A stretch of 63,797 nt of DNA, the filler included, from Reticulomyxa filosa (taxonomy: Eukaryota; Protista; Foraminifera), in NCBI GenBank assembly GCA_000512085.1. It is 13 parts of 13 records of this genome, joined end to end, with 100 filler letters (N's around TTAATTAATTAA, not from the genome) between each part and the next. Parts side by side here need not be neighbours in the genome. Positions count along the whole stretch, not along the records: positions 21,045 to 35,110 come from ASPP01001568.1; 12 more parts are not named here. One strand, written 5' to 3'. The position numbers were made by a program, and so were the translations under genes. Positions 1 through 63,797 of the stretch are shown piece by piece. The notes under the pieces were generated by a model. That model was not told where the DNA came from and made no database searches. It worked only from the letters and a program-made list of their open reading frames with translations. Positions within the stretch are counted from its first letter, which is position 1. Each line of letters begins with the position of its first letter.

Positions 1-24
1 AATAATAATAATAATTTAATAAAC

Positions 25-1283
25 ATGAGTTCTCGCAGCATTGCTGATAAAGTGAAACCTCTGCTATGCACAATATTCGGTGGTATTTGCTTTGCAGCAG
101 GAAGTTGGCAAATACAAAGGAGAAAGCAAAAGATTGCTTACCTCGACTACATGACAGATAAAATAAACACGGAAGCAGTTCCGTGTCCAAAGTCGATGAG
201 TTTGGAAGAGCTCGAAAAAAAAAAGTTTACAAAAGTAAAAGTGGAAGGGATTCCGGATTTCAGCAATGAAATCCTCGTAGGGCCAAAGCATGCCCCAGGG
301 GGTATGCGTTCCACCAATGGGACAAGAGGAGGATATGTGTACACACCAATCAAGACAGATGACGGGTAATTATGTATCATCTTTCTGATGATATACGAGG
401 GTAATTTTTTTATCAATCTATTTATTCTTTTTTTTTTTTTTTTTTGATAGTTATGTTTATTCAATTACAAAAGACAAGCTTTTTTTTTTTTAAGGTTCAT
501 GGTCACAAAATAAGTTAGAGAATGTATATGATATATATGCATGTGTATGTATGTGTGTGGGCAGTACAGTGTTATTGAATCGTGGATGGCTTCCTGATCA
601 CGAAGCTAACGATTGGCCTGAAAAGGGGTTAGAGTCGAATAAAAAGATGTCATTTATTGGATATTTGGAGCCGTTCATACCCACAGTTTTGTGTGCTCCC
701 TATTATATACGCATATGTATAATTTTGTTGAAAAAAGTAAATGCAAAAGCGAGACACAAAATTTCTGGAAATTTCGTGTCTTTGCTTATTTTTTTTTTTC
801 CCCCCCCCCTCTTCCCTTCCCTTCTCGTTTGTATGCTAATTCTATTACCATATGCACTTGGGACAAATAAACAAAAAGTTGTTGGAAGATTACATTGGTG
901 AATTCGATGTGAAAGAACAAAGTATGTGGCCCTATATGAACATCGAGAAGATAAATAAACGATGGACAGATATAGGAATTTGTATTAAAAAAAATGAGGC
1001 TCCTGTAATTGTGGATGTTACTTCACCCAAAGTCGCAGCGAATGAATATCCGCAAAGATATTCGGAAAAACGCTTTTTAGATGTTAGTGTCACGCCTATG
1101 CAACACAGTGCCTATGTTGTCACGTGGTATTTTATGTCGGCTCTTTGCTTTAGCTATGCTTTCCTCTTTTGGAAAAATCCCACCGCTAAAGGCTTGCTTC
1201 AGTCTTCCAAAGGCAAAAAAAGACACACCCTTTCCAGAAGTGAAATGATGCAAAGAGGAGAAAGAAACTTCAAAAATGTTTAA
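25..1283 (+). CDS. SURF1: SURF1/Shy1 cytochrome c oxidase assembly protein, 3 exons (25-365, 565-685, 879-1283)
   Basis: Motifs G-x-WQIQRR, YVYTPI, LLNRGWLP and H-x-x-Y-x-x-TWY, with N- and C-terminal TM helices. GT-AG introns 366-564 and 686-878 keep the frame. Confidence 0.9.
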
Positions 1284-1679
1284 AGAACAATTTTTTGTTT
1301 TTGTTTACAAATATTTTGGATGCTTTACTCGAAGTGGTTTGGACGATGTGTACCTACAAAAAAAAAACACCAACTTCAATTATCGCATTACATGTTAAAA
1401 ATTTGTATTGATTTAATTAAAAAATCCTTCTCAATCCTCAACGTTTAATTTTTGTTATACCTTTCAATTGTTCATTTTTTAATTGCAACAACTGAAAAAT
1501 TAAGCGAAATAAGAATTTATGCACACTTGGCCCGTATTTTTATTAATGATCAGTCGTAAAACTGACACTATCTTCTCTTCGTTTTAAAAACTTAAGTAGA
1601 AATAAAAAAAACTTGGATTGCTGTCCGTTAAAAATTGTCATTGAGACCGAACTGTAAGAGCAACGAACTACTGATTTAA

Positions 1680-3925
1680 ATGGATCTGGAAGATAAAGCA
1701 GACACAAGTGACGTTTCGACTTCCTTTATGATTTTATCCTTTTTGCCAATTCAACTTTCTCAAAGCCAATGTATTGCCTACAAACACGAGATTCTTCTTT
1801 GTGGGGGTTTATGGAATAATGAGTGTTATTCCTACCATACTCTCAAAGATAAATATAATTTCATTTGTTCATATCCAAGGGATGTTATAATAGGTGGTCA
1901 TTGTGTGGTGAAACTAGAGAAGGACAATCCTGACGATCTTACCTTGCTATCTTTTGGTGGAAAAAACAAACATACTTTGATAATGAAATATAAGAGTGTT
2001 TGGGATGATACAAATAAAAACGAAATCGATAAAACAAAATATTACAATCAATGGTTACCTTTGACTAACGATCGAAATCAGCCAATTTGCATTGGAAGAG
2101 AACAAGATAATTATTTTGGATTGCGTGCAGTGATTGGTGGAAGCAATAATAATTTGCTATTCATTACTTATTATCCAAGGAATATAGATGTGTTTGATAT
2201 GAATATATTCCGATATATTAATCACGATATTTTACCAATTGAAGATTGTTGTTATATACGTGATCATTGCTTAACAATGAGGACAAATGAAAAGACAAGC
2301 AAGTTGATGTTATTTTGTGAAAAGACAGGATTATCCATTGAATATGACGAAATCAATAATTCATTTCAATTCCATAAAAAATGGGTTTGCACGACTATTA
2401 GATCATTGAGATATTACGCATTTGTATATACCAATGATGTTATCTTATTTTTTGGTGGATGCAGTGCAGTCGGTATGTTTGTGGTAAAAACAGTGCATAA
2501 GTATTCAATAAAGGAAAATAAATGGACCAAATATGAATGCACTCTACCTATTTCACTATGTGATTGTGTTGGAGTATTGAGCGAAGACAATGTATATCTA
2601 CATATTCTCGGTGGATTCGATGGAAAGAAAGAGACATCAATACATTTGAAAACCAATGTAAATATATGGATAAAAGATGAGACAGAAAGAGAGAAAGAAT
2701 GGATTGAAGAGGAAGAGGAAAAAAAAGAAATTGAAACTGTAAAAAAAGAAATGGACAAAATAAAACAAGATCTTTGTATACAAAAATTAAAAGTTAAGTT
2801 TAGAAACTGTTAGGGTAACAATTCAAAATATGACATGTTCGAGTTACGCGATGGAACAATACAGATATACAAAACTGTCAAAATGTTTGCAGAAAATTAC
2901 ACTCGACAATATTTAATACATTTTGGATGGGCTGACGATCTTAACATAATTATTACACGATATATTTTGGTATGTTTCAATTTAAAGTTATCTTTTTGTT
3001 CATTTATTTATTTATTAGTAAATTAAAAATAAAAACAGAGGAAATATTTTAAATTGCAAAAAGAATTACGTGTTGATTTCGGTATTGTAAACAGTGTACA
3101 ATTTTCATCTGATGGAACCAAAATTCTTTTAGCTTCAAAGGATAAGACAGTTCGATTATTGAGCGTTGAATTGGGAACAGAACTTCAAGTGTTGCAAGGA
3201 CGTTCACTTTGGGTTAATGGAGCACAATTCTCGCCGGATGGGAATACGATATTATCGTACTCAAATGACAAAACTATCCGATTGTGGGATATCAATTCAG
3301 GAATAGAAATAAAAACATTTAGAGGACATTCGAATTGGATAACAAGTGCTCAGTTTTCCCCAGATGGTAATGCAATTATTTCCTACTCATGTGATGAAAC
3401 TATTCGAATGTGGGATGTAGATAGTGGGATAGAGATAAAAAAATGACAAAATTTTCAAAGAAAATAAGTGATATACAATTTTCACCAAATGGTAAACTTC
3501 TTGCATTAGCATTTAATGAAATCATTGAAATTTGGGATGTAAATTTAAGCAGAAGAATGAAGAAATTAAAAATTGGCACAGATCCTGTATGCAAGATACA
3601 GTTTTCTCGAGACAGTCAAACTCTTGTTTCCTGTTTGAGTAACGGAAGTATTCAAATATGGGACATACAATCAAACCAAAAATTGAAAACATTACAAGGA
3701 CATAAAAATGCTGTAATAGATGTGAAATTTTTATCCGATGGTCAAACTATTGTCTCTTGTTCAAAAGATAAAACAATTCGATTATGGGATGTGAAATTAG
3801 GGATAGAATTACAAGAATTAAAAAGATATTCTGACTATTTAACAAGTATGGATATATCATCTGATAACAATATAATTGTATCTTGTTCAAAGAATAAGAC
3901 TATTCGGTTTTGGAGGCGATTATGA
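1680..3925 (+). CDS. Kelch-like propeller + coiled coil + linker exon + WD40 protein (exons 1680-2791, 2865-2969, 3039-3925); one frameshift at the A6 run 3437-3442
   Basis: Kelch GG motifs (LLCGG, SFGG, VIGG, FFGG, ILGG) and WD40 repeats (GH...FSPDG...S.D.TIRLWD). Exon structure is the same as the intact paralogue at 44513-46885. Confidence 0.8.
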
Positions 3926-4369
3926 GAATATAAATGTATACAAGATAAAACTTATTATTAATTTTTGTTTTGAAAAAAAAATGTTTTCTGAAAAGGATAT
4001 AAAAAGAGGATATGTCTGAAAATAAAATATTCCTATTTTTTTGAATAAAGAGTTCCTTGAGATACAGTCTATTTCTTTGAAAAGAGCGTAATTCAAACAC
4101 CTTACAGTTTCAAATGGCCTGTATTATTGAAGTGATTAAACAAATTCTTTATGGGAACTGTTAACAACTAAAATTATTTATATGATCAATTTTTTCTTAA
4201 TTCAAAAACCCTCTTTTTGAAATCTATTTGTTCGTATTCAACACAGTAAATGTGCTACTGTAACGAATTAGTCAGAAAAAAAGACAAAATTAATTATTCA
4301 AAATTGGACTCGGATTTTAGACATCCAACACAATACTTGAGCGGCGATTACTTTGCGTGCGCTTAAGGA

Positions 4370-4456
4370 GATTCTCCAGTTCTATGTGTTGATATTTCAG
4401 CAGATGGAAATACAATTGCATCAGGTTCGGACAAATCAATTCGAATATGGAGATAA
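4370..4456 (+). pseudogene. 3' remnant of a WD40 gene
   Basis: Translates to CVDISADGNTIASGSDKSIRIWR*, matching the last blade of neighbouring WD40 genes, with no upstream frame. Confidence 0.6.
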
Positions 4457-4664
4457 TGTTACGTATATGCTTTTTTTTAACAATAAAAGGGATTATGTTT
4501 CTATTCAACTTGACGAAACATTAAATGAATTTGAAAGTTTTTTTGAGATTTTTTAAGTGAGATTTCAAAAAGAACAAAACAAAGAGACTTTTAATTTTTG
4601 ATACATGAACGAATCTTTAATTTTGTTAAAATTTCAAAAAAAAAAATCAAACGTTCTCTATGTT

Positions 4665-5660
4665 TTAATTATTCACGAGTGTCCACAGACGAATTGTTTC
4701 ATCTATAGAAGATGACACAATAATATTGCCATCCGGAGAAACATCTATTCCTGTTATATTTTTATTATGTCCTTGCAATTGTTGTATTTCCGTTCCTGTT
4801 TTCAAATCCCATAATCGAAGTATTTTATCATGGTTATGTAATGCTACAATAGTTTGTTCGTCTTCAAGAAATTGGATATTTATTATCATGTTGTAATTCA
4901 AATAAAATTGTTTTAATTGCGCTCTAGATGTTATATCCCATAATCGAATTGTTTCATCACTTGAACTAGACACAATGAACAAGCCATCTCGAGAAAATTG
5001 TGTTGCAGATACTTGACTTTTATGCCCTTTGAGAGTATCAATCATATCACCAGATTTTACATCCCAAATTCGAATTATTGTGTCATTTGCTAATGATATA
5101 AGTTGTTCACCATTTGGCGAATATTTTACATCAAGTAAAAAACCTAAATATTTTATTCTTTTAATTTCTTGTCCAAATTGTACACTCCATATCCTTATAG
5201 TGCCATCTAACGATGCAGATACAATATTTTTTCCATCTGGTGAAAAGCATATACTTTTTACAATATTTGTATGCCCTTCTAATCTTAATTGCTCCACACC
5301 TGAGTTTATATCAAATAATCGAATAATTCTATCATATGAGCATGATGCAATGAAAGTACTATCTGGTGAGAATTGTAACTTATCAATAGTAGATGAATAA
5401 TCACTTAATACGTGCATTTTTTTTTCTAACTTTGCATCCCATATTTCAATTGTTTTTTGCGATAGAAATAATAACACAATTTTGGTGCCATCAGGTGAAA
5501 ATTTTACACTACTCGCATATCTGGAACTCAATTGAAATACTTTTAATGGTTTATAATATTTACTCTTTTTTTTTTATGTATATATAATCTTATTGATGTA
5601 TTATTCTTCAAAAAAAAAAAAATTACCAAAATATATTTTAGAGTAATGATAGTAAAATCA
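4665..5660 (-). CDS. WD40 protein of the Kelch-WD40 family, 5' end cut by the contig end
   Basis: About 7 WD40 repeats. The upstream partial linker exon (DFTIITLKYIL|gtaa, ~5625-5660) splices to SKYYKPLKVF. Confidence 0.85.
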
Positions 5661-5760
5661 NNNNNNNNNNNNNNNNNNNNNNNNNNNNNNNNNNNNNNNN
5701 NNNNTTAATTAATTAANNNNNNNNNNNNNNNNNNNNNNNNNNNNNNNNNNNNNNNNNNNN
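5661..5760. other. Artificial contig spacer N44-TTAATTAATTAA-N44; also at 20945-21044, 35111-35210, 38468-38567, 39640-39739, 43210-43309, 48269-48368, 49525-49624, 52768-52867, 55518-55617, 57294-57393, 60672-60771
   Basis: The same 100-nt block, carrying stops in all six frames, occurs 12 times and cuts genes. Confidence 0.98.
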
Positions 5761-5802
5761 TTTTTTTTTTTTTTTATATAAATAATGTATCTATATCTAT
5801 AG

Positions 5803-6984
5803 ACAGGTGCAGCGGCAAATTTAGATGAGACAACTTGCAATTCCCAAAGTGGCTACACGTGGGCTGGGTTTTCGTGGAATGCGGATGCCCCAAAGTGTGT
5901 TAACAGCTACTATACTCGCGACAATTACCTCGGCAACATCGATGGTTCGACGCGAGGTGGCAAGATGGCGGGCTATGACTGGATTTTGCCAACAGTTTCA
6001 GATCTGAATACCAAACACTACTGTTATCAATACGATTACTCCATCTCCGATTCCAGCGATTCATCGGCAGATAGCACGGCATCGATTACCTGTGTGCGAA
6101 TGATGTTCAGATTACGATATAACATCAGCACAATGGATTATGATCCTTACAACACCGACTCCAGCAAGAACCAGGACAATAACGCCGGAGTGATTTCGCC
6201 CATTGAGCAAAACCCGACCGTCGATGTTGGAGTTTATGCACAAGGCTTGCGCTTGGCCATCAACACCGCTCAAACAGGCCGAACTTTCCAAGACAACACG
6301 CACACTTTTTTGGTTTGCAAACGACCAAGCAATGCCTTGTGGAAAGATGCCAAAGTGTACAATGTAAATGTCCGCGGCAAGAGAGGAAACATTGTGGAAA
6401 CGTTCCCAGCCATTGAGTACGATTTCGAGCCTCAAATTGTGTTTGTCAAGCCAAACGAGTGTATGCACTTTCAATGGGAAGGTAGCAACACCCACAACAA
6501 TGGCAATCCTGGTGGAGATGGACAAACTGGTGATGCTGGCGAAGGTCGAGAAGGCAGTGATCGATCCAACTTAGCTCAAACGCGTGCTATGGACGAGAGT
6601 TATCCGCTGACTTATGATAAACTCACTCCGACATTTTTCGATTATGTCAAGTGCTACCATCCTCTGTTCCCGCAAACATCCGTTTCCTCTCAAGATTGCC
6701 AGTTGACGTTGGGAAGTGCTGGATTTTACAGAAGTGTCAATGATGCTAAGTCCCTGATTGCCAGCTCATCCACAGATACAGGAGTTTTAGACTATTTGCT
6801 GAATAACGTCAGTGGAGCTTTTCGGCAAGGTATCATTGTGTGTATCAATGACAATGCCCTCAGCAGCTCCAGCGACACCAAGGAATTTAGTTTCATCTCG
6901 ACCAGAAACAACAACTTTACAAACCGATCTCAAAAATTAAAAGTGGTGATTACCATGAACCCCGAGGATGGCTCTCTCTGGTAA
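5803..6984 (+). CDS. Protein DD3-3-like, last exon (5' part missing)
   Basis: Open frame from the AG at 5801-5802. Motifs TRDNYLGN, RLRYNIST, LRLAINTAQTGRTFQD, NVNVRGKRGNIVETFPAIEYDF, GDGQTGDAGEGREGSDRSN and STRNNNFTNRSQK match my recollection of the DD3-3 family. Confidence 0.8.
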   Translation, partial: TGAAANLDETTCNSQSGYTWAGFSWNADAPKCVNSYYTRDNYLGNIDGSTRGGKMAGYDWILPTVSDLNTKHYCYQYDYSISDSSDSSADSTASITCVRMMFRLRYNISTMDYDPYNTDSSKNQDNNAGVISPIEQNPTVDVGVYAQGLRLAINTAQTGRTFQDNTHTFLVCKRPSNALWKDAKVYNVNVRGKRGNIVETFPAIEYDFEPQIVFVKPNECMHFQWEGSNTHNNGNPGGDGQTGDAGEGREGSDRSNLAQTRAMDESYPLTYDKLTPTFFDYVKCYHPLFPQTSVSSQDCQLTLGSAGFYRSVNDAKSLIASSSTDTGVLDYLLNNVSGAFRQGIIVCINDNALSSSSDTKEFSFISTRNNNFTNRSQKLKVVITMNPEDGSLW

Positions 6985-8089
6985 AAGAATAGAAATGTGA
7001 AAATTAAAAAAAGAATGAGTTTGTAATTTTTTTTTCTATGTTGCCACTCAACAAAAGACGCATTTTTTTTTGTTCATGGGGTTGTTTATTGGACTTCCAA
7101 AGGGAAATACTGCTCTTTTTTTTTCCAGCCATTGAATCTTAATAATATTTCTCGTGGTTTTAATCACACTTTTACTGTATGGTAATCCTTTTGCAATGTA
7201 ACTTTTTCACTCGAGGCATTTCCTCGAGAACCTTCTCTTATCTTCCAGCGACTCTTATTTGTTCATAAGAAAATTTTTCTTAGAAACAATACCGTTCCAG
7301 ACATTATTGACAGTGGTTGATCACAATAAAATCACATTACTCACATAATTTGCATATTCACTCAGGGTATTGACACGTGACAAAAACAGAATATATCACA
7401 TGCCGGTGAATATTCATAAATGAAAACAGTTCGCATGTTGGAGAGCTCTCTCTTTAGTGGTCAAAAAAAGTTTAGTTTACCGAATCACAATGAAAATAAT
7501 TTTTTTTCAATTAAAACATCAGCAAAACGTCTAGTAATTACTTTCTTTATAATAATTTTTGGAAAAAAAATTAAAAAAATTATAAATCGTGCTATTCTAT
7601 AACGTGAAGCAGTCCACCAAATTCGCCATCACATACTCAAGCCAACGGCAGCCGATAAGAACATACATAAGAGCTAATTTTAATATACTACCATTGAGGT
7701 AGTACAAAACCTCATTATGCTCTTGCTTCATTACCTTATATATTTTTCATGCATTTAATTTTCGTCGCAGTTATATGACCATTACTGAGAAACATACACA
7801 AAACGCTTGTGATAAAAATCATTAATAAAACATGAGTTTTGCAGACAAACTCTTCAAAGCAAAAGGAAAATTTTAAATTGCTTTCTTTTATTTCAAAAAA
7901 GCTTTTTGTTTTGTCTAAATTTTCATTAGCTCAGTAAAAAAGTATTGGATTTTTTTGAAGAAATTTCAGATTGATCGATGACTTAAAAGCTATAAAAAAA
8001 AATTTAAACCAAAACACTGAAATAACGAAAAGAACACATTTTTTTGCAAAAATTCAAGTGGTCTTTTCAAATAAAAATAAATTTAATCA

Positions 8090-9760
8090 ACATCATCAAT
8101 TTGAGGACAATCACTTGGTCCACTGGCATTTTCGCCAGAACAACCAAAATTGCCCATATTGTGAATTCCTCATTGCATGCCACTACAAGCTCTTCCTTGA
8201 TCACAAATATTGTAAATGTTCATTATAATTTGATTCATTCTTTTTATCTTTTGCTGATATGCCGATCATCGTAGTGTCCCCCGTGAGATTTCCATTGACG
8301 ACATTGCCAATTGCATCACTTCCTCCCGCTGCTTTGGAGAGATTACCTTTATCACCTTTCGAAGATGAGTCCGAATTGAGTGCTGACGACGGCGATTGAA
8401 ACATTGAAAAGGAGTCCTTCTAGCAAATGTTTTTGATGAGTATGTAGTACTCATTCTCCATCAAGTCGTCCGACTTCTTCGCGTTGTTCGAGTAGTCGCT
8501 CAAAAACATCTTTTTCAAACCAAGTCGTCGATAGGTGACTTTTCACGAATTTTCCGATCCATTGCAAAGTGATGTTTCAATGGGAGCACGTTATAAAACT
8601 CTTTGAAAAATTTTTTCACTTTGCTAATTTCTTCCACAATCAAATTGTTCAATGATACAATAAAGGTTTCTTTCAATCCACTGATCATTTGATTGATAAT
8701 GTTTTGCAAAATCTATCATTATTTATTATTGTCACAACTTACAAATAAAATAAAATAACTCAACTTTGGTAATTAAAGTGAAGCGGCGACGGATTTGTTT
8801 GGATTGTTGTTTGTGTACTTTGGTTTGCTCGTGATCATACAGCTGAATACGCAGATTAAAAATACGTAAAAAGATGAAACCACGTACCAAAGACTATGCG
8901 ATTTTCTCATTGTCATGTTCGTATACTTTGCTGTGCGATAATTCGATCAATTTTTTGCACAGTATAATCAGCCAATGGGATAGTTGTCAGCGTTGATTAT
9001 TCGATTTATTATATGCTTTACAAATTTCCGTAGTTTTTATCGTCTTTGTGCACACAAGTTTTGGATTTTTTGGTCTTTTATGTCTGCTTCTTCTACTTGA
9101 ATCAACATACCTTCAAACCTTTTTTTTCATTAAAAAAAAAAGTATGTACTAGTTTTAAGGGAGTGGGCACGCATGTGAAGAGAAGGATATAAGTAACTGC
9201 TTCGATATATATTTCCAAATTTTCTCCAGGATTTTTCAGGCAAAATTTTCCACATTCTTTAGGCTTGGAGTAATTTTGTTGCGGTGGTGTTCTCACGAAG
9301 ATGATCGTATTCATATTTCATTACATCTTTTTTTTTTTGGGACCGTTATGCGTGTGTATGTATACAAAAGATGTGGTGCAAAAAAGAAAAATTGATTAAT
9401 TTGAAAAATCCTTGTTCCTAGAAAAAAAAAACAAAGCTAACACAAACTACGAAACTTCGATGATCCTGATCATAATTGCTCTTGCATTTTGTCGTAATGG
9501 TTCGGTAATATTCCATTGGTCAGCAGATTCGCCAGTCTTTATATGTTAGTAAAATGCGGATCAAAATATAATCTTGCCAACAAAGATGGATTGGTGTACG
9601 TTATTCCAAATATCTCTTCGTCCACCCATACAAGTGTAAACTTAAAAAAAAAGAGGAAAGATAAAGAGATGATAAAATCTGCAAAACTGTTGCTCATTGA
9701 TACAACTCAATGAAGCTGAAGGGTATTGTTTTTTGCACGTTTCAAAAAATCCTAAAGAGA
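8090..9760 (-). pseudogene. RasGAP (IQGAP/Gap1-type GRD) pseudogene
   Basis: Hand translation gives TNPSLLARL, LEIYIEAV, YPIG..CKKL, LVRGFIFLRIFN (FLR motif ~8861-8888) and RRRFTLITK|ILQNIINQ across intron 8713-8764. It has in-frame stops and frameshifts. Confidence 0.7.
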
Positions 9761-12058
9761 ACGACAAAACATAAGAAGATAACACTTATTTTACATTTGT
9801 AATTATTAATTTTTGTCTAATTCGTTATTTGTTAATCGTACAGCTTACAATGGCCACACAAAATATAACAAAATTATGCGTCTGAAATTTTTATTGAAGA
9901 GAAATTACCAGACATCAAATTTTACGTAATACTGAACTTTTCTTTTAAATAAAAAAAGAATTCTGATTTTTTTTACAAACCAACGAAACAGTGTAGCTTC
10001 GTCAACGTCGGAGTCCTTTTACTGAAATTTATTGCTTCAAGTGAAGTTCAAATATATGTACAGCTTTTGGACTTTCCTCAAAATACTCTTTCGACATTTT
10101 ATCGATTGTTTAGTTTAGTTTTCTCAACGAAAATTTAAAAAAGTCTTCAGAACTACTTTATCATGGCATATGCAGACATCAATGATTATAAAATATTTTG
10201 ATATTATATTTGGGCTTCTACATGAATACTTAAAAATACATTCACTAAGAAAGAAACTATAACATCAGCTTTAATCATTTAAAAAGTGTTTTCTTCAAAA
10301 AGGCTATTGCTTGATATTCAGCGGCATTGATAACTGGGATAATCAAATCTTTCAAATTTTGAAGGGCTGTAAATAGTCTCAATGTATAACGTAGAAGTTG
10401 TAATACAAAAGTGTCTCTCATTTGAATAAATTTCATTGAGGCAAAATTTAATTAAAGAACAAGATAGGTTTTCAAAGATTCACTTGTGACAATATATACG
10501 TTTAGAAAGAATTGATTTTGATAAAATACGTTAAAGAAAAACTCTTAATTGCAAATTTTGTGAAATTTCCTGTGTTTTTTCATACAAAATAACCTTTATC
10601 AAAATGTTCCATAATCTATCATATTTTGAGTCATCTTTCTTAAATTCACTTTTCAGCTGTAGAATGGAATGGTAGAACTGAAATAGAGGTCCCTATTTTG
10701 TCCACAATCAATAGGAAAGACGCACGTGTGCAAGATAACTCACTGATTGATTTTGCATGTGATATTTCGATTCTTTTGCATTGACCTTTTAGTCAAAACA
10801 GGTTCAAAACTTAAAATTCTTTAATCATGATTTCAGCATTATTTTATTCTGCATTTTTTCTATCAATATTTACGCATAAATGGAATTTTTATATACATAA
10901 TTTGTAATTAAATGTGTCATTATTCCGCTTTGTTTGCAATATCATATGTAGCAAGTACACAAGTTTGATATTTATCGAAAAATAGTTTAAAAAAAGACAA
11001 TACTTTCTATCTTTTAAACAAATATTACAAAAGTAAGAGCCTTTTAATCTTGTATTTGTTGAAGAGAATATGAAAGACAATTATATGATAATTTTAGTAT
11101 TCATGATGATAATACGAAAGAAATCACACTGCGTCAGAAGGTTATATTATTATTAATCACAATCATCTTAAAAAGTTGTTTCAATTTTTCAAAATGAGTT
11201 GAATAAGAAAGTTCAAACATATATATTCGACAAAACTAGAAATAAAAAAAAATTTGTTTAAGAAAGACAAGAAAAAGAAAGTTATGACAAATGATTGAAA
11301 AGTTTTCAAAGTATGGAAACAAGTGCAGTATGTTAAAAAAAAAATAATCGATTTTCTTATGAAAAGCAAACACTTAAACCTAATTTTTTAAAAAATATAT
11401 GAAATTAATCATTCTTTTATATATTTTTGAAATTTGCAAGAATGCGTATAATTTGTATTTGATGTTTTAAAAGCGTTCTTTTGAATTTTATTGTTTCCTT
11501 TTTTTTTTGATAGCGTTGTGCGTTGACTATTTGGTTTTTAATTTAAAATTACCTTTTTTTTTTTTGTATAAGCAACCTTTGTTCAAGCGCTGTTAGCGTT
11601 AGCAAGCAAAATTAAATAGTTCAGCTTTAAAGTTTGACAAAATATCCCATTGTAAATAAATAATTATCCATACTTTGCTGATAATCGATTTGTTTGGAAA
11701 AATCATTTATTGTTCTTCTTTGCACAGTTATAACTCAAATTTATCATCTTTAATAATATTGTTTACATACGATTGACCGGTAAAGTGTTTTGAAATATCG
11801 TCCATTTGCCGTACACTGATTTTGAAACAATTTGATTAAAAATTGCACATTGGATACACACAACAAACAGATAATTGATGATATTTAAAAGTGTTGTTAT
11901 CCAACTTTTTCTTTAAAAAATACAAAGAAAATATTTATTGAATTTCAATTTGTCAAAAAAGAGCATGTAGAGAAAAAAATCAACTTTCTAAAAGGTCAAA
12001 ACTTTTAATCAAACTTTCAAAAAAAAAGCATTTCATTACTTATTCAACAAAAATTAAA

Positions 12059-13275
12059 TTATCCCCAAATATGAATGGAACCTTTGTCCGAACAATAACA
12101 TAAATTACAATCATATGTAACATTATTTGTTTTTTCTTTCTTTTCCAATGCAATAAATTTAAGACAAGAAATTATAGAATCACATTTGATAACATGTAAT
12201 GCATTCTTATTTGATCGAATATCCCAAAAATGAATTGTATGATCCAATGAAGATGAACATATCGCATTTGGATTAAAAATATTATTTTTTATAAATAGTG
12301 AATATTCAACACAAGTACACAATGTGTATGTCCATTGAATGATTGAATTTGTTGATAAGATCTAGTATCCCACAAACGAACACTATTATCAGATGATCCA
12401 GATAATATTGTGTTCACTAATTCATTTGATACGTATTTTACACTATTGATAAAATCTATATGTCCTTGGTATATATTTAATTGTTTTGTCGTTTCAATAT
12501 CCCATATGCTGGTTGTTCTATCAGTTGATCCAGAACAAATTGTATATCCATTTCCACCAATTACACCAATATTATTTATTTTATTATCATTTTCATTATT
12601 GCTTTGTAATGGTGAAATATCAATACACCAAACATAATTTTCATGTCCATTGAAAACATGAAATGACTTTGGTATTTCAATGTCCAATAAATTAATTGTA
12701 TTGTTGTATGATCCAAAACATAAATATCTACTACCAGTAAATTGTGAAAATTCAATTCCACCAACATGATCACTGTGTTTAAATATTTGTAATTGTTGAT
12801 TATCTTTAAAATCCCAAAAACGAATGGTACTGTCATGTGACGAAGAACAAATGACATTTGACGGTACTTATAATAATGATAAGGTGAGAATTTTACACAA
12901 TTTACAGAAGCAGAATGTTATTGAATGATTGAAACAATTTGTTGTTATCAACATCCCATACACAAATAGTTTCATCTTTTGATCAGGAACAAATGAATTG
13001 ACAATCATCGAATATCGAATAATCAATATTCCACACAATACCATTATGTCCAGCGACGTATTAATTGATTTGAGTGACGATCGAAGCATGTCAAACATAA
13101 ATTGAACATCATGTTAAATGTTTAAATATTTTTGTTTGTTATTTTTTTAAAAAGAAAATACAAATGAACTAACATAATTGACGAAAATTTTTCTAATTCA
13201 TTTATCCAGCCAAATTTGACTTGCAATACACGGATCCAGTATTGCAAAATTACTTGAATAACTTCTTCTTCGTAC
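12059..13275 (-). pseudogene. WD40 gene ('NNIGVIGGNGYTICSGS' subfamily) with several frameshifts
   Basis: WD40 blades are split over 4 ORFs. The linker exon EEVIQVILQYWIRVLQVKFGWINEL lies at ~13174-13275, and the C-terminus is KGSIHIWG*. Confidence 0.85.
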
Positions 13276-15010
13276 GGTTTGACATAAATTTACATATGAA
13301 ATAAAAAAGGCAATAGACTTTGTGAAAGGCTTTAATAAAGCTTACTAATGCTTGTTGTGTTGAAATTTTCTTCGCATTGCTAAGACTTTTTTTGCTTAAG
13401 ATGTTTTTGAAAGTGTAAAGTTTTTTTTTTTCAACAAAAAAGGAGCTTTGACGTTGAAATAAAAAGTTGATTTTTTTTTATGCGCAAGTCCTTGGAATTG
13501 GTCAATAAGAATTTGCACTTGGACCAATTCTATTATTGAAATTTGTTCAGTCTCAACAAGTGGTTCGAGTTAATCATATCATCTTTAATTTTTTTTTTAA
13601 AATATAATTTGATGTTGAAATTTTTCGTTTTGTTTTGAACGCGTAAAGTGGAATGATTATTTGCAAAGTTTCGGCGTGTATCGGGACATAACAACAAAAC
13701 TACAAACAAATGTCTGTCTAATTGTTTTCTTTTGAAAAAAAAGAGAGGAAAAGAGTACCAAAAAAACAGAGGCGAGAAAACAACCAAAGTAATACAGGAG
13801 AAAATAGAACCAAATCAAGGACTTCACAACAAGAACAGCTAAAAACAAACATGTTTTTTATTTTGGGTGCATTGGAATAGGAAATAGTGGGATAGTCCAT
13901 TCATTTACTTCCTTATTATGCCCAATGTGTCACAATTCCAAACGATAAAAACATGAACATCACCAATGAGTGGAAAACCCAAAAACTTCAATCAATACAT
14001 ACATAACTTTACTTTTTTGGTGTTGAGGTTTTTTTTCTCGACAAGGAGAACAAAGTGAAACACCAAAAAATGAAAAAAAAGTAAAATAGCACCCAAATAG
14101 CATTTACGTATGAATGCCCCAACATCAGGGGCTTCATACGTTTAGACAACAAATAAAAGTTACTGTTTTTCGGCACTAGTTTTTTCAAACAAAATACCAA
14201 GAAAAAAAACAAGAAAAGTAACAAATAAGGAAACATAAATATATAATGGAGAGAAGGGTGAAAGAAAAGAAAAAACATAAAAAAACCAAAAAATACCATC
14301 ACTACTTCCGAAAAGTGGTAAATTCTTGTTGTATGTTCTTCTTTTCTTTTTTTTTAAATTAAGTTTCACGGAGTGTCTCTTTTGTCCTCCCTTCTTCCCA
14401 TTTATCATAAAATACCGCAGAAAAGCCGTTTTTACAAATCACACTCCAAAAATAAACAAACCATGCGCACAATGTATTCATAGCGGCACAAAAAGAAAAA
14501 GGTACATTAAATGTAAGAAAAAAGATCTTAGAAAATAAAACGCAGCTGTTTGTGTGTGTTTTTTGTAGTTTTTTTCACACAAACAAAAGAGATAAAAAAA
14601 AAGACAAAACAAACACAGATATTAAAAGCGTACGTAAACGCTTGTAAACTCATAAATGAAACTAACCTCTTTTCCCATAAAAAAACATAAATCAATTGGA
14701 AAACACAAAAAATGAACAAATAATCAAATAGCCAAATAAAAAAATAAACCAATTGGAATTGAAAAGATTGTTTTTTTTTATTTAAAAAAATAAAGTAAAG
14801 CATAATCTTACGCACACAAAGAGAAAAAAAAAAAGAAGGGAGAAAAAAAAAAAAAGAAGAGGGAAAAAAAAGTATACGTGCGTATACAAAGTTGTCAATA
14901 TCCTGTTGTTTGTCATCTCCGTCAGTTCAAGAATGGTATTGTCCAAAGTCTCTGGTCCATATCACGATGATCAACAACAGTGACAGCAAATAAGTTGAGC
15001 AAAGTGTTTA

Positions 15011-18000
15011 TCAAAAATATTCGCACCATTTGTAAATTTCTCCTGTCGGATCGTCAAGTAGTTCTTCTTCAATATCTTCCACGTAAAAATGCTCAAAGTT
15101 TCGGGTATCTTTATTGCTTTCAATGCGTGGGATGTAAGGGGCACGTAGTTGCTGCGCTTTCATTCTCGTCCAGTTTATGTTCTTTTTTTTTTTTTTTTTT
15201 TTTCCTCAATCATAACAGATGGTAATATCAATGTATCCTACGGACAAAAAAAAAAAAAAAAAAGACTCAACTTGAAACCAGACGTGTTTTTTGACATCTC
15301 TCGTTCCATGATCACCACTTCCCAATCGTTTGTGAGGTTGTTTTTTCAAAAAAGAAATGATGATATCTTGAGCATTGCTCGAAACCTTTGGACGTTCGGG
15401 GAACTCAACCGGTGAAGTTAGTATTTTTTCGTACATTTTGACTTGGGCATCTTCGCGAAACGGTGGAATGCCGAACAACATTTCATAAATAAATACACCA
15501 AGCGCCCACCAATCCACAGTTGCTTCCTGTCGCAGAGACTGGATCGTTTCTGGTGGAAGATACTCTGCAGTTCCGCACAACGAGCATGAGCTATGTAATG
15601 TTGGATTGAGTGATAAAAAGTGAATAAACGAGCAAATAAATATATACGTATACATATATATGTACAAATATATATGTATACATATATACGTGTACATATA
15701 TCCAAACTCATTTTGTTTCTTTGCAAAACCAAAGTCAACCAATTTGCAATACCCATTCGAAGCCAATAACAAATTCTCTGGTTTCAAGTCTCGGAAAATG
15801 AGTTTTTTGCTGTGGATATGTTCGAAAGCACAGACGACACAACTGGCATAAAAGCGAGCAACGGGCTCTTCGAACTTCCTGTTGAAGCGCAGCAAATAAA
15901 ATAACTCCCCTCCTAAAATGGGCTCCATGAGTAAGTACACATGAAGTTTGTCTTGGTACGTAGCGAACAGGCGGACACAAAAATCGTTGTCGACGCAGGC
16001 CAGAATTTGTCTTTCATTTTGTACGTGGGTTTCCTGGCCAGTATCAATGACCTTGTTTTTGCGAATTTTTTTGAGCGAATAGGTTTTCCCGGTGTTTGGA
16101 TCTTCGATCAAGGACACTGTGCCAAAAGCACCGGCGCCCAAAATTCCAATCGGCTTCAAGTCTTGCAATGGACAATCAATTCGATTGGCAAACTTTTTAT
16201 TGGCATTGTCAATATCGAATTCGCATTCGTTTTTGCACTCGCTGACAATGCTCGACTCCTTGGTCAGAAGACGAAGAGGCTTTTCGCTCTCATCTTTCTT
16301 CAATCGCATACTGGGATCGCTCTTTATGCTTTCCGTATTGTCATCCATGCCATTGGAATTGCCCTCCTGCTTCGGATCCGAGTCCAATTCGGCCATTATT
16401 TGTTTGAATAGTTGTGCTGACAAGGCATAGCACTTGAGGGTTTTCGATGTCACTTTTATTGTCAATTCTTGAGGACGATTGTTCTGAATCTCTTTGTCGC
16501 CAAAGAAGCAGAGCTTGGGATTATCTGCTTCGTATTTCCTCACCGGCACTTCCTTGTATAGTTTTGAATCGTATTTGTGGCCCTCCGCGTGTCCACTCAC
16601 TATTATCTGAAAGAAAACCACATTTTCGCCTTCGATCGCCACTTTATCGCGGTATCGATATTTTAAGCTCCGCAGGTTGTTACAAATAATCGATAATTGA
16701 TCACCGGAACAATTTTCTGTATGGCAACGTATACATACAAAAAAAAAAAAAAAAAAAAAAAAAAATTTATGAGCGCACATGCATTTATATACGTATACAT
16801 ACACGCAAACATATATAATATATATGTATGCTTAATATTCGGATTATGAAACTGAAAGGTAAAATGGATTGCAACATTCTCAATTTCTGTGTTCTCGGCT
16901 TTTTGATTTGCTCATAGATCTCTCCGTCTAATGCCCACACTTGCGACGTCTCCAAGCATTCGACTGTACACGTCGGATCCGATCCGAACAGCAGCACCTT
17001 AGTCCCAAATACGTCTTTGCGCTTGTAATGTTCGCTCTGGCGTTTGCGTGAGGGGCGTTCCATGAGCGATGAAGAAGAGCTTGCTGGATTGACATCGCTC
17101 ACTTCAAACTGACAACGAAGATGACCAGTCTCCACGACAAAGAATGCTAGGTTCATTTCCCCTTTTCGCATTAGCTGCTGTCCTTTGTCCACATTCACAC
17201 AATACATGTGATCCACTACTTGTTCAATCATTTTGCGGTTAAACTGCCTAAAGAGTGTATCTCCAGATAGAATATCGCACAAAAACTGTTGCATCAAGCA
17301 AACACAAAAGCAATGTCTCAAAGAAAAGTATGTTTTTTTTTTGTCACATGTTCATATTTATTTGTATACGTATTATATATATATACATATACATACATAT
17401 ACATACATATATGTATATATGTATACGTGTGTAAATATAAATAACACGACTTACCGTCGTAGTGGTAGGATTTTTATTATAGTTCTTTGTGGAAACGAAT
17501 CGCAAATGATAAGATTGCTTTTTTTTAGGATTTTGTTTTTTGAGCGTTTCTTTTTTACGACGAGATGTCGATGTTCGAGGGGGAGGAGAAGGCGACGGAG
17601 CTGGAGAAGGGGTAGCATCAAGTTCCTCAATAAGCCCCACGGTTTCAGTTTCCGTTTCAGTTCCTGTTCCCGGATCGGTCTCTGTTCCAGTGTTGGGCTC
17701 GTTTTCTGTTCTGGTGTCTGTTTCGGTGCCTGTTTCAATTTCCAGTCCGCTTTTTTTCCCAGCTTTGCCGCCAGTTCGTTGTGCGCTGTCTTTGCTCGTC
17801 GATTTGGGCTTTGTCTCACTTCCCTCGTCTTTTTCTATTTTCTTTTTTTTGGTTTCGTGCTGCGTTTTCTTGCGCTGTTGTGAGTTGGAATGAGACGCTT
17901 GAGAAGGAGAGCGTGAGTTCGAAGTCTTTCTGTCCTTTTTTTCATTTTTCAAAGTCGGAGGTCTTTTCTTTGTCGGACTGGGTGTTCCCGTATGTTTCTG

Positions 18001-18315
18001 TGGCTGTGGTTGTGGTTGTGATTGTTTGTGGTTGTGGCTGCGGCTGCGACTGCGATTGTGACAGCGAATGCACCTGTGGATGCGACCGTGACTCTGGAAT
18101 GATTGGAGATGTTTTGGCTCGCGGGTTACCAGGAATGACTTCTTTCAAATGACCATCGCCTTGTTCTCGGTCCACATTCCGATTGATACGTTTTTCTTGA
18201 CTGTGTGCTCGGCCATTACTCTTGTCCATGGATGCTTTTTCCACACTGTTAAGATAATATTGTCAATGAGTCATGTTGAGAAACATATGAATATATATTT
18301 TATTTTAGGGTTTGG

Positions 18316-18346
<31 letters not shown>

Positions 18347-19027
18347 CAAACAAACAAACTGAATTGTGGTGATAATTCCAGAGGAATGTTCTTTGCGTTC
18401 TGGGCTCCCATCTGCACTATGCACGGTGGTGGAAAAGTCCACGCTGAGATGCATTGAATTGTTGAGGTAAGTGTTTAACAGTATTGGAGAGCGCGGTCTT
18501 GATCTCGATCTCGATTTCGATCGTGACGAAAAATCAGACTCGGAGGACCACGAATGACGTCTTTTGTTGTTTGCTTTCCTGATACGTCTATCACCGGCAT
18601 GTGTCTGTTCCATGTGTGATCCTTCCAAGCCGCCAGAGGCGCAACTGCCTGTGCGATGACGGCCTTTCCGTTCATTGGACTTTGTTTTCTTGTCGAGTTT
18701 GGTTTTCGGAGGAGTTTTGATTTTGTGTTCTGCTGTCTCAGCCCTTGCGTTGGTCTTGGTCTTTGTTTTTGTTTTTGTCTTTTCTCTTTGCCTTGGACTT
18801 GGATTTGAGTTTGAGTTTGAATTTGAATTTGAATTTGAGCTCGATCTTGAGGAGCTTGCATTTTGATTTGCTTTGTCTTTTGTCTTTGGTTTTGCTTTAG
18901 ATTTTGGCTTTGAGTTTGATTTGGATTTGATTTTGGGTTGTACGTTTAACTTTGATTTGAATTTGGACATTGTTTTAGTTTTTCCAATTGTCTCTTCCTC
19001 CTCTTCTTTTTCTTTTCCCTTTCTTTC

Positions 19028-19104
<77 letters not shown>

Positions 19105-19668
19105 TTGCTTTTCTTTTTCTTCTTCGATTTCTTCGCCATCAGTCTCTTCTTCCATTACCTCCTCTTCTGTTCCTTCTTGTTGTGGTTCATTTCCCTCTCG
19201 TTGGTCTTCCTCATTGCGAATGGAGTGCTGATTGAGCAACAGAAACGACTTGGTCCCGTTGGCTGCGTCCGGCTTCAAAAGGTCGACGTCGGAGATGGGT
19301 CTTCCTTCGACTCGCGTCGTGTCCGTCTCTTTTGCATGAGTGTGTGGCCGCGTTCGTAATTGTTTGGCGGGCTTGGACGCTTTCGACTTTTTCGACCTCT
19401 TGGACTGCGACTTACTGGCGCATTTGCTGTGTTGTTTTTTGTCGGACAAATAAAAGGGAGACTTGAGATGCGCGCCATCGTCTTTGGACATGTGTGCCTC
19501 TTGGGTCAGCGTCATCAATTTGTCGTGCCAAATTAAATTTTCATGTGTCAGTGTGCCAGTGGTAACTCTGTTGTTATGGCTATGATGACTGTGATAATGA
19601 CGGCGACGACGACAACAATCACTGTTATTATCATTGTCATTACCATTATCATTATCATTATCATTATC

Positions 19669-19701
<33 letters not shown>

Positions 19702-20944
19702 GTCATTGTTCACATCCGTAACGTCATGGCAATGTGTGGGGTGCACATTACCAAAGGACGATGGCACATTATAATCGTGATAATGTTTGTTGACAGTCCT
19801 GTTGGAATGAGAATGGGCCATGTAATGGCATTCAGATTCGTTTCCTTGGGTGGGCAAAGGTGAAAAGGTGACTTTGTTAGCATTGAGCACGATGACGTTG
19901 GAGCTATTGTTTTGCGTGATGCTGCGAATGGCCTTGGTCTTAATTCCAGTCATTCCATTCATTCCATTCATTCCAGTCTCGACAGCGGGACTGGTGCCGG
20001 CATTGGTAATGAGCCCCGATGCAGTGGAAAACATGCCATTGGCAACTTCGTTGTAGTTCTTGGACAAAGCAAAGGGGAGTTGCGATGGCCGAGTTGATTG
20101 CAGTGACACTTGTTCGGTTTGTTCTTGCGACGAGACTCCAACCCCGGATGTGGACGACGTAGTAGTAGTCACAGCAGTAGGAGTGTTGATCATGACGGGT
20201 GGACGGACCAATATAGGCATGCCGGCGGCAGTGACAACAGGGGCCGATCTATTTTGCGGATTGAAATGGGGCACGTGCACAGAAGACGAGGACGACGACA
20301 GAGGTTCCGTGGCAATGGTCGTGGGGAGCGTGACTGAGTTTGAGTTTGGCATTTGAGCGTGCAAATTGTACGGAGATGTACATTCCCCGCCATTGCGTGC
20401 ATCGGCGGTGCGCGAAAAACTCGACGACGACGGAGGAACCGCAAAGTTGGTACTGTTTGCAAACGAGTTGTTAAGTCCTTGAATTCCTCTCGTTGACGAT
20501 CCAATCGAATGTTGGGCTTGTGGTGTTGTCAATGATGGCGATGATAGTCGTGATGATATCGAAGAGGTCGGTAAATGTGTGGAATGTCCTCCTGCTCCTA
20601 TTCCTGTTCCTGTTCCATCTCCTCGGGTTGAATCGCTCGTGAATGCGTTTGGACTCATCCCAGCCAATGGTGTGGCTGCAATTACTGGCGCCGACGGGGA
20701 CGCGGGCGTCAGGCCGCCACTGTACATTGACGCTCGCATGGGTCTTACCAGTGCGTTCATTTGCAACTCGCTTGTGTCAATTCGACTTAGAACCTCTCGT
20801 CGACTGCTTGTCGTCGTGTTTGTAAACACCGTCATGCTCGTTAGTGCTGTGTTGTGACTTGCCGCTTTGCTCGCCGCGTCGAATTTGTTGTTGAACATTA
20901 TGCTATTGCTATGATCGTGACTGTGACCATGATTGTGGCCATTG
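15011..20944 (-). CDS. cGMP-dependent protein kinase (PKG)-like AGC kinase: very long low-complexity N-terminus, 2 cNMP-binding domains, kinase domain and AGC tail; multi-exon, 5' truncated
   Basis: Motifs LGAGAFGTV, YSLKKIRK, FRDLKPEN, DFGFAKK, LCGTAEYLPPE and DWWALG. The last exon (15011-15181) reads NINW..APYIP..DTRNF..WCEYF*. Introns lie at 15182-15271 and 15591-15707, with apparent 1-nt frameshifts near 17945 and 19022. Confidence 0.85.
19029..19108 (-). repeat. CAA/CAG trinucleotide repeat (poly-Q) in the kinase N-terminus
   Basis: (TGT)n/(GCTGTT)n on the + strand. Confidence 0.9.
19625..19706 (-). repeat. (GATAAT)n hexamer repeat encoding DN repeats
   Basis: ATTATC tandem array on the + strand. 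Confidence 0.85.
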
Positions 20945-21044
20945 NNNNNNNNNNNNNNNNNNNNNNNNNNNNNNNNNNNNNNNNNNNNTTAATTAATTAA
21001 NNNNNNNNNNNNNNNNNNNNNNNNNNNNNNNNNNNNNNNNNNNN

Positions 21045-24000
21045 AATTGCATATTCAATTTGTTTCATTGGATATATTGTTCGTTGTTTTAATATCCATG
21101 TACACATTTTCATCATTTCTACATAGGCTGTTTTATCCAAATTATCATCCTTTTTCTCTTTTCCAATTTTTTTTACAATACATTCAACAGATGTTTGCAA
21201 AGTGATTTCATCAAAGGTGCCTCCTCTAACATCAATCCATGCACCTTGTCCAATGCAATAGCGAGCAATATCCCAATGTTTGTAATTTATTGCCAAAAGC
21301 AATGGAGCGTGTCCATATTCATTGAATGCATCATTAATATCAATGCGGTGATGTTTTAATGCAGACACCAATTGAAACATATTACCTGATTGTGCTGATT
21401 CACATACAATATTATAACGACCCTTGCGTTTGCTTGTGTCGGAAAGATTGTTACAGCAAGGGTGTAGAATCGCATCATCGACATGCCATTTCTGTTTTAT
21501 CGGAAAACCCCATTCAATGGCTTGTTTATTGCAGCATTGTAGCAATGTATTAAAGGCAGCAGAATTGATATTATTGTTATCATTAGAATTAAATTGAATA
21601 CGAGGATTATATGTCCACAAACCAAATGCCAATATTTCCATTTCAACATCATTCAATTGACTTTGGTGTGGATATTTCTTACCAAATTTGTTCTTTTTCG
21701 TTGATATATTCCTTTTCAGTACGTGCATTACAACACGCTGCCACATATTCTCTGACATGCTTGACAATATTCGGATTACTTCATTTCTCTTTTTCAAAAT
21801 TTGTAAACAATATTTCGTCAATAAATACAATTGCTTATCATTCAATTTTATCACAAATGTTTCAAGTGTATTCACATGCGGATAGAGAATATTTCCATTT
21901 TCATTATTGAGATCATACACCAAATATTTAAATACTTTAGTCAGTTGTTTTCTTTTCAATTTCAATGCCAGTATTTTAAGTGTTCTCATGCATGAAGTAC
22001 GAACATAAACATCCTCATCCTTGAGACCATAGAGCAAATATTTAAATGCTTTATTCATTTGTGTTCGATTTAATTCCAATGCTACTCCATAAATTACAAT
22101 GGCACATGAGTACTTATGTTTATCCTTGAGTCCATCAACTAAAACTTTGAAAGCAGTATTAAACTGTTGTCCATTCAACTGCAGCAAGAACTTTTTCAGT
22201 TCTTTGACGCAATATGAACGGATATATCCATCTTCGTCTTTGGGTTCATTGCATAACAGCATAAAGGTATAATTGAATTGTTTTTCCTTGAATTTTGTTA
22301 GAACTGTTTTAAGCGATTGTTTCAATGGTACACGAATGCAAGCATTTTTATTAATTTTGTCTAATTTCATTAAAAGTCTCTCAATGGAATGTGCACAATA
22401 TTTACGAACAAATCTATTTTCCTTTTCGTCATTCAAGCCCTCCATCAAATATTTTAAAGTATTATTCAATTGTATTTGATTTAATTTCATTGATATGCTT
22501 CCAAGAGATTCTGCACATGACATTCGAACTAATATATCTTCATTCTTGTTATTCAATTTCTTTATCATAAGTTGAAAAGCAATATTCAATTGATTTTGAT
22601 TCAATTTTTGTGTGATCTTTCCAAGTGATTCTGCGCATGAATATTGAACACTTTTGTTTTTATCTTTGAAACCACTAATCAAATAGTCAAAGGCATTATT
22701 TATTTGTTTGTCATCCAATTGTAATAAGAGTTTTTGAATTGTCTTTGCACATGAATAACGAACATACTTATTTCTATCTTTCGATACTTTCGTCATTAAA
22801 CATATAAAGACAGTATCTAATTGTACTTTATTCCATCGTATTGGCGCAGCTGCCAAAAAGTTAACGCATACTTTGCGCATACGCTGTTGATTACTGTCTA
22901 TTCCGTTTATCAAATATTGGAAAGCAGAATCCAAATATTCACCCTTCAATTGCATCAAAATGTTTTTAATGTAATCTGTATATCGACAATTAGCCACTCC
23001 ATTTAGTCTATCCAGAAAACATTTAAAAGCGCTGTTCAATTGTCCCTGGCTCCATTTTATTGAAAGTCTTATTAATAATTTTACACACTCTTGATGTAAA
23101 GCTATGTTTTTATCATTCAATCCATCTATCAAACATTCAACAGAATATTTCAATTGTCTTTCATTTAATTTCACCGAAATGTATTCAAATGCTCTTACAA
23201 AAAAATCATTGCTATGTAATTTTTTGCTTAAATGTCTGAGAACAACATTCAAGTTTTCTTCTTTCATTTTCATGAATATTCCTTCAAATGCTTCTGCACG
23301 TAATTTTACTGTTATGGATGAAAGTAACTTTACACATGAGCACATGTCGTTTTTACAATTGAGCTCATTCATGAAAATCTGAACAACATCTTTTTCTTGT
23401 CTTTCATTTAATTTTGATGCTACTTCTATAAGTGTTTCTGCAACGCTCGTATGAATGTCTTTTTCAGACAAAGCGGTCGTTAAAAATTTGAAAACACCAT
23501 CCAATTGATCTTCTTTCAATTTCATTAATATTGCTCGATATAAATAGCTATGGCCATGAAATCCACGTCGTAAGGTAAGTTCGAGACATTGTAAAACAAT
23601 GTCTGATGTTTCTGTCGAGATACACAAGTATGATAATAAATACAATCCATCATCTATTACACGTTTCCAACGATTATAATAGGTATGATATCCATTCTGT
23701 GGTTGCAATATCCTGCTTTTAAATTGTATGAGTTGCTCGATAATACATGAGTGAATATCTGGGTGAACAAGAACATACTGCAAAGTGGGTAAATGCATTG
23801 TCATCACATTATTTAATGGCCTAATCAACATTGGTCCAGAATTGTGGATATAATCTATGTCTTTGTCAAAAGTGATCCAAGCAATGAGCCATGATTTGAA
23901 TGAATGAATGATTGTTCTATGGCAATCTCGGAGTTGTGATGAAAGAAATGGGCTTTCTGCATCTGCTTTGCAAGCATCCAAACAACGAATATATAACATC

Positions 24001-25721
24001 GTTTGATGAATAGGAGTGAGTTGAGGTGGTGAAAAATGTAACAACTTCCAAAAATACAATAAACCAGATCCTGATGAATCTTTTCCATTTTCAATATTGT
24101 CATATAATATTCCAGCCATAAATGGTATCATCATTGCATATTTTGGAGTGATTTGTTCATTAATTAAAATAGAACATACTTCTTGATGCTCTTTTGTTTC
24201 ATTTGATTGATATAAACAATTCACTAAATAATAAGCAGAAAACCATTCTTGAAATGTCAAATGAGGAAAATATACAGAGTCAATTGGATAAAGTGGATTC
24301 ATTGATTCTTGTCCTTGTAAAAATCCAAATGAATGAATTCGAGACCATTGAGACATTACTGATATATGCTCACGTGGATATTTATTATTAATAATATATA
24401 ATACCTTTTGTTGTATTTCACAAGATATGATTGCTTGTCCATATTTCAATCCTTCCCATGCAATACGTGACAAATAATCTATTTCCATTTCGAATATACT
24501 GAACATATTTTGTTCATTTGGTTTATCTTTTGTTCCATTGAATTTTATCCAATTCCATTTCATATAGCATTCTAACAATTTTTTATATAGCTTTGATATG
24601 GATATATTATTTAATTCATCTAACTCTGATTTATTTCGGACATCTTTTTCCTCTTTTTTTTCTTGTTCTTTGATCGTTTGTTGTCTTGCAAAAAAACAAA
24701 GCAATCGCAAATACAATGGAGTGTGACTTAATAATTTCAAATTTGGATTATTGTTCAGTTTTTTTATCAATATTTCTGTTTGACAATGATTATCATTGTA
24801 ATCATTTGAAACATTTTGAAAATAAGCATAAACATATTTTCGAATATCCTGTGATTGAAATCCAATGACATTAAACAATCTTGGTTTTCTCAAATATGAA
24901 CACATTGCATTAGGACGACTTGTGATAATTATACTATAATTTATATTCCCAGTACAATACTGTAACCATTGTTGCATTCCAGGTTTCTGGTTTAATTCAT
25001 TTGCAATTTCATCAAATCCATCCAATATTAATAATCCATTCTTTGAATACACAATATTCGTATTATTTTGATTCCATTGTGGAATATTCAATTCTGCCAC
25101 TATTTTTGACCATTGATCTTTTATATTATTAGTATTGTTATTCTTTTTATTATCAAAAATATGAGAAATTTTCCGAAATGGTATGTGCAACAACCATTGA
25201 AATCGATTATTCCACATTTGATCATTTGCCCATAAATATGCAATTCTTTGTGTCAATACACTTTTTCCACATCCTGCTTCTCCACGAATACTAATATGTC
25301 GTACTTCTAACTCACCTTCTTTTGTATTCCAAATATCTTGAACTTCCAATTCGCCTTCTTTTATATTCCAATTGTCTTGTTCTTCAATTGTTTCTTGCTC
25401 ATCATCGTAGATAAATGGATAATCTAATGTATTTGTACATTTCCCTTGTCTTTCTTCATTGTTTCTCATTTTTTTTGTAATTTGTTCTTTTCTTTCTAGA
25501 AACCGTTTTTGATTCAAGAGAGCCAATCGGATATAGCAAGCATTAATAGATTGTTCGTGATCATCAAATAAAGGTACGAGCTTATCTTGAGATTTATAAT
25601 ATTCTTTCAGTTTGGCTTTTGTTGCTTCAAATGTTGCGCTATCGCTTCTTGCAATCCTCTTTTGGAATCTCTCCAAATCTTTTTCAACAAGAAATTTTGT
25701 CACACACCGATTCTTATCCAT
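21045..25721 (-). CDS. NACHT (STAND) NTPase with HEAT/ARM-like repeats and C-terminal ankyrin repeats (NLR-like); 3' end cut by the contig end
   Basis: Uninterrupted ORF of >1550 aa. Walker A GEAGCGKS, Walker B LLILDGFDE, IITSRP, TPLYL and FPHLTFQEWFSAYYL. HEAT-like repeats of ~39 aa (D....VR.SCAESLG.I) and ankyrin motif GHAPLLLAINYKHWDIARYCIGQGAWID. Confidence 0.9.
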
Positions 25722-26099
25722 TTTTCTCAAGCTGATATGCGATTTTATTGAGCTCTTTAAAATGGAATGCCCTTTTTTTTACAACGAGTTTCACGTTTTT
25801 ATAAAATGTGGATTGTTAGACTTATCTTTTTGTGGAATTTTTGCAAGTTACTTTGCATAAAAATTGATTTGTAATATCCAAACAACGAGAAGCTTTTTAA
25901 ATTTCCAATATTGTCCCGTCATTTCCAATAGTTGTTTTCTTTTTCAAGCAATATTGACCGAAAATTGTTTATTCTGACTAATATCAAAAACAGGATGTTA
26001 TTGGTTTAATTTGAAATTAAAATGTGTCATGAAAAATTTATAAACATTTATCAATTTAATTATGTAAAGATTTGTATTTTCAAAGCAAAACTTATGATT

Positions 26100-26300
26100 A
26101 CCATTTGAAATATCCGTATATTTCAAATAATTATAATATCTTTCAACTTTTGTATCTTCTTTACCAGGTTTAGTCCCACAATCAAATTATATTACCACTT
26201 GAACATGATACAATTGTTCGACCGTCTGTAAAATATTTTATATCATTCACATAGCTTGAATGTTCTTTCAATGTTTGATAGTGTAAATTCTTGCAAAGTT
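26100..26300 (-). pseudogene. WD40 remnant
   Basis: QTLKEHSSYVNDIKYFTDGRTIVSCSSGNII*LWD. Confidence 0.6.
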
Positions 26301-26619
26301 TTGTATTTGGTTTAAAAGTAAAGAAGTTTTTACAACTCATGTTTATTACTGACTCGCCCAACAACACATATCTTTTTTTGATTTTAAAAAAACTGTCTTT
26401 CGTGGCATTTCTCTTTAAACCATATACCCATACCAAATTGTTTTTATTTTTCATTACCTACTTAGTAATTTACTAGTTTTAATTATCTTGTGTTATAAAT
26501 ACAAATAAAGTTAAACAAATGTCCACACTCTGCGCAATAGAATTTTTTTTGAAAGAAAGAGGAACTTTTTGTTTAGTTTAAAAACAAGGTGTAAATTTGA
26601 AATTATTCGTCAAATAAAC

Positions 26620-28633
26620 ATGTCCGAGACCACATTATTATCCGTTACTAAAGCGGTACGAGAAATGGTCTATAGTTGAGATTCGATTAAAGAAAAAGCC
26701 TTTGGCACTGTGTCCAAGAGGGGAGAGAAACAGAGTGACAAAAAACAACTAAAAAAAAGACTCTAATGTCCAAGAACTGGCGATGAAACATGGACTAAAC
26801 GTAATGAACATAACGTGGGAAGATAATGCAAGATATAAAAATTCAGCATTTGGGTAAGAATTGAAAACTATTTATAAATTATAAATAAAAAACTGGATGG
26901 TTTTATTTTGTACATGAAATGGTTTGTGGTTGAAAAAAGGCCTTGCATAAGTGACATGACACTGGAAGTAGATAAAGAGTTGATGCCCGTGATTCGGAGT
27001 CCAAACTATAGTGACGAGACATGGGACGTGAGTATAGACAAGATTGCAATGGTGGTGGGAAATGAAAAAAAAGAGGGAAAATTGAAAACGGTGCCATTGA
27101 AGGAGTATTTGGAACATTTTGATCAATACATGAGCAAACCGAGTTTCAAAGGTCCATTGAACCTGTTGGCAAACGACTCAACGAACAAACAAAAAGACAG
27201 TCATGTTATTATGTCCAGTCAAGCTTGCTTTCTGCCCGTTCAGCAAGGCCATCAAACCAAGTTTTCTGTGGCGTTGTACAACTATCAATCGACTCTAAAA
27301 AATCCAAAGGTGCTTGTCATCGTTTGCACCAGTAAAGGCTCTTCCGCACAGATCATTCAAGGTTTTTATTTTTTTTTAATTTTATTGTTTACCAATAAAT
27401 TCTTTCATTACTTGGATATATAGGATCAACGCAAACGTTATATTTTAACAATCAAGGTAAGTTTGTTTTTTGTTTTTTTTTTAGTTTAAAAAAAAAGGAA
27501 GGGTCCTCACTTACAAAAAAAAAAAAATTGTGAGTATATATATATTGTTTGCAAAGGCACAAAAGCGCAATTTGTAGCGCAACGATTGAGTGATAATCGT
27601 CATGAAAGAGGGGTGAATCTGGAAGGTGAAATGAGTAAGGAAGAAAGACAAAACAACGTAGTAACGATCATTCAAGTTCCTTTAAAACAAAAGGAAGAAA
27701 GACGAGCAATAATCATTGAAGTTCCTTCAAAACAAAAGGCACAATGTAAATGGTCACGATATCAACTCTTACCTCGACCAGTCGACAGCAGACTGGGATC
27801 AGTATTCATCGAGAAGGAGGAGGAAGATTTGGATGTCGAAGCAGCAATTGTCAAAGTTTCAAAACATGTTTTGTTTTTTTTTGGTGATTGATTGATTGAT
27901 TTGTGTTTTTTTTTGTCGAATTGGAGAGAAATAGATGATCCCAATTACTCCAAAGTGCAACAAGGACTGTAAGAAAGAATTGGTATTAAAAGTGCTGCGA
28001 AATAGAAAAATGTGTTCCGAATGCAGTAAAAGTGTTGATGCGGGGTCGCCAATGTGGCGTTGTCCCGAGAACGGGATAGCAGCGCATAAGTGGGACTACT
28101 ATTACCTGTGTGAGATATGTGGGACAAAACAATTGGAATGGAACGAATTGAATGACATAAATGACATTGAAAGGGACACCAAATTCCCCATTCGTGTCGT
28201 CGTGCAATTTTATCAGGCCACCAGCAATGGACAGGTCAATTCTTCTATCATGTCTGCAATTGCGCACATGCTGAAAGCATCACAACAGCAGGCCGATTTT
28301 GTTGGGTCTTTGGTCACACACACTAATCCCGATCGACCTACCGAGTGGATTGAACAAAAAAATAATGAAAATGGTGATGATGATAATAATAATGAGGGGG
28401 AGGAGAAGGAGGGTAAGGGTAATGATAATGGTAATGGTAATGGTAATGGTGATGGTGGTGATGATAGTGGTAACATTATTGCTGCAAAAGTGATTTCACA
28501 TTTACAAAAAATTTTTGGTGAAGATTGGAAAAGTTATTTTCTCAATTTTCAAACACAACCGCTGGATAACGCCACTTTGAAGGTGGTCGACAAAACAGAT
28601 GATTTGACAAAAGTACTTGACAAAAGTACTTGA
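26620..28633 (+). CDS. Uncharacterised 'WEDxxR-GPxISDMTL' family protein with an inserted Zn finger and a SAM-like tail; 6 exons (26620-26674, 26760-26853, 26940-27361, 27424-27456, 27557-27855, 27935-28633)
   Basis: All five GT-AG introns are phase-consistent. The spliced protein reads HGLNVMNITWEDNARYKNSAFGPCISDMTL..MPVIRSPNYSDET..VGNE..DSHVIMSSQACFLP..YNYQS..LYFNNQG..QRLSD..IQVPLKQK..DVEAAIV..IERDTKFPIRVVVQFYQATSNG. Confidence 0.75.
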
Positions 28634-28660
28634 CAAAAGTACTTAACAAAAGTACTTGAC
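28604..28660 (+). repeat. 13-bp tandem repeat TTGACAAAAGTAC x4.4
   Basis: Copies start at 28604, 28617, 28630 and 28643 (one mismatch), plus a partial copy at 28656. Confidence 0.95.
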
Positions 28661-29361
28661 ATAAACCACTTTCCAAATGTTAAAAGATCTTTTTTTTTAC
28701 TGGTCAATTGAAACACCATACTTATCTATTCTTCATTGAAAACTTGCTTGTTTCATGTAACCATTTCAAAGATTTTACTCTTCGTAACTATCATCTCTCA
28801 TCTGCTTGTTGCTTTTTTTAAAATATAATCTTCTGTTACGTGATGAAGTGTTTTTTTTCCCCTCTCAATTAATGTGCATATACTTTTCGTAGTATTTGAA
28901 CACACGTCATAAGCGAAAGCAGCTTAACATCGTCAGTAGCGTTAGCATAAATTCTTGGTCATATTTTCAAAATTGAAATCTGACATCGATTTAACAAGCC
29001 TTTTTTCATGTTTGCTGTTAAAAAAAGTTGAAAAAAGAAATAGCAAAAAACTATAATAGACAACGCTTTCTTTATATTTTTCACACTTTCACACAAAGTA
29101 CCAATTAAAAAATTGTGAAATTGATTCTTTCTAAAGCAAATAAGATGATAACCAATATAGATATATTTGCACATCATTTTTTTAAGATTTTCTTTTAACT
29201 TTATCTTGTCTGATTAGTTGTAATGAAAGAATGAATAAAATCAATGTGTTATTTTATTTTTCCATTTGCATTCATTCAATAGTTCAATTTTCATTTGACA
29301 TTGTATTAAACTTTTCAATTACGTTTGTTTTATCTTTTTATTCGCTTTGATTCCATACAAT

Positions 29362-30030
29362 CTATTGCATTTGAATAGTCATTTCTTCTTCACTTAACCA
29401 TTCACTTACTTTCGTTTTCATGTGCGTTGACAAAAATATTTTCCAATCCCATCCTCCAATTATGTGCACATATGTGTTGTCTTCACTCAATATTGCAACG
29501 CAACCACACAATGGACTGGGTAAAGTATTTTGGAATATTATCCATTTGTTTTCTCGAATTGAATATTTGTGCACTGATTTTGAAAATATCTCACAAATAA
29601 TGCTGCCATTGCATCCACCAAAGAATAAGATGGCGTCATTGACATATACATATGCATAACTATGGGATTGTGCAATATTATCACAAACAGGTATTTGATG
29701 AAATTGAAAAGTGTTGTTATCTTCACCATATTCAATTGATAATCCCATTTTTTGACAAAACAATAGCATTTCGTAATTTCTTTTCTTTTTTTTTTCTTCA
29801 TTTATTTTTATTATTTCTTGCCCTTGTCCATTTTCTGGCTTTCATACAAAGCAATGATAAAATGTCCAATCATCAGTTGGTAAAGTATCATGTTTAATAA
29901 ATTGAAATGTATTTAAATAAAACACGCTAATATTACTTGACCTATATGCGATAAATAACAAATGATTATTGATTCCATCAATCACTGCACGCGCTCCTTG
30001 ACAGTTATCTTTATCTCTTCCAATTTGTTG
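29362..30030 (-). pseudogene. Kelch-like family pseudogene (5' part decayed)
   Basis: GARAV, MLLFC..GLSIEY.EDNNTFQF, ILFFGG and VHIIGG match the intact Kelch paralogues. Frameshifts lie upstream of 29769. Confidence 0.8.
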
Positions 30031-31149
30031 AATTACAATTTGAAAATCATGTCTTATTTATCGTATCAATGAAAGACCGTTTATTGATCATTGCAAACGT
30101 TTGTTTTTTTGAATTGTATCAATATCAATAATAACACGTTTTTCAAGCAATGATATCACCATATGCCAAGTAAAGTATTGATGAAAATTCACAACAAGGG
30201 GTAGTGGTTAAGTTGTAATTATTTGATCTTTCTCTTGGTAAAAATACAATTTAAAAATATGGTTACGTTATAATTCTCAAAACAAAAAAACTTAAATTTC
30301 TTTTTTCAAATATGAAAATTTATAATGACAAAATAATAATTTTTTAAATTACAACTACAATAATCATTATTTTAAAAAAGTGTGATTCGTGTGCAATTTT
30401 TCTGGACCACCATATAAATATATATTTCAAAATTAAATTTATTGTTAGAATTAAAAAACTGTTATTATATTCAATAGAATTTTGTTTTATAGTTTATTTC
30501 TTTTTTTCATATTTTTTCGATTGGCAGCATACAAACGAAATGAACATATATATTGTTAACATATTATATTTATGACACTTTTTATTTTGAAAAAAGAAAA
30601 AATGAAAGATTTTTTGTTGCTAAAATAATGATAATTCTAGTTGTTTGTAGAACAAACGAGACAAGAAATGCAATATTGATACATATTTATTTTACGATAA
30701 TTAATGACACTTTTGATTTATTTGAACTATTTGTATTGTCAAATTACTTTTTCGGACATGATCACTTACGAATTTAAACACTGCAATCTTCGCAAGCTAA
30801 GTGGTAATTTCAATTTGGATTTTAAAAGAAAATTATACTTGAATAAATATTATCTTTGACTGTATTTTGTTAATAGTAAAATATAAGTACTTATATAAAC
30901 TTTTTGTAACGATTGAAGAAGCTAACATTTCTGAATTTGGATAATTTTAAATTTATTGTTTCTCCTCAAAATTGTTAATAAACTTTGAACTACATTATTT
31001 ATCATCAAAGTTTTTTCATGGAGAAAATCGATCAAATTAATGTACAGTTTTAGTTTTTAACTCTTTTGCATTCTACTGTATTGTCGAGTAAATACAATAG
31101 TTTAACCTTCTGGAAAATATTTACTTCAGTCAGTTTTTAATATTTTCAT

Positions 31150-31783
31150 AAGTGTTTTACTATTTCTGTCTCACATATTCGGACTGTTCAATCACTTGAA
31201 GCTGAAATAATAGTTGGATCTGGAGAAAACTTTGCAAGTCTTACGGCCAGAATACCCTATTAGTTGCTTCGATATTTCGACTGATTTTATATCGCATATA
31301 CAAATTGTGTTATCACGCCATACCGATTAAAGTATTTGACCGTCTGTTGAATATTGTACTATGTACATGTTTTGAATCCGTTTACAACTTTTGAATAGTT
31401 TTTTAGAATGCATCCCATATTCGTGCTGTGCTATCATATGAACTTGATACAGTGTTTTTTCGTTTGGAGAAATGTTTATATACTATACTGTCTTAAACGT
31501 CATTCTATTTTATCAATTTTCTTCCTGATTTTACATCACATATTTGAGTTTTATTATCCATTGAACACGATACAACACAATGTTCATTCGGTGAAAATTC
31601 TGCTCACAAGGTAAATTGGGGATAGCCTTTGTTGTAACAAACATTGTTGATATTAACATTTTCACTTTTATTTTAAAAATAATATATTTGTCAACGAGTT
31701 TGTTAAAATCATGAACAAATTCTAATTTGACATTTAAAATTCGGGTCCAGTTTTCGATAATAATATTTATTTCCTTTTCTGAC
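31150..31783 (-). pseudogene. Heavily decayed WD40 gene with linker motif
   Basis: SEKEINIIIENWTRILNVKLEFVHDFNKLVDKYII at 31682-31783. Downstream are FSP, D.TARIWD and KFSPDP.IISASSD remnants. Confidence 0.65.
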
Positions 31784-32712
31784 TTTTTTTTGTTTGTTCG
31801 TCAATCATTTTATGTTATTGTAGGGCAAGGCCCTATAAATATCTGAACGTTGAAGGAACCTGGGAGTCCCCAGTGGACTAAAACTCCTCAACCAACTTCA
31901 CTTACTCTTTTGTTTTGTTTTCATCTTTCTTTTAATTAATTCACTTTTGTTTTATCGAACATTGGTTTCTTGAGTAAAACCATTTTCGTATTACATTTAG
32001 TACAACCTCTTCCAACTGACGTCCCACATTATCTATGATTTAGAAGGAGAATTTACTAAGGGTGAAGAAAAGGTTATCTACCAGTTTTGGCGTTTTATTC
32101 GCTTTGTTACTAGTATCAATATCTGTTCTCTGCTTACACTTATTTCACGCAAAGTAGACAAAGTAATCTCAATATTCAAGATGCTTTGAACTTTTGTATG
32201 AAAAATGTCGTAACGACTTTCATGTTACAATGAAAAAACACTTAAAACTCTAATAGCATTTTTAATTCAAATATTGCGCGTAGTGAGCTTTGTGCAAGTT
32301 TGTAAGTAACTCTTCTCTGCATTTAGAATAACACATTTCATTCCGTTTCAAGCCAAATATGGAACTTGGGCTTTGACTAACAACAAGAAATAAGTTTTAC
32401 TTTTGTACTATTAACACAAAAAGTTTTCTAATTAGTCCCCAAAGTTCCTTTTTCAACTATGCGTTTGATTACATTGAAAAAAAATATTTTCTTGCGTCGA
32501 TTCCGTCACTTTTTTGAAAGGTAAAAGTAAGAAACAATACAAAGCTTGATTTTTTTTTTGTTTTTGTTCTCTCCAACAACTCCTAAAAAAAAAAAACTAA
32601 GTTAAAAAAAAATCGCTTGTCTTTAAAAAAAACGGAGTTGTTTTTATAACAGTACTGGATTTGTGATTGTGAATTTCCAACTCATCGTGTTCACCAGACA
32701 AGACAAAAGCTA

Positions 32713-34687
32713 ATGTCATCAGTATATGTTCTTTTAGTTGGCTCCACCGGAGTGGGGAAGTCTGCACACGTTCGGTTATTGACAGGGAATACAGGTGTGG
32801 TAGTGAGTAACGGAGCACAGTCGTGCACGACGCAGATGTCTGTGTATGCCGGCAGTGACGGCTACAACTACATTGATACTGTCGGTGCAGAGGACAGCAG
32901 AAACCTGAGCGACGCGTACGTGTTAAACCAAGCGCAAAGAGATTTGTACAAGCGCAAGGTGAAACAAGTGAAGGTGATATGGATCTCCAATCCGAACGAA
33001 CGAGAGTCATCCACGATTCAGAGGCAAGCCAAATACATTGGAGCTATCGATAAAGACATTTGGAAATCGGTTTTAGTTGTTATCAGAGAGCCTGGTTTTC
33101 AACTGGAAAGCAAAGCCCAAGGCATTCAAACGGCAATTAAAGAGTATTCCAACACAACCGACAGCATCACAGTTCCTGTTATTGGCTACTTAAACATTGA
33201 TTGGGTCAAAGACTCCCCAGAGTACATTTTACACTTAGGTTAAACATTAAAAAAAATAAAAAGTATCAAACTTTTGTAACAGTAAAAGATTGTATGTGCA
33301 CATACATACATGTATATATTTTATTTTTTTTGGAGCCAGTATTGACGACTCCAAAAAAAAACGTATGACTGAAAACAGATATAGAAACGAGAACTAAGCT
33401 TGGCTATCTCAAATCGAATGAAGTTCGGAGTCTGGTGATGAAGAAATTGAACGAGTTGCAAACAACGGAGCTCCACTTTGAAGAGAAGAAATGCAAAAAT
33501 TGCAATTTGATAGGCGACCCTCGGTTTTCGGACGATGTCAGCTGCCACTTGCTTGCAACGAAGGTGCACCAAAATGGAGTGGAGCCAAAGCAAGTGCATT
33601 TCGGCACGAAAAAGGCAATTCATGCACCAAACTACGAGTTGGAATGGTATCATCCAGACGACTCGTTAGTTCACCCAGGAGACAAAGAAAAATTTCACGA
33701 CAAATCGACTCGCACTGAAACGCAGCACAGCAAAGAAACGTATCTTGAACACGAGACGACGCAGACGAGACAAACAGTAGTTGATGTCAAGCGACGACAT
33801 CGAGGAACAAAGTTTGTAAGCTGCTGTCCCAAATGCCAGAGTACGAATTATAACACTTATACGCCGCCACGTTAAGCATCTGATCTGATATGCACATGAC
33901 AATCTTAGAATTTGTTGAACATATGTCTGCACGTGCAAAAAAAAATAATAATAATAATAACATACCTCTCCACAGAAGATTTTTTTAAAGCAATAGCTTT
34001 TATCGTGTTATCTTGTGGCGCCTGTAATCAAAATTTTTCGGTCATCGTGTTGCGTATAAATGTGGCAATTGTCAAAAATTATTTCATACAACGTGTGGAA
34101 GTAACTCAGGTGTGAACATGTGCACCTATTGCAATCAACGAATCGATTCGGAGGGATGCGACTTTGAGATGGTACATGTTGACGTCCATGTTTGCTGTGG
34201 CAAATCTAAAGAATCCATTGGATGTTTAAGAAAATGCTCTTCTTGCAGACAAACCGTGGATAAACGTGGATGCACGATCCAGACGTGGCATGTATGTTGC
34301 GGAGGAGATGGAAAAAGTGAGGGCTGTTGCTACAGATGGAATTGTTGTCAAACCAATATTACTTCAACTACGAAAGGCTGCAAACTTAAATGTTGCAATG
34401 GAGAGCCAGGCTCAAAGGGATGCAAACAACGGTATTCGTGCTGCAAGCAACCTCTTGGCTCTGAAAAGGCATGCAAGGAAGAATGGACGTGCTGCAGCCA
34501 AATAGATCCGACTCCTGGTTGTAAGTTGCAATGGCCATGTTGCCAAGCAATTGTGTCTTTGTACAGTCCAAATGACGAAAAAAACGCTTGTCAACAAGTT
34601 TGTAAAATTTGTGGAGGCATATGGGGCAAATCTGATGGTTGCACCAATGCGGCCAAACACGAGTTCGAAGAAAAAATTGACTCATAA
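32713..34687 (+). CDS. AIG1/GIMAP-like (TRAFAC) P-loop GTPase with a His-ladder / hydrophobic tip / Cys-ladder tail; exons 32713-33238, 33379-33870, 33976-34687; 1-nt frameshift in the T run 34034-34038
   Basis: G1 GSTGVGKS, G2 SCTT, G3 IDTVG, then CKNC..GDPRF..CH. Both introns are phase-consistent GT-AG. Adding one T restores NFFGHRVAYKCGNC in frame with the Cys-rich ORF 34112-34687. Confidence 0.8.
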
Positions 34688-35326
34688 TATTACTCTTTTA
34701 TTTTATTTTTTAGTAACTATATCTTTTTTTTCCGTTTTGCATTTGTTCAAAAAAACGAAAATGAATAATACTTATGACAAGCAAAATCAGAAAATGATTG
34801 CACATGTTAGTCATTTTACTTTTGACAATATTTTTTTTAAGAGTGTGGGAATTCCCTTGAAACATGGAAAAACATCTTTGTGTAAAACAAAGTTGAAATT
34901 TTTCAGTATCCACTTTATTTTGTGCTTTTGGCCAATTTTAAATACTACTGACTTTTGGGTTAAAGTGTGTTTAACTGCAGCGACAAGACGCGGAATGCAA
35001 TACAATTTCTCTAAGCTGTGCAGATTTTTAATTGTGTTGCAATTATTCCAAGCAAACATGTCATATCATTAAAAAGATAAAATAAAAAAATAAGAGAATA
35101 AACTCAAGCANNNNNNNNNNNNNNNNNNNNNNNNNNNNNNNNNNNNNNNNNNNNTTAATTAATTAANNNNNNNNNNNNNNNNNNNNNNNNNNNNNNNNNN
35201 NNNNNNNNNNGAAAGATAAAAAAGTATAATTTGAATCAATGGATTTCTTTTATTGATACAGCCTAATACAATTGAATTTTTTATTGATGATAAAAACGGA
35301 GTTGTCTACCCACCTTACAATGGTAT

Positions 35327-36800
35327 TCAGAGTCGAATTGTTCCATCATTAGATGATGAAACAGTCATGTGTCCATTCGACGCAACATCTACCCTTGTAA
35401 CGCCCGATGAATAAGATGCAATAAAAAAAAACAATAAATAAGAAAATTGCGATTTTAAAACACAATTCTGATGTTTTAATAAATAATTTCTTTCAAGGAA
35501 ATTCCACATCCGAAATTCTAACAGTACAATCATCCGATGAGGACAATAGTTGTTTGCCATCAGATGAAAATTGTGTATCATTTATATTTTTTTGAATGTG
35601 TTTGTAATAATTGTATCTGTCGTCCGGATATTACATCCCACAATTGAATTGTTTTATCATTCGAGCAAAGTAAAACTTTAAATGGTTTTTTATCAATATC
35701 TTGTTTCATTCTCTTCTAAATCCATTTTATATTTTCAAAATCTATTTTTTTTTCCTCTTCTTCTTTAATCCATTCTTTTGTCTTTGTTCTCATATGCATT
35801 GACATTGAAGTATTATCGTTATTAACTCCTCCAATAATATAAAAAATATGTATTATCTTTATCCAAAATTCCAATACAACGTTATAAAGGAGCAGACAAA
35901 ATTATCTCCAAATAGTATCCATTTGTCTTGTGTGAGTGAATATTTGTGTAGCAATTTTGCTTTACCCTCCATGGCTATATCCACCAAAAAAATATTATAT
36001 TGTCATTCACATAAACATATCCATAATTTGCAAATGATTGAATTGTTGTACAAATTCGTAATTTTTGAAATTGAAATGTGCTATTATTTTTTCATCGCAT
36101 TCAATGTGTAATCCTGTATCTTTATAAAATAATATCATTTTGTTATTTATATTTGTTTTGAATTCATTTTCAATCTTTGATAACACAAAGCAATGATATG
36201 CTATATTATTACTTGGTAAAACACAATGTTTTATTTTTTTTTTGCAATGTATTCGAATTAAATGCAGAAATATTATTTGGATAATAAATATGTAATAAAT
36301 AGCAAATGGTTATCAGTCCCACCAATCAATATACGCATTCCTGCAAAATTATCTTCGTTCTTTCCAATTGTAATTTTATTATTGGTGTGATCAATTAAAG
36401 GAACCCATTTATTATACCATTTTGTTTTTTTAGTCACCTTTCCTTCCCAAACGCCCATATATTTCATTATAAATGTCTTTTTTTTTTAAATTTGCTTGTC
36501 CACCCACAGATAATAATGTAATACCATTTGTATTTTCATTATCAATTACTTTTACCACACTATGTTCTCCTAATACAACATTCCTAGGATAAGAACGAAT
36601 CCGTTTGTATTGATTTGTGAGTGTATGATAGGAATAGCATTCATGCTTATGGAAATGTCCAAAAATGAGAATTCCATTATTATAAACACAACAACCACTA
36701 AAGGATTGAAAATCAAGGAAGGTAAAAAAGCCAAAGGCTCAAAAGAACGTGTTAATGCTGAGCTTTCATCTTTTTTTGTAGTCTGTTCACAGGGATTCAT
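35327..36800 (-). pseudogene. Kelch-WD40 pseudogene
   Basis: FEPLAFLPS, IGKNEDNFAGMRILIGG, IIGG, coiled coil RMKQDIDKK and WD40 remnants (DKTIQLWDV, SSSNDGTIRL). It has many stops and frameshifts, and the linker exon appears deleted. Confidence 0.8.
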
Positions 36801-38620
36801 CTTCGAAGATATAATCAACAGTAACTTTGACTTTGATTCGATTTTCACAAAAAATTTTATCCTAATGATTTTTTTTTAGCTTCGAAGGATCTTTTTCTTG
36901 GACTCATTTGTAATGTATACAAAACGTTACAAAGAATGCCAAACAAAAGAAACAATGTTTAAATTAAAAAATCAAATAAAGAAATTCAATAATCGGAAAT
37001 GAACGAACATGTGAAAGAGTTTAACGAAGAAGGAACCAAGCATTGGCCCAAGTGATTCCCATAGTGAAGAATTCAAAGCGGCTAGAAGATGGAGAAGATG
37101 AGGGTCATGCAACTAATGAAGAGAAAGGATACTCACATAACGCCTTAGAGTCTCCAAAGCGATATGAATATAATACAGTGAAGTTCAGTGGCTTGCCATG
37201 ATTTGCTGTTACATCATTCTGTTTGTTAGGCATGTATTTATCACACTTAATGACTTTATTTGGCTGCTTGATCTTCGATTTTGTCTTGACACTGGAGATG
37301 CAATTGGTTAATTTTTTGTGTTGGTTGACACAAAACTATTTTTTGATTATTTCAAATTCTGTGTGATTTTCTCATTTTCTTAAATTAGCGTTTAATTTTT
37401 TTTCATGTTTTCTTTTCTATATTAAATATTGGAAGAACAAATCAAATTTTACATCAAATACTAGTCAGCATTAATTCTATCAACACATACGGACGCAGGA
37501 ATATCGTTCTTCATTGTCCATTTACCACTTGTGTAATATGGAACTGATGGCATGAATCACTTTAATTGATAATCTAGTTTATTAGGTATATCGGAGATAC
37601 TAAGTTAACTTCAAATAATCTTCAAAGTTATTAGGTATTTGAATTTTAAGTTATATAAAATGTTTCATATATACTAAGCGAAATCAATGTGAAACATAAA
37701 CTAGTCACAAAAATTTTATGTCTTTCATCTCATAAGTTTGTAGGTGTAATAGCAAGTCAAATGATTATAACAAGTAACTTTGAACAAATCGAATTAGCAT
37801 TAACTAATCTTTTTGAAGGAAAAAACTAATTTAAACGATATTCCCATTGAGACATATTCTGTTTACATTTGATAATTTGTGCATTCAAAAAAAAAGCTCC
37901 AATTTTGGGTTGTAGATGAAAGTTTGTATTAAAAGATTTTATTTAAAACTGGTTCAAAATCCAAAAAAATTTTATTATAATTAAAACGTGATTTTTCTTT
38001 TTTGCATGTTTAAAACATTTTCTTCGCATGATGAAAAACAAGTTACTGTTAAAATGAGCAAAGCCAAAGCTCATGGTATTATCCTATTTATTTTTTGACA
38101 ACAAAAGGTCAAAGGCCTCCCTTCCCCCGTCGCATGAGACAATCAAAAAAAAAGAATCTGAAAGACTGTGACGGGGAAGTGCGTAAAAAAAAAAAAAAAC
38201 AACTTCAAAGTAAATTGGGAAAAAACACAAAAGATTGTCGATCAGTGGCCTTCATTTTCGATAAGTCGATGATGACTGTGATGATGATCATGGTGAGATC
38301 TCTCCAACACGAGAATAACAATCAAAGTGCAAAGAGCGACAGCATTGCTCACAATCAACAAATCAATGGAAATTCCGATGTATCCACTGTTACAAGTTAG
38401 CACCATTTCATTCACTTATGTATTACCATTTTTTTTTTTTAACAAAAAAAAAAAAAAAAAAAAAAAANNNNNNNNNNNNNNNNNNNNNNNNNNNNNNNNN
38501 NNNNNNNNNNNTTAATTAATTAANNNNNNNNNNNNNNNNNNNNNNNNNNNNNNNNNNNNNNNNNNNNATATTAAATAGTGAATAAATATTTACATAATTG
38601 ATTTAAAAAAAAACGTAACA

Positions 38621-38721
38621 TATTTGATAACAAGTTTGTCAAATTCATGTATCCATCCTAATTTAATTGTTAATTTTCAAATCCAATTTACAATAACAAT
38701 TTGGAACTCTTCTCTTTCTAG
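38621..38721 (-). pseudogene. Linker exon of a WD40-family gene (remainder beyond the contig end)
   Basis: LEREEFQIVIVNWI*KLTIKLGWIHEFDKLVIKY|gt, with TGA at the conserved Arg (CGA) position. Confidence 0.7.
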
Positions 38722-39049
38722 CTGATTCAATCACAAACAACATACAATAAAGAAAAGTAAAAAGAAAGATTAAAAGAAAGTTTACCAATGCTGGCTGTGT
38801 TGAAGTTTATTTTTCATTGTTAAGAGTAATCATTGTCTTCAATAAACTTTTTTTTTCCCGCCCTAAAACATACCTTTAATTTATTTCTTTATCTTACCAA
38901 ATGTTTTATGTTGTTTCACTTTTTAGACTAATGCATAATCTAATATTTTTGGATACTTTTCTTCATTTTTTTTATTTAAAAATGTTAACTCACTGAAATA
39001 GTAATGAATCAAAAAGGGACTCCGTATCAAAGTAGCTTCTTTGTAAATA

Positions 39050-39567
39050 ATGACAGAGTATCAATCAACAAGACGCATAAAATTAGTAACAATAGGTGAT
39101 GGAGCAGTGGGCAAAACCTGTTTTCTGATCACTTATGTAACAGGAAACTTTCCAGACGAATATATTCCCACCGTACTTGATCGTAACTCTATTGGTATAA
39201 TGTGGCAAGACACAACGTATCAACTTGAATTGTGGGACACCGCAGTAAGTTCAATATAAGTATATATTTTACTACATGGATTGTAGTACAATCTTCAATT
39301 TTTGCGTGTATATAATTGTTCAACCTACAACAGGGAGCAGAAGGTAACATTGGCAACACATATGTGCATTTGGAGCAATGAGTATTATTATTATTTTTTA
39401 TTTACCATTCAAATCAACTCAAACAAACAAACAAAAAGACTATGATTGTCTGCGATCGCTGCCGTATCTACAAACAGACGTATTTTTAATATGCTTTTGT
39501 ATCTCTCAAATATCATCTTTGCAAAATATAGAAGACAAATGGATTCCTGAAATTACACATTGCCCTG
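39050..39567 (+). CDS. Rho/Rac-family small GTPase, divergent and 3' truncated; exons 39050-39244, 39334-39343 (10 nt), 39439-39567
   Basis: IKLVTIGDGAVGKTC, EYIPTV, LWDTA|GAE|DYDCLRSLPYLQTDVFLICF and KWIPEITH. Confidence 0.85.
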
Positions 39568-39739
39568 GTTCTTTATTTATTTATTTATTTTTAAAAAAGT
39601 GTTTAATTATATGTACAAATATATGTGATAAAAAAAAAANNNNNNNNNNNNNNNNNNNNNNNNNNNNNNNNNNNNNNNNNNNNTTAATTAATTAANNNNN
39701 NNNNNNNNNNNNNNNNNNNNNNNNNNNNNNNNNNNNNNN

Positions 39740-40155
39740 ACAATGACAACAACAACATTGCTGATTCGGCCTTTGTCGCTGCACCTGCTGATGGCGAGGA
39801 TTTTCAGGACAGTGATAAAGTGCACGATATCATTAAAAATATTTTTCCCGATACCGATCCTTCAATAATGAGCGCTCCAATAAACTGTGAGGACGTGCAA
39901 ATGGCTGACAATAAGGATATCCCCATGTCTTTCAAAGACGAAGATAACGACACCTCAAACACAGAGTGCGGAGAACCTGCATCTAAAAAAAGAAAAATTG
40001 ACGACATTACGAATATTATTCATAATGAGCAAGATCTCAGCAAAATTGCATTCATTGTTCCTGATGAAGAATCGAAAGTTGAACCTAAAACAGAAACCAA
40101 CAACAATTCCTCTGATTGGGATTTTAGAATTGATTTGAATGATTGGAATTACTGA
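39740..40155 (+). CDS. 3' end of an unknown gene (acidic, disordered, NLS-like PASKKRK)
   Basis: Open frame from the contig start to TGA at 40155 with coding-like composition. Confidence 0.5.
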
Positions 40156-41902
40156 TTTTTGTTGTAGCAAACAAAATGAGGAAAATTCTTTTTTTTTTTT
40201 TTAGAAAGATTGTTGAAAAAGTGCAAATCATTTTTCTATCTTTTTTGGGTTTGAAAATTTGAAAAAAGATCTACGTAAAAATGCTGCGGAGATTAATTTA
40301 ATAACTTCATATTTTTCAGTCGTTGAGAGATAATTTTCTTTTTAGCATTGTGTTTTCTTACATTGTAATCTCTTTTGCGGTGCACTTACAATGAAACAAA
40401 TTTGAAAGGAGATTCCAAAGATATTTAGTCAAACTAGAAAACCATTAAAAAAATCATATAGCAATGAGATAGAGAAAAGAAATAAAAGAAAACAATAAGG
40501 AAAATGACTGCTACATAAAAAATACAACACAAAAAAACTTAACCCAATAACATGATGTTTTTCCAGACCCTCCTCTCCCAGAAAAAAAAGAGTGGAAAAA
40601 AAAGAATGTGAACAACAAGAGAGAAAAGAGAAAGAAACGAGAAGCGACAACTGATGACTGGTGAAAGCAGTTGGTTGATATCATGAGATCTTCACACTGT
40701 ACACTTCATAGTCAGTAACCTTAAATTTTTGAGCATCACACAACACCGCTGTTTTGCAATTGCATTTGTATCTATGCTTCCATTACTATTGGTATTGACA
40801 TGACTGCCAATCGTTGTGTCGCTTTTTTGCACAAATTTGGCTTGGTCCATTGTCAGACATCTGTTTTCATTGACTTTGCTATTGTTGTGATCGTTATTAT
40901 TATTATTATAGTCGCTGGCATTCATCAGTGAACACAGATCTCTCACTGTAGACAGCATCGTGATTGCTCCATTTGTCAAGTGCTTCTCCCTCTCAAGAAC
41001 TTTTAGTTCCCGTTCAACCGCATTTTAGCAAATCTTCCAATTTGTTAATTGACTGTTCACTGCTGTCATCACCAGTTGATCCCATATTCGACGTCAGATT
41101 GGCAATGGAAGCTGAAATGGAATTTGAACTTGGATTGGGATTTAAAGCTGTCTGTTTTGTTTGTTTGTTTATGTTTTGGTTCGTTTGAAAGTAGCACTTG
41201 CGCTTTCTATTTATTTATTTTTTGGTAATCTTATCAAAATCTATCTCTCACTTTCCTCCCTTCAGGAAGAAGATAGAACAAATTAATTTTCAGCACAAAT
41301 ACCCCCGGTTCGAATCGACCACATGCGGTCCATTGGCATCGACAAGGGACGACAGTTTGGTTTCTTTTTTCGCTTCAAACATATGCTTATATTTGTTCTA
41401 AGGTTTTTTTCCTAAAAAAAAGCAATGTGTCATCGTTTTCAAATCTTTTTTTTCTCCATTATTTGAGTTTCAAGCTACCAGTCAAATTTCTATTTTTGAG
41501 TTGTTGAACAATGTAAATTTGAAACACTATACTGAAAAGTTTTAGCTTCATTTTTTTGTTGCAGATATGCTGTGTCCTCAAATGTGAAATGTTTATTTAT
41601 GGACGCCAAAAAAGAAAAAAGCGTTTTATTTTGTTTATGTTTTTTTGACTAGTACAAATTTCCTCAAAATGTAGCGAATTTTTACAAATTAATGGTTTTG
41701 GAATTTATGCCCAAGTTTTTCAGGATAGAGCTTTTAAATAAACGTATTTAAAACGTTAAAAAAGCTTTGTTATTTCGGATTTGTTTTAAGGTTGAACTTT
41801 TAAACTAAAAATAATCCCTCCTAATATTACTTATTAAAAGATGAGGTATAAGCGTACATCAATATTCACCACCTTTCTCACAAAGCTCTCAACCCTTTGT
41901 GA

Positions 41903-43159
41903 ATGTCGAGTAACATCAATAATGTGGTGGTTTGTTTGTGCACTACTCGTAGTGATTTTGGTAACAAATTTGTGATTTATCCGTCACTGCATCAGTATTT
42001 CTTTGAAGAGAACGAGCAGACACCAGGACCTTCTCATTTTTTGAACACAGCAACAAATGGAGGGACGGGACCGGCGTACCCACAAAGCATAGAGAGCATC
42101 GACCTAAAGGACGAAGAGAATGTGTATCACTATTTATCTCGACGATGGCACGGCTTTGCGCCAACAGACTATGCTCATATGAAACAGATTATCGCCAGTT
42201 ATGCAAAATTTCACACCGCAATTGTCCATCACGACAGCAACAGCGGCGCAAGCACGCCATTGAAGGGCAAGTACATCATACTGCATCCCGCCGCACAAAT
42301 GTGCAATCGACTGAGAGCACACATGGGCACCATTTACCTTGGTACATATACATATATGTGTGTATGTATATATGTATATATATATATATATATTATCCAC
42401 ATAAAAGTGCAAGAAGTGCTCTTTTTTTTTTATTATTTATCTAAAAAAAAAAAAAAAAAAAGAATACCTATATTACATAAATATATATGTAATAATATAG
42501 GTATTCTTACCCGACGTATAGTGTTGATAGACATAGGAGCAGAAAATTATGCGGCGCGATTGGATGGAGTATTTAAAAACCCAGGGTTTTGTTGGGAGTA
42601 CCAGAAAATAGCGGATACGTTGAGGTCCAAGTTGGAAAAGGCGTCGACAAAGCAGCTGGCATTTCCGTACGAAACGGAGATGGGATACGAGCAGATTATA
42701 TGCAACAGATGGCTGTCCGACACCACACCGGTGTGGAACTTGAACTCGCACGCGGCATTTCTGCCTTTGATTGCGCGCAACGTCCACTTGCATGAGGAGG
42801 TAACGAAGAGGTACGCCTCTGCTGCAACATTTGATGACAACAGCAAAGAGGAACCATTTGACCTTTGGTTAGTGCAATGGTTCCCTGTCACTCCAAACAA
42901 AACCGGCTCCATTTCTCGAACTGGCGGACAAGAGCAAATGGAAATTTTGGAGGTGCTGTTGGCGAGGGCGTTATACGTAATCGATTCTCACGTGCAAAAG
43001 CGCGTGGACGAGCTCATCGCCACCACGTATGCCAACGCCGCACGTTTTTACTCACAAATCAACGTCACTCTGGAGCAAGGCGAAGTCCCTTGGGTTGTTG
43101 GTTTGCACATGAGAAGCGAGTATTTGCTGAGTATGAATTTGGAAAAAAGCCGAAGTTAA
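41903..43159 (+). CDS. GT-B fucosyltransferase-like protein (GT11/GT23/GT37-like), 3' truncated; intron ~42342-42500
   Basis: AQMCNRLRA (motif I-like GNR), LTRRIVLID and VVGLHMRSEY (HxR GDP-fucose-binding-like motif). Confidence 0.6.
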   Translation: MSSNINNVVVCLCTTRSDFGNKFVIYPSLHQYFFEENEQTPGPSHFLNTATNGGTGPAYPQSIESIDLKDEENVYHYLSRRWHGFAPTDYAHMKQIIASYAKFHTAIVHHDSNSGASTPLKGKYIILHPAAQMCNRLRAHMGTIYLGTYTYMCVCIYVYIYIYIIHIKVQEVLFFFYYLSKKKKKKRIPILHKYICNNIGILTRRIVLIDIGAENYAARLDGVFKNPGFCWEYQKIADTLRSKLEKASTKQLAFPYETEMGYEQIICNRWLSDTTPVWNLNSHAAFLPLIARNVHLHEEVTKRYASAATFDDNSKEEPFDLWLVQWFPVTPNKTGSISRTGGQEQMEILEVLLARALYVIDSHVQKRVDELIATTYANAARFYSQINVTLEQGEVPWVVGLHMRSEYLLSMNLEKSRS

Positions 43160-44512
43160 TATATGTATATATGTACATACATATATATACATATATATAT
43201 ATATATATANNNNNNNNNNNNNNNNNNNNNNNNNNNNNNNNNNNNNNNNNNNNTTAATTAATTAANNNNNNNNNNNNNNNNNNNNNNNNNNNNNNNNNNN
43301 NNNNNNNNNTTTCTTGTACTTTCCTCCCCTCCCCCCCTTTTTTTTTTTTTTTTTTTTGCGTGCGGGACAAACAAATAAAAATTGAGCTTTTTTGTTGTTG
43401 TAATGTACATATCGTGTGCACGTGCAAAAGGTATCACTAACTATCCGCACTGGTTTAACTCGTCCACAGCCTACAAAGTGAAATTTAAACCCGGTGCAGA
43501 ACCGTATGTTATTGTAAAAAGAGAAGGATTGACGCTGTTAAGCTTATCTTCCTTTTTTTTTTTTTTTTTTAAAAAAAAAAATCAAATGGGCAAAGTGCAT
43601 GTTGATACTTTGGCTGGGATTAGATATGATCCAAGGTTTCGAGGTTTGTTTCAATTTTTGTTTTTTTGTTTGCTTGCTTATTGGCTGTTGGCATCATCTC
43701 TAGTCCTTATTTTTAATTTTTTAAAAAAAAGGCTATGGAATGAATAAAATTGCGCATCTCTTGCTGCTCGGCTACGTGCGTAGATACCAGTTTTTTGTGT
43801 TGCCTGATTCATTTGTCATCACTGCACAGCATCCAGAGTCAGTCGAAAGAAAATTATGGACCAATGTGTGTACTTGTACAATATTTGGCTTATTTGTTTG
43901 TTTGAAAAGAAAAAAAGTATATGTACGTACATATGTATACGTATCAAACTTTAGCATCCACAGTGGGTTCGAGCTTTGTCAAAAACATGCGCTCGAGAAA
44001 TTAGGAGGAAAATTGGATTTGGAGCTATCACAGAATGATTTATTAATGAAACTTATGTCTACCGCTTTCTTTTTTTTGACTGATCACAAATTAAAATTTT
44101 CTATTCTGTTTTCTGTAAGAGTTTGTTTGAATACTTTTTGCTTTTTTGCTTACAATGACTTTTCCAAAAATAAAATGCGTGAATGTAGCTATTGATAATG
44201 ATATTATCTAAATACCAAAGTAGTAAAACCAGCCGAGTGTTATTTTTCTTTAAAGACAAACCCACCATCAAGATAAGATAAAGATAATATGCTTGAACAC
44301 ACCACGATCAAAATAAATCTTTATTGTGTTAAATCTGATCAAATTTTTCAATAAAATTAAACTGACATAATGCTTACATTTAAAATTGTCGATCTCTAGA
44401 CCAGTACAAGCGATTGAAAGGAAGCCCCCTTTTGGGCCTTTTTTTGACAAAAAGTAATACTAATAGGGTTTCAATAAAAAAAAATTGATTACATTCGAGG
44501 TTGCTTGTATGG

Positions 44513-46885
44513 TCAAAACGCTTCCCATACCCGAATCAGTTTATCTTCATTGCATGATACAATTGTATTACCGTCTGTCGACATATATATTCCGTTCACA
44601 TTACAAAGATATCCTTTTAGCGTTTGTATTTCAATTCCTAAGTGCATGTCCCACAGGCGAATGGTTTTATCATATGAACATGATACAATAGTTTGATAAT
44701 CAGATAAAATTGTCATGCCATTTATTACTCCTGAATGTCCTTCCAATATTTTAATCTGTGTGCCCGATGCAACATCAAATATTCGAATTTTGTGATCAGC
44801 CCAGCATGATACAATACAAAGGCCATCTGGTGAAAATTGTGCATCCGTTACGGTGCCCTTAGTACCAGTACATGTCCTTACCAATGTATACGATGTGATA
44901 TTCCATATCCTAACAGCATCAGAAGCAGTTACAATAAAGTTGCTATCTGGTGAGAAGTTTATGTTAGTTATCGAGTCAAGATGTCCTGCCAGCCTTCGCA
45001 GTTCGTTTCCGGAATTGACATCCCATATTCGAAATGTTGTGTCACTTGAACCGGAGACAAGAATTTTTCCATTTGGTGAAAATTGAATAGATGATATGCG
45101 TTTTGGATGTCCTCTCAATCTCATTAATTCTTTTCCTGAATGCACATCTAACAATTGAATTGAGCAATCTGATAGACATGCAGCAATTGTCTTTCCATCT
45201 GGTGAAAATTGAATAAGACCAGAATAGCCTATATTTCCTCTCCACATTTGAATATTATATCCTGATATCACATCCCATTGTTGAATTGTTGCATCCATAG
45301 AATATGCAACAATTTTGGTACCATCTGGTGAAAATTTTACATTCTTTACATTGTCGTCAGGTCTTTTAACCTCCCTCACTAACTTGAAGTATTTTCTCTA
45401 TTTTGATTTGATTTTTGATTTTTAATTTTTGATTTTTAATTTTTGATTTATGTTATGAAAGCCAACTAATAAACAAAAAAATAACGCTTACCAAAATATA
45501 TCGTAAGACGATTTTGTCAAAATCACGAATCCATCCTATCCGAATAGATAGTAGTCGAAGCCAACTGTCGATTATCATTTCTATCTCTTTTTTTTTCTTT
45601 TTTGGACGTTTGTTGATTATATACAAAATATTATGTTACTATAAAGTATTACTTGCAATTTCCACTTTTTTTTCTTTTTTTTTTTTGAAAAAGCCAAGTT
45701 AACTTTCAATTTGAGTGCTTCAAATGTATTTTCTTCAATATATTTTGAATTTGTTTTAATTTGTTTTATCTCCCTTTCAATAATTTCATTTTGCTTTTCT
45801 ATCTCTCTCGCTTTTTCTTCTTCTACAATCCATTGCCTTTCTGCTTCTGTTTCTTTTGTCAACAAATCGCTTATTTTTATTCTCAAATGCGTTGAGGTTG
45901 CTGCAAGTCCATTGCTTCCTCCAATAATGTGTACATGTGTGCCATCTCCATTTATCACTCCTGTACAATCTCTCAAAGATACTGACAAAATACGCTCTAA
46001 TTTTGTCCATTTCTTATCTTTCAGCGAAAACTTATATATACCATTTGAAAAATGAGATTTTTCATTCCATCCGCCAAAAAAAAAGATAAAATCATCGATA
46101 CTTACATACGCATATCTATTATATTGCTTATAAGCTATGCAAGTCAATAACTTTTCATAGCTAAAAGTATTGTTGTTTTCATTATATTCAATTGACAATC
46201 CAGTTTTTTCAGAAAATAATATCATTGTTGATTTTTGGTCCTTCGATTTCGACACAAAACAGTGGGAGGATATTAAATCACTTTCAGTTGGCAAAATGTA
46301 ATGTTTAACATATTGCAACGTATCCAAATTAAATACGTCAATGTTATTTGGGCGATAAGTAATAAATAATAAATGATTATTACTTCCACCAATCACCGCA
46401 CGCATGCCAAAATAATTATCATTATTTCTTCCAATCCAGATCGGGTTGTTTAGATTATCAGTCAAAGGTAGCCATTGATTCGAATTTTTCCTTTGTTCGA
46501 TTTTACGCACAGTGGGTTTGTTGTTAGTATCCCACACACTTGCATATTTCATTACTAATGTATGTTTGGGATAGCCACCAAACGATAACAAAGTAACTGC
46601 GTTTTCATTTTTTGCATCCACGCGTTTCACTATAGTATGTCCAGAGAATATCATTCCTTTTGGATAAGAACATATGCGTTTGTATTGCTCTTTGATTGTG
46701 TGGTAAGAATAACATTCGTTATTCTGAAAACCTCCACAAATAAGGATTTCATGTTTGTGGGCTACACATTGGGCTAGAAAAAATGGAACCGGTAAAGAGG
46801 GTAAAGTTTCAAAGGGAATTGACATGTCTTGGTTTCTATCTGGCTCTGTTTTGATGTCATATGTATCTATTGTAAAATTCAACAT
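44513..46885 (-). CDS. Intact Kelch-like + coiled coil + linker + WD40 protein; exons 46885-45704, 45596-45492, 45397-44513
   Basis: Kelch GG motifs, linker exon KKKEIEMIIDSWLRLLSIRIGWIRDFDKIVLRYIL and 7 WD40 repeats. Both introns are phase 0 GT-AG. Confidence 0.88.
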
Positions 46886-48368
46886 GGATAAGGAATTTCA
46901 ATTTTGCAAGAGTACTGCAATGGAATTATGATTATGCATATACGTTTATTTAAACGAATATCCTTAAAGTTCAGAGAGATCACGTAATGTAATATTAAAA
47001 TAATTTTGTCAGCCGGTAGGACAGTGATCAATAGCTGTCGCGAGAAATTATTTTCTGATATCCCATATGTAAGGCTGAATAGTAATTATAAATCATGTTA
47101 CCTGCCTTTCTTGATAAATTTTAGGATTTAATGTTTTTTCTTAAAAATCCTTTTCTAAAAAAATTCAGGCAAATTGATTCGATCTTGCCTAATTACAAGG
47201 GAAATGATAATTTGTTTAAGAAATAATATAACTAAAAATATATATAATATCTGGTTTTCTAGTTTCTAAGTGTTTTTTAAAAAAGACTGTGTTGAACATT
47301 TTTATTTGTTTGTAACAATAAAGTAGATAACTTAGCCAAACTCCATTTTTAAAATGCTTTGAAGTTGCTTTGCTACTGTTGTAGAAAGTGATCAGCTGCA
47401 AGGAATATAATACGAAAGGACTTTCGCTACTTGAGCAAAATTTCAGTGTACAGCAAATAAATAAAGAAATGAAAAAATGAGTAGAAAAGTAAATTGAAGA
47501 AAGCTTAAAGAAAAGAGTTTTTGTCGCTAACCAGTTAGCCTTGTTATACTTGTTAAGTTTAGCATAATTCAAGTACCCACCAACGTGGTATGAATTTTCC
47601 GCCTAGCTGGTCATATTATACGTTGTCGTGTTCGATTGTTTTTGCCCAGCAGAAAAGGATTATATGGCAATTCAAGTACATAAAAGAGCCAAAATACACC
47701 CAAAAAACTAAAGATTGAGCCACAAAGAAATTGCAAATGGAATGGCTAAAAAAAGGAGTGTCGATCAAATTTTTATTTATTCAAGAATAAACAAAATTTA
47801 AAGAAAAAGTGGCCATGATTTTCTGAACCAAAATCAAGACACAAATGAAAAACTAATAACAAATAGATGTAACATTTTCCACGATCTCGTTACAAAATAC
47901 AGAAAAAAAAACTCCAACAGCAAAAAATTATAACACATGTCAAAGGGTCAAAAGAGGTCACTGTCTTTCACTTTTCAGCGCTTTAAGGCAAGACGTTGTA
48001 TAAGATTTTTTCTTTTTTTTTTTTATGTGCGTTGTTACTCGGTTATTTGTGTCATATATAGTATATACAATGATTTTTTGGGTTTGTGTTAGATCTATTT
48101 AGGCCAAGAAAGGAGAGAGACGAAAGGACAAACCAAAAAAAAACCAAGGAAAAAAAAAATAAAGCAGAAATAAAATTAAATTGAGGGAGACGGGGAAGAA
48201 AAAAAAAAGTAGAGAAAAAAAAAGGGACTACAAGCTTTTTGTCAAAAAATTCAGTATTTCTTTTGCAGNNNNNNNNNNNNNNNNNNNNNNNNNNNNNNNN
48301 NNNNNNNNNNNNTTAATTAATTAANNNNNNNNNNNNNNNNNNNNNNNNNNNNNNNNNNNNNNNNNNNN

Positions 48369-49488
48369 GTTGTTGTTGTTGTTGTTTTGTAATTTTTTCA
48401 TCATCGTCATCTTTGCAATGTGAATCTTGCACATTGGACTTGGCTGGTCTGTCATTGGCGAACAAGTCACCCAGTAAGACTTGCAAAATTTGCCACAGGT
48501 AACAACCTAGCAAAACATGGAACATGTCATTGACTGTGGCATTTACTGTTATAATATCAGCACTATTTACGTTCTTTAATGAAAAAAGGTGTGGATGGGT
48601 CAGAAACGATCTTGTCATCACACTGAACGGGTCTTGTGTACTCATCGCATCTCTATAATCTGCATCATTGTTTTTGCCCTGATCCACCAAAGAGAATAAG
48701 AAAATCACAAGTTCGGAGGTAATCTGAAAAAAAAAAAAAAAAAAAACAAGAAACATAACAAAAGTGAATGCAGCAAGAGAAAGAGGTTCATTTGGAATAG
48801 TACTAGAGTTGGAGCCAAAGAGTGTGACCAAACGTGCCCAGCAGCTTTGATAGAGATATTCCATTCCCTTGTGAGAAAGGAAAAGCTCATTTTCTTTTGC
48901 AGTTTTCTTTTGAAGGTGATGTGTTGCGAACATTGCCCAAATGCTGGAAATAACGGTATTGTTGAGATGCAATTGCGTGGGGAGCTTGTCGTGGATCTCT
49001 TGACGAGTGAGAGTCCGAAAGCGTGCCTCCAACGCGCTGATGCTATATGACAACACATTGGACAAAAGCGAAGGAAACAACTGTGCTTTTGCTTCTTTGG
49101 GAATGTTCCAATGTTCAATCCATCCAAATTCAATGACATCACTTTCGCTTTCATTCTTATAAAAAAACAGATTGTTCAGTCGATCGATGAAAATTTGTTT
49201 TCCAAGTTCTTCCTTGTTTATCTTTGCATCGTCTTCTTGCACTTGTTCTTGTTGCTCTTGTTTCGGAAGTTGGTGCACGATTGCAGTATACGTACTCGAT
49301 GTATCGACATTGTTGCTACGACCCAAATCGGAGTTGAAACGATCCGGATATAAAAAATTTGGAGTTTGATTGAAGTAGCTCTTTGTTACTTGGATCTTTT
49401 TGTCTTCGCCATACATGCGCAATTGACTTTTTATTAGTAATGAGTTACGATCGACCATTTGCAAAGGAATTAAAAGATTGGACAGTGT
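48369..49488 (-). CDS. Internal fragment of a UBR1/PRT6-type N-degron E3 ubiquitin ligase (post-RING region)
   Basis: TLSNLLIP (end of the UBR RING), LSYSISALEARFR and QDPFSVMTRSFLTHP resemble conserved UBR C-terminal blocks as I recall them. Confidence 0.6.
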
Positions 49489-51856
49489 CTTGGAGGGGGG
49501 GGGGGGGGAAGGGGGCAAAAAAAANNNNNNNNNNNNNNNNNNNNNNNNNNNNNNNNNNNNNNNNNNNNTTAATTAATTAANNNNNNNNNNNNNNNNNNNN
49601 NNNNNNNNNNNNNNNNNNNNNNNNTTTTTTTTTTTTGTCCCTGCTGTATAACGTTACTCTTCTCTCATACTAAGACTTCCACACAATCTTTCCAAACAAA
49701 AAAACAATAAAAAAAATGGAGCACTAAACAAAGGCTTTGCACAGCAACAGCCAACAATGAGGCCACTACAAGACCAATTTTCATCTTTGCTGCAAAAACG
49801 AAGAGTAGTGATTAGAAATGCAGGCCAACAAACAATAAAAAAAAACGTTTCAGTGGCTGTTTCTCTTTTTTTTAAATTACCCTGTGATTTAAACACTAGC
49901 GGTCACTGCTTTAAAAAAAACTAGAGTAATGGACTGTAAAAGCGTAGTACAAATTTAGTGTTTTTTTTTAAGAGCTTGCAAAAACTTAACAACTTAGATC
50001 ATTGAAGTTAAAAATCTTTAAGAAATAGAATTTTCTACTTACAGCTAATTTTTCAATCCATCAAATTACTCCGCTTGCTCTTGCTCTTTGATTTTTCGTA
50101 AAAAAAAACTCATCTTTTCAGTGCACAATGAATGAAAAAACATTTTCAAAAGTATGAAACAGAGTACGAATAAACAACCGTATTATTTTAACAACCATAA
50201 CCCTTTTCTTTTTGGTAGTTTTTTTTTGAAAATCCATTTTCGAATTTTAATTAATTGTAACAAGAGATCAACACTTGATATTTGTTGTTATGAAATCGAC
50301 ATTAATGTATTTACTGTCTAAATCAGTCTTGGCACAACGAGGCGAAGATAGAAAACTGCAGACACGATCAGGTTTACTACACCTGGCCAATAGCATTGGA
50401 ATTATCTAATGTGTTAAGCATACATGAAAGCTAGCACGACCCTGATGAAGATGCTATATTGCAGATGTCGTAAAAATAGCTTTCAAAACAAAAATCAACA
50501 TTCGTATTATATCACGTATTTAATTAACTATTAAATTGGATTCGCATATGACATGTTTTGTTTGTCATCCAAATTGCTTAAACATGGTAATGTTAGTCAA
50601 TAGTTTTGTTTTGGATCATTTGATAAAACAACAAAACAATTCATTAATTTAAAAAACATAAAACTCAGATTGGAAGTATAGTATTGATCAAATTTTTACA
50701 TTTTGTTAACTGTGTGCATTTCTTTATGTCAAAAAAGACAATTGACAATATTTATTTATTTCGGCCCGAAAATCAGCTCTAACAACTATTTAGAACAAAT
50801 TCATATTTATTGACGAAACAACATTTTTTGTAGTATGAAAAAAGACAGGAGTATTGTACTAGCTATACTATCAATCCAAATGTTTTTCAACATCAAAGCA
50901 AAACAAAAAAAAGAATTCTATGCAAATATGTTTAAATATATGCACAAAATCCTTTTTTTCAAAAGAAATTGTGGGGAACAACTTTTTTCTTTTCCTTTTT
51001 TTCTTCCGTATCTTTCTTTTTTTCTTTTAACTTTTTCAAAGTGGTTGTGAACTGAATCTTGAACTTAAGGGGGAAAGTTTGTTTATGCTATTTCAAAGAA
51101 AGCTCACATGAACGATACCGAATCAAACAAAATCATATGAAATTGATTTTGTCTTTTGTTTTTTTTCATTTCATTATAAAGGGAAAAGATAACATTTCAA
51201 TTTCTCGTACAAATCACTTATGTTATTTTTTTTTAGAAGCTTTGTGCAATTTCAAGTGTTGGATTTATCGAAAAGAAAAAAACAAAAACATAGCATCAAA
51301 AAGCTGCAATTTTACAATGATAGCCCATGCGATGTGTAGTCTGTTTATTGCTTTTTTTTTTTTTTGAAAGTTTCACTTGTACCATTCTCTTCAACTCCTC
51401 ACTTGTTCACAACATTCAAGAGAGAAAGTGATGTTATCAAAAGTTGATAATTTCAAAACAAAAAAAAACAACAACCAAACAAGCAAAATAAAAACAACAA
51501 CAAAACAAAAAACAAATAAAGTATTTGAAAAAGCAAAAAATGGTTTTTTTCAGTCACTCGTTTCATCAACCCTCGTCCTTGATATTTCCCCAAACCCTTC
51601 CAGCCAGTGAAACTCAGATGCAATTCACACAAGCCACACACATACACACAATACCATAAAAAAAAAAAAAGAGTGCTTATTGCTTTTATCAACAACCCAG
51701 TCTGTTTTTTTTTTTTTTTTTTACATCAGGTAAAAAGGAAATGCAAAGAAACATTAATAAATAAACAGCCAAAAAAACAAAACAAAACAAAACAGAAAAA
51801 AAAAACGAAAAACAAAAAAAAGAGATTGGTATTGACAGTATTACGAAGAAACGAGT

Positions 51857-52740
51857 CAGACTTCACATGACAAAGGGTTAGTGTTGGAAGAGACAAACGG
51901 CTTGACCCTTGTAGTATAATGTGGACAAACATAAAGAGACAACAGTCGATGGACAGTCCAAGTCATTGCAAGTGTCGCCAATAAAATGACCGCACAGCTC
52001 AAGCCAATCCAATATATCCTTTCGGCGCATTTGACATTTCCAGGACCAGTTAATTTTTCTAATGTACATTATTACATTATATATACATAAATATATACAT
52101 ATATATTATGTACATATATGTATATATACATATATGTATGATTAAAAATTAACCAAGTAAAAAGCCGACAGTGATAAGTGCAAACAATATGACAAGTAAG
52201 AGTAGCAACAAGGACAACACGCGTACGAATAGGAGTGAGCGAAGGAGAGCAGAGTTAGATTGAGATGACAAATGAGGTGGGGATTGAAGCTGTGATTGCA
52301 GTTGCGATTGGAAGGACTGTATTTGCAGTGGTTCTTGTGTGTGGATTTGTAGTTGCGGTTGGGATTGTGTTTGCCTCTGCGTATGCGTATGCGTATGCGT
52401 ATGCGTATGCGTATGGCATGTGCGTGTGCATGTGAATATGCATGTTCGTGCCCTTGCGGTTGTGACTGTAATGACAAGTGTGTGAGAGGGTGAGTAGTGT
52501 GATTCGAAAAGGGGTCGGAAGATGGGAATGGGTTTGGCGGCAAGTGTTGCACGGCAACAGAGGACGTGTCCATAGTATAACTCCGTCCAGATGGCTGCGG
52601 GTCCGGCGCCGACCAAGCGTCAGACGCAAAGTGGATCTGTCCACTGATCGTGTTCATCTTGTGCGTCGTATTGACAAACCTCGACGCCGCCGTCGTCGTC
52701 ACTGGTACTGATTGTTGTCGAAGGTCTGCTGGATTTACTG
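51857..52740 (-). CDS. 3' part of a membrane protein (low-complexity loop, then 2 TM helices); frameshift in the (CATACG)n repeat
   Basis: TM LFVRVLSLLLLLLVILFALITVGFLL; last exon IYWIGLSCAVILLATLAMTW...SCEV*. Confidence 0.45.
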
Positions 52741-53289
52741 ATATTACAATCCAAATATTTATTATATNNNNNNNNNNNNNNNNNNNNNNNNNNNNNNNNN
52801 NNNNNNNNNNNTTAATTAATTAANNNNNNNNNNNNNNNNNNNNNNNNNNNNNNNNNNNNNNNNNNNNTTTTTTTTTTTTTTTTTTTTTTCTTTCTTCCAA
52901 TTTTCTTTTCTTTTGCACTTTTTCTAAACACTTGTCAAAACTTTTTGTATGCGTTGTGAGAGCTGTCACACCGCGATCAACCACAAAAAAAAAATTGCGT
53001 AGCATTAACTAAAAGGAAGGGAAGCTAGCTGAATATCTAACAGCTACTTGTTTTTGTGTGTGTGTGTGTGTTTGTTGTAGTCAACACATTCCATCCTGCT
53101 CCACAAGCACAGTTGGCAGGAACAGGTACTTACCTTTTTTTTTTAAAAAAAAAAAAAAAAGTTTTAAGAAAAAGTAAATGGCTTTTTGAGAGGTTTTTTG
53201 ATTGGTTGACGGTATCATGGGAAAAAAAAACAACACACACACAACAAAATAAACCTCTTCTTCTTTCTCTTACCCCTCCCTCTCCTCAG

Positions 53290-53576
53290 TTGCGACTTTG
53301 CCCGGCCAGCCCAGTGTTCTGCTGATTAATAGCAATAGTGCCATTCCACATCCTGGCATTGTGACCCCTTCCCCTTTTCGCAGTTCCACGGATCTTCTTG
53401 CGAATGGCAATATGAACCATGTTCACGCTGCTAACGTGACCGCAAATGGAAATAGTCACATCAACAACGCTACCAATAGCAGCAACAATAGCAACAGCAG
53501 CGTCACTAGCATGAACAGTAGCACAGCCAACAACAATATCAATATCAATGTCAACACCGCGACCAATAGCTCCAGC

Positions 53577-53628
<52 letters not shown>

Positions 53629-55467
53629 GCAGTAACAATAACAGCAATAATAATAACAACAATAGTAATAATAATGGCAATAGCCATAACAATAGCACCA
53701 TTGGTGATAGTAATAACTATCATGCTGTCAGCAATGGTCATAGCCACCATAATGAAACAACCATTCCACCGTCTGGAAATGTTGTCACAAATCGCGCCGA
53801 TGAGGACTTTCAAAAAGCTATCAAATATGTCACCGACATACGTAATCGTTTTTCACATAAACCTGACGTTTATCAACAGTTTCTGCATTTATTACAAAGT
53901 TTTGCAAAAAAACAAAAAAATAATAATGATAATAAAGCAAATGTGTTTATTTTTTATACTTTTTTTTTTTTTTTTTTGACAAAAAAAAATTTGGACACAA
54001 AATTCTAATGTAAAAAAGGGAATACAAAAAAAAAAAAAAAGATTTTTTTTGTGTTTGTTGTGCATAGTGTACCAACATGCACATTCGACGAAAAGCATGT
54101 ACGACGAGCAATCAGTCACCACACAGATCAGAGACTTGTTCAAATCGCATCCAGACTTGTATCGGGTAATGATCTTTATTTTTATTTATTTATTTTTTAA
54201 ATTGATTTTTTTTTTTTTTTTTTCGATTTGGAAAAGGATAGCATAAAATGGAGGACTGGACAGGGGGGGGGGCGAAAAAAAAAAAATGTACATGTATGTT
54301 TGTAAATGTGAATTTGTCAACATGCACATGTGTTTGTTGACATATGGGATGAAACAAAAGCAATTTTCCTATTTTTTAAGAAACAGTGGAAGTGTGCGAG
54401 GATTGGGCTTTGGCAACTCCGCAGCAATGCAAGCATTGTCTTCGGTAACAAATCCAGCAGTCAATGCAAACTCAGCTACAAATGTAAACCCAGCAATCAA
54501 TACAGGCATGGGTATGAACATGAATATAAATATGATAGGTATGAATATGAATGGAAATGGGATTGTTGGTACTAATTCAGGTGGTGTCAATCCAAATAAT
54601 TACAACAATAACAATAATAATAATAATAATAATAATAATAGTAATAATAATAATAGCAACAACAATAATAACAGTAACAATAACAACAACACTTACAATC
54701 GCGGTCCTGGAAGTGAATTATTGTCATTTATCTCAAATCCAAGTGGACAAGCCATGGGTCTGACAACCCCTTCCGGGGAGCGCATCCCAATTCATGGACT
54801 GTATATGGGTTTGCCTGGGACCATGGCACCCAAGAACAGTGGGGCGGGACCACCGCAATTGCTACCGGTAAACACGGGTCCACCGGCTTCGAAACGGGCT
54901 CGATTGAACAATGGCAATGCGTTATCCCCAGTGGTTCAATCTTCAAAGAGCACTGCGAATGAAGACTCGCATTCGCTACGACATAAACACGTCGTTCGAA
55001 ACACAGGCGTGGCGACAGACACGAACGTGTCGCCAAAGTATTACAAGTATGGCCTATCGCTATTTAACGACTTGGAAATGAAGATACCCAAACCTTTGTT
55101 TGATCAGTTTCAGCGCACAACGTGTTTTATTCTTTTTAGAATATGGCACACATATGTATTGTATATTTCTACAGTACGTACGAATACCACCACTTACGGT
55201 GTATGCGTATGGGTGTGTCGTTTTACAATTGCATGGAGGGGAGAATAGAATTTTAGAAGCAGGCAATCTTTATGGACTGGGACAATGCGACTTCAATGCA
55301 ATGGTCGACAGCGTGTGTGAGTTATTGCACAAGGCCAACTTTGAAGAGTTGGCCGGCAATGTACGAGCCCAGCTGAATAAACACTCACCACAACAGTATG
55401 CCGCAGAAGAAAAGGATTTTTATCGATACATGACAAACAATAATTTACTCAAACAATTGGAAAAAGT
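53290..55467 (+). CDS. SIN3: Sin3-family paired amphipathic helix protein, internal multi-exon fragment with poly-N tracts
   Basis: PAH domain DFQKAIKYVTDIRNRFSHKPDVYQQFLHLLQSF...QIRDLFKSHPDLY..FSYFL, plus a second PAH-like block (LFNDL...FDQF..ILEAGNLY). Confidence 0.8.
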
Positions 55468-55482
55468 TATATGTATATGTAT

Positions 55483-55517
<35 letters not shown>

Positions 55518-56232
55518 NNNNNNNNNNNNNNNNNNNNNNNNNNNNNNNNNNNNNNNNNNNNTTAATTAATTAANNNNNNNNNNNNNNNNNNNNNNNNNNN
55601 NNNNNNNNNNNNNNNNNGAACCACCAGTACGTTCAGTGTTACAAACGATCGCCTCTTTCAACCAACGTAACAGCAATAACGACAGCATCAACAGTAATAA
55701 TAACATACAACAGCCATCAATATCACAGTCCGATCTATTTTAATGGTATACGCAAGACACGTTGTTATAATAATCACTTGCAGCGTTCGTTCAATGATTT
55801 ACTTACTCTTTTTTTTTTTGTTCTTTTCTTCCTTTTTTATTTTTTCTCGTTAGTGACCGCAAAAAAAAAAGAGTTGCTGAAAGTGGAATTACCTGTTGGT
55901 CAATTGAACTTTTAAATGCAAAAATTGTAAAAAAAAAGCAAAGAAAATCATCTACTGCAGAGGAAAATTGTTTGTTTTTTGTGTTAAAAAATTAATGATT
56001 ATTACATTTGTTACTTTGATTTAAAATTAAGTAAAAACAATGATTTTCCATAGTAAATAATAATTATGCACTTTTAATATTTATTGTAAAAAATATTTTA
56101 GGAGAGACTATTCAATTGAATAAGACTAGTTAAGTAGGAACTTAAATTGGATTTTTTTTGTTGAAGGTGCTCCTTTCCTGGTATTAACACAAGAGCTATA
56201 GACTTTTGACTAAGAAAGGAAGGTGAAATAAA

Positions 56233-56960
56233 ATGCATTTGAACCTAAGTAAAACAGGAATGAGCTCAGAATGGGCACTTATATTGACGCTTGTACTTAA
56301 CTTTACCTGCAGTTTGTACTGTGCATGGTTGTTGTATCTGACACGAGGATACCTATGGAAACGTTCAGCACGAAAAAGGGATTCCGGAATCGCGGCACTC
56401 CAAATTGAAGTGCAAGCCGCGTTACAATTAGCACCACCCAAAAAAGAAGATGAAGAAAAAGAGGATATCGCTGTAAATATGAAAATCCGTTGGATAGTGA
56501 TAATGTATATTTTTAGCTGCATGCTATTTTGCACTGGAAGTATATGCGAAAGATTGATATTCGGATTGTCGAACGTGCCCGGAAAAGCGTGCAAGTTGGT
56601 ATTATATATTTCATGTTTACGAGTCTTTACAGATGGTTTCTTTTACTCCTTTTATCTGATCCGAATTACGGTGACGTTGGAAGAAAGTGTCTTTGAAATA
56701 TCCAGATATCGTCAGTTTTTTTTGTGGGTTGCTCCAATCGTTACGTACGGCACACTGTTGATCTCACTAGTCGTTAATGTACAGCTTGCTCATTGTAGTG
56801 GTTCCAGTTTGCCTGCTGTCGCACTTACCTTATCTGCCCTCTTTTGCAGCTTTTTTTGGGATATTTTCTTATTTTTCTTATTTGTTTATTATTTGCACAA
56901 AGTTGAGATTTTGTATACGTACGTACGTAAATATTCAGGGCAGTTGAATTATACGTATAC

Positions 56961-56991
<31 letters not shown>

Positions 56992-57253
56992 GGTTCTAAA
57001 CACGAAAGAGATGGAAAATCAGCCTTATTGCAAGGATTTGAAAGATTGTCTAAAAAAGTTACTACGATTATTTATTATCTCTGTATTGTCTACTATCACA
57101 GTGCACGTCTCGATATTACTGACTACTCTGAATGATATCGCCTGGTCGGTCATGGCCATCGACCTTTGCATCAAATGCACACTTATGGTGCTATCTTTTG
57201 CTTTTGCCAATCCTGTTTTTCATTTTCTTTGCTTGTGTGAAAAAATAGCCTGA
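56233..57253 (+). CDS. Seven-transmembrane GPCR-like protein; exons 56233-56901, 56993-57253
   Basis: Seven hydrophobic segments, Cys at the top of TM3, R at the end of TM3 (YLIRI) and a phase-0 intron 56902-56992. Confidence 0.75.
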
Positions 57254-57293
<40 letters not shown>

Positions 57294-57408
57294 NNNNNNN
57301 NNNNNNNNNNNNNNNNNNNNNNNNNNNNNNNNNNNNNTTAATTAATTAANNNNNNNNNNNNNNNNNNNNNNNNNNNNNNNNNNNNNNNNNNNNAAAAAAA
57401 AAAGAAAC

Positions 57409-58620
57409 CTACAAAGTGACTCTGGGTCGAGTGATCCTAGCCACTGCAAGTGTATTGTCTTCAACAATAAGAAGTGCGCAGTCGAGCATTGGCGTATAAC
57501 GCACTCGAATTCGTTTGGTGTCAATCTCTTTGGACTCCTGACGCGATTGTGTGGAATTGGCCAACTGATCATTTGAAATGGAGCGAGTCATAAGAGGCAC
57601 TTGGTAGCTAATATTAAAACTTCGATCAAATTTGATAGCATTGGTGATATTTGCGCAAACTAAATCAATATTGGGTTGAGTATTGTTATTCGCGGCAGAT
57701 TCGGTGTCAATGCCAATTTCCTGAAATTGACAATGTCGCAAAATTAAGTGGCATAGTAATGCCATATGCATATGCTTCAACTGGAACAATGAAAAAGGAG
57801 GCTGTTTGTCCTTCAGCTCTTTGTTTTCACTCAAGATTCTAAAAGGAGGGAGCAAGCTCGAACTCACCACACGTGTGTATTGGCTATATATCGCTTCTTC
57901 GTCTTTGGACAAACTGCGAATGGACTGTTCGTGCTTTTCCCACAAAGCATAGAATTTGTCCCTTACTATTTTATATATTGACATTAATAATTCACTTTCT
58001 TCGAGTGAACAAAAAGGATTTGTTCTGTTAATGACAGCCACGTTGCACCTAATTTTTTTTTTAAATTTTTTTTAATATTCTCATCCTTTCCTTGTTGTAT
58101 GTGTTTGTGTATTTTTTTCTTTTGAAAAAAGTAGCGACAAAAAAAAAAAAAAAAACTTGAATGTCAGGTGATATGTTGTCGTCAATGAAACAAATGTCAA
58201 TGGATGAATCAAAGAACATTGGATATGAACTGCAAATAGCTGTGGACCCATTGATACACATTTTATGTGAAAACGACATGGGGGTGGGTATTTGGCAAGG
58301 TGAACCATGTTATATGCTATGAATGGCACCAGTGGATTGCTGATTCTCCATGGCCAATTCGCACTTTTTTCCGTGCTTTGCTTTTTTTCGCTGTCCTTTT
58401 CCTTCTCGTCCTCTTCTTTTTTTTCACTTATGCTTGCATTTGTTATTGATGAAAACCCCAAATATTGCAGGATTCCATACAAGACGAACGAAAAGCCTTC
58501 CAATGGTTGTCCAAATTTTAACCATTCTGTACCTTTTTCCGTCTCACTCGTTTGCTTTATCACAATCTCAACAAAATAGCTGCTCAATAATGCCGGTAAT
58601 AGGTCCTCCTGCTCTGCCAT
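57409..58620 (-). CDS. Uncharacterised protein, possibly tandem PI31/Fbxo7 FP-like domains; 3' truncated
   Basis: Two similar blocks (FVLYGILQYLGF..Y..IKCVSMG..FAVH and LLCHLILRHCQF..ISY..VRYTPM..LLIV) separated by an intron at ~58050-58157. Confidence 0.45.
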
Positions 58621-59825
58621 TCTATATTATATTTTTTTGTATTGCTACCCGGTTCGAAGAAAAACCAAAAAGATTACCAGACTGACTTTCTTTTGGTCTT
58701 AGTTTTATAATGATCGAAACCAGTCAAACAAAATCGTACGGTTATTCTTTATATCAAATTGATAATACTAATCACCATTTTTATAGAAATGTTCTCTAGC
58801 AATTTTAACAGTACGATAAAAAATGAATTTAATTTATCATTGGCAATGAGCAAAACAATTAAAAAAACAACATCGAAGATGATGTGGTAACACAAAATAT
58901 TATCAGTTTAAAACTGTTTTATTTTTTTTTATTTGTTTTTTTACATTTTGCATTAATAATGTCGAAACAAATGGCTATGTCGAAAAGTATTATGAAGAAA
59001 TAACCTCAAAATAACATCGAAGCAGGCAGATCAAATATTTTGATATAACATTCTTTTCATGCTATTTTGAATTCACTCAACTTTACTTTACACAAAAAAC
59101 AGTTACTATTAATTGCAAATTTCGGCTGCATAATGGATTCCTTTTTTAATGTAGTGATTAAAACTTGGAATGATTGTACCAATTTGATGATTTGCTGTGT
59201 TTACAATATTATGCGGTTTTATGTTTTCGTAAAAAAGAAAAATTAACTATTTAGTGTTGCTTTAACGTTAGTTATTCTTATCAATTCAGGGAATTGTATT
59301 TGTGATATTTTGTTTCTGCATAGTCGCAGTGGGGGAGATATTAAACGTTTAAAAAATAAAACAGGGTAAACCATTGCACTCACAATGCAACGTCGAAAAA
59401 AGAACATTGTTTGGTCGACAAATCTAGTCGTAACACACTTTACGTCCCCATTTGAATCATCCAGAACAACAGAAGCAACGATTCATAAGACGCAAACCAC
59501 ACCAATCAAAGTGAAACATTGAACAGTGCAGAAGTCTTGAAATCACAACCTTTGACATTTATAAAAAGAAAACAAAAAACAAAACAACAAAAAAGCAAAA
59601 AAAAAAAAAACGAAATGGGAGAACAAAAAACAAAACAAAAGCATGTAAAAAATTGAAAAGGACAATGATCAGCCTCTTCCCCTTTTCGCCCCTCGTCTTT
59701 AGAAAACAATCAAAATAAAAATAAAAAGATCCATCCATTCTTTAAATTGATGTGTCATCTTTTGTCATTTATTTGAACTCAACTTTTTGTTTCATCACTC
59801 GATTGTCTGTTGTTTTCTGTTCTAT

Positions 59826-60581
59826 TCATTCAAATCGCTTTGCTGCGATAATATGTCCCCAACCGGTGAGACTCCATTGCTTATCTATGAATTTGCTCAA
59901 TGACAGCCGCGAGCCTTTGATGTTGTAGTTTTTTTTTGTTTTTGTTTTTTTTTTTTTTTACAAACCCCCTTTTTTTATTATTACTAATCGAAGCAATAAA
60001 AAAAGAGACTAAAAAATTCGACAAGAATTTGAACACATTCAAACCTATTTCCGTGCAAATTGGTGACGACAGTTCGACAACAGCTTCATTTTTTGCCTTG
60101 TCTTTTGGGACAGAGAGCGACACAACACGTCCACTTGCGGTTGTGGAGCCTACATTCAGCAACAGTGGATCGCCGACTATTAATGGCGACAACTTGCAAA
60201 AAAAACACAAACGCGCTCAAATGTGTCCCTTTGTGGGCGTGGTGTATGGTATACAATAGGATCGGATTACAACGAGAAACATACACATATACACACAAAT
60301 ATAACAGCACATGTAAAATCAAAGTACCGGTTTTGAAGAAAGTTTTGACAATCGTTGATCGCTGTCTAGTAAATGATACTCAATAGTAATTTCAATCCAA
60401 ATGGGTGGCAGCGTATTCTCATCACCCAATACTTGACCCGCCAATCGATCGTTGAGTGTCAAAAAAGGGTCGATGTTAGTTCCAACACCAATAAAGCCGC
60501 CGGGTGTGGCAAATTGTAAATTGTTTTTTTCACTGTAAAGTGAAGTGACTATTGATTTGATTGGTTGACAGGTGACTTTGC
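59826..60581 (-). CDS. EIF2S3: Translation initiation factor eIF2 gamma-like, domains II-III, 5' truncated and divergent
   Basis: SLYSEKNNLQFATPGGFIGVGTNIDPFLTLNDRLAGQVLG, LLLNVGSTTASGRV, SPICTEIG and terminal WSLTGWGHI. Confidence 0.85.
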
Positions 60582-60779
60582 CTGTTCAATTAAAAAGAGG
60601 GAGAGTAACATAAACACACACACACACACACACACATATATGCATATATGCATATATGTATATGTTTATGTNNNNNNNNNNNNNNNNNNNNNNNNNNNNN
60701 NNNNNNNNNNNNNNNTTAATTAATTAANNNNNNNNNNNNNNNNNNNNNNNNNNNNNNNNNNNNNNNNNNNNATCAAACA

Positions 60780-60885
60780 AATCAAATGAATTAAATAATC
60801 ACAATCATCCAATTATCATTGGAAGAAAAAATGATTATCATCGAAGAGTACGTGAAGTGATTGGTGGAGTTAACAATAAACAACA
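60780..60885 (+). pseudogene. Kelch-family remnant
   Basis: NHNHPIIIGRKNDY..VREVIGGVNN resembles NNPIWIGRNNDNYFGMRAVIGGSNN of the intact paralogues. Confidence 0.55.
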
Positions 60886-63450
60886 CCGTGGAATTGCATT
60901 GCGAATGAACATGAAAATGTAGAACAAGTTTATTTGTTTGGAGAGAACAAGAAAATCAATGCGGTTATAAAGGAGAGATAAAGGAAATGAAAGATCATTT
61001 GGATAAATCATGTTAATTAATATCAATTCAACAAGTTATTGAAAACAGTTTTATCATTATTTTTATGTTTTTATAATATTTATCATTTATAAACAAAGGA
61101 AAGATAACAAAAAAGGATGAATTAAAAGAGATGAATTTGAAAAATATCACACAGAAATTTAACAATTTAATGTACAAAGTTATATTTAAATATTTATTTA
61201 ATTTTAATTCATTAATACTTGGATTGTTGAAACATAATAGAAAAAAATCGATGCTTTACAACATGAATCTGTGAAAAAGGATGCAAAAATATTTGAATTA
61301 ACAAATGATATCCAACAAGTGAACAGAGTTGTTTGCCTGCATCAAGTATATTGGAAAATACAATGATAACAAAACAAAGCTTTTTTTTTATTCCACAACA
61401 ATAAAATAAACAAAATATGATTATATACATTAAATTAACTCTCAAAAATATTGTGTACTTTATCTAAAGAAAATGTGCAGTCTGTCGAATGTAATTTTAA
61501 TCAATGTTTATATTATATTTTTGTGCAAAGACATTGACTGTTTAGAATAATTCTAGTTTCTTGATTATTACAACTGGTTTTAGATAGAAAGCATCAATTT
61601 GGAATCTCGTTTCTTATGTTTTTATTAGACAATTTTGTTTACACAAGACATATCAAACCGCATTGCATGAACAGAATCAAAATGCTCAAAACATGAAAAT
61701 GTTAAAGTGATAACAGTGTCCTGAGTCTAGAATTCAAAAAATTGCAATCATTCAATATATAAGGAATAATTTATGTTTAGATATGTTAATTGTATTTACA
61801 AAAAGAATAAATTTTGGATAGACATTACATTATCTTCATTTAATCATTGATGTTTGCAAATTTAATTACTTGTATGGAATCACTTTCTTTTTATTTTCGC
61901 TATGATTTTGAATTTGTGTTATGGTTCAAAAAATGGTTCCATTCGTATTTGAGGATAATTGACTTTTTTGTTGAACAAGAAATGAAAGTGTTTTTGTTTG
62001 AAAAGTTTGATTAAGATTATATTAAACTTGTTTTATTTGATTGAACCACACACTAGAAGATGTTTAAAAAATTGAAAAAACTGCGTTCAACGAATTGAAA
62101 AGCATAATAAATGAAAACTACACTTTGAAAAGAATTAGATTGTGATCTTAAAAAACTTTATTGAAATCAATATGTAAGAATATTATTAAAAGAGGACGAA
62201 TTTATGACTTTAATGAAATGATTTTTAAAAATGTGAAGTTATTTAACAATATGATATTCAACTTAATCTAAAGCATGTAAAGAAATGAAAATTCTATTGA
62301 AAGAATACATTGAATCGTGACAACAAAGCTGATAAGTTTTCATTAGGCATTGTATGAACACACTTTTTATATGAAATACTTATTCAAAATTGGGTTTGAT
62401 AAGATTAGGACGGATTAACAGTTTAGATATGTTATTTCATTGAATGATTGAAGTGTTTTCCTTTTTTTTTTTTACATAAACACAAATAAGATTAGCAAAT
62501 CAGTTGGCTAATGAAGGCAGTAATTTGTTTTGAGAATATATTGAAAATTATTAAACTACGAACAAATATTTGTAAATATCTCCACTTTTCTATGTTCAAC
62601 TCTTTTTGTTACCACAATGATATAACAAGCAAAATGTGAATTGCGCATAACATTAAATGAAATTTCAAATATCTTAAATCTGTTCAAAAACATGAAAAAC
62701 TGAATATAATGTTTTTATTTAGAATAATTTCAATTACAGCTGATCTTAGATAGAGAGTATTGAATAAAAGCACAATCTGAAACTTCATTCCTTTGTGTTC
62801 TTATTTTATATCAAATTAAATTTGATGAAAATTAAAGTGTCTTAATTCAATCAATTGAATTATTGAAATTATATTTTACAATATGATTTTACGTCATTTG
62901 AATAAATTTGATTTATAAAAAGTGGTTAAAAAAAGAACAAATAGTAATAATGATTGACTTTTGAACAGAAAATTTCCTACTTTTTTTTATTTAATTATCC
63001 GTTCATTAAAAACAAAGCTTTTTTAAAAAGATAATAATTTTATTCATATTACATATTTTAAGATTTTTTTTAAACTTGTTAGCAAGCGAATAAAAAAATT
63101 CAAAGATATAGAAGTCATATGAAAATTTTATCCTTACAAAAAAAAATATACTTGATAAATTTTCTCCATCTCCAAAAAAAAACTACAAGTTTTATAAGAT
63201 AAATTTCCTTCATTTCAATATCACTATCATTTATACGCTTTTTCCAACTCTTGCTTTTCCATAGATACTAATATAGAGCAATCGTATTGTACGTGTCAGA
63301 GATTACTAACTGATTTATTGCGTTCTTTCAAACAAAAATTTCTGGGACTTGAAGTTTCAAGACAAACAAATTTAATATCACCTTACTTTTCTTTTAATCA
63401 AACTTTTCAAATAAAAAACAATTTCATTTCTTATTTGACAAAAAAGTAAA

Positions 63451-63797
63451 TTATCCCCAAATGCTAATGGAACCTTTACTTAAACCATAACACAAATTCA
63501 AATCATATGAAACATTTTTTGTATTCTCTTTCTTTTTCAATATAATAAATTTAAGACAACATATTTTACAATTTTCTTTAAAATCTCCTTTAATCATATA
63601 TAACTCATTCTTATTTGATCGAATGTCCCAAAAACGAATTGTATTATCAAATGATCCAGAACATATCACATAAGAATTAACAATATTATTCTTTATTACA
63701 AATGGTGAATATTCAACAGCATGCACACAATCTATATGTCCATTGAACACTTAAATTTGTTTACCAGATCGAATATCCCATAAACGAACACTTTTAT
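63451..63797 (-). CDS. 3' end of a WD40 gene (same subfamily as 12059-13275), frameshifted near 63750
   Basis: KSVRLWDIRSG, NGH..CV..VEYSPF, CSGSFDNTIRFWDIRSNK and KGSISIWG*. The 3' flank is similar to 12000-12060. Confidence 0.8.

Follow-up and report, generated by a model that had tools for sequence, protein, structure and literature searches.

A GIMAP/Toc34-like GTPase of Reticulomyxa filosa and its homologues carry a putative zinc ladder of nested His–Cys3 rungs

In the Btk-type finger, a single local module of 30 residues, His–Cys3 ligation is provided by an H...aromatic-x-CC-x7-GC pattern, and in CHORD domains (those of RAR1, CHORDC1/melusin and Rex3/REXO1) one His–Cys3 site is enclosed by an outer Cys3 site, which a terminal His closes; the zinc sites of both are intrachain, and Kaur and Subramanian are said to have described a CHORD–Btk relationship in 2018. 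Nesting is also found in the DnaJ cysteine-rich domain, where the first motif pairs with the last along a β-hairpin. Among GTPases, those of the GIMAP/Toc34 type dimerise, and GIMAP/AIG1 and Toc33/34 proteins possess a T/N-x-x-D G4 motif, C-terminal helices and a membrane anchor; members of the dynamin superfamily and the GBPs combine a head with an out-and-back stalk and a membrane-facing tip, the stalk being a helical bundle of fixed design. CHORD itself is elongated, built of short pairs of antiparallel strands with two C3H zinc sites, and CHORD domains have a role in protein–protein interaction (PMC12129344).

The gene described here lies in a window of 63,797 nucleotides (the whole stretch of R. 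filosa DNA that was analysed, filler included), and its three exons encode a GTPase head, an outgoing strand of spaced histidines, a tip and a returning strand of cysteine units (Table 1). The initial annotation had counted exactly ten His, with spacers of 6, 9, 7, 9, 6, 7, 9, 7 and 15 aa, and exactly ten units of the form (CC or CxxC)..[GA]C, with linkers of 3, 5, 5, 5, 3, 5, 7, 3 and 11 aa when read backwards; both series were reproduced, as was the terminal His at 34658, whereas the basal motif given as CKNC-x10-C is actually CKNC-x13-C. The C, C, D, R, C and H of this basal site are invariant in alignments of 38 and 40 sequences. Set against each other in antiparallel order, the His spacers and Cys linkers of the window protein co-vary strongly (Pearson r=0.94, permutation p=0.0035; Spearman 0.80, p=0.017, without the longest pair), compared with r=-0.47 in the parallel register. 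The covariation noted at the outset stands, except that a third 3-aa linker, which precedes a CxxC unit, opposes a 7-aa spacer rather than one of 6. The terminal His is the probable fourth ligand of the basal CxxC..C site, as first suggested, and 60 of 76 homologues have a His no more than 30 aa beyond their last Cys; it is missing in a mainly foraminiferan subclade (P0013, P0035, P0047, P0061, P0062 and relatives), where the basal site must therefore close differently and some members end in an extra Cys.

Table 1. Coordinates of the ladder gene and its parts, counted along the window
Feature	Position	Strand	Basis
Whole gene, three exons	32713-33238, 33379-33870, 33976-34687	+	
Exon 1: TRAFAC-class GTPase domain	32713..33238	+	ORF, Pfam, PDB profile and fold matches
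Intron 1, GT..AG, phase 1, inferred	33239..33378	+	Identical boundaries give a colinear protein in third copy L005
Exon 2: GTPase end, basal Cys, His strand, tip start	33379..33870	+	
Basal site, N-terminal half: CxxC-x13-C incl. D-x-R motif	33492..33545	+	Invariant residues in alignments
Outgoing strand, 10 spaced His (rungs 1-10)	33546..33800	+	Direct count
CC-P-K-C: N-terminal tip-finger ligands, or else innermost-rung CC	33822..33836	+	Tentative assignment
Intron 2, GT..AG, phase 1, inferred	33871..33975	+	Donor and acceptor conserved in L001
Tip: short hydrophobic stretch and C1/PHD-like finger CxxC-x12-CxxC-x4-H-x2-C, hypervariable between copies	33976..34120	+	
One-base frameshift, at or beside five-T run in tip finger	34034..34040	+	Length compared with L001
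Returning strand, 10 Cys3 units, from the innermost to the basal CxxC..GC	34121..34642	+	
Terminal His, probable fourth ligand of basal site	34658..34660	+	
Stop codon	34685-34687	+	

Splicing of the first intron would yield a product that corresponds, residue by residue, to the third R. filosa copy, L005. A frameshift at this junction (with an acceptor at 33339, or mini-introns of 16 or 22 nt) was considered and is unneeded, since the 33239-33378 intron fits L005; the frameshift correction assumed at the outset is thus reduced to one missing base in the tip, where 47 nt separate the tip Cys pairs in the window copy versus 48 nt in L001, the single break that remains. L001 is a separate contig that bears the one close relative found with the Cys-rich piece, R. 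filosa RFI_25312 (96% identity); it is 94.7% identical to the window at the DNA level, and has a one-base frameshift of its own, a different one, located in an A-run some 35 nt further along. Because its flanks are identical to those of the window (0/127 and 0/421 differences), L001 probably represents the second allele or else a copy made very recently, even though the gene itself differs between the two, most of all in the tip. Two frameshifts, one in each copy, might indicate that the window copy is a decaying pseudogene, but both fall at homopolymer runs, a common place of assembly errors, every ladder ligand is intact in both copies, the changes outside the tip comprise 21 silent and 20 replacement, and an alternative in-frame acceptor of intron 2 at 34109 (33870-34110 splice) skips the tip finger and restores an open frame; we consider decay unlikely.

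Profile and predicted fold both support a GIMAP/Toc34-like assignment for the head, in agreement with the GIMAP-like GTPase originally proposed. Exon 1 contains G1 (GxxxxGKS), a G2 Thr, G3 (DTVG), a conserved Arg after the next strand and a divergent G4, and matches Pfam MMR_HSR1 at 6e-6 and AIG1 (PF04548) at 0.017, the latter short of the curated cut-off (14.9 bits for the window exon versus 27; best family member E=3e-6). A family profile searched against the PDB gave GIMAP4 as best match (4e-10), along with GIMAP7 (1e-9), and the fold model of a homologue resembles Toc33 (Z 16.0) and GIMAP7 (Z 14.9), with MFN2 (Z 11.9) and SynDLP (Z 11.4) more distant. By these measures the head is a TRAFAC fold nearest to GIMAP/Toc34, with G1, G2 and G3 (G1 in 67/76 and DTxG..D in 64/76 homologues), and a near-invariant Arg (R159 of P0089) would lie, by analogy of position, where the GIMAP/Toc34 families carry their dimer Arg. 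Unlike GIMAP/AIG1 and Toc33/34, the family has no T/N-x-x-D G4, the strand ending IIVxK without the Asp, and neither the C-terminal amphipathic helices nor the transmembrane anchor of GIMAP were found; the His/Cys ladder forms the tail in their place.

With the GTPase exon as sole query, 171 cluster representatives were recovered, and profile searches added more. They come from foraminifera (Nonionella, Elphidium, Ammonia, Reticulomyxa), many Glomeromycota, Endogonales, Jimgerdemannia and marine plankton assemblies, while a search for a phage homologue found none. Their common layout is GTPase, CxxC..D-x-R..C-H, His strand, tip, Cys units, a basal CxxC..C and, in most of them, a final His. Paralogue expansions are seen in foraminifera and Glomeromycota. 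The ladder, itself invisible to Pfam searches, is the hallmark of a GTPase family that is related to GIMAP/Toc34 and has expanded in foraminifera and in arbuscular mycorrhizal fungi. Public gene models frequently disrupt it; those for two members (Cetraspora, L002 206-2146; Jimgerdemannia, L008 2001-4147) place false introns in uninterrupted ladder frames and hide several Cys units. A 16-rung member on a Tara metagenome scaffold (L006 2807-5311, GC 32%) has its His and Cys halves in the same frame with stops between them at the tip, reflecting an intron or a split gene.

Nested pairing was examined in 76 non-redundant homologues (<70% identity), whose His chains and Cys units were parsed by separate rules, with P0180 (fused models) and P0069 (truncated) left out. 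Rungs range from 2 to 16 per homologue, and the numbers of His and of Cys units rise and fall together (r=0.94, n=76): they are equal in 41 of the 76, compared with a mean of 10.7 and a maximum of 22 in shuffles, and differ by at most one in 67. The automatic parser found them not exactly equal in 35, a few homologues having three or four surplus His, and surplus His lie mostly inside the tip. As the parser was refined twice, including the acceptance of CxH for CC, we also relied on controls. Independent contrasts on the GTPase tree (GTPase part, quick IQ-TREE) retain the correlation (r=0.87), and the larger changes run in the same direction in 26 of 30 cases, which shows paired change on the tree, one of the checks put forward initially; rung number varies irrespective of clade. 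Spacing gives a register: family-wide, spacers and linkers correlate at r=0.66 when paired antiparallel from the base with the conserved first rung left out, compared with -0.06 in parallel, 0.13 and 0.19 after one-rung shifts and no more than 0.46 when lengths are shuffled within a protein, which rules out parallel or one-rung-shifted pairing. Most often a length of 7 is paired with 5, 6 with 3 and 13–15 with 9–14, and long rungs fall together in 24 of 32/37 cases (odds ratio 62). Coevolution between the strands, proposed in the initial annotation as a check, is thus seen in spacing; at the residue level, charge complementarity falls on the antiparallel diagonal in 153 standard rungs, a weak indication because kinship is not controlled.

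Three apparent counter-examples, P0199 (16 His, about 9 units), P0214 and P0011, proved to be gene-model artefacts once the genomic DNA was read. Their genomic loci, which lie outside the sample, have equal numbers of His and Cys units, 16 and 16 in L002, 13 and 13 in L008 (where one of the 13 units has only two Cys) and 16 and 16 in L006; antiparallel correlations in the two asymmetric loci among them are 0.80 and 0.81, and all four 6-aa spacers of L008 lie opposite its four 3-aa linkers. Matched counts, paired gain and loss, register-specific spacing and these three loci bear out the nested His/Cys3 pairing first suggested, and show, as a property of the sequences compared, a rung-by-rung coupling of the two strands that runs antiparallel. 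Were the Cys units instead to fold locally, as C4 sites, metallothionein-like clusters or disulfides, with the His strand an independent repeat, a content of about 30 Cys in 190 residues and a stalk that matches no PDB entry by sequence or fold would be accommodated. Local folding, however, predicts neither equal counts from 2 to 16 nor mirror-image spacing nor paired change on the tree, the units have three Cys rather than four, and CxH stands in place of CC in 13 units, Cys-to-His swaps that fit metal binding and speak against disulfides; we give it almost no credence.

Folds were predicted on natural homologues standing in for the window protein. AlphaFold modelled a natural 5-rung homologue with a mean pLDDT of 80.6, high on the head, about 84–97 over the basal rungs and lower at the tip, and placed four-residue strands of equal length at 288, 296 and 304 that are mirrored by strands at 410, 394 and 376. 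For the stalk of an R. filosa paralogue the model is weak (pLDDT 60.5, pTM 0.38), with four of five mirror strand pairs at the expected rungs. The predicted stalk consists of short strands and loops. Since the alignment for the paralogue stalk was selected for base-anchored register, and thereby leans towards the nesting hypothesis, and pairing was read from strand positions only, the models are consistent with nesting and do not prove it. Foldseek and VIA searches of the PDB with the paralogue stalk returned no CHORD or Btk match and none above Z 2.5, a blank of limited meaning because the stalk model is weak; stalk sequences gave no useful match in the PDB, nor did the stalk in the ESM Atlas.

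The same His–Cys3 pairing could in principle be made between two chains, in an antiparallel, domain-swapped dimer: covariation of counts and spacing is equally expected within or between chains, and GIMAP/Toc34-type GTPases are known to dimerise. Against this, the tips of several homologues have just 13–22 residues, which suits a simple turn, the base of the monomer model is predicted with confidence, and CHORD and Btk sites are intrachain, making interchain pairing very unlikely. We propose instead, with a probability of about 0.87 for zinc as the metal and for the three-dimensional contacts, and by analogy with known Btk and CHORD chemistry, that the tail is a long antiparallel hairpin of a single chain. 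Each outgoing His i would join Cys3 unit i, counted from the C-terminus, in a His–Cys3 zinc site of Btk/CHORD type, with a short two-stranded sheet between adjacent sites and the basal CxxC..C..H site locking the rod onto the GTPase. The window protein would hold 11 Zn in the ladder and probably two more in a tip finger, and rungs gained or lost as pairs of His and Cys3 would set the length of the rod.

The initial annotation described the rungs as nested Btk-like fingers, and the Btk-type ligand pattern of His, CC and C is indeed present (327 CC units, with an aromatic residue two before the CC in about 89% of standard rungs); Pfam BTK (PF00779) matches 9 of 40 stalks weakly, at best with E=1.8e-4, and below the curated cut-off in the case examined (14.1 bits versus 24). 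Btk is a local finger, however, whereas His and Cys3 of a stalk rung are separated by all the inner rungs, up to several hundred residues. The annotation left out the nearest known nested site, CHORD, whose nested C3H sites and terminal His closure resemble the proposed base of the stalk; CHORD differs in having two sites, in tandem repeats, where the stalk has 2–16 nested His–Cys3 sites in one hairpin, the stalk spacing CxxC-x13-C-H differs from that of CHORD, and a CHORD (PF04968) match was sought in 40 stalks and found in none. The DnaJ domain shares the nested pairing of motifs, but consists of two C4 sites from CxxCxGxG repeats, with no His strand and no ladder of variable length. Because CHORD and DnaJ are already nested, neither the His–Cys3 site nor the idea of nesting is new; what is apparently undescribed is a telescoped ladder of variable length on a GTPase, the literature searched, with incomplete coverage, holding no description of such a ladder, of its paired gain and loss or of its placement on a GIMAP/Toc34-like head. 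Repeat proteins nearly always extend head to tail, while here each unit is split over two distant parts of the gene whose halves still change together, which raises the question of how such a repeat expands.

The tip of the window protein, given in the initial annotation just as a central tip, carries 8–9 further Cys/His beyond the ladder in a C1-like finger pattern. This CxxC-x12-CxxC-x4-H-x2-C pattern occurs in both R. filosa copies, and three homologues have related fingers in their tips; the Pfam matches are below cut-off (C1_1, E=0.02; C1_2, E=0.014–0.03, the latter in homologue tips). From its residues the tip can be read as a C1-like finger (via CPKC) or a PHD-like finger (via the next CxxC), and the ladder retains ten rungs under either reading. 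Homologous tips have a CP-x-C or C-x3-H start similar to CC-P-K-C, and in L001 a 12-nt in-frame deletion takes out a Cys of CC-P-K-C, another Cys having arisen a few codons further on. Divergence between the two R. filosa copies is 16–18% in the tip, 2–4% in the other coding sequence and 4.5% in the introns (tip versus introns, about 17% versus 4.5%, p=4e-5), and the finger core has nine replacement and no silent changes with all ligands kept, compared with 20 and 21 elsewhere (p=0.006). This divergence and the 9:0 ratio suggest, for two sequences only, that the tip is under diversifying selection or exchanges with another paralogue. Family-wide, tips switch between hydrophobic hairpins and fingers; a strongly hydrophobic 11-mer is present in 34 of 76 tips versus none of 70 His strands, and many tips are short and polar.

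Such anatomy leads us to propose, tentatively and at slightly less than even odds, that the rod is a stalk presenting an exchangeable tip, be it a hydrophobic hairpin or a C1-like finger, to a membrane or to a foreign target, and that the GIMAP/Toc34-like head forms dimers on binding GTP, with cell-autonomous defence as the likeliest setting. The zinc analogue of the dynamin/GBP stalk envisaged in the initial annotation would be an architectural likeness only: both have a head and an out-and-back stalk, and many homologue tips are hydrophobic as a membrane-facing tip might be, but dynamin-superfamily and GBP stalks are helical bundles, in contrast to the short strands and loops predicted here. 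Alternatively, a real ladder may store or sense zinc, or act as a housekeeping scaffold with CHORD-like docking of proteins, given that CHORD domains mediate protein–protein interactions (PMC12129344) and that short, polar tips are common. We find this role rather doubtful in view of a rung number independent of clade, tips that alternate between hydrophobic hairpins and fingers, an R. filosa tip that has outpaced its introns, and paralogue expansions in foraminifera and Glomeromycota. The ladder might represent a new class of repeat protein that grows by nesting and not in tandem, with every added unit contributing a His to the outgoing strand and a Cys3 to the returning one; the result would be a length-tunable zinc rod of 2–16 rungs, the stalk of a widespread and undescribed eukaryotic GTPase that acts in defence or at membranes through a fast-evolving, interchangeable tip, for which we see not quite an even chance. 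Should the tip be a recognition module under diversifying selection, these would be candidate cell-autonomous immunity proteins in lineages with poorly known defences. A modular, metal-stitched rod of adjustable length would also be a useful design element.

Other ORFs neighbour the ladder gene in the window. A long NLR-like ORF with NACHT, HEAT repeats and ankyrin (21045-25730, -) is cut by the edge of the sequence piece, and short WD40 (26182-26454, -) and Kelch (29362-29769, -) repeat pieces are probably exons or gene fragments. Three successive ORFs (26908-28633, +) look like exons of a single gene for which Pfam gives no convincing family, and at the start of the third ORF is a cluster of Cys and His similar to a C1-like finger.
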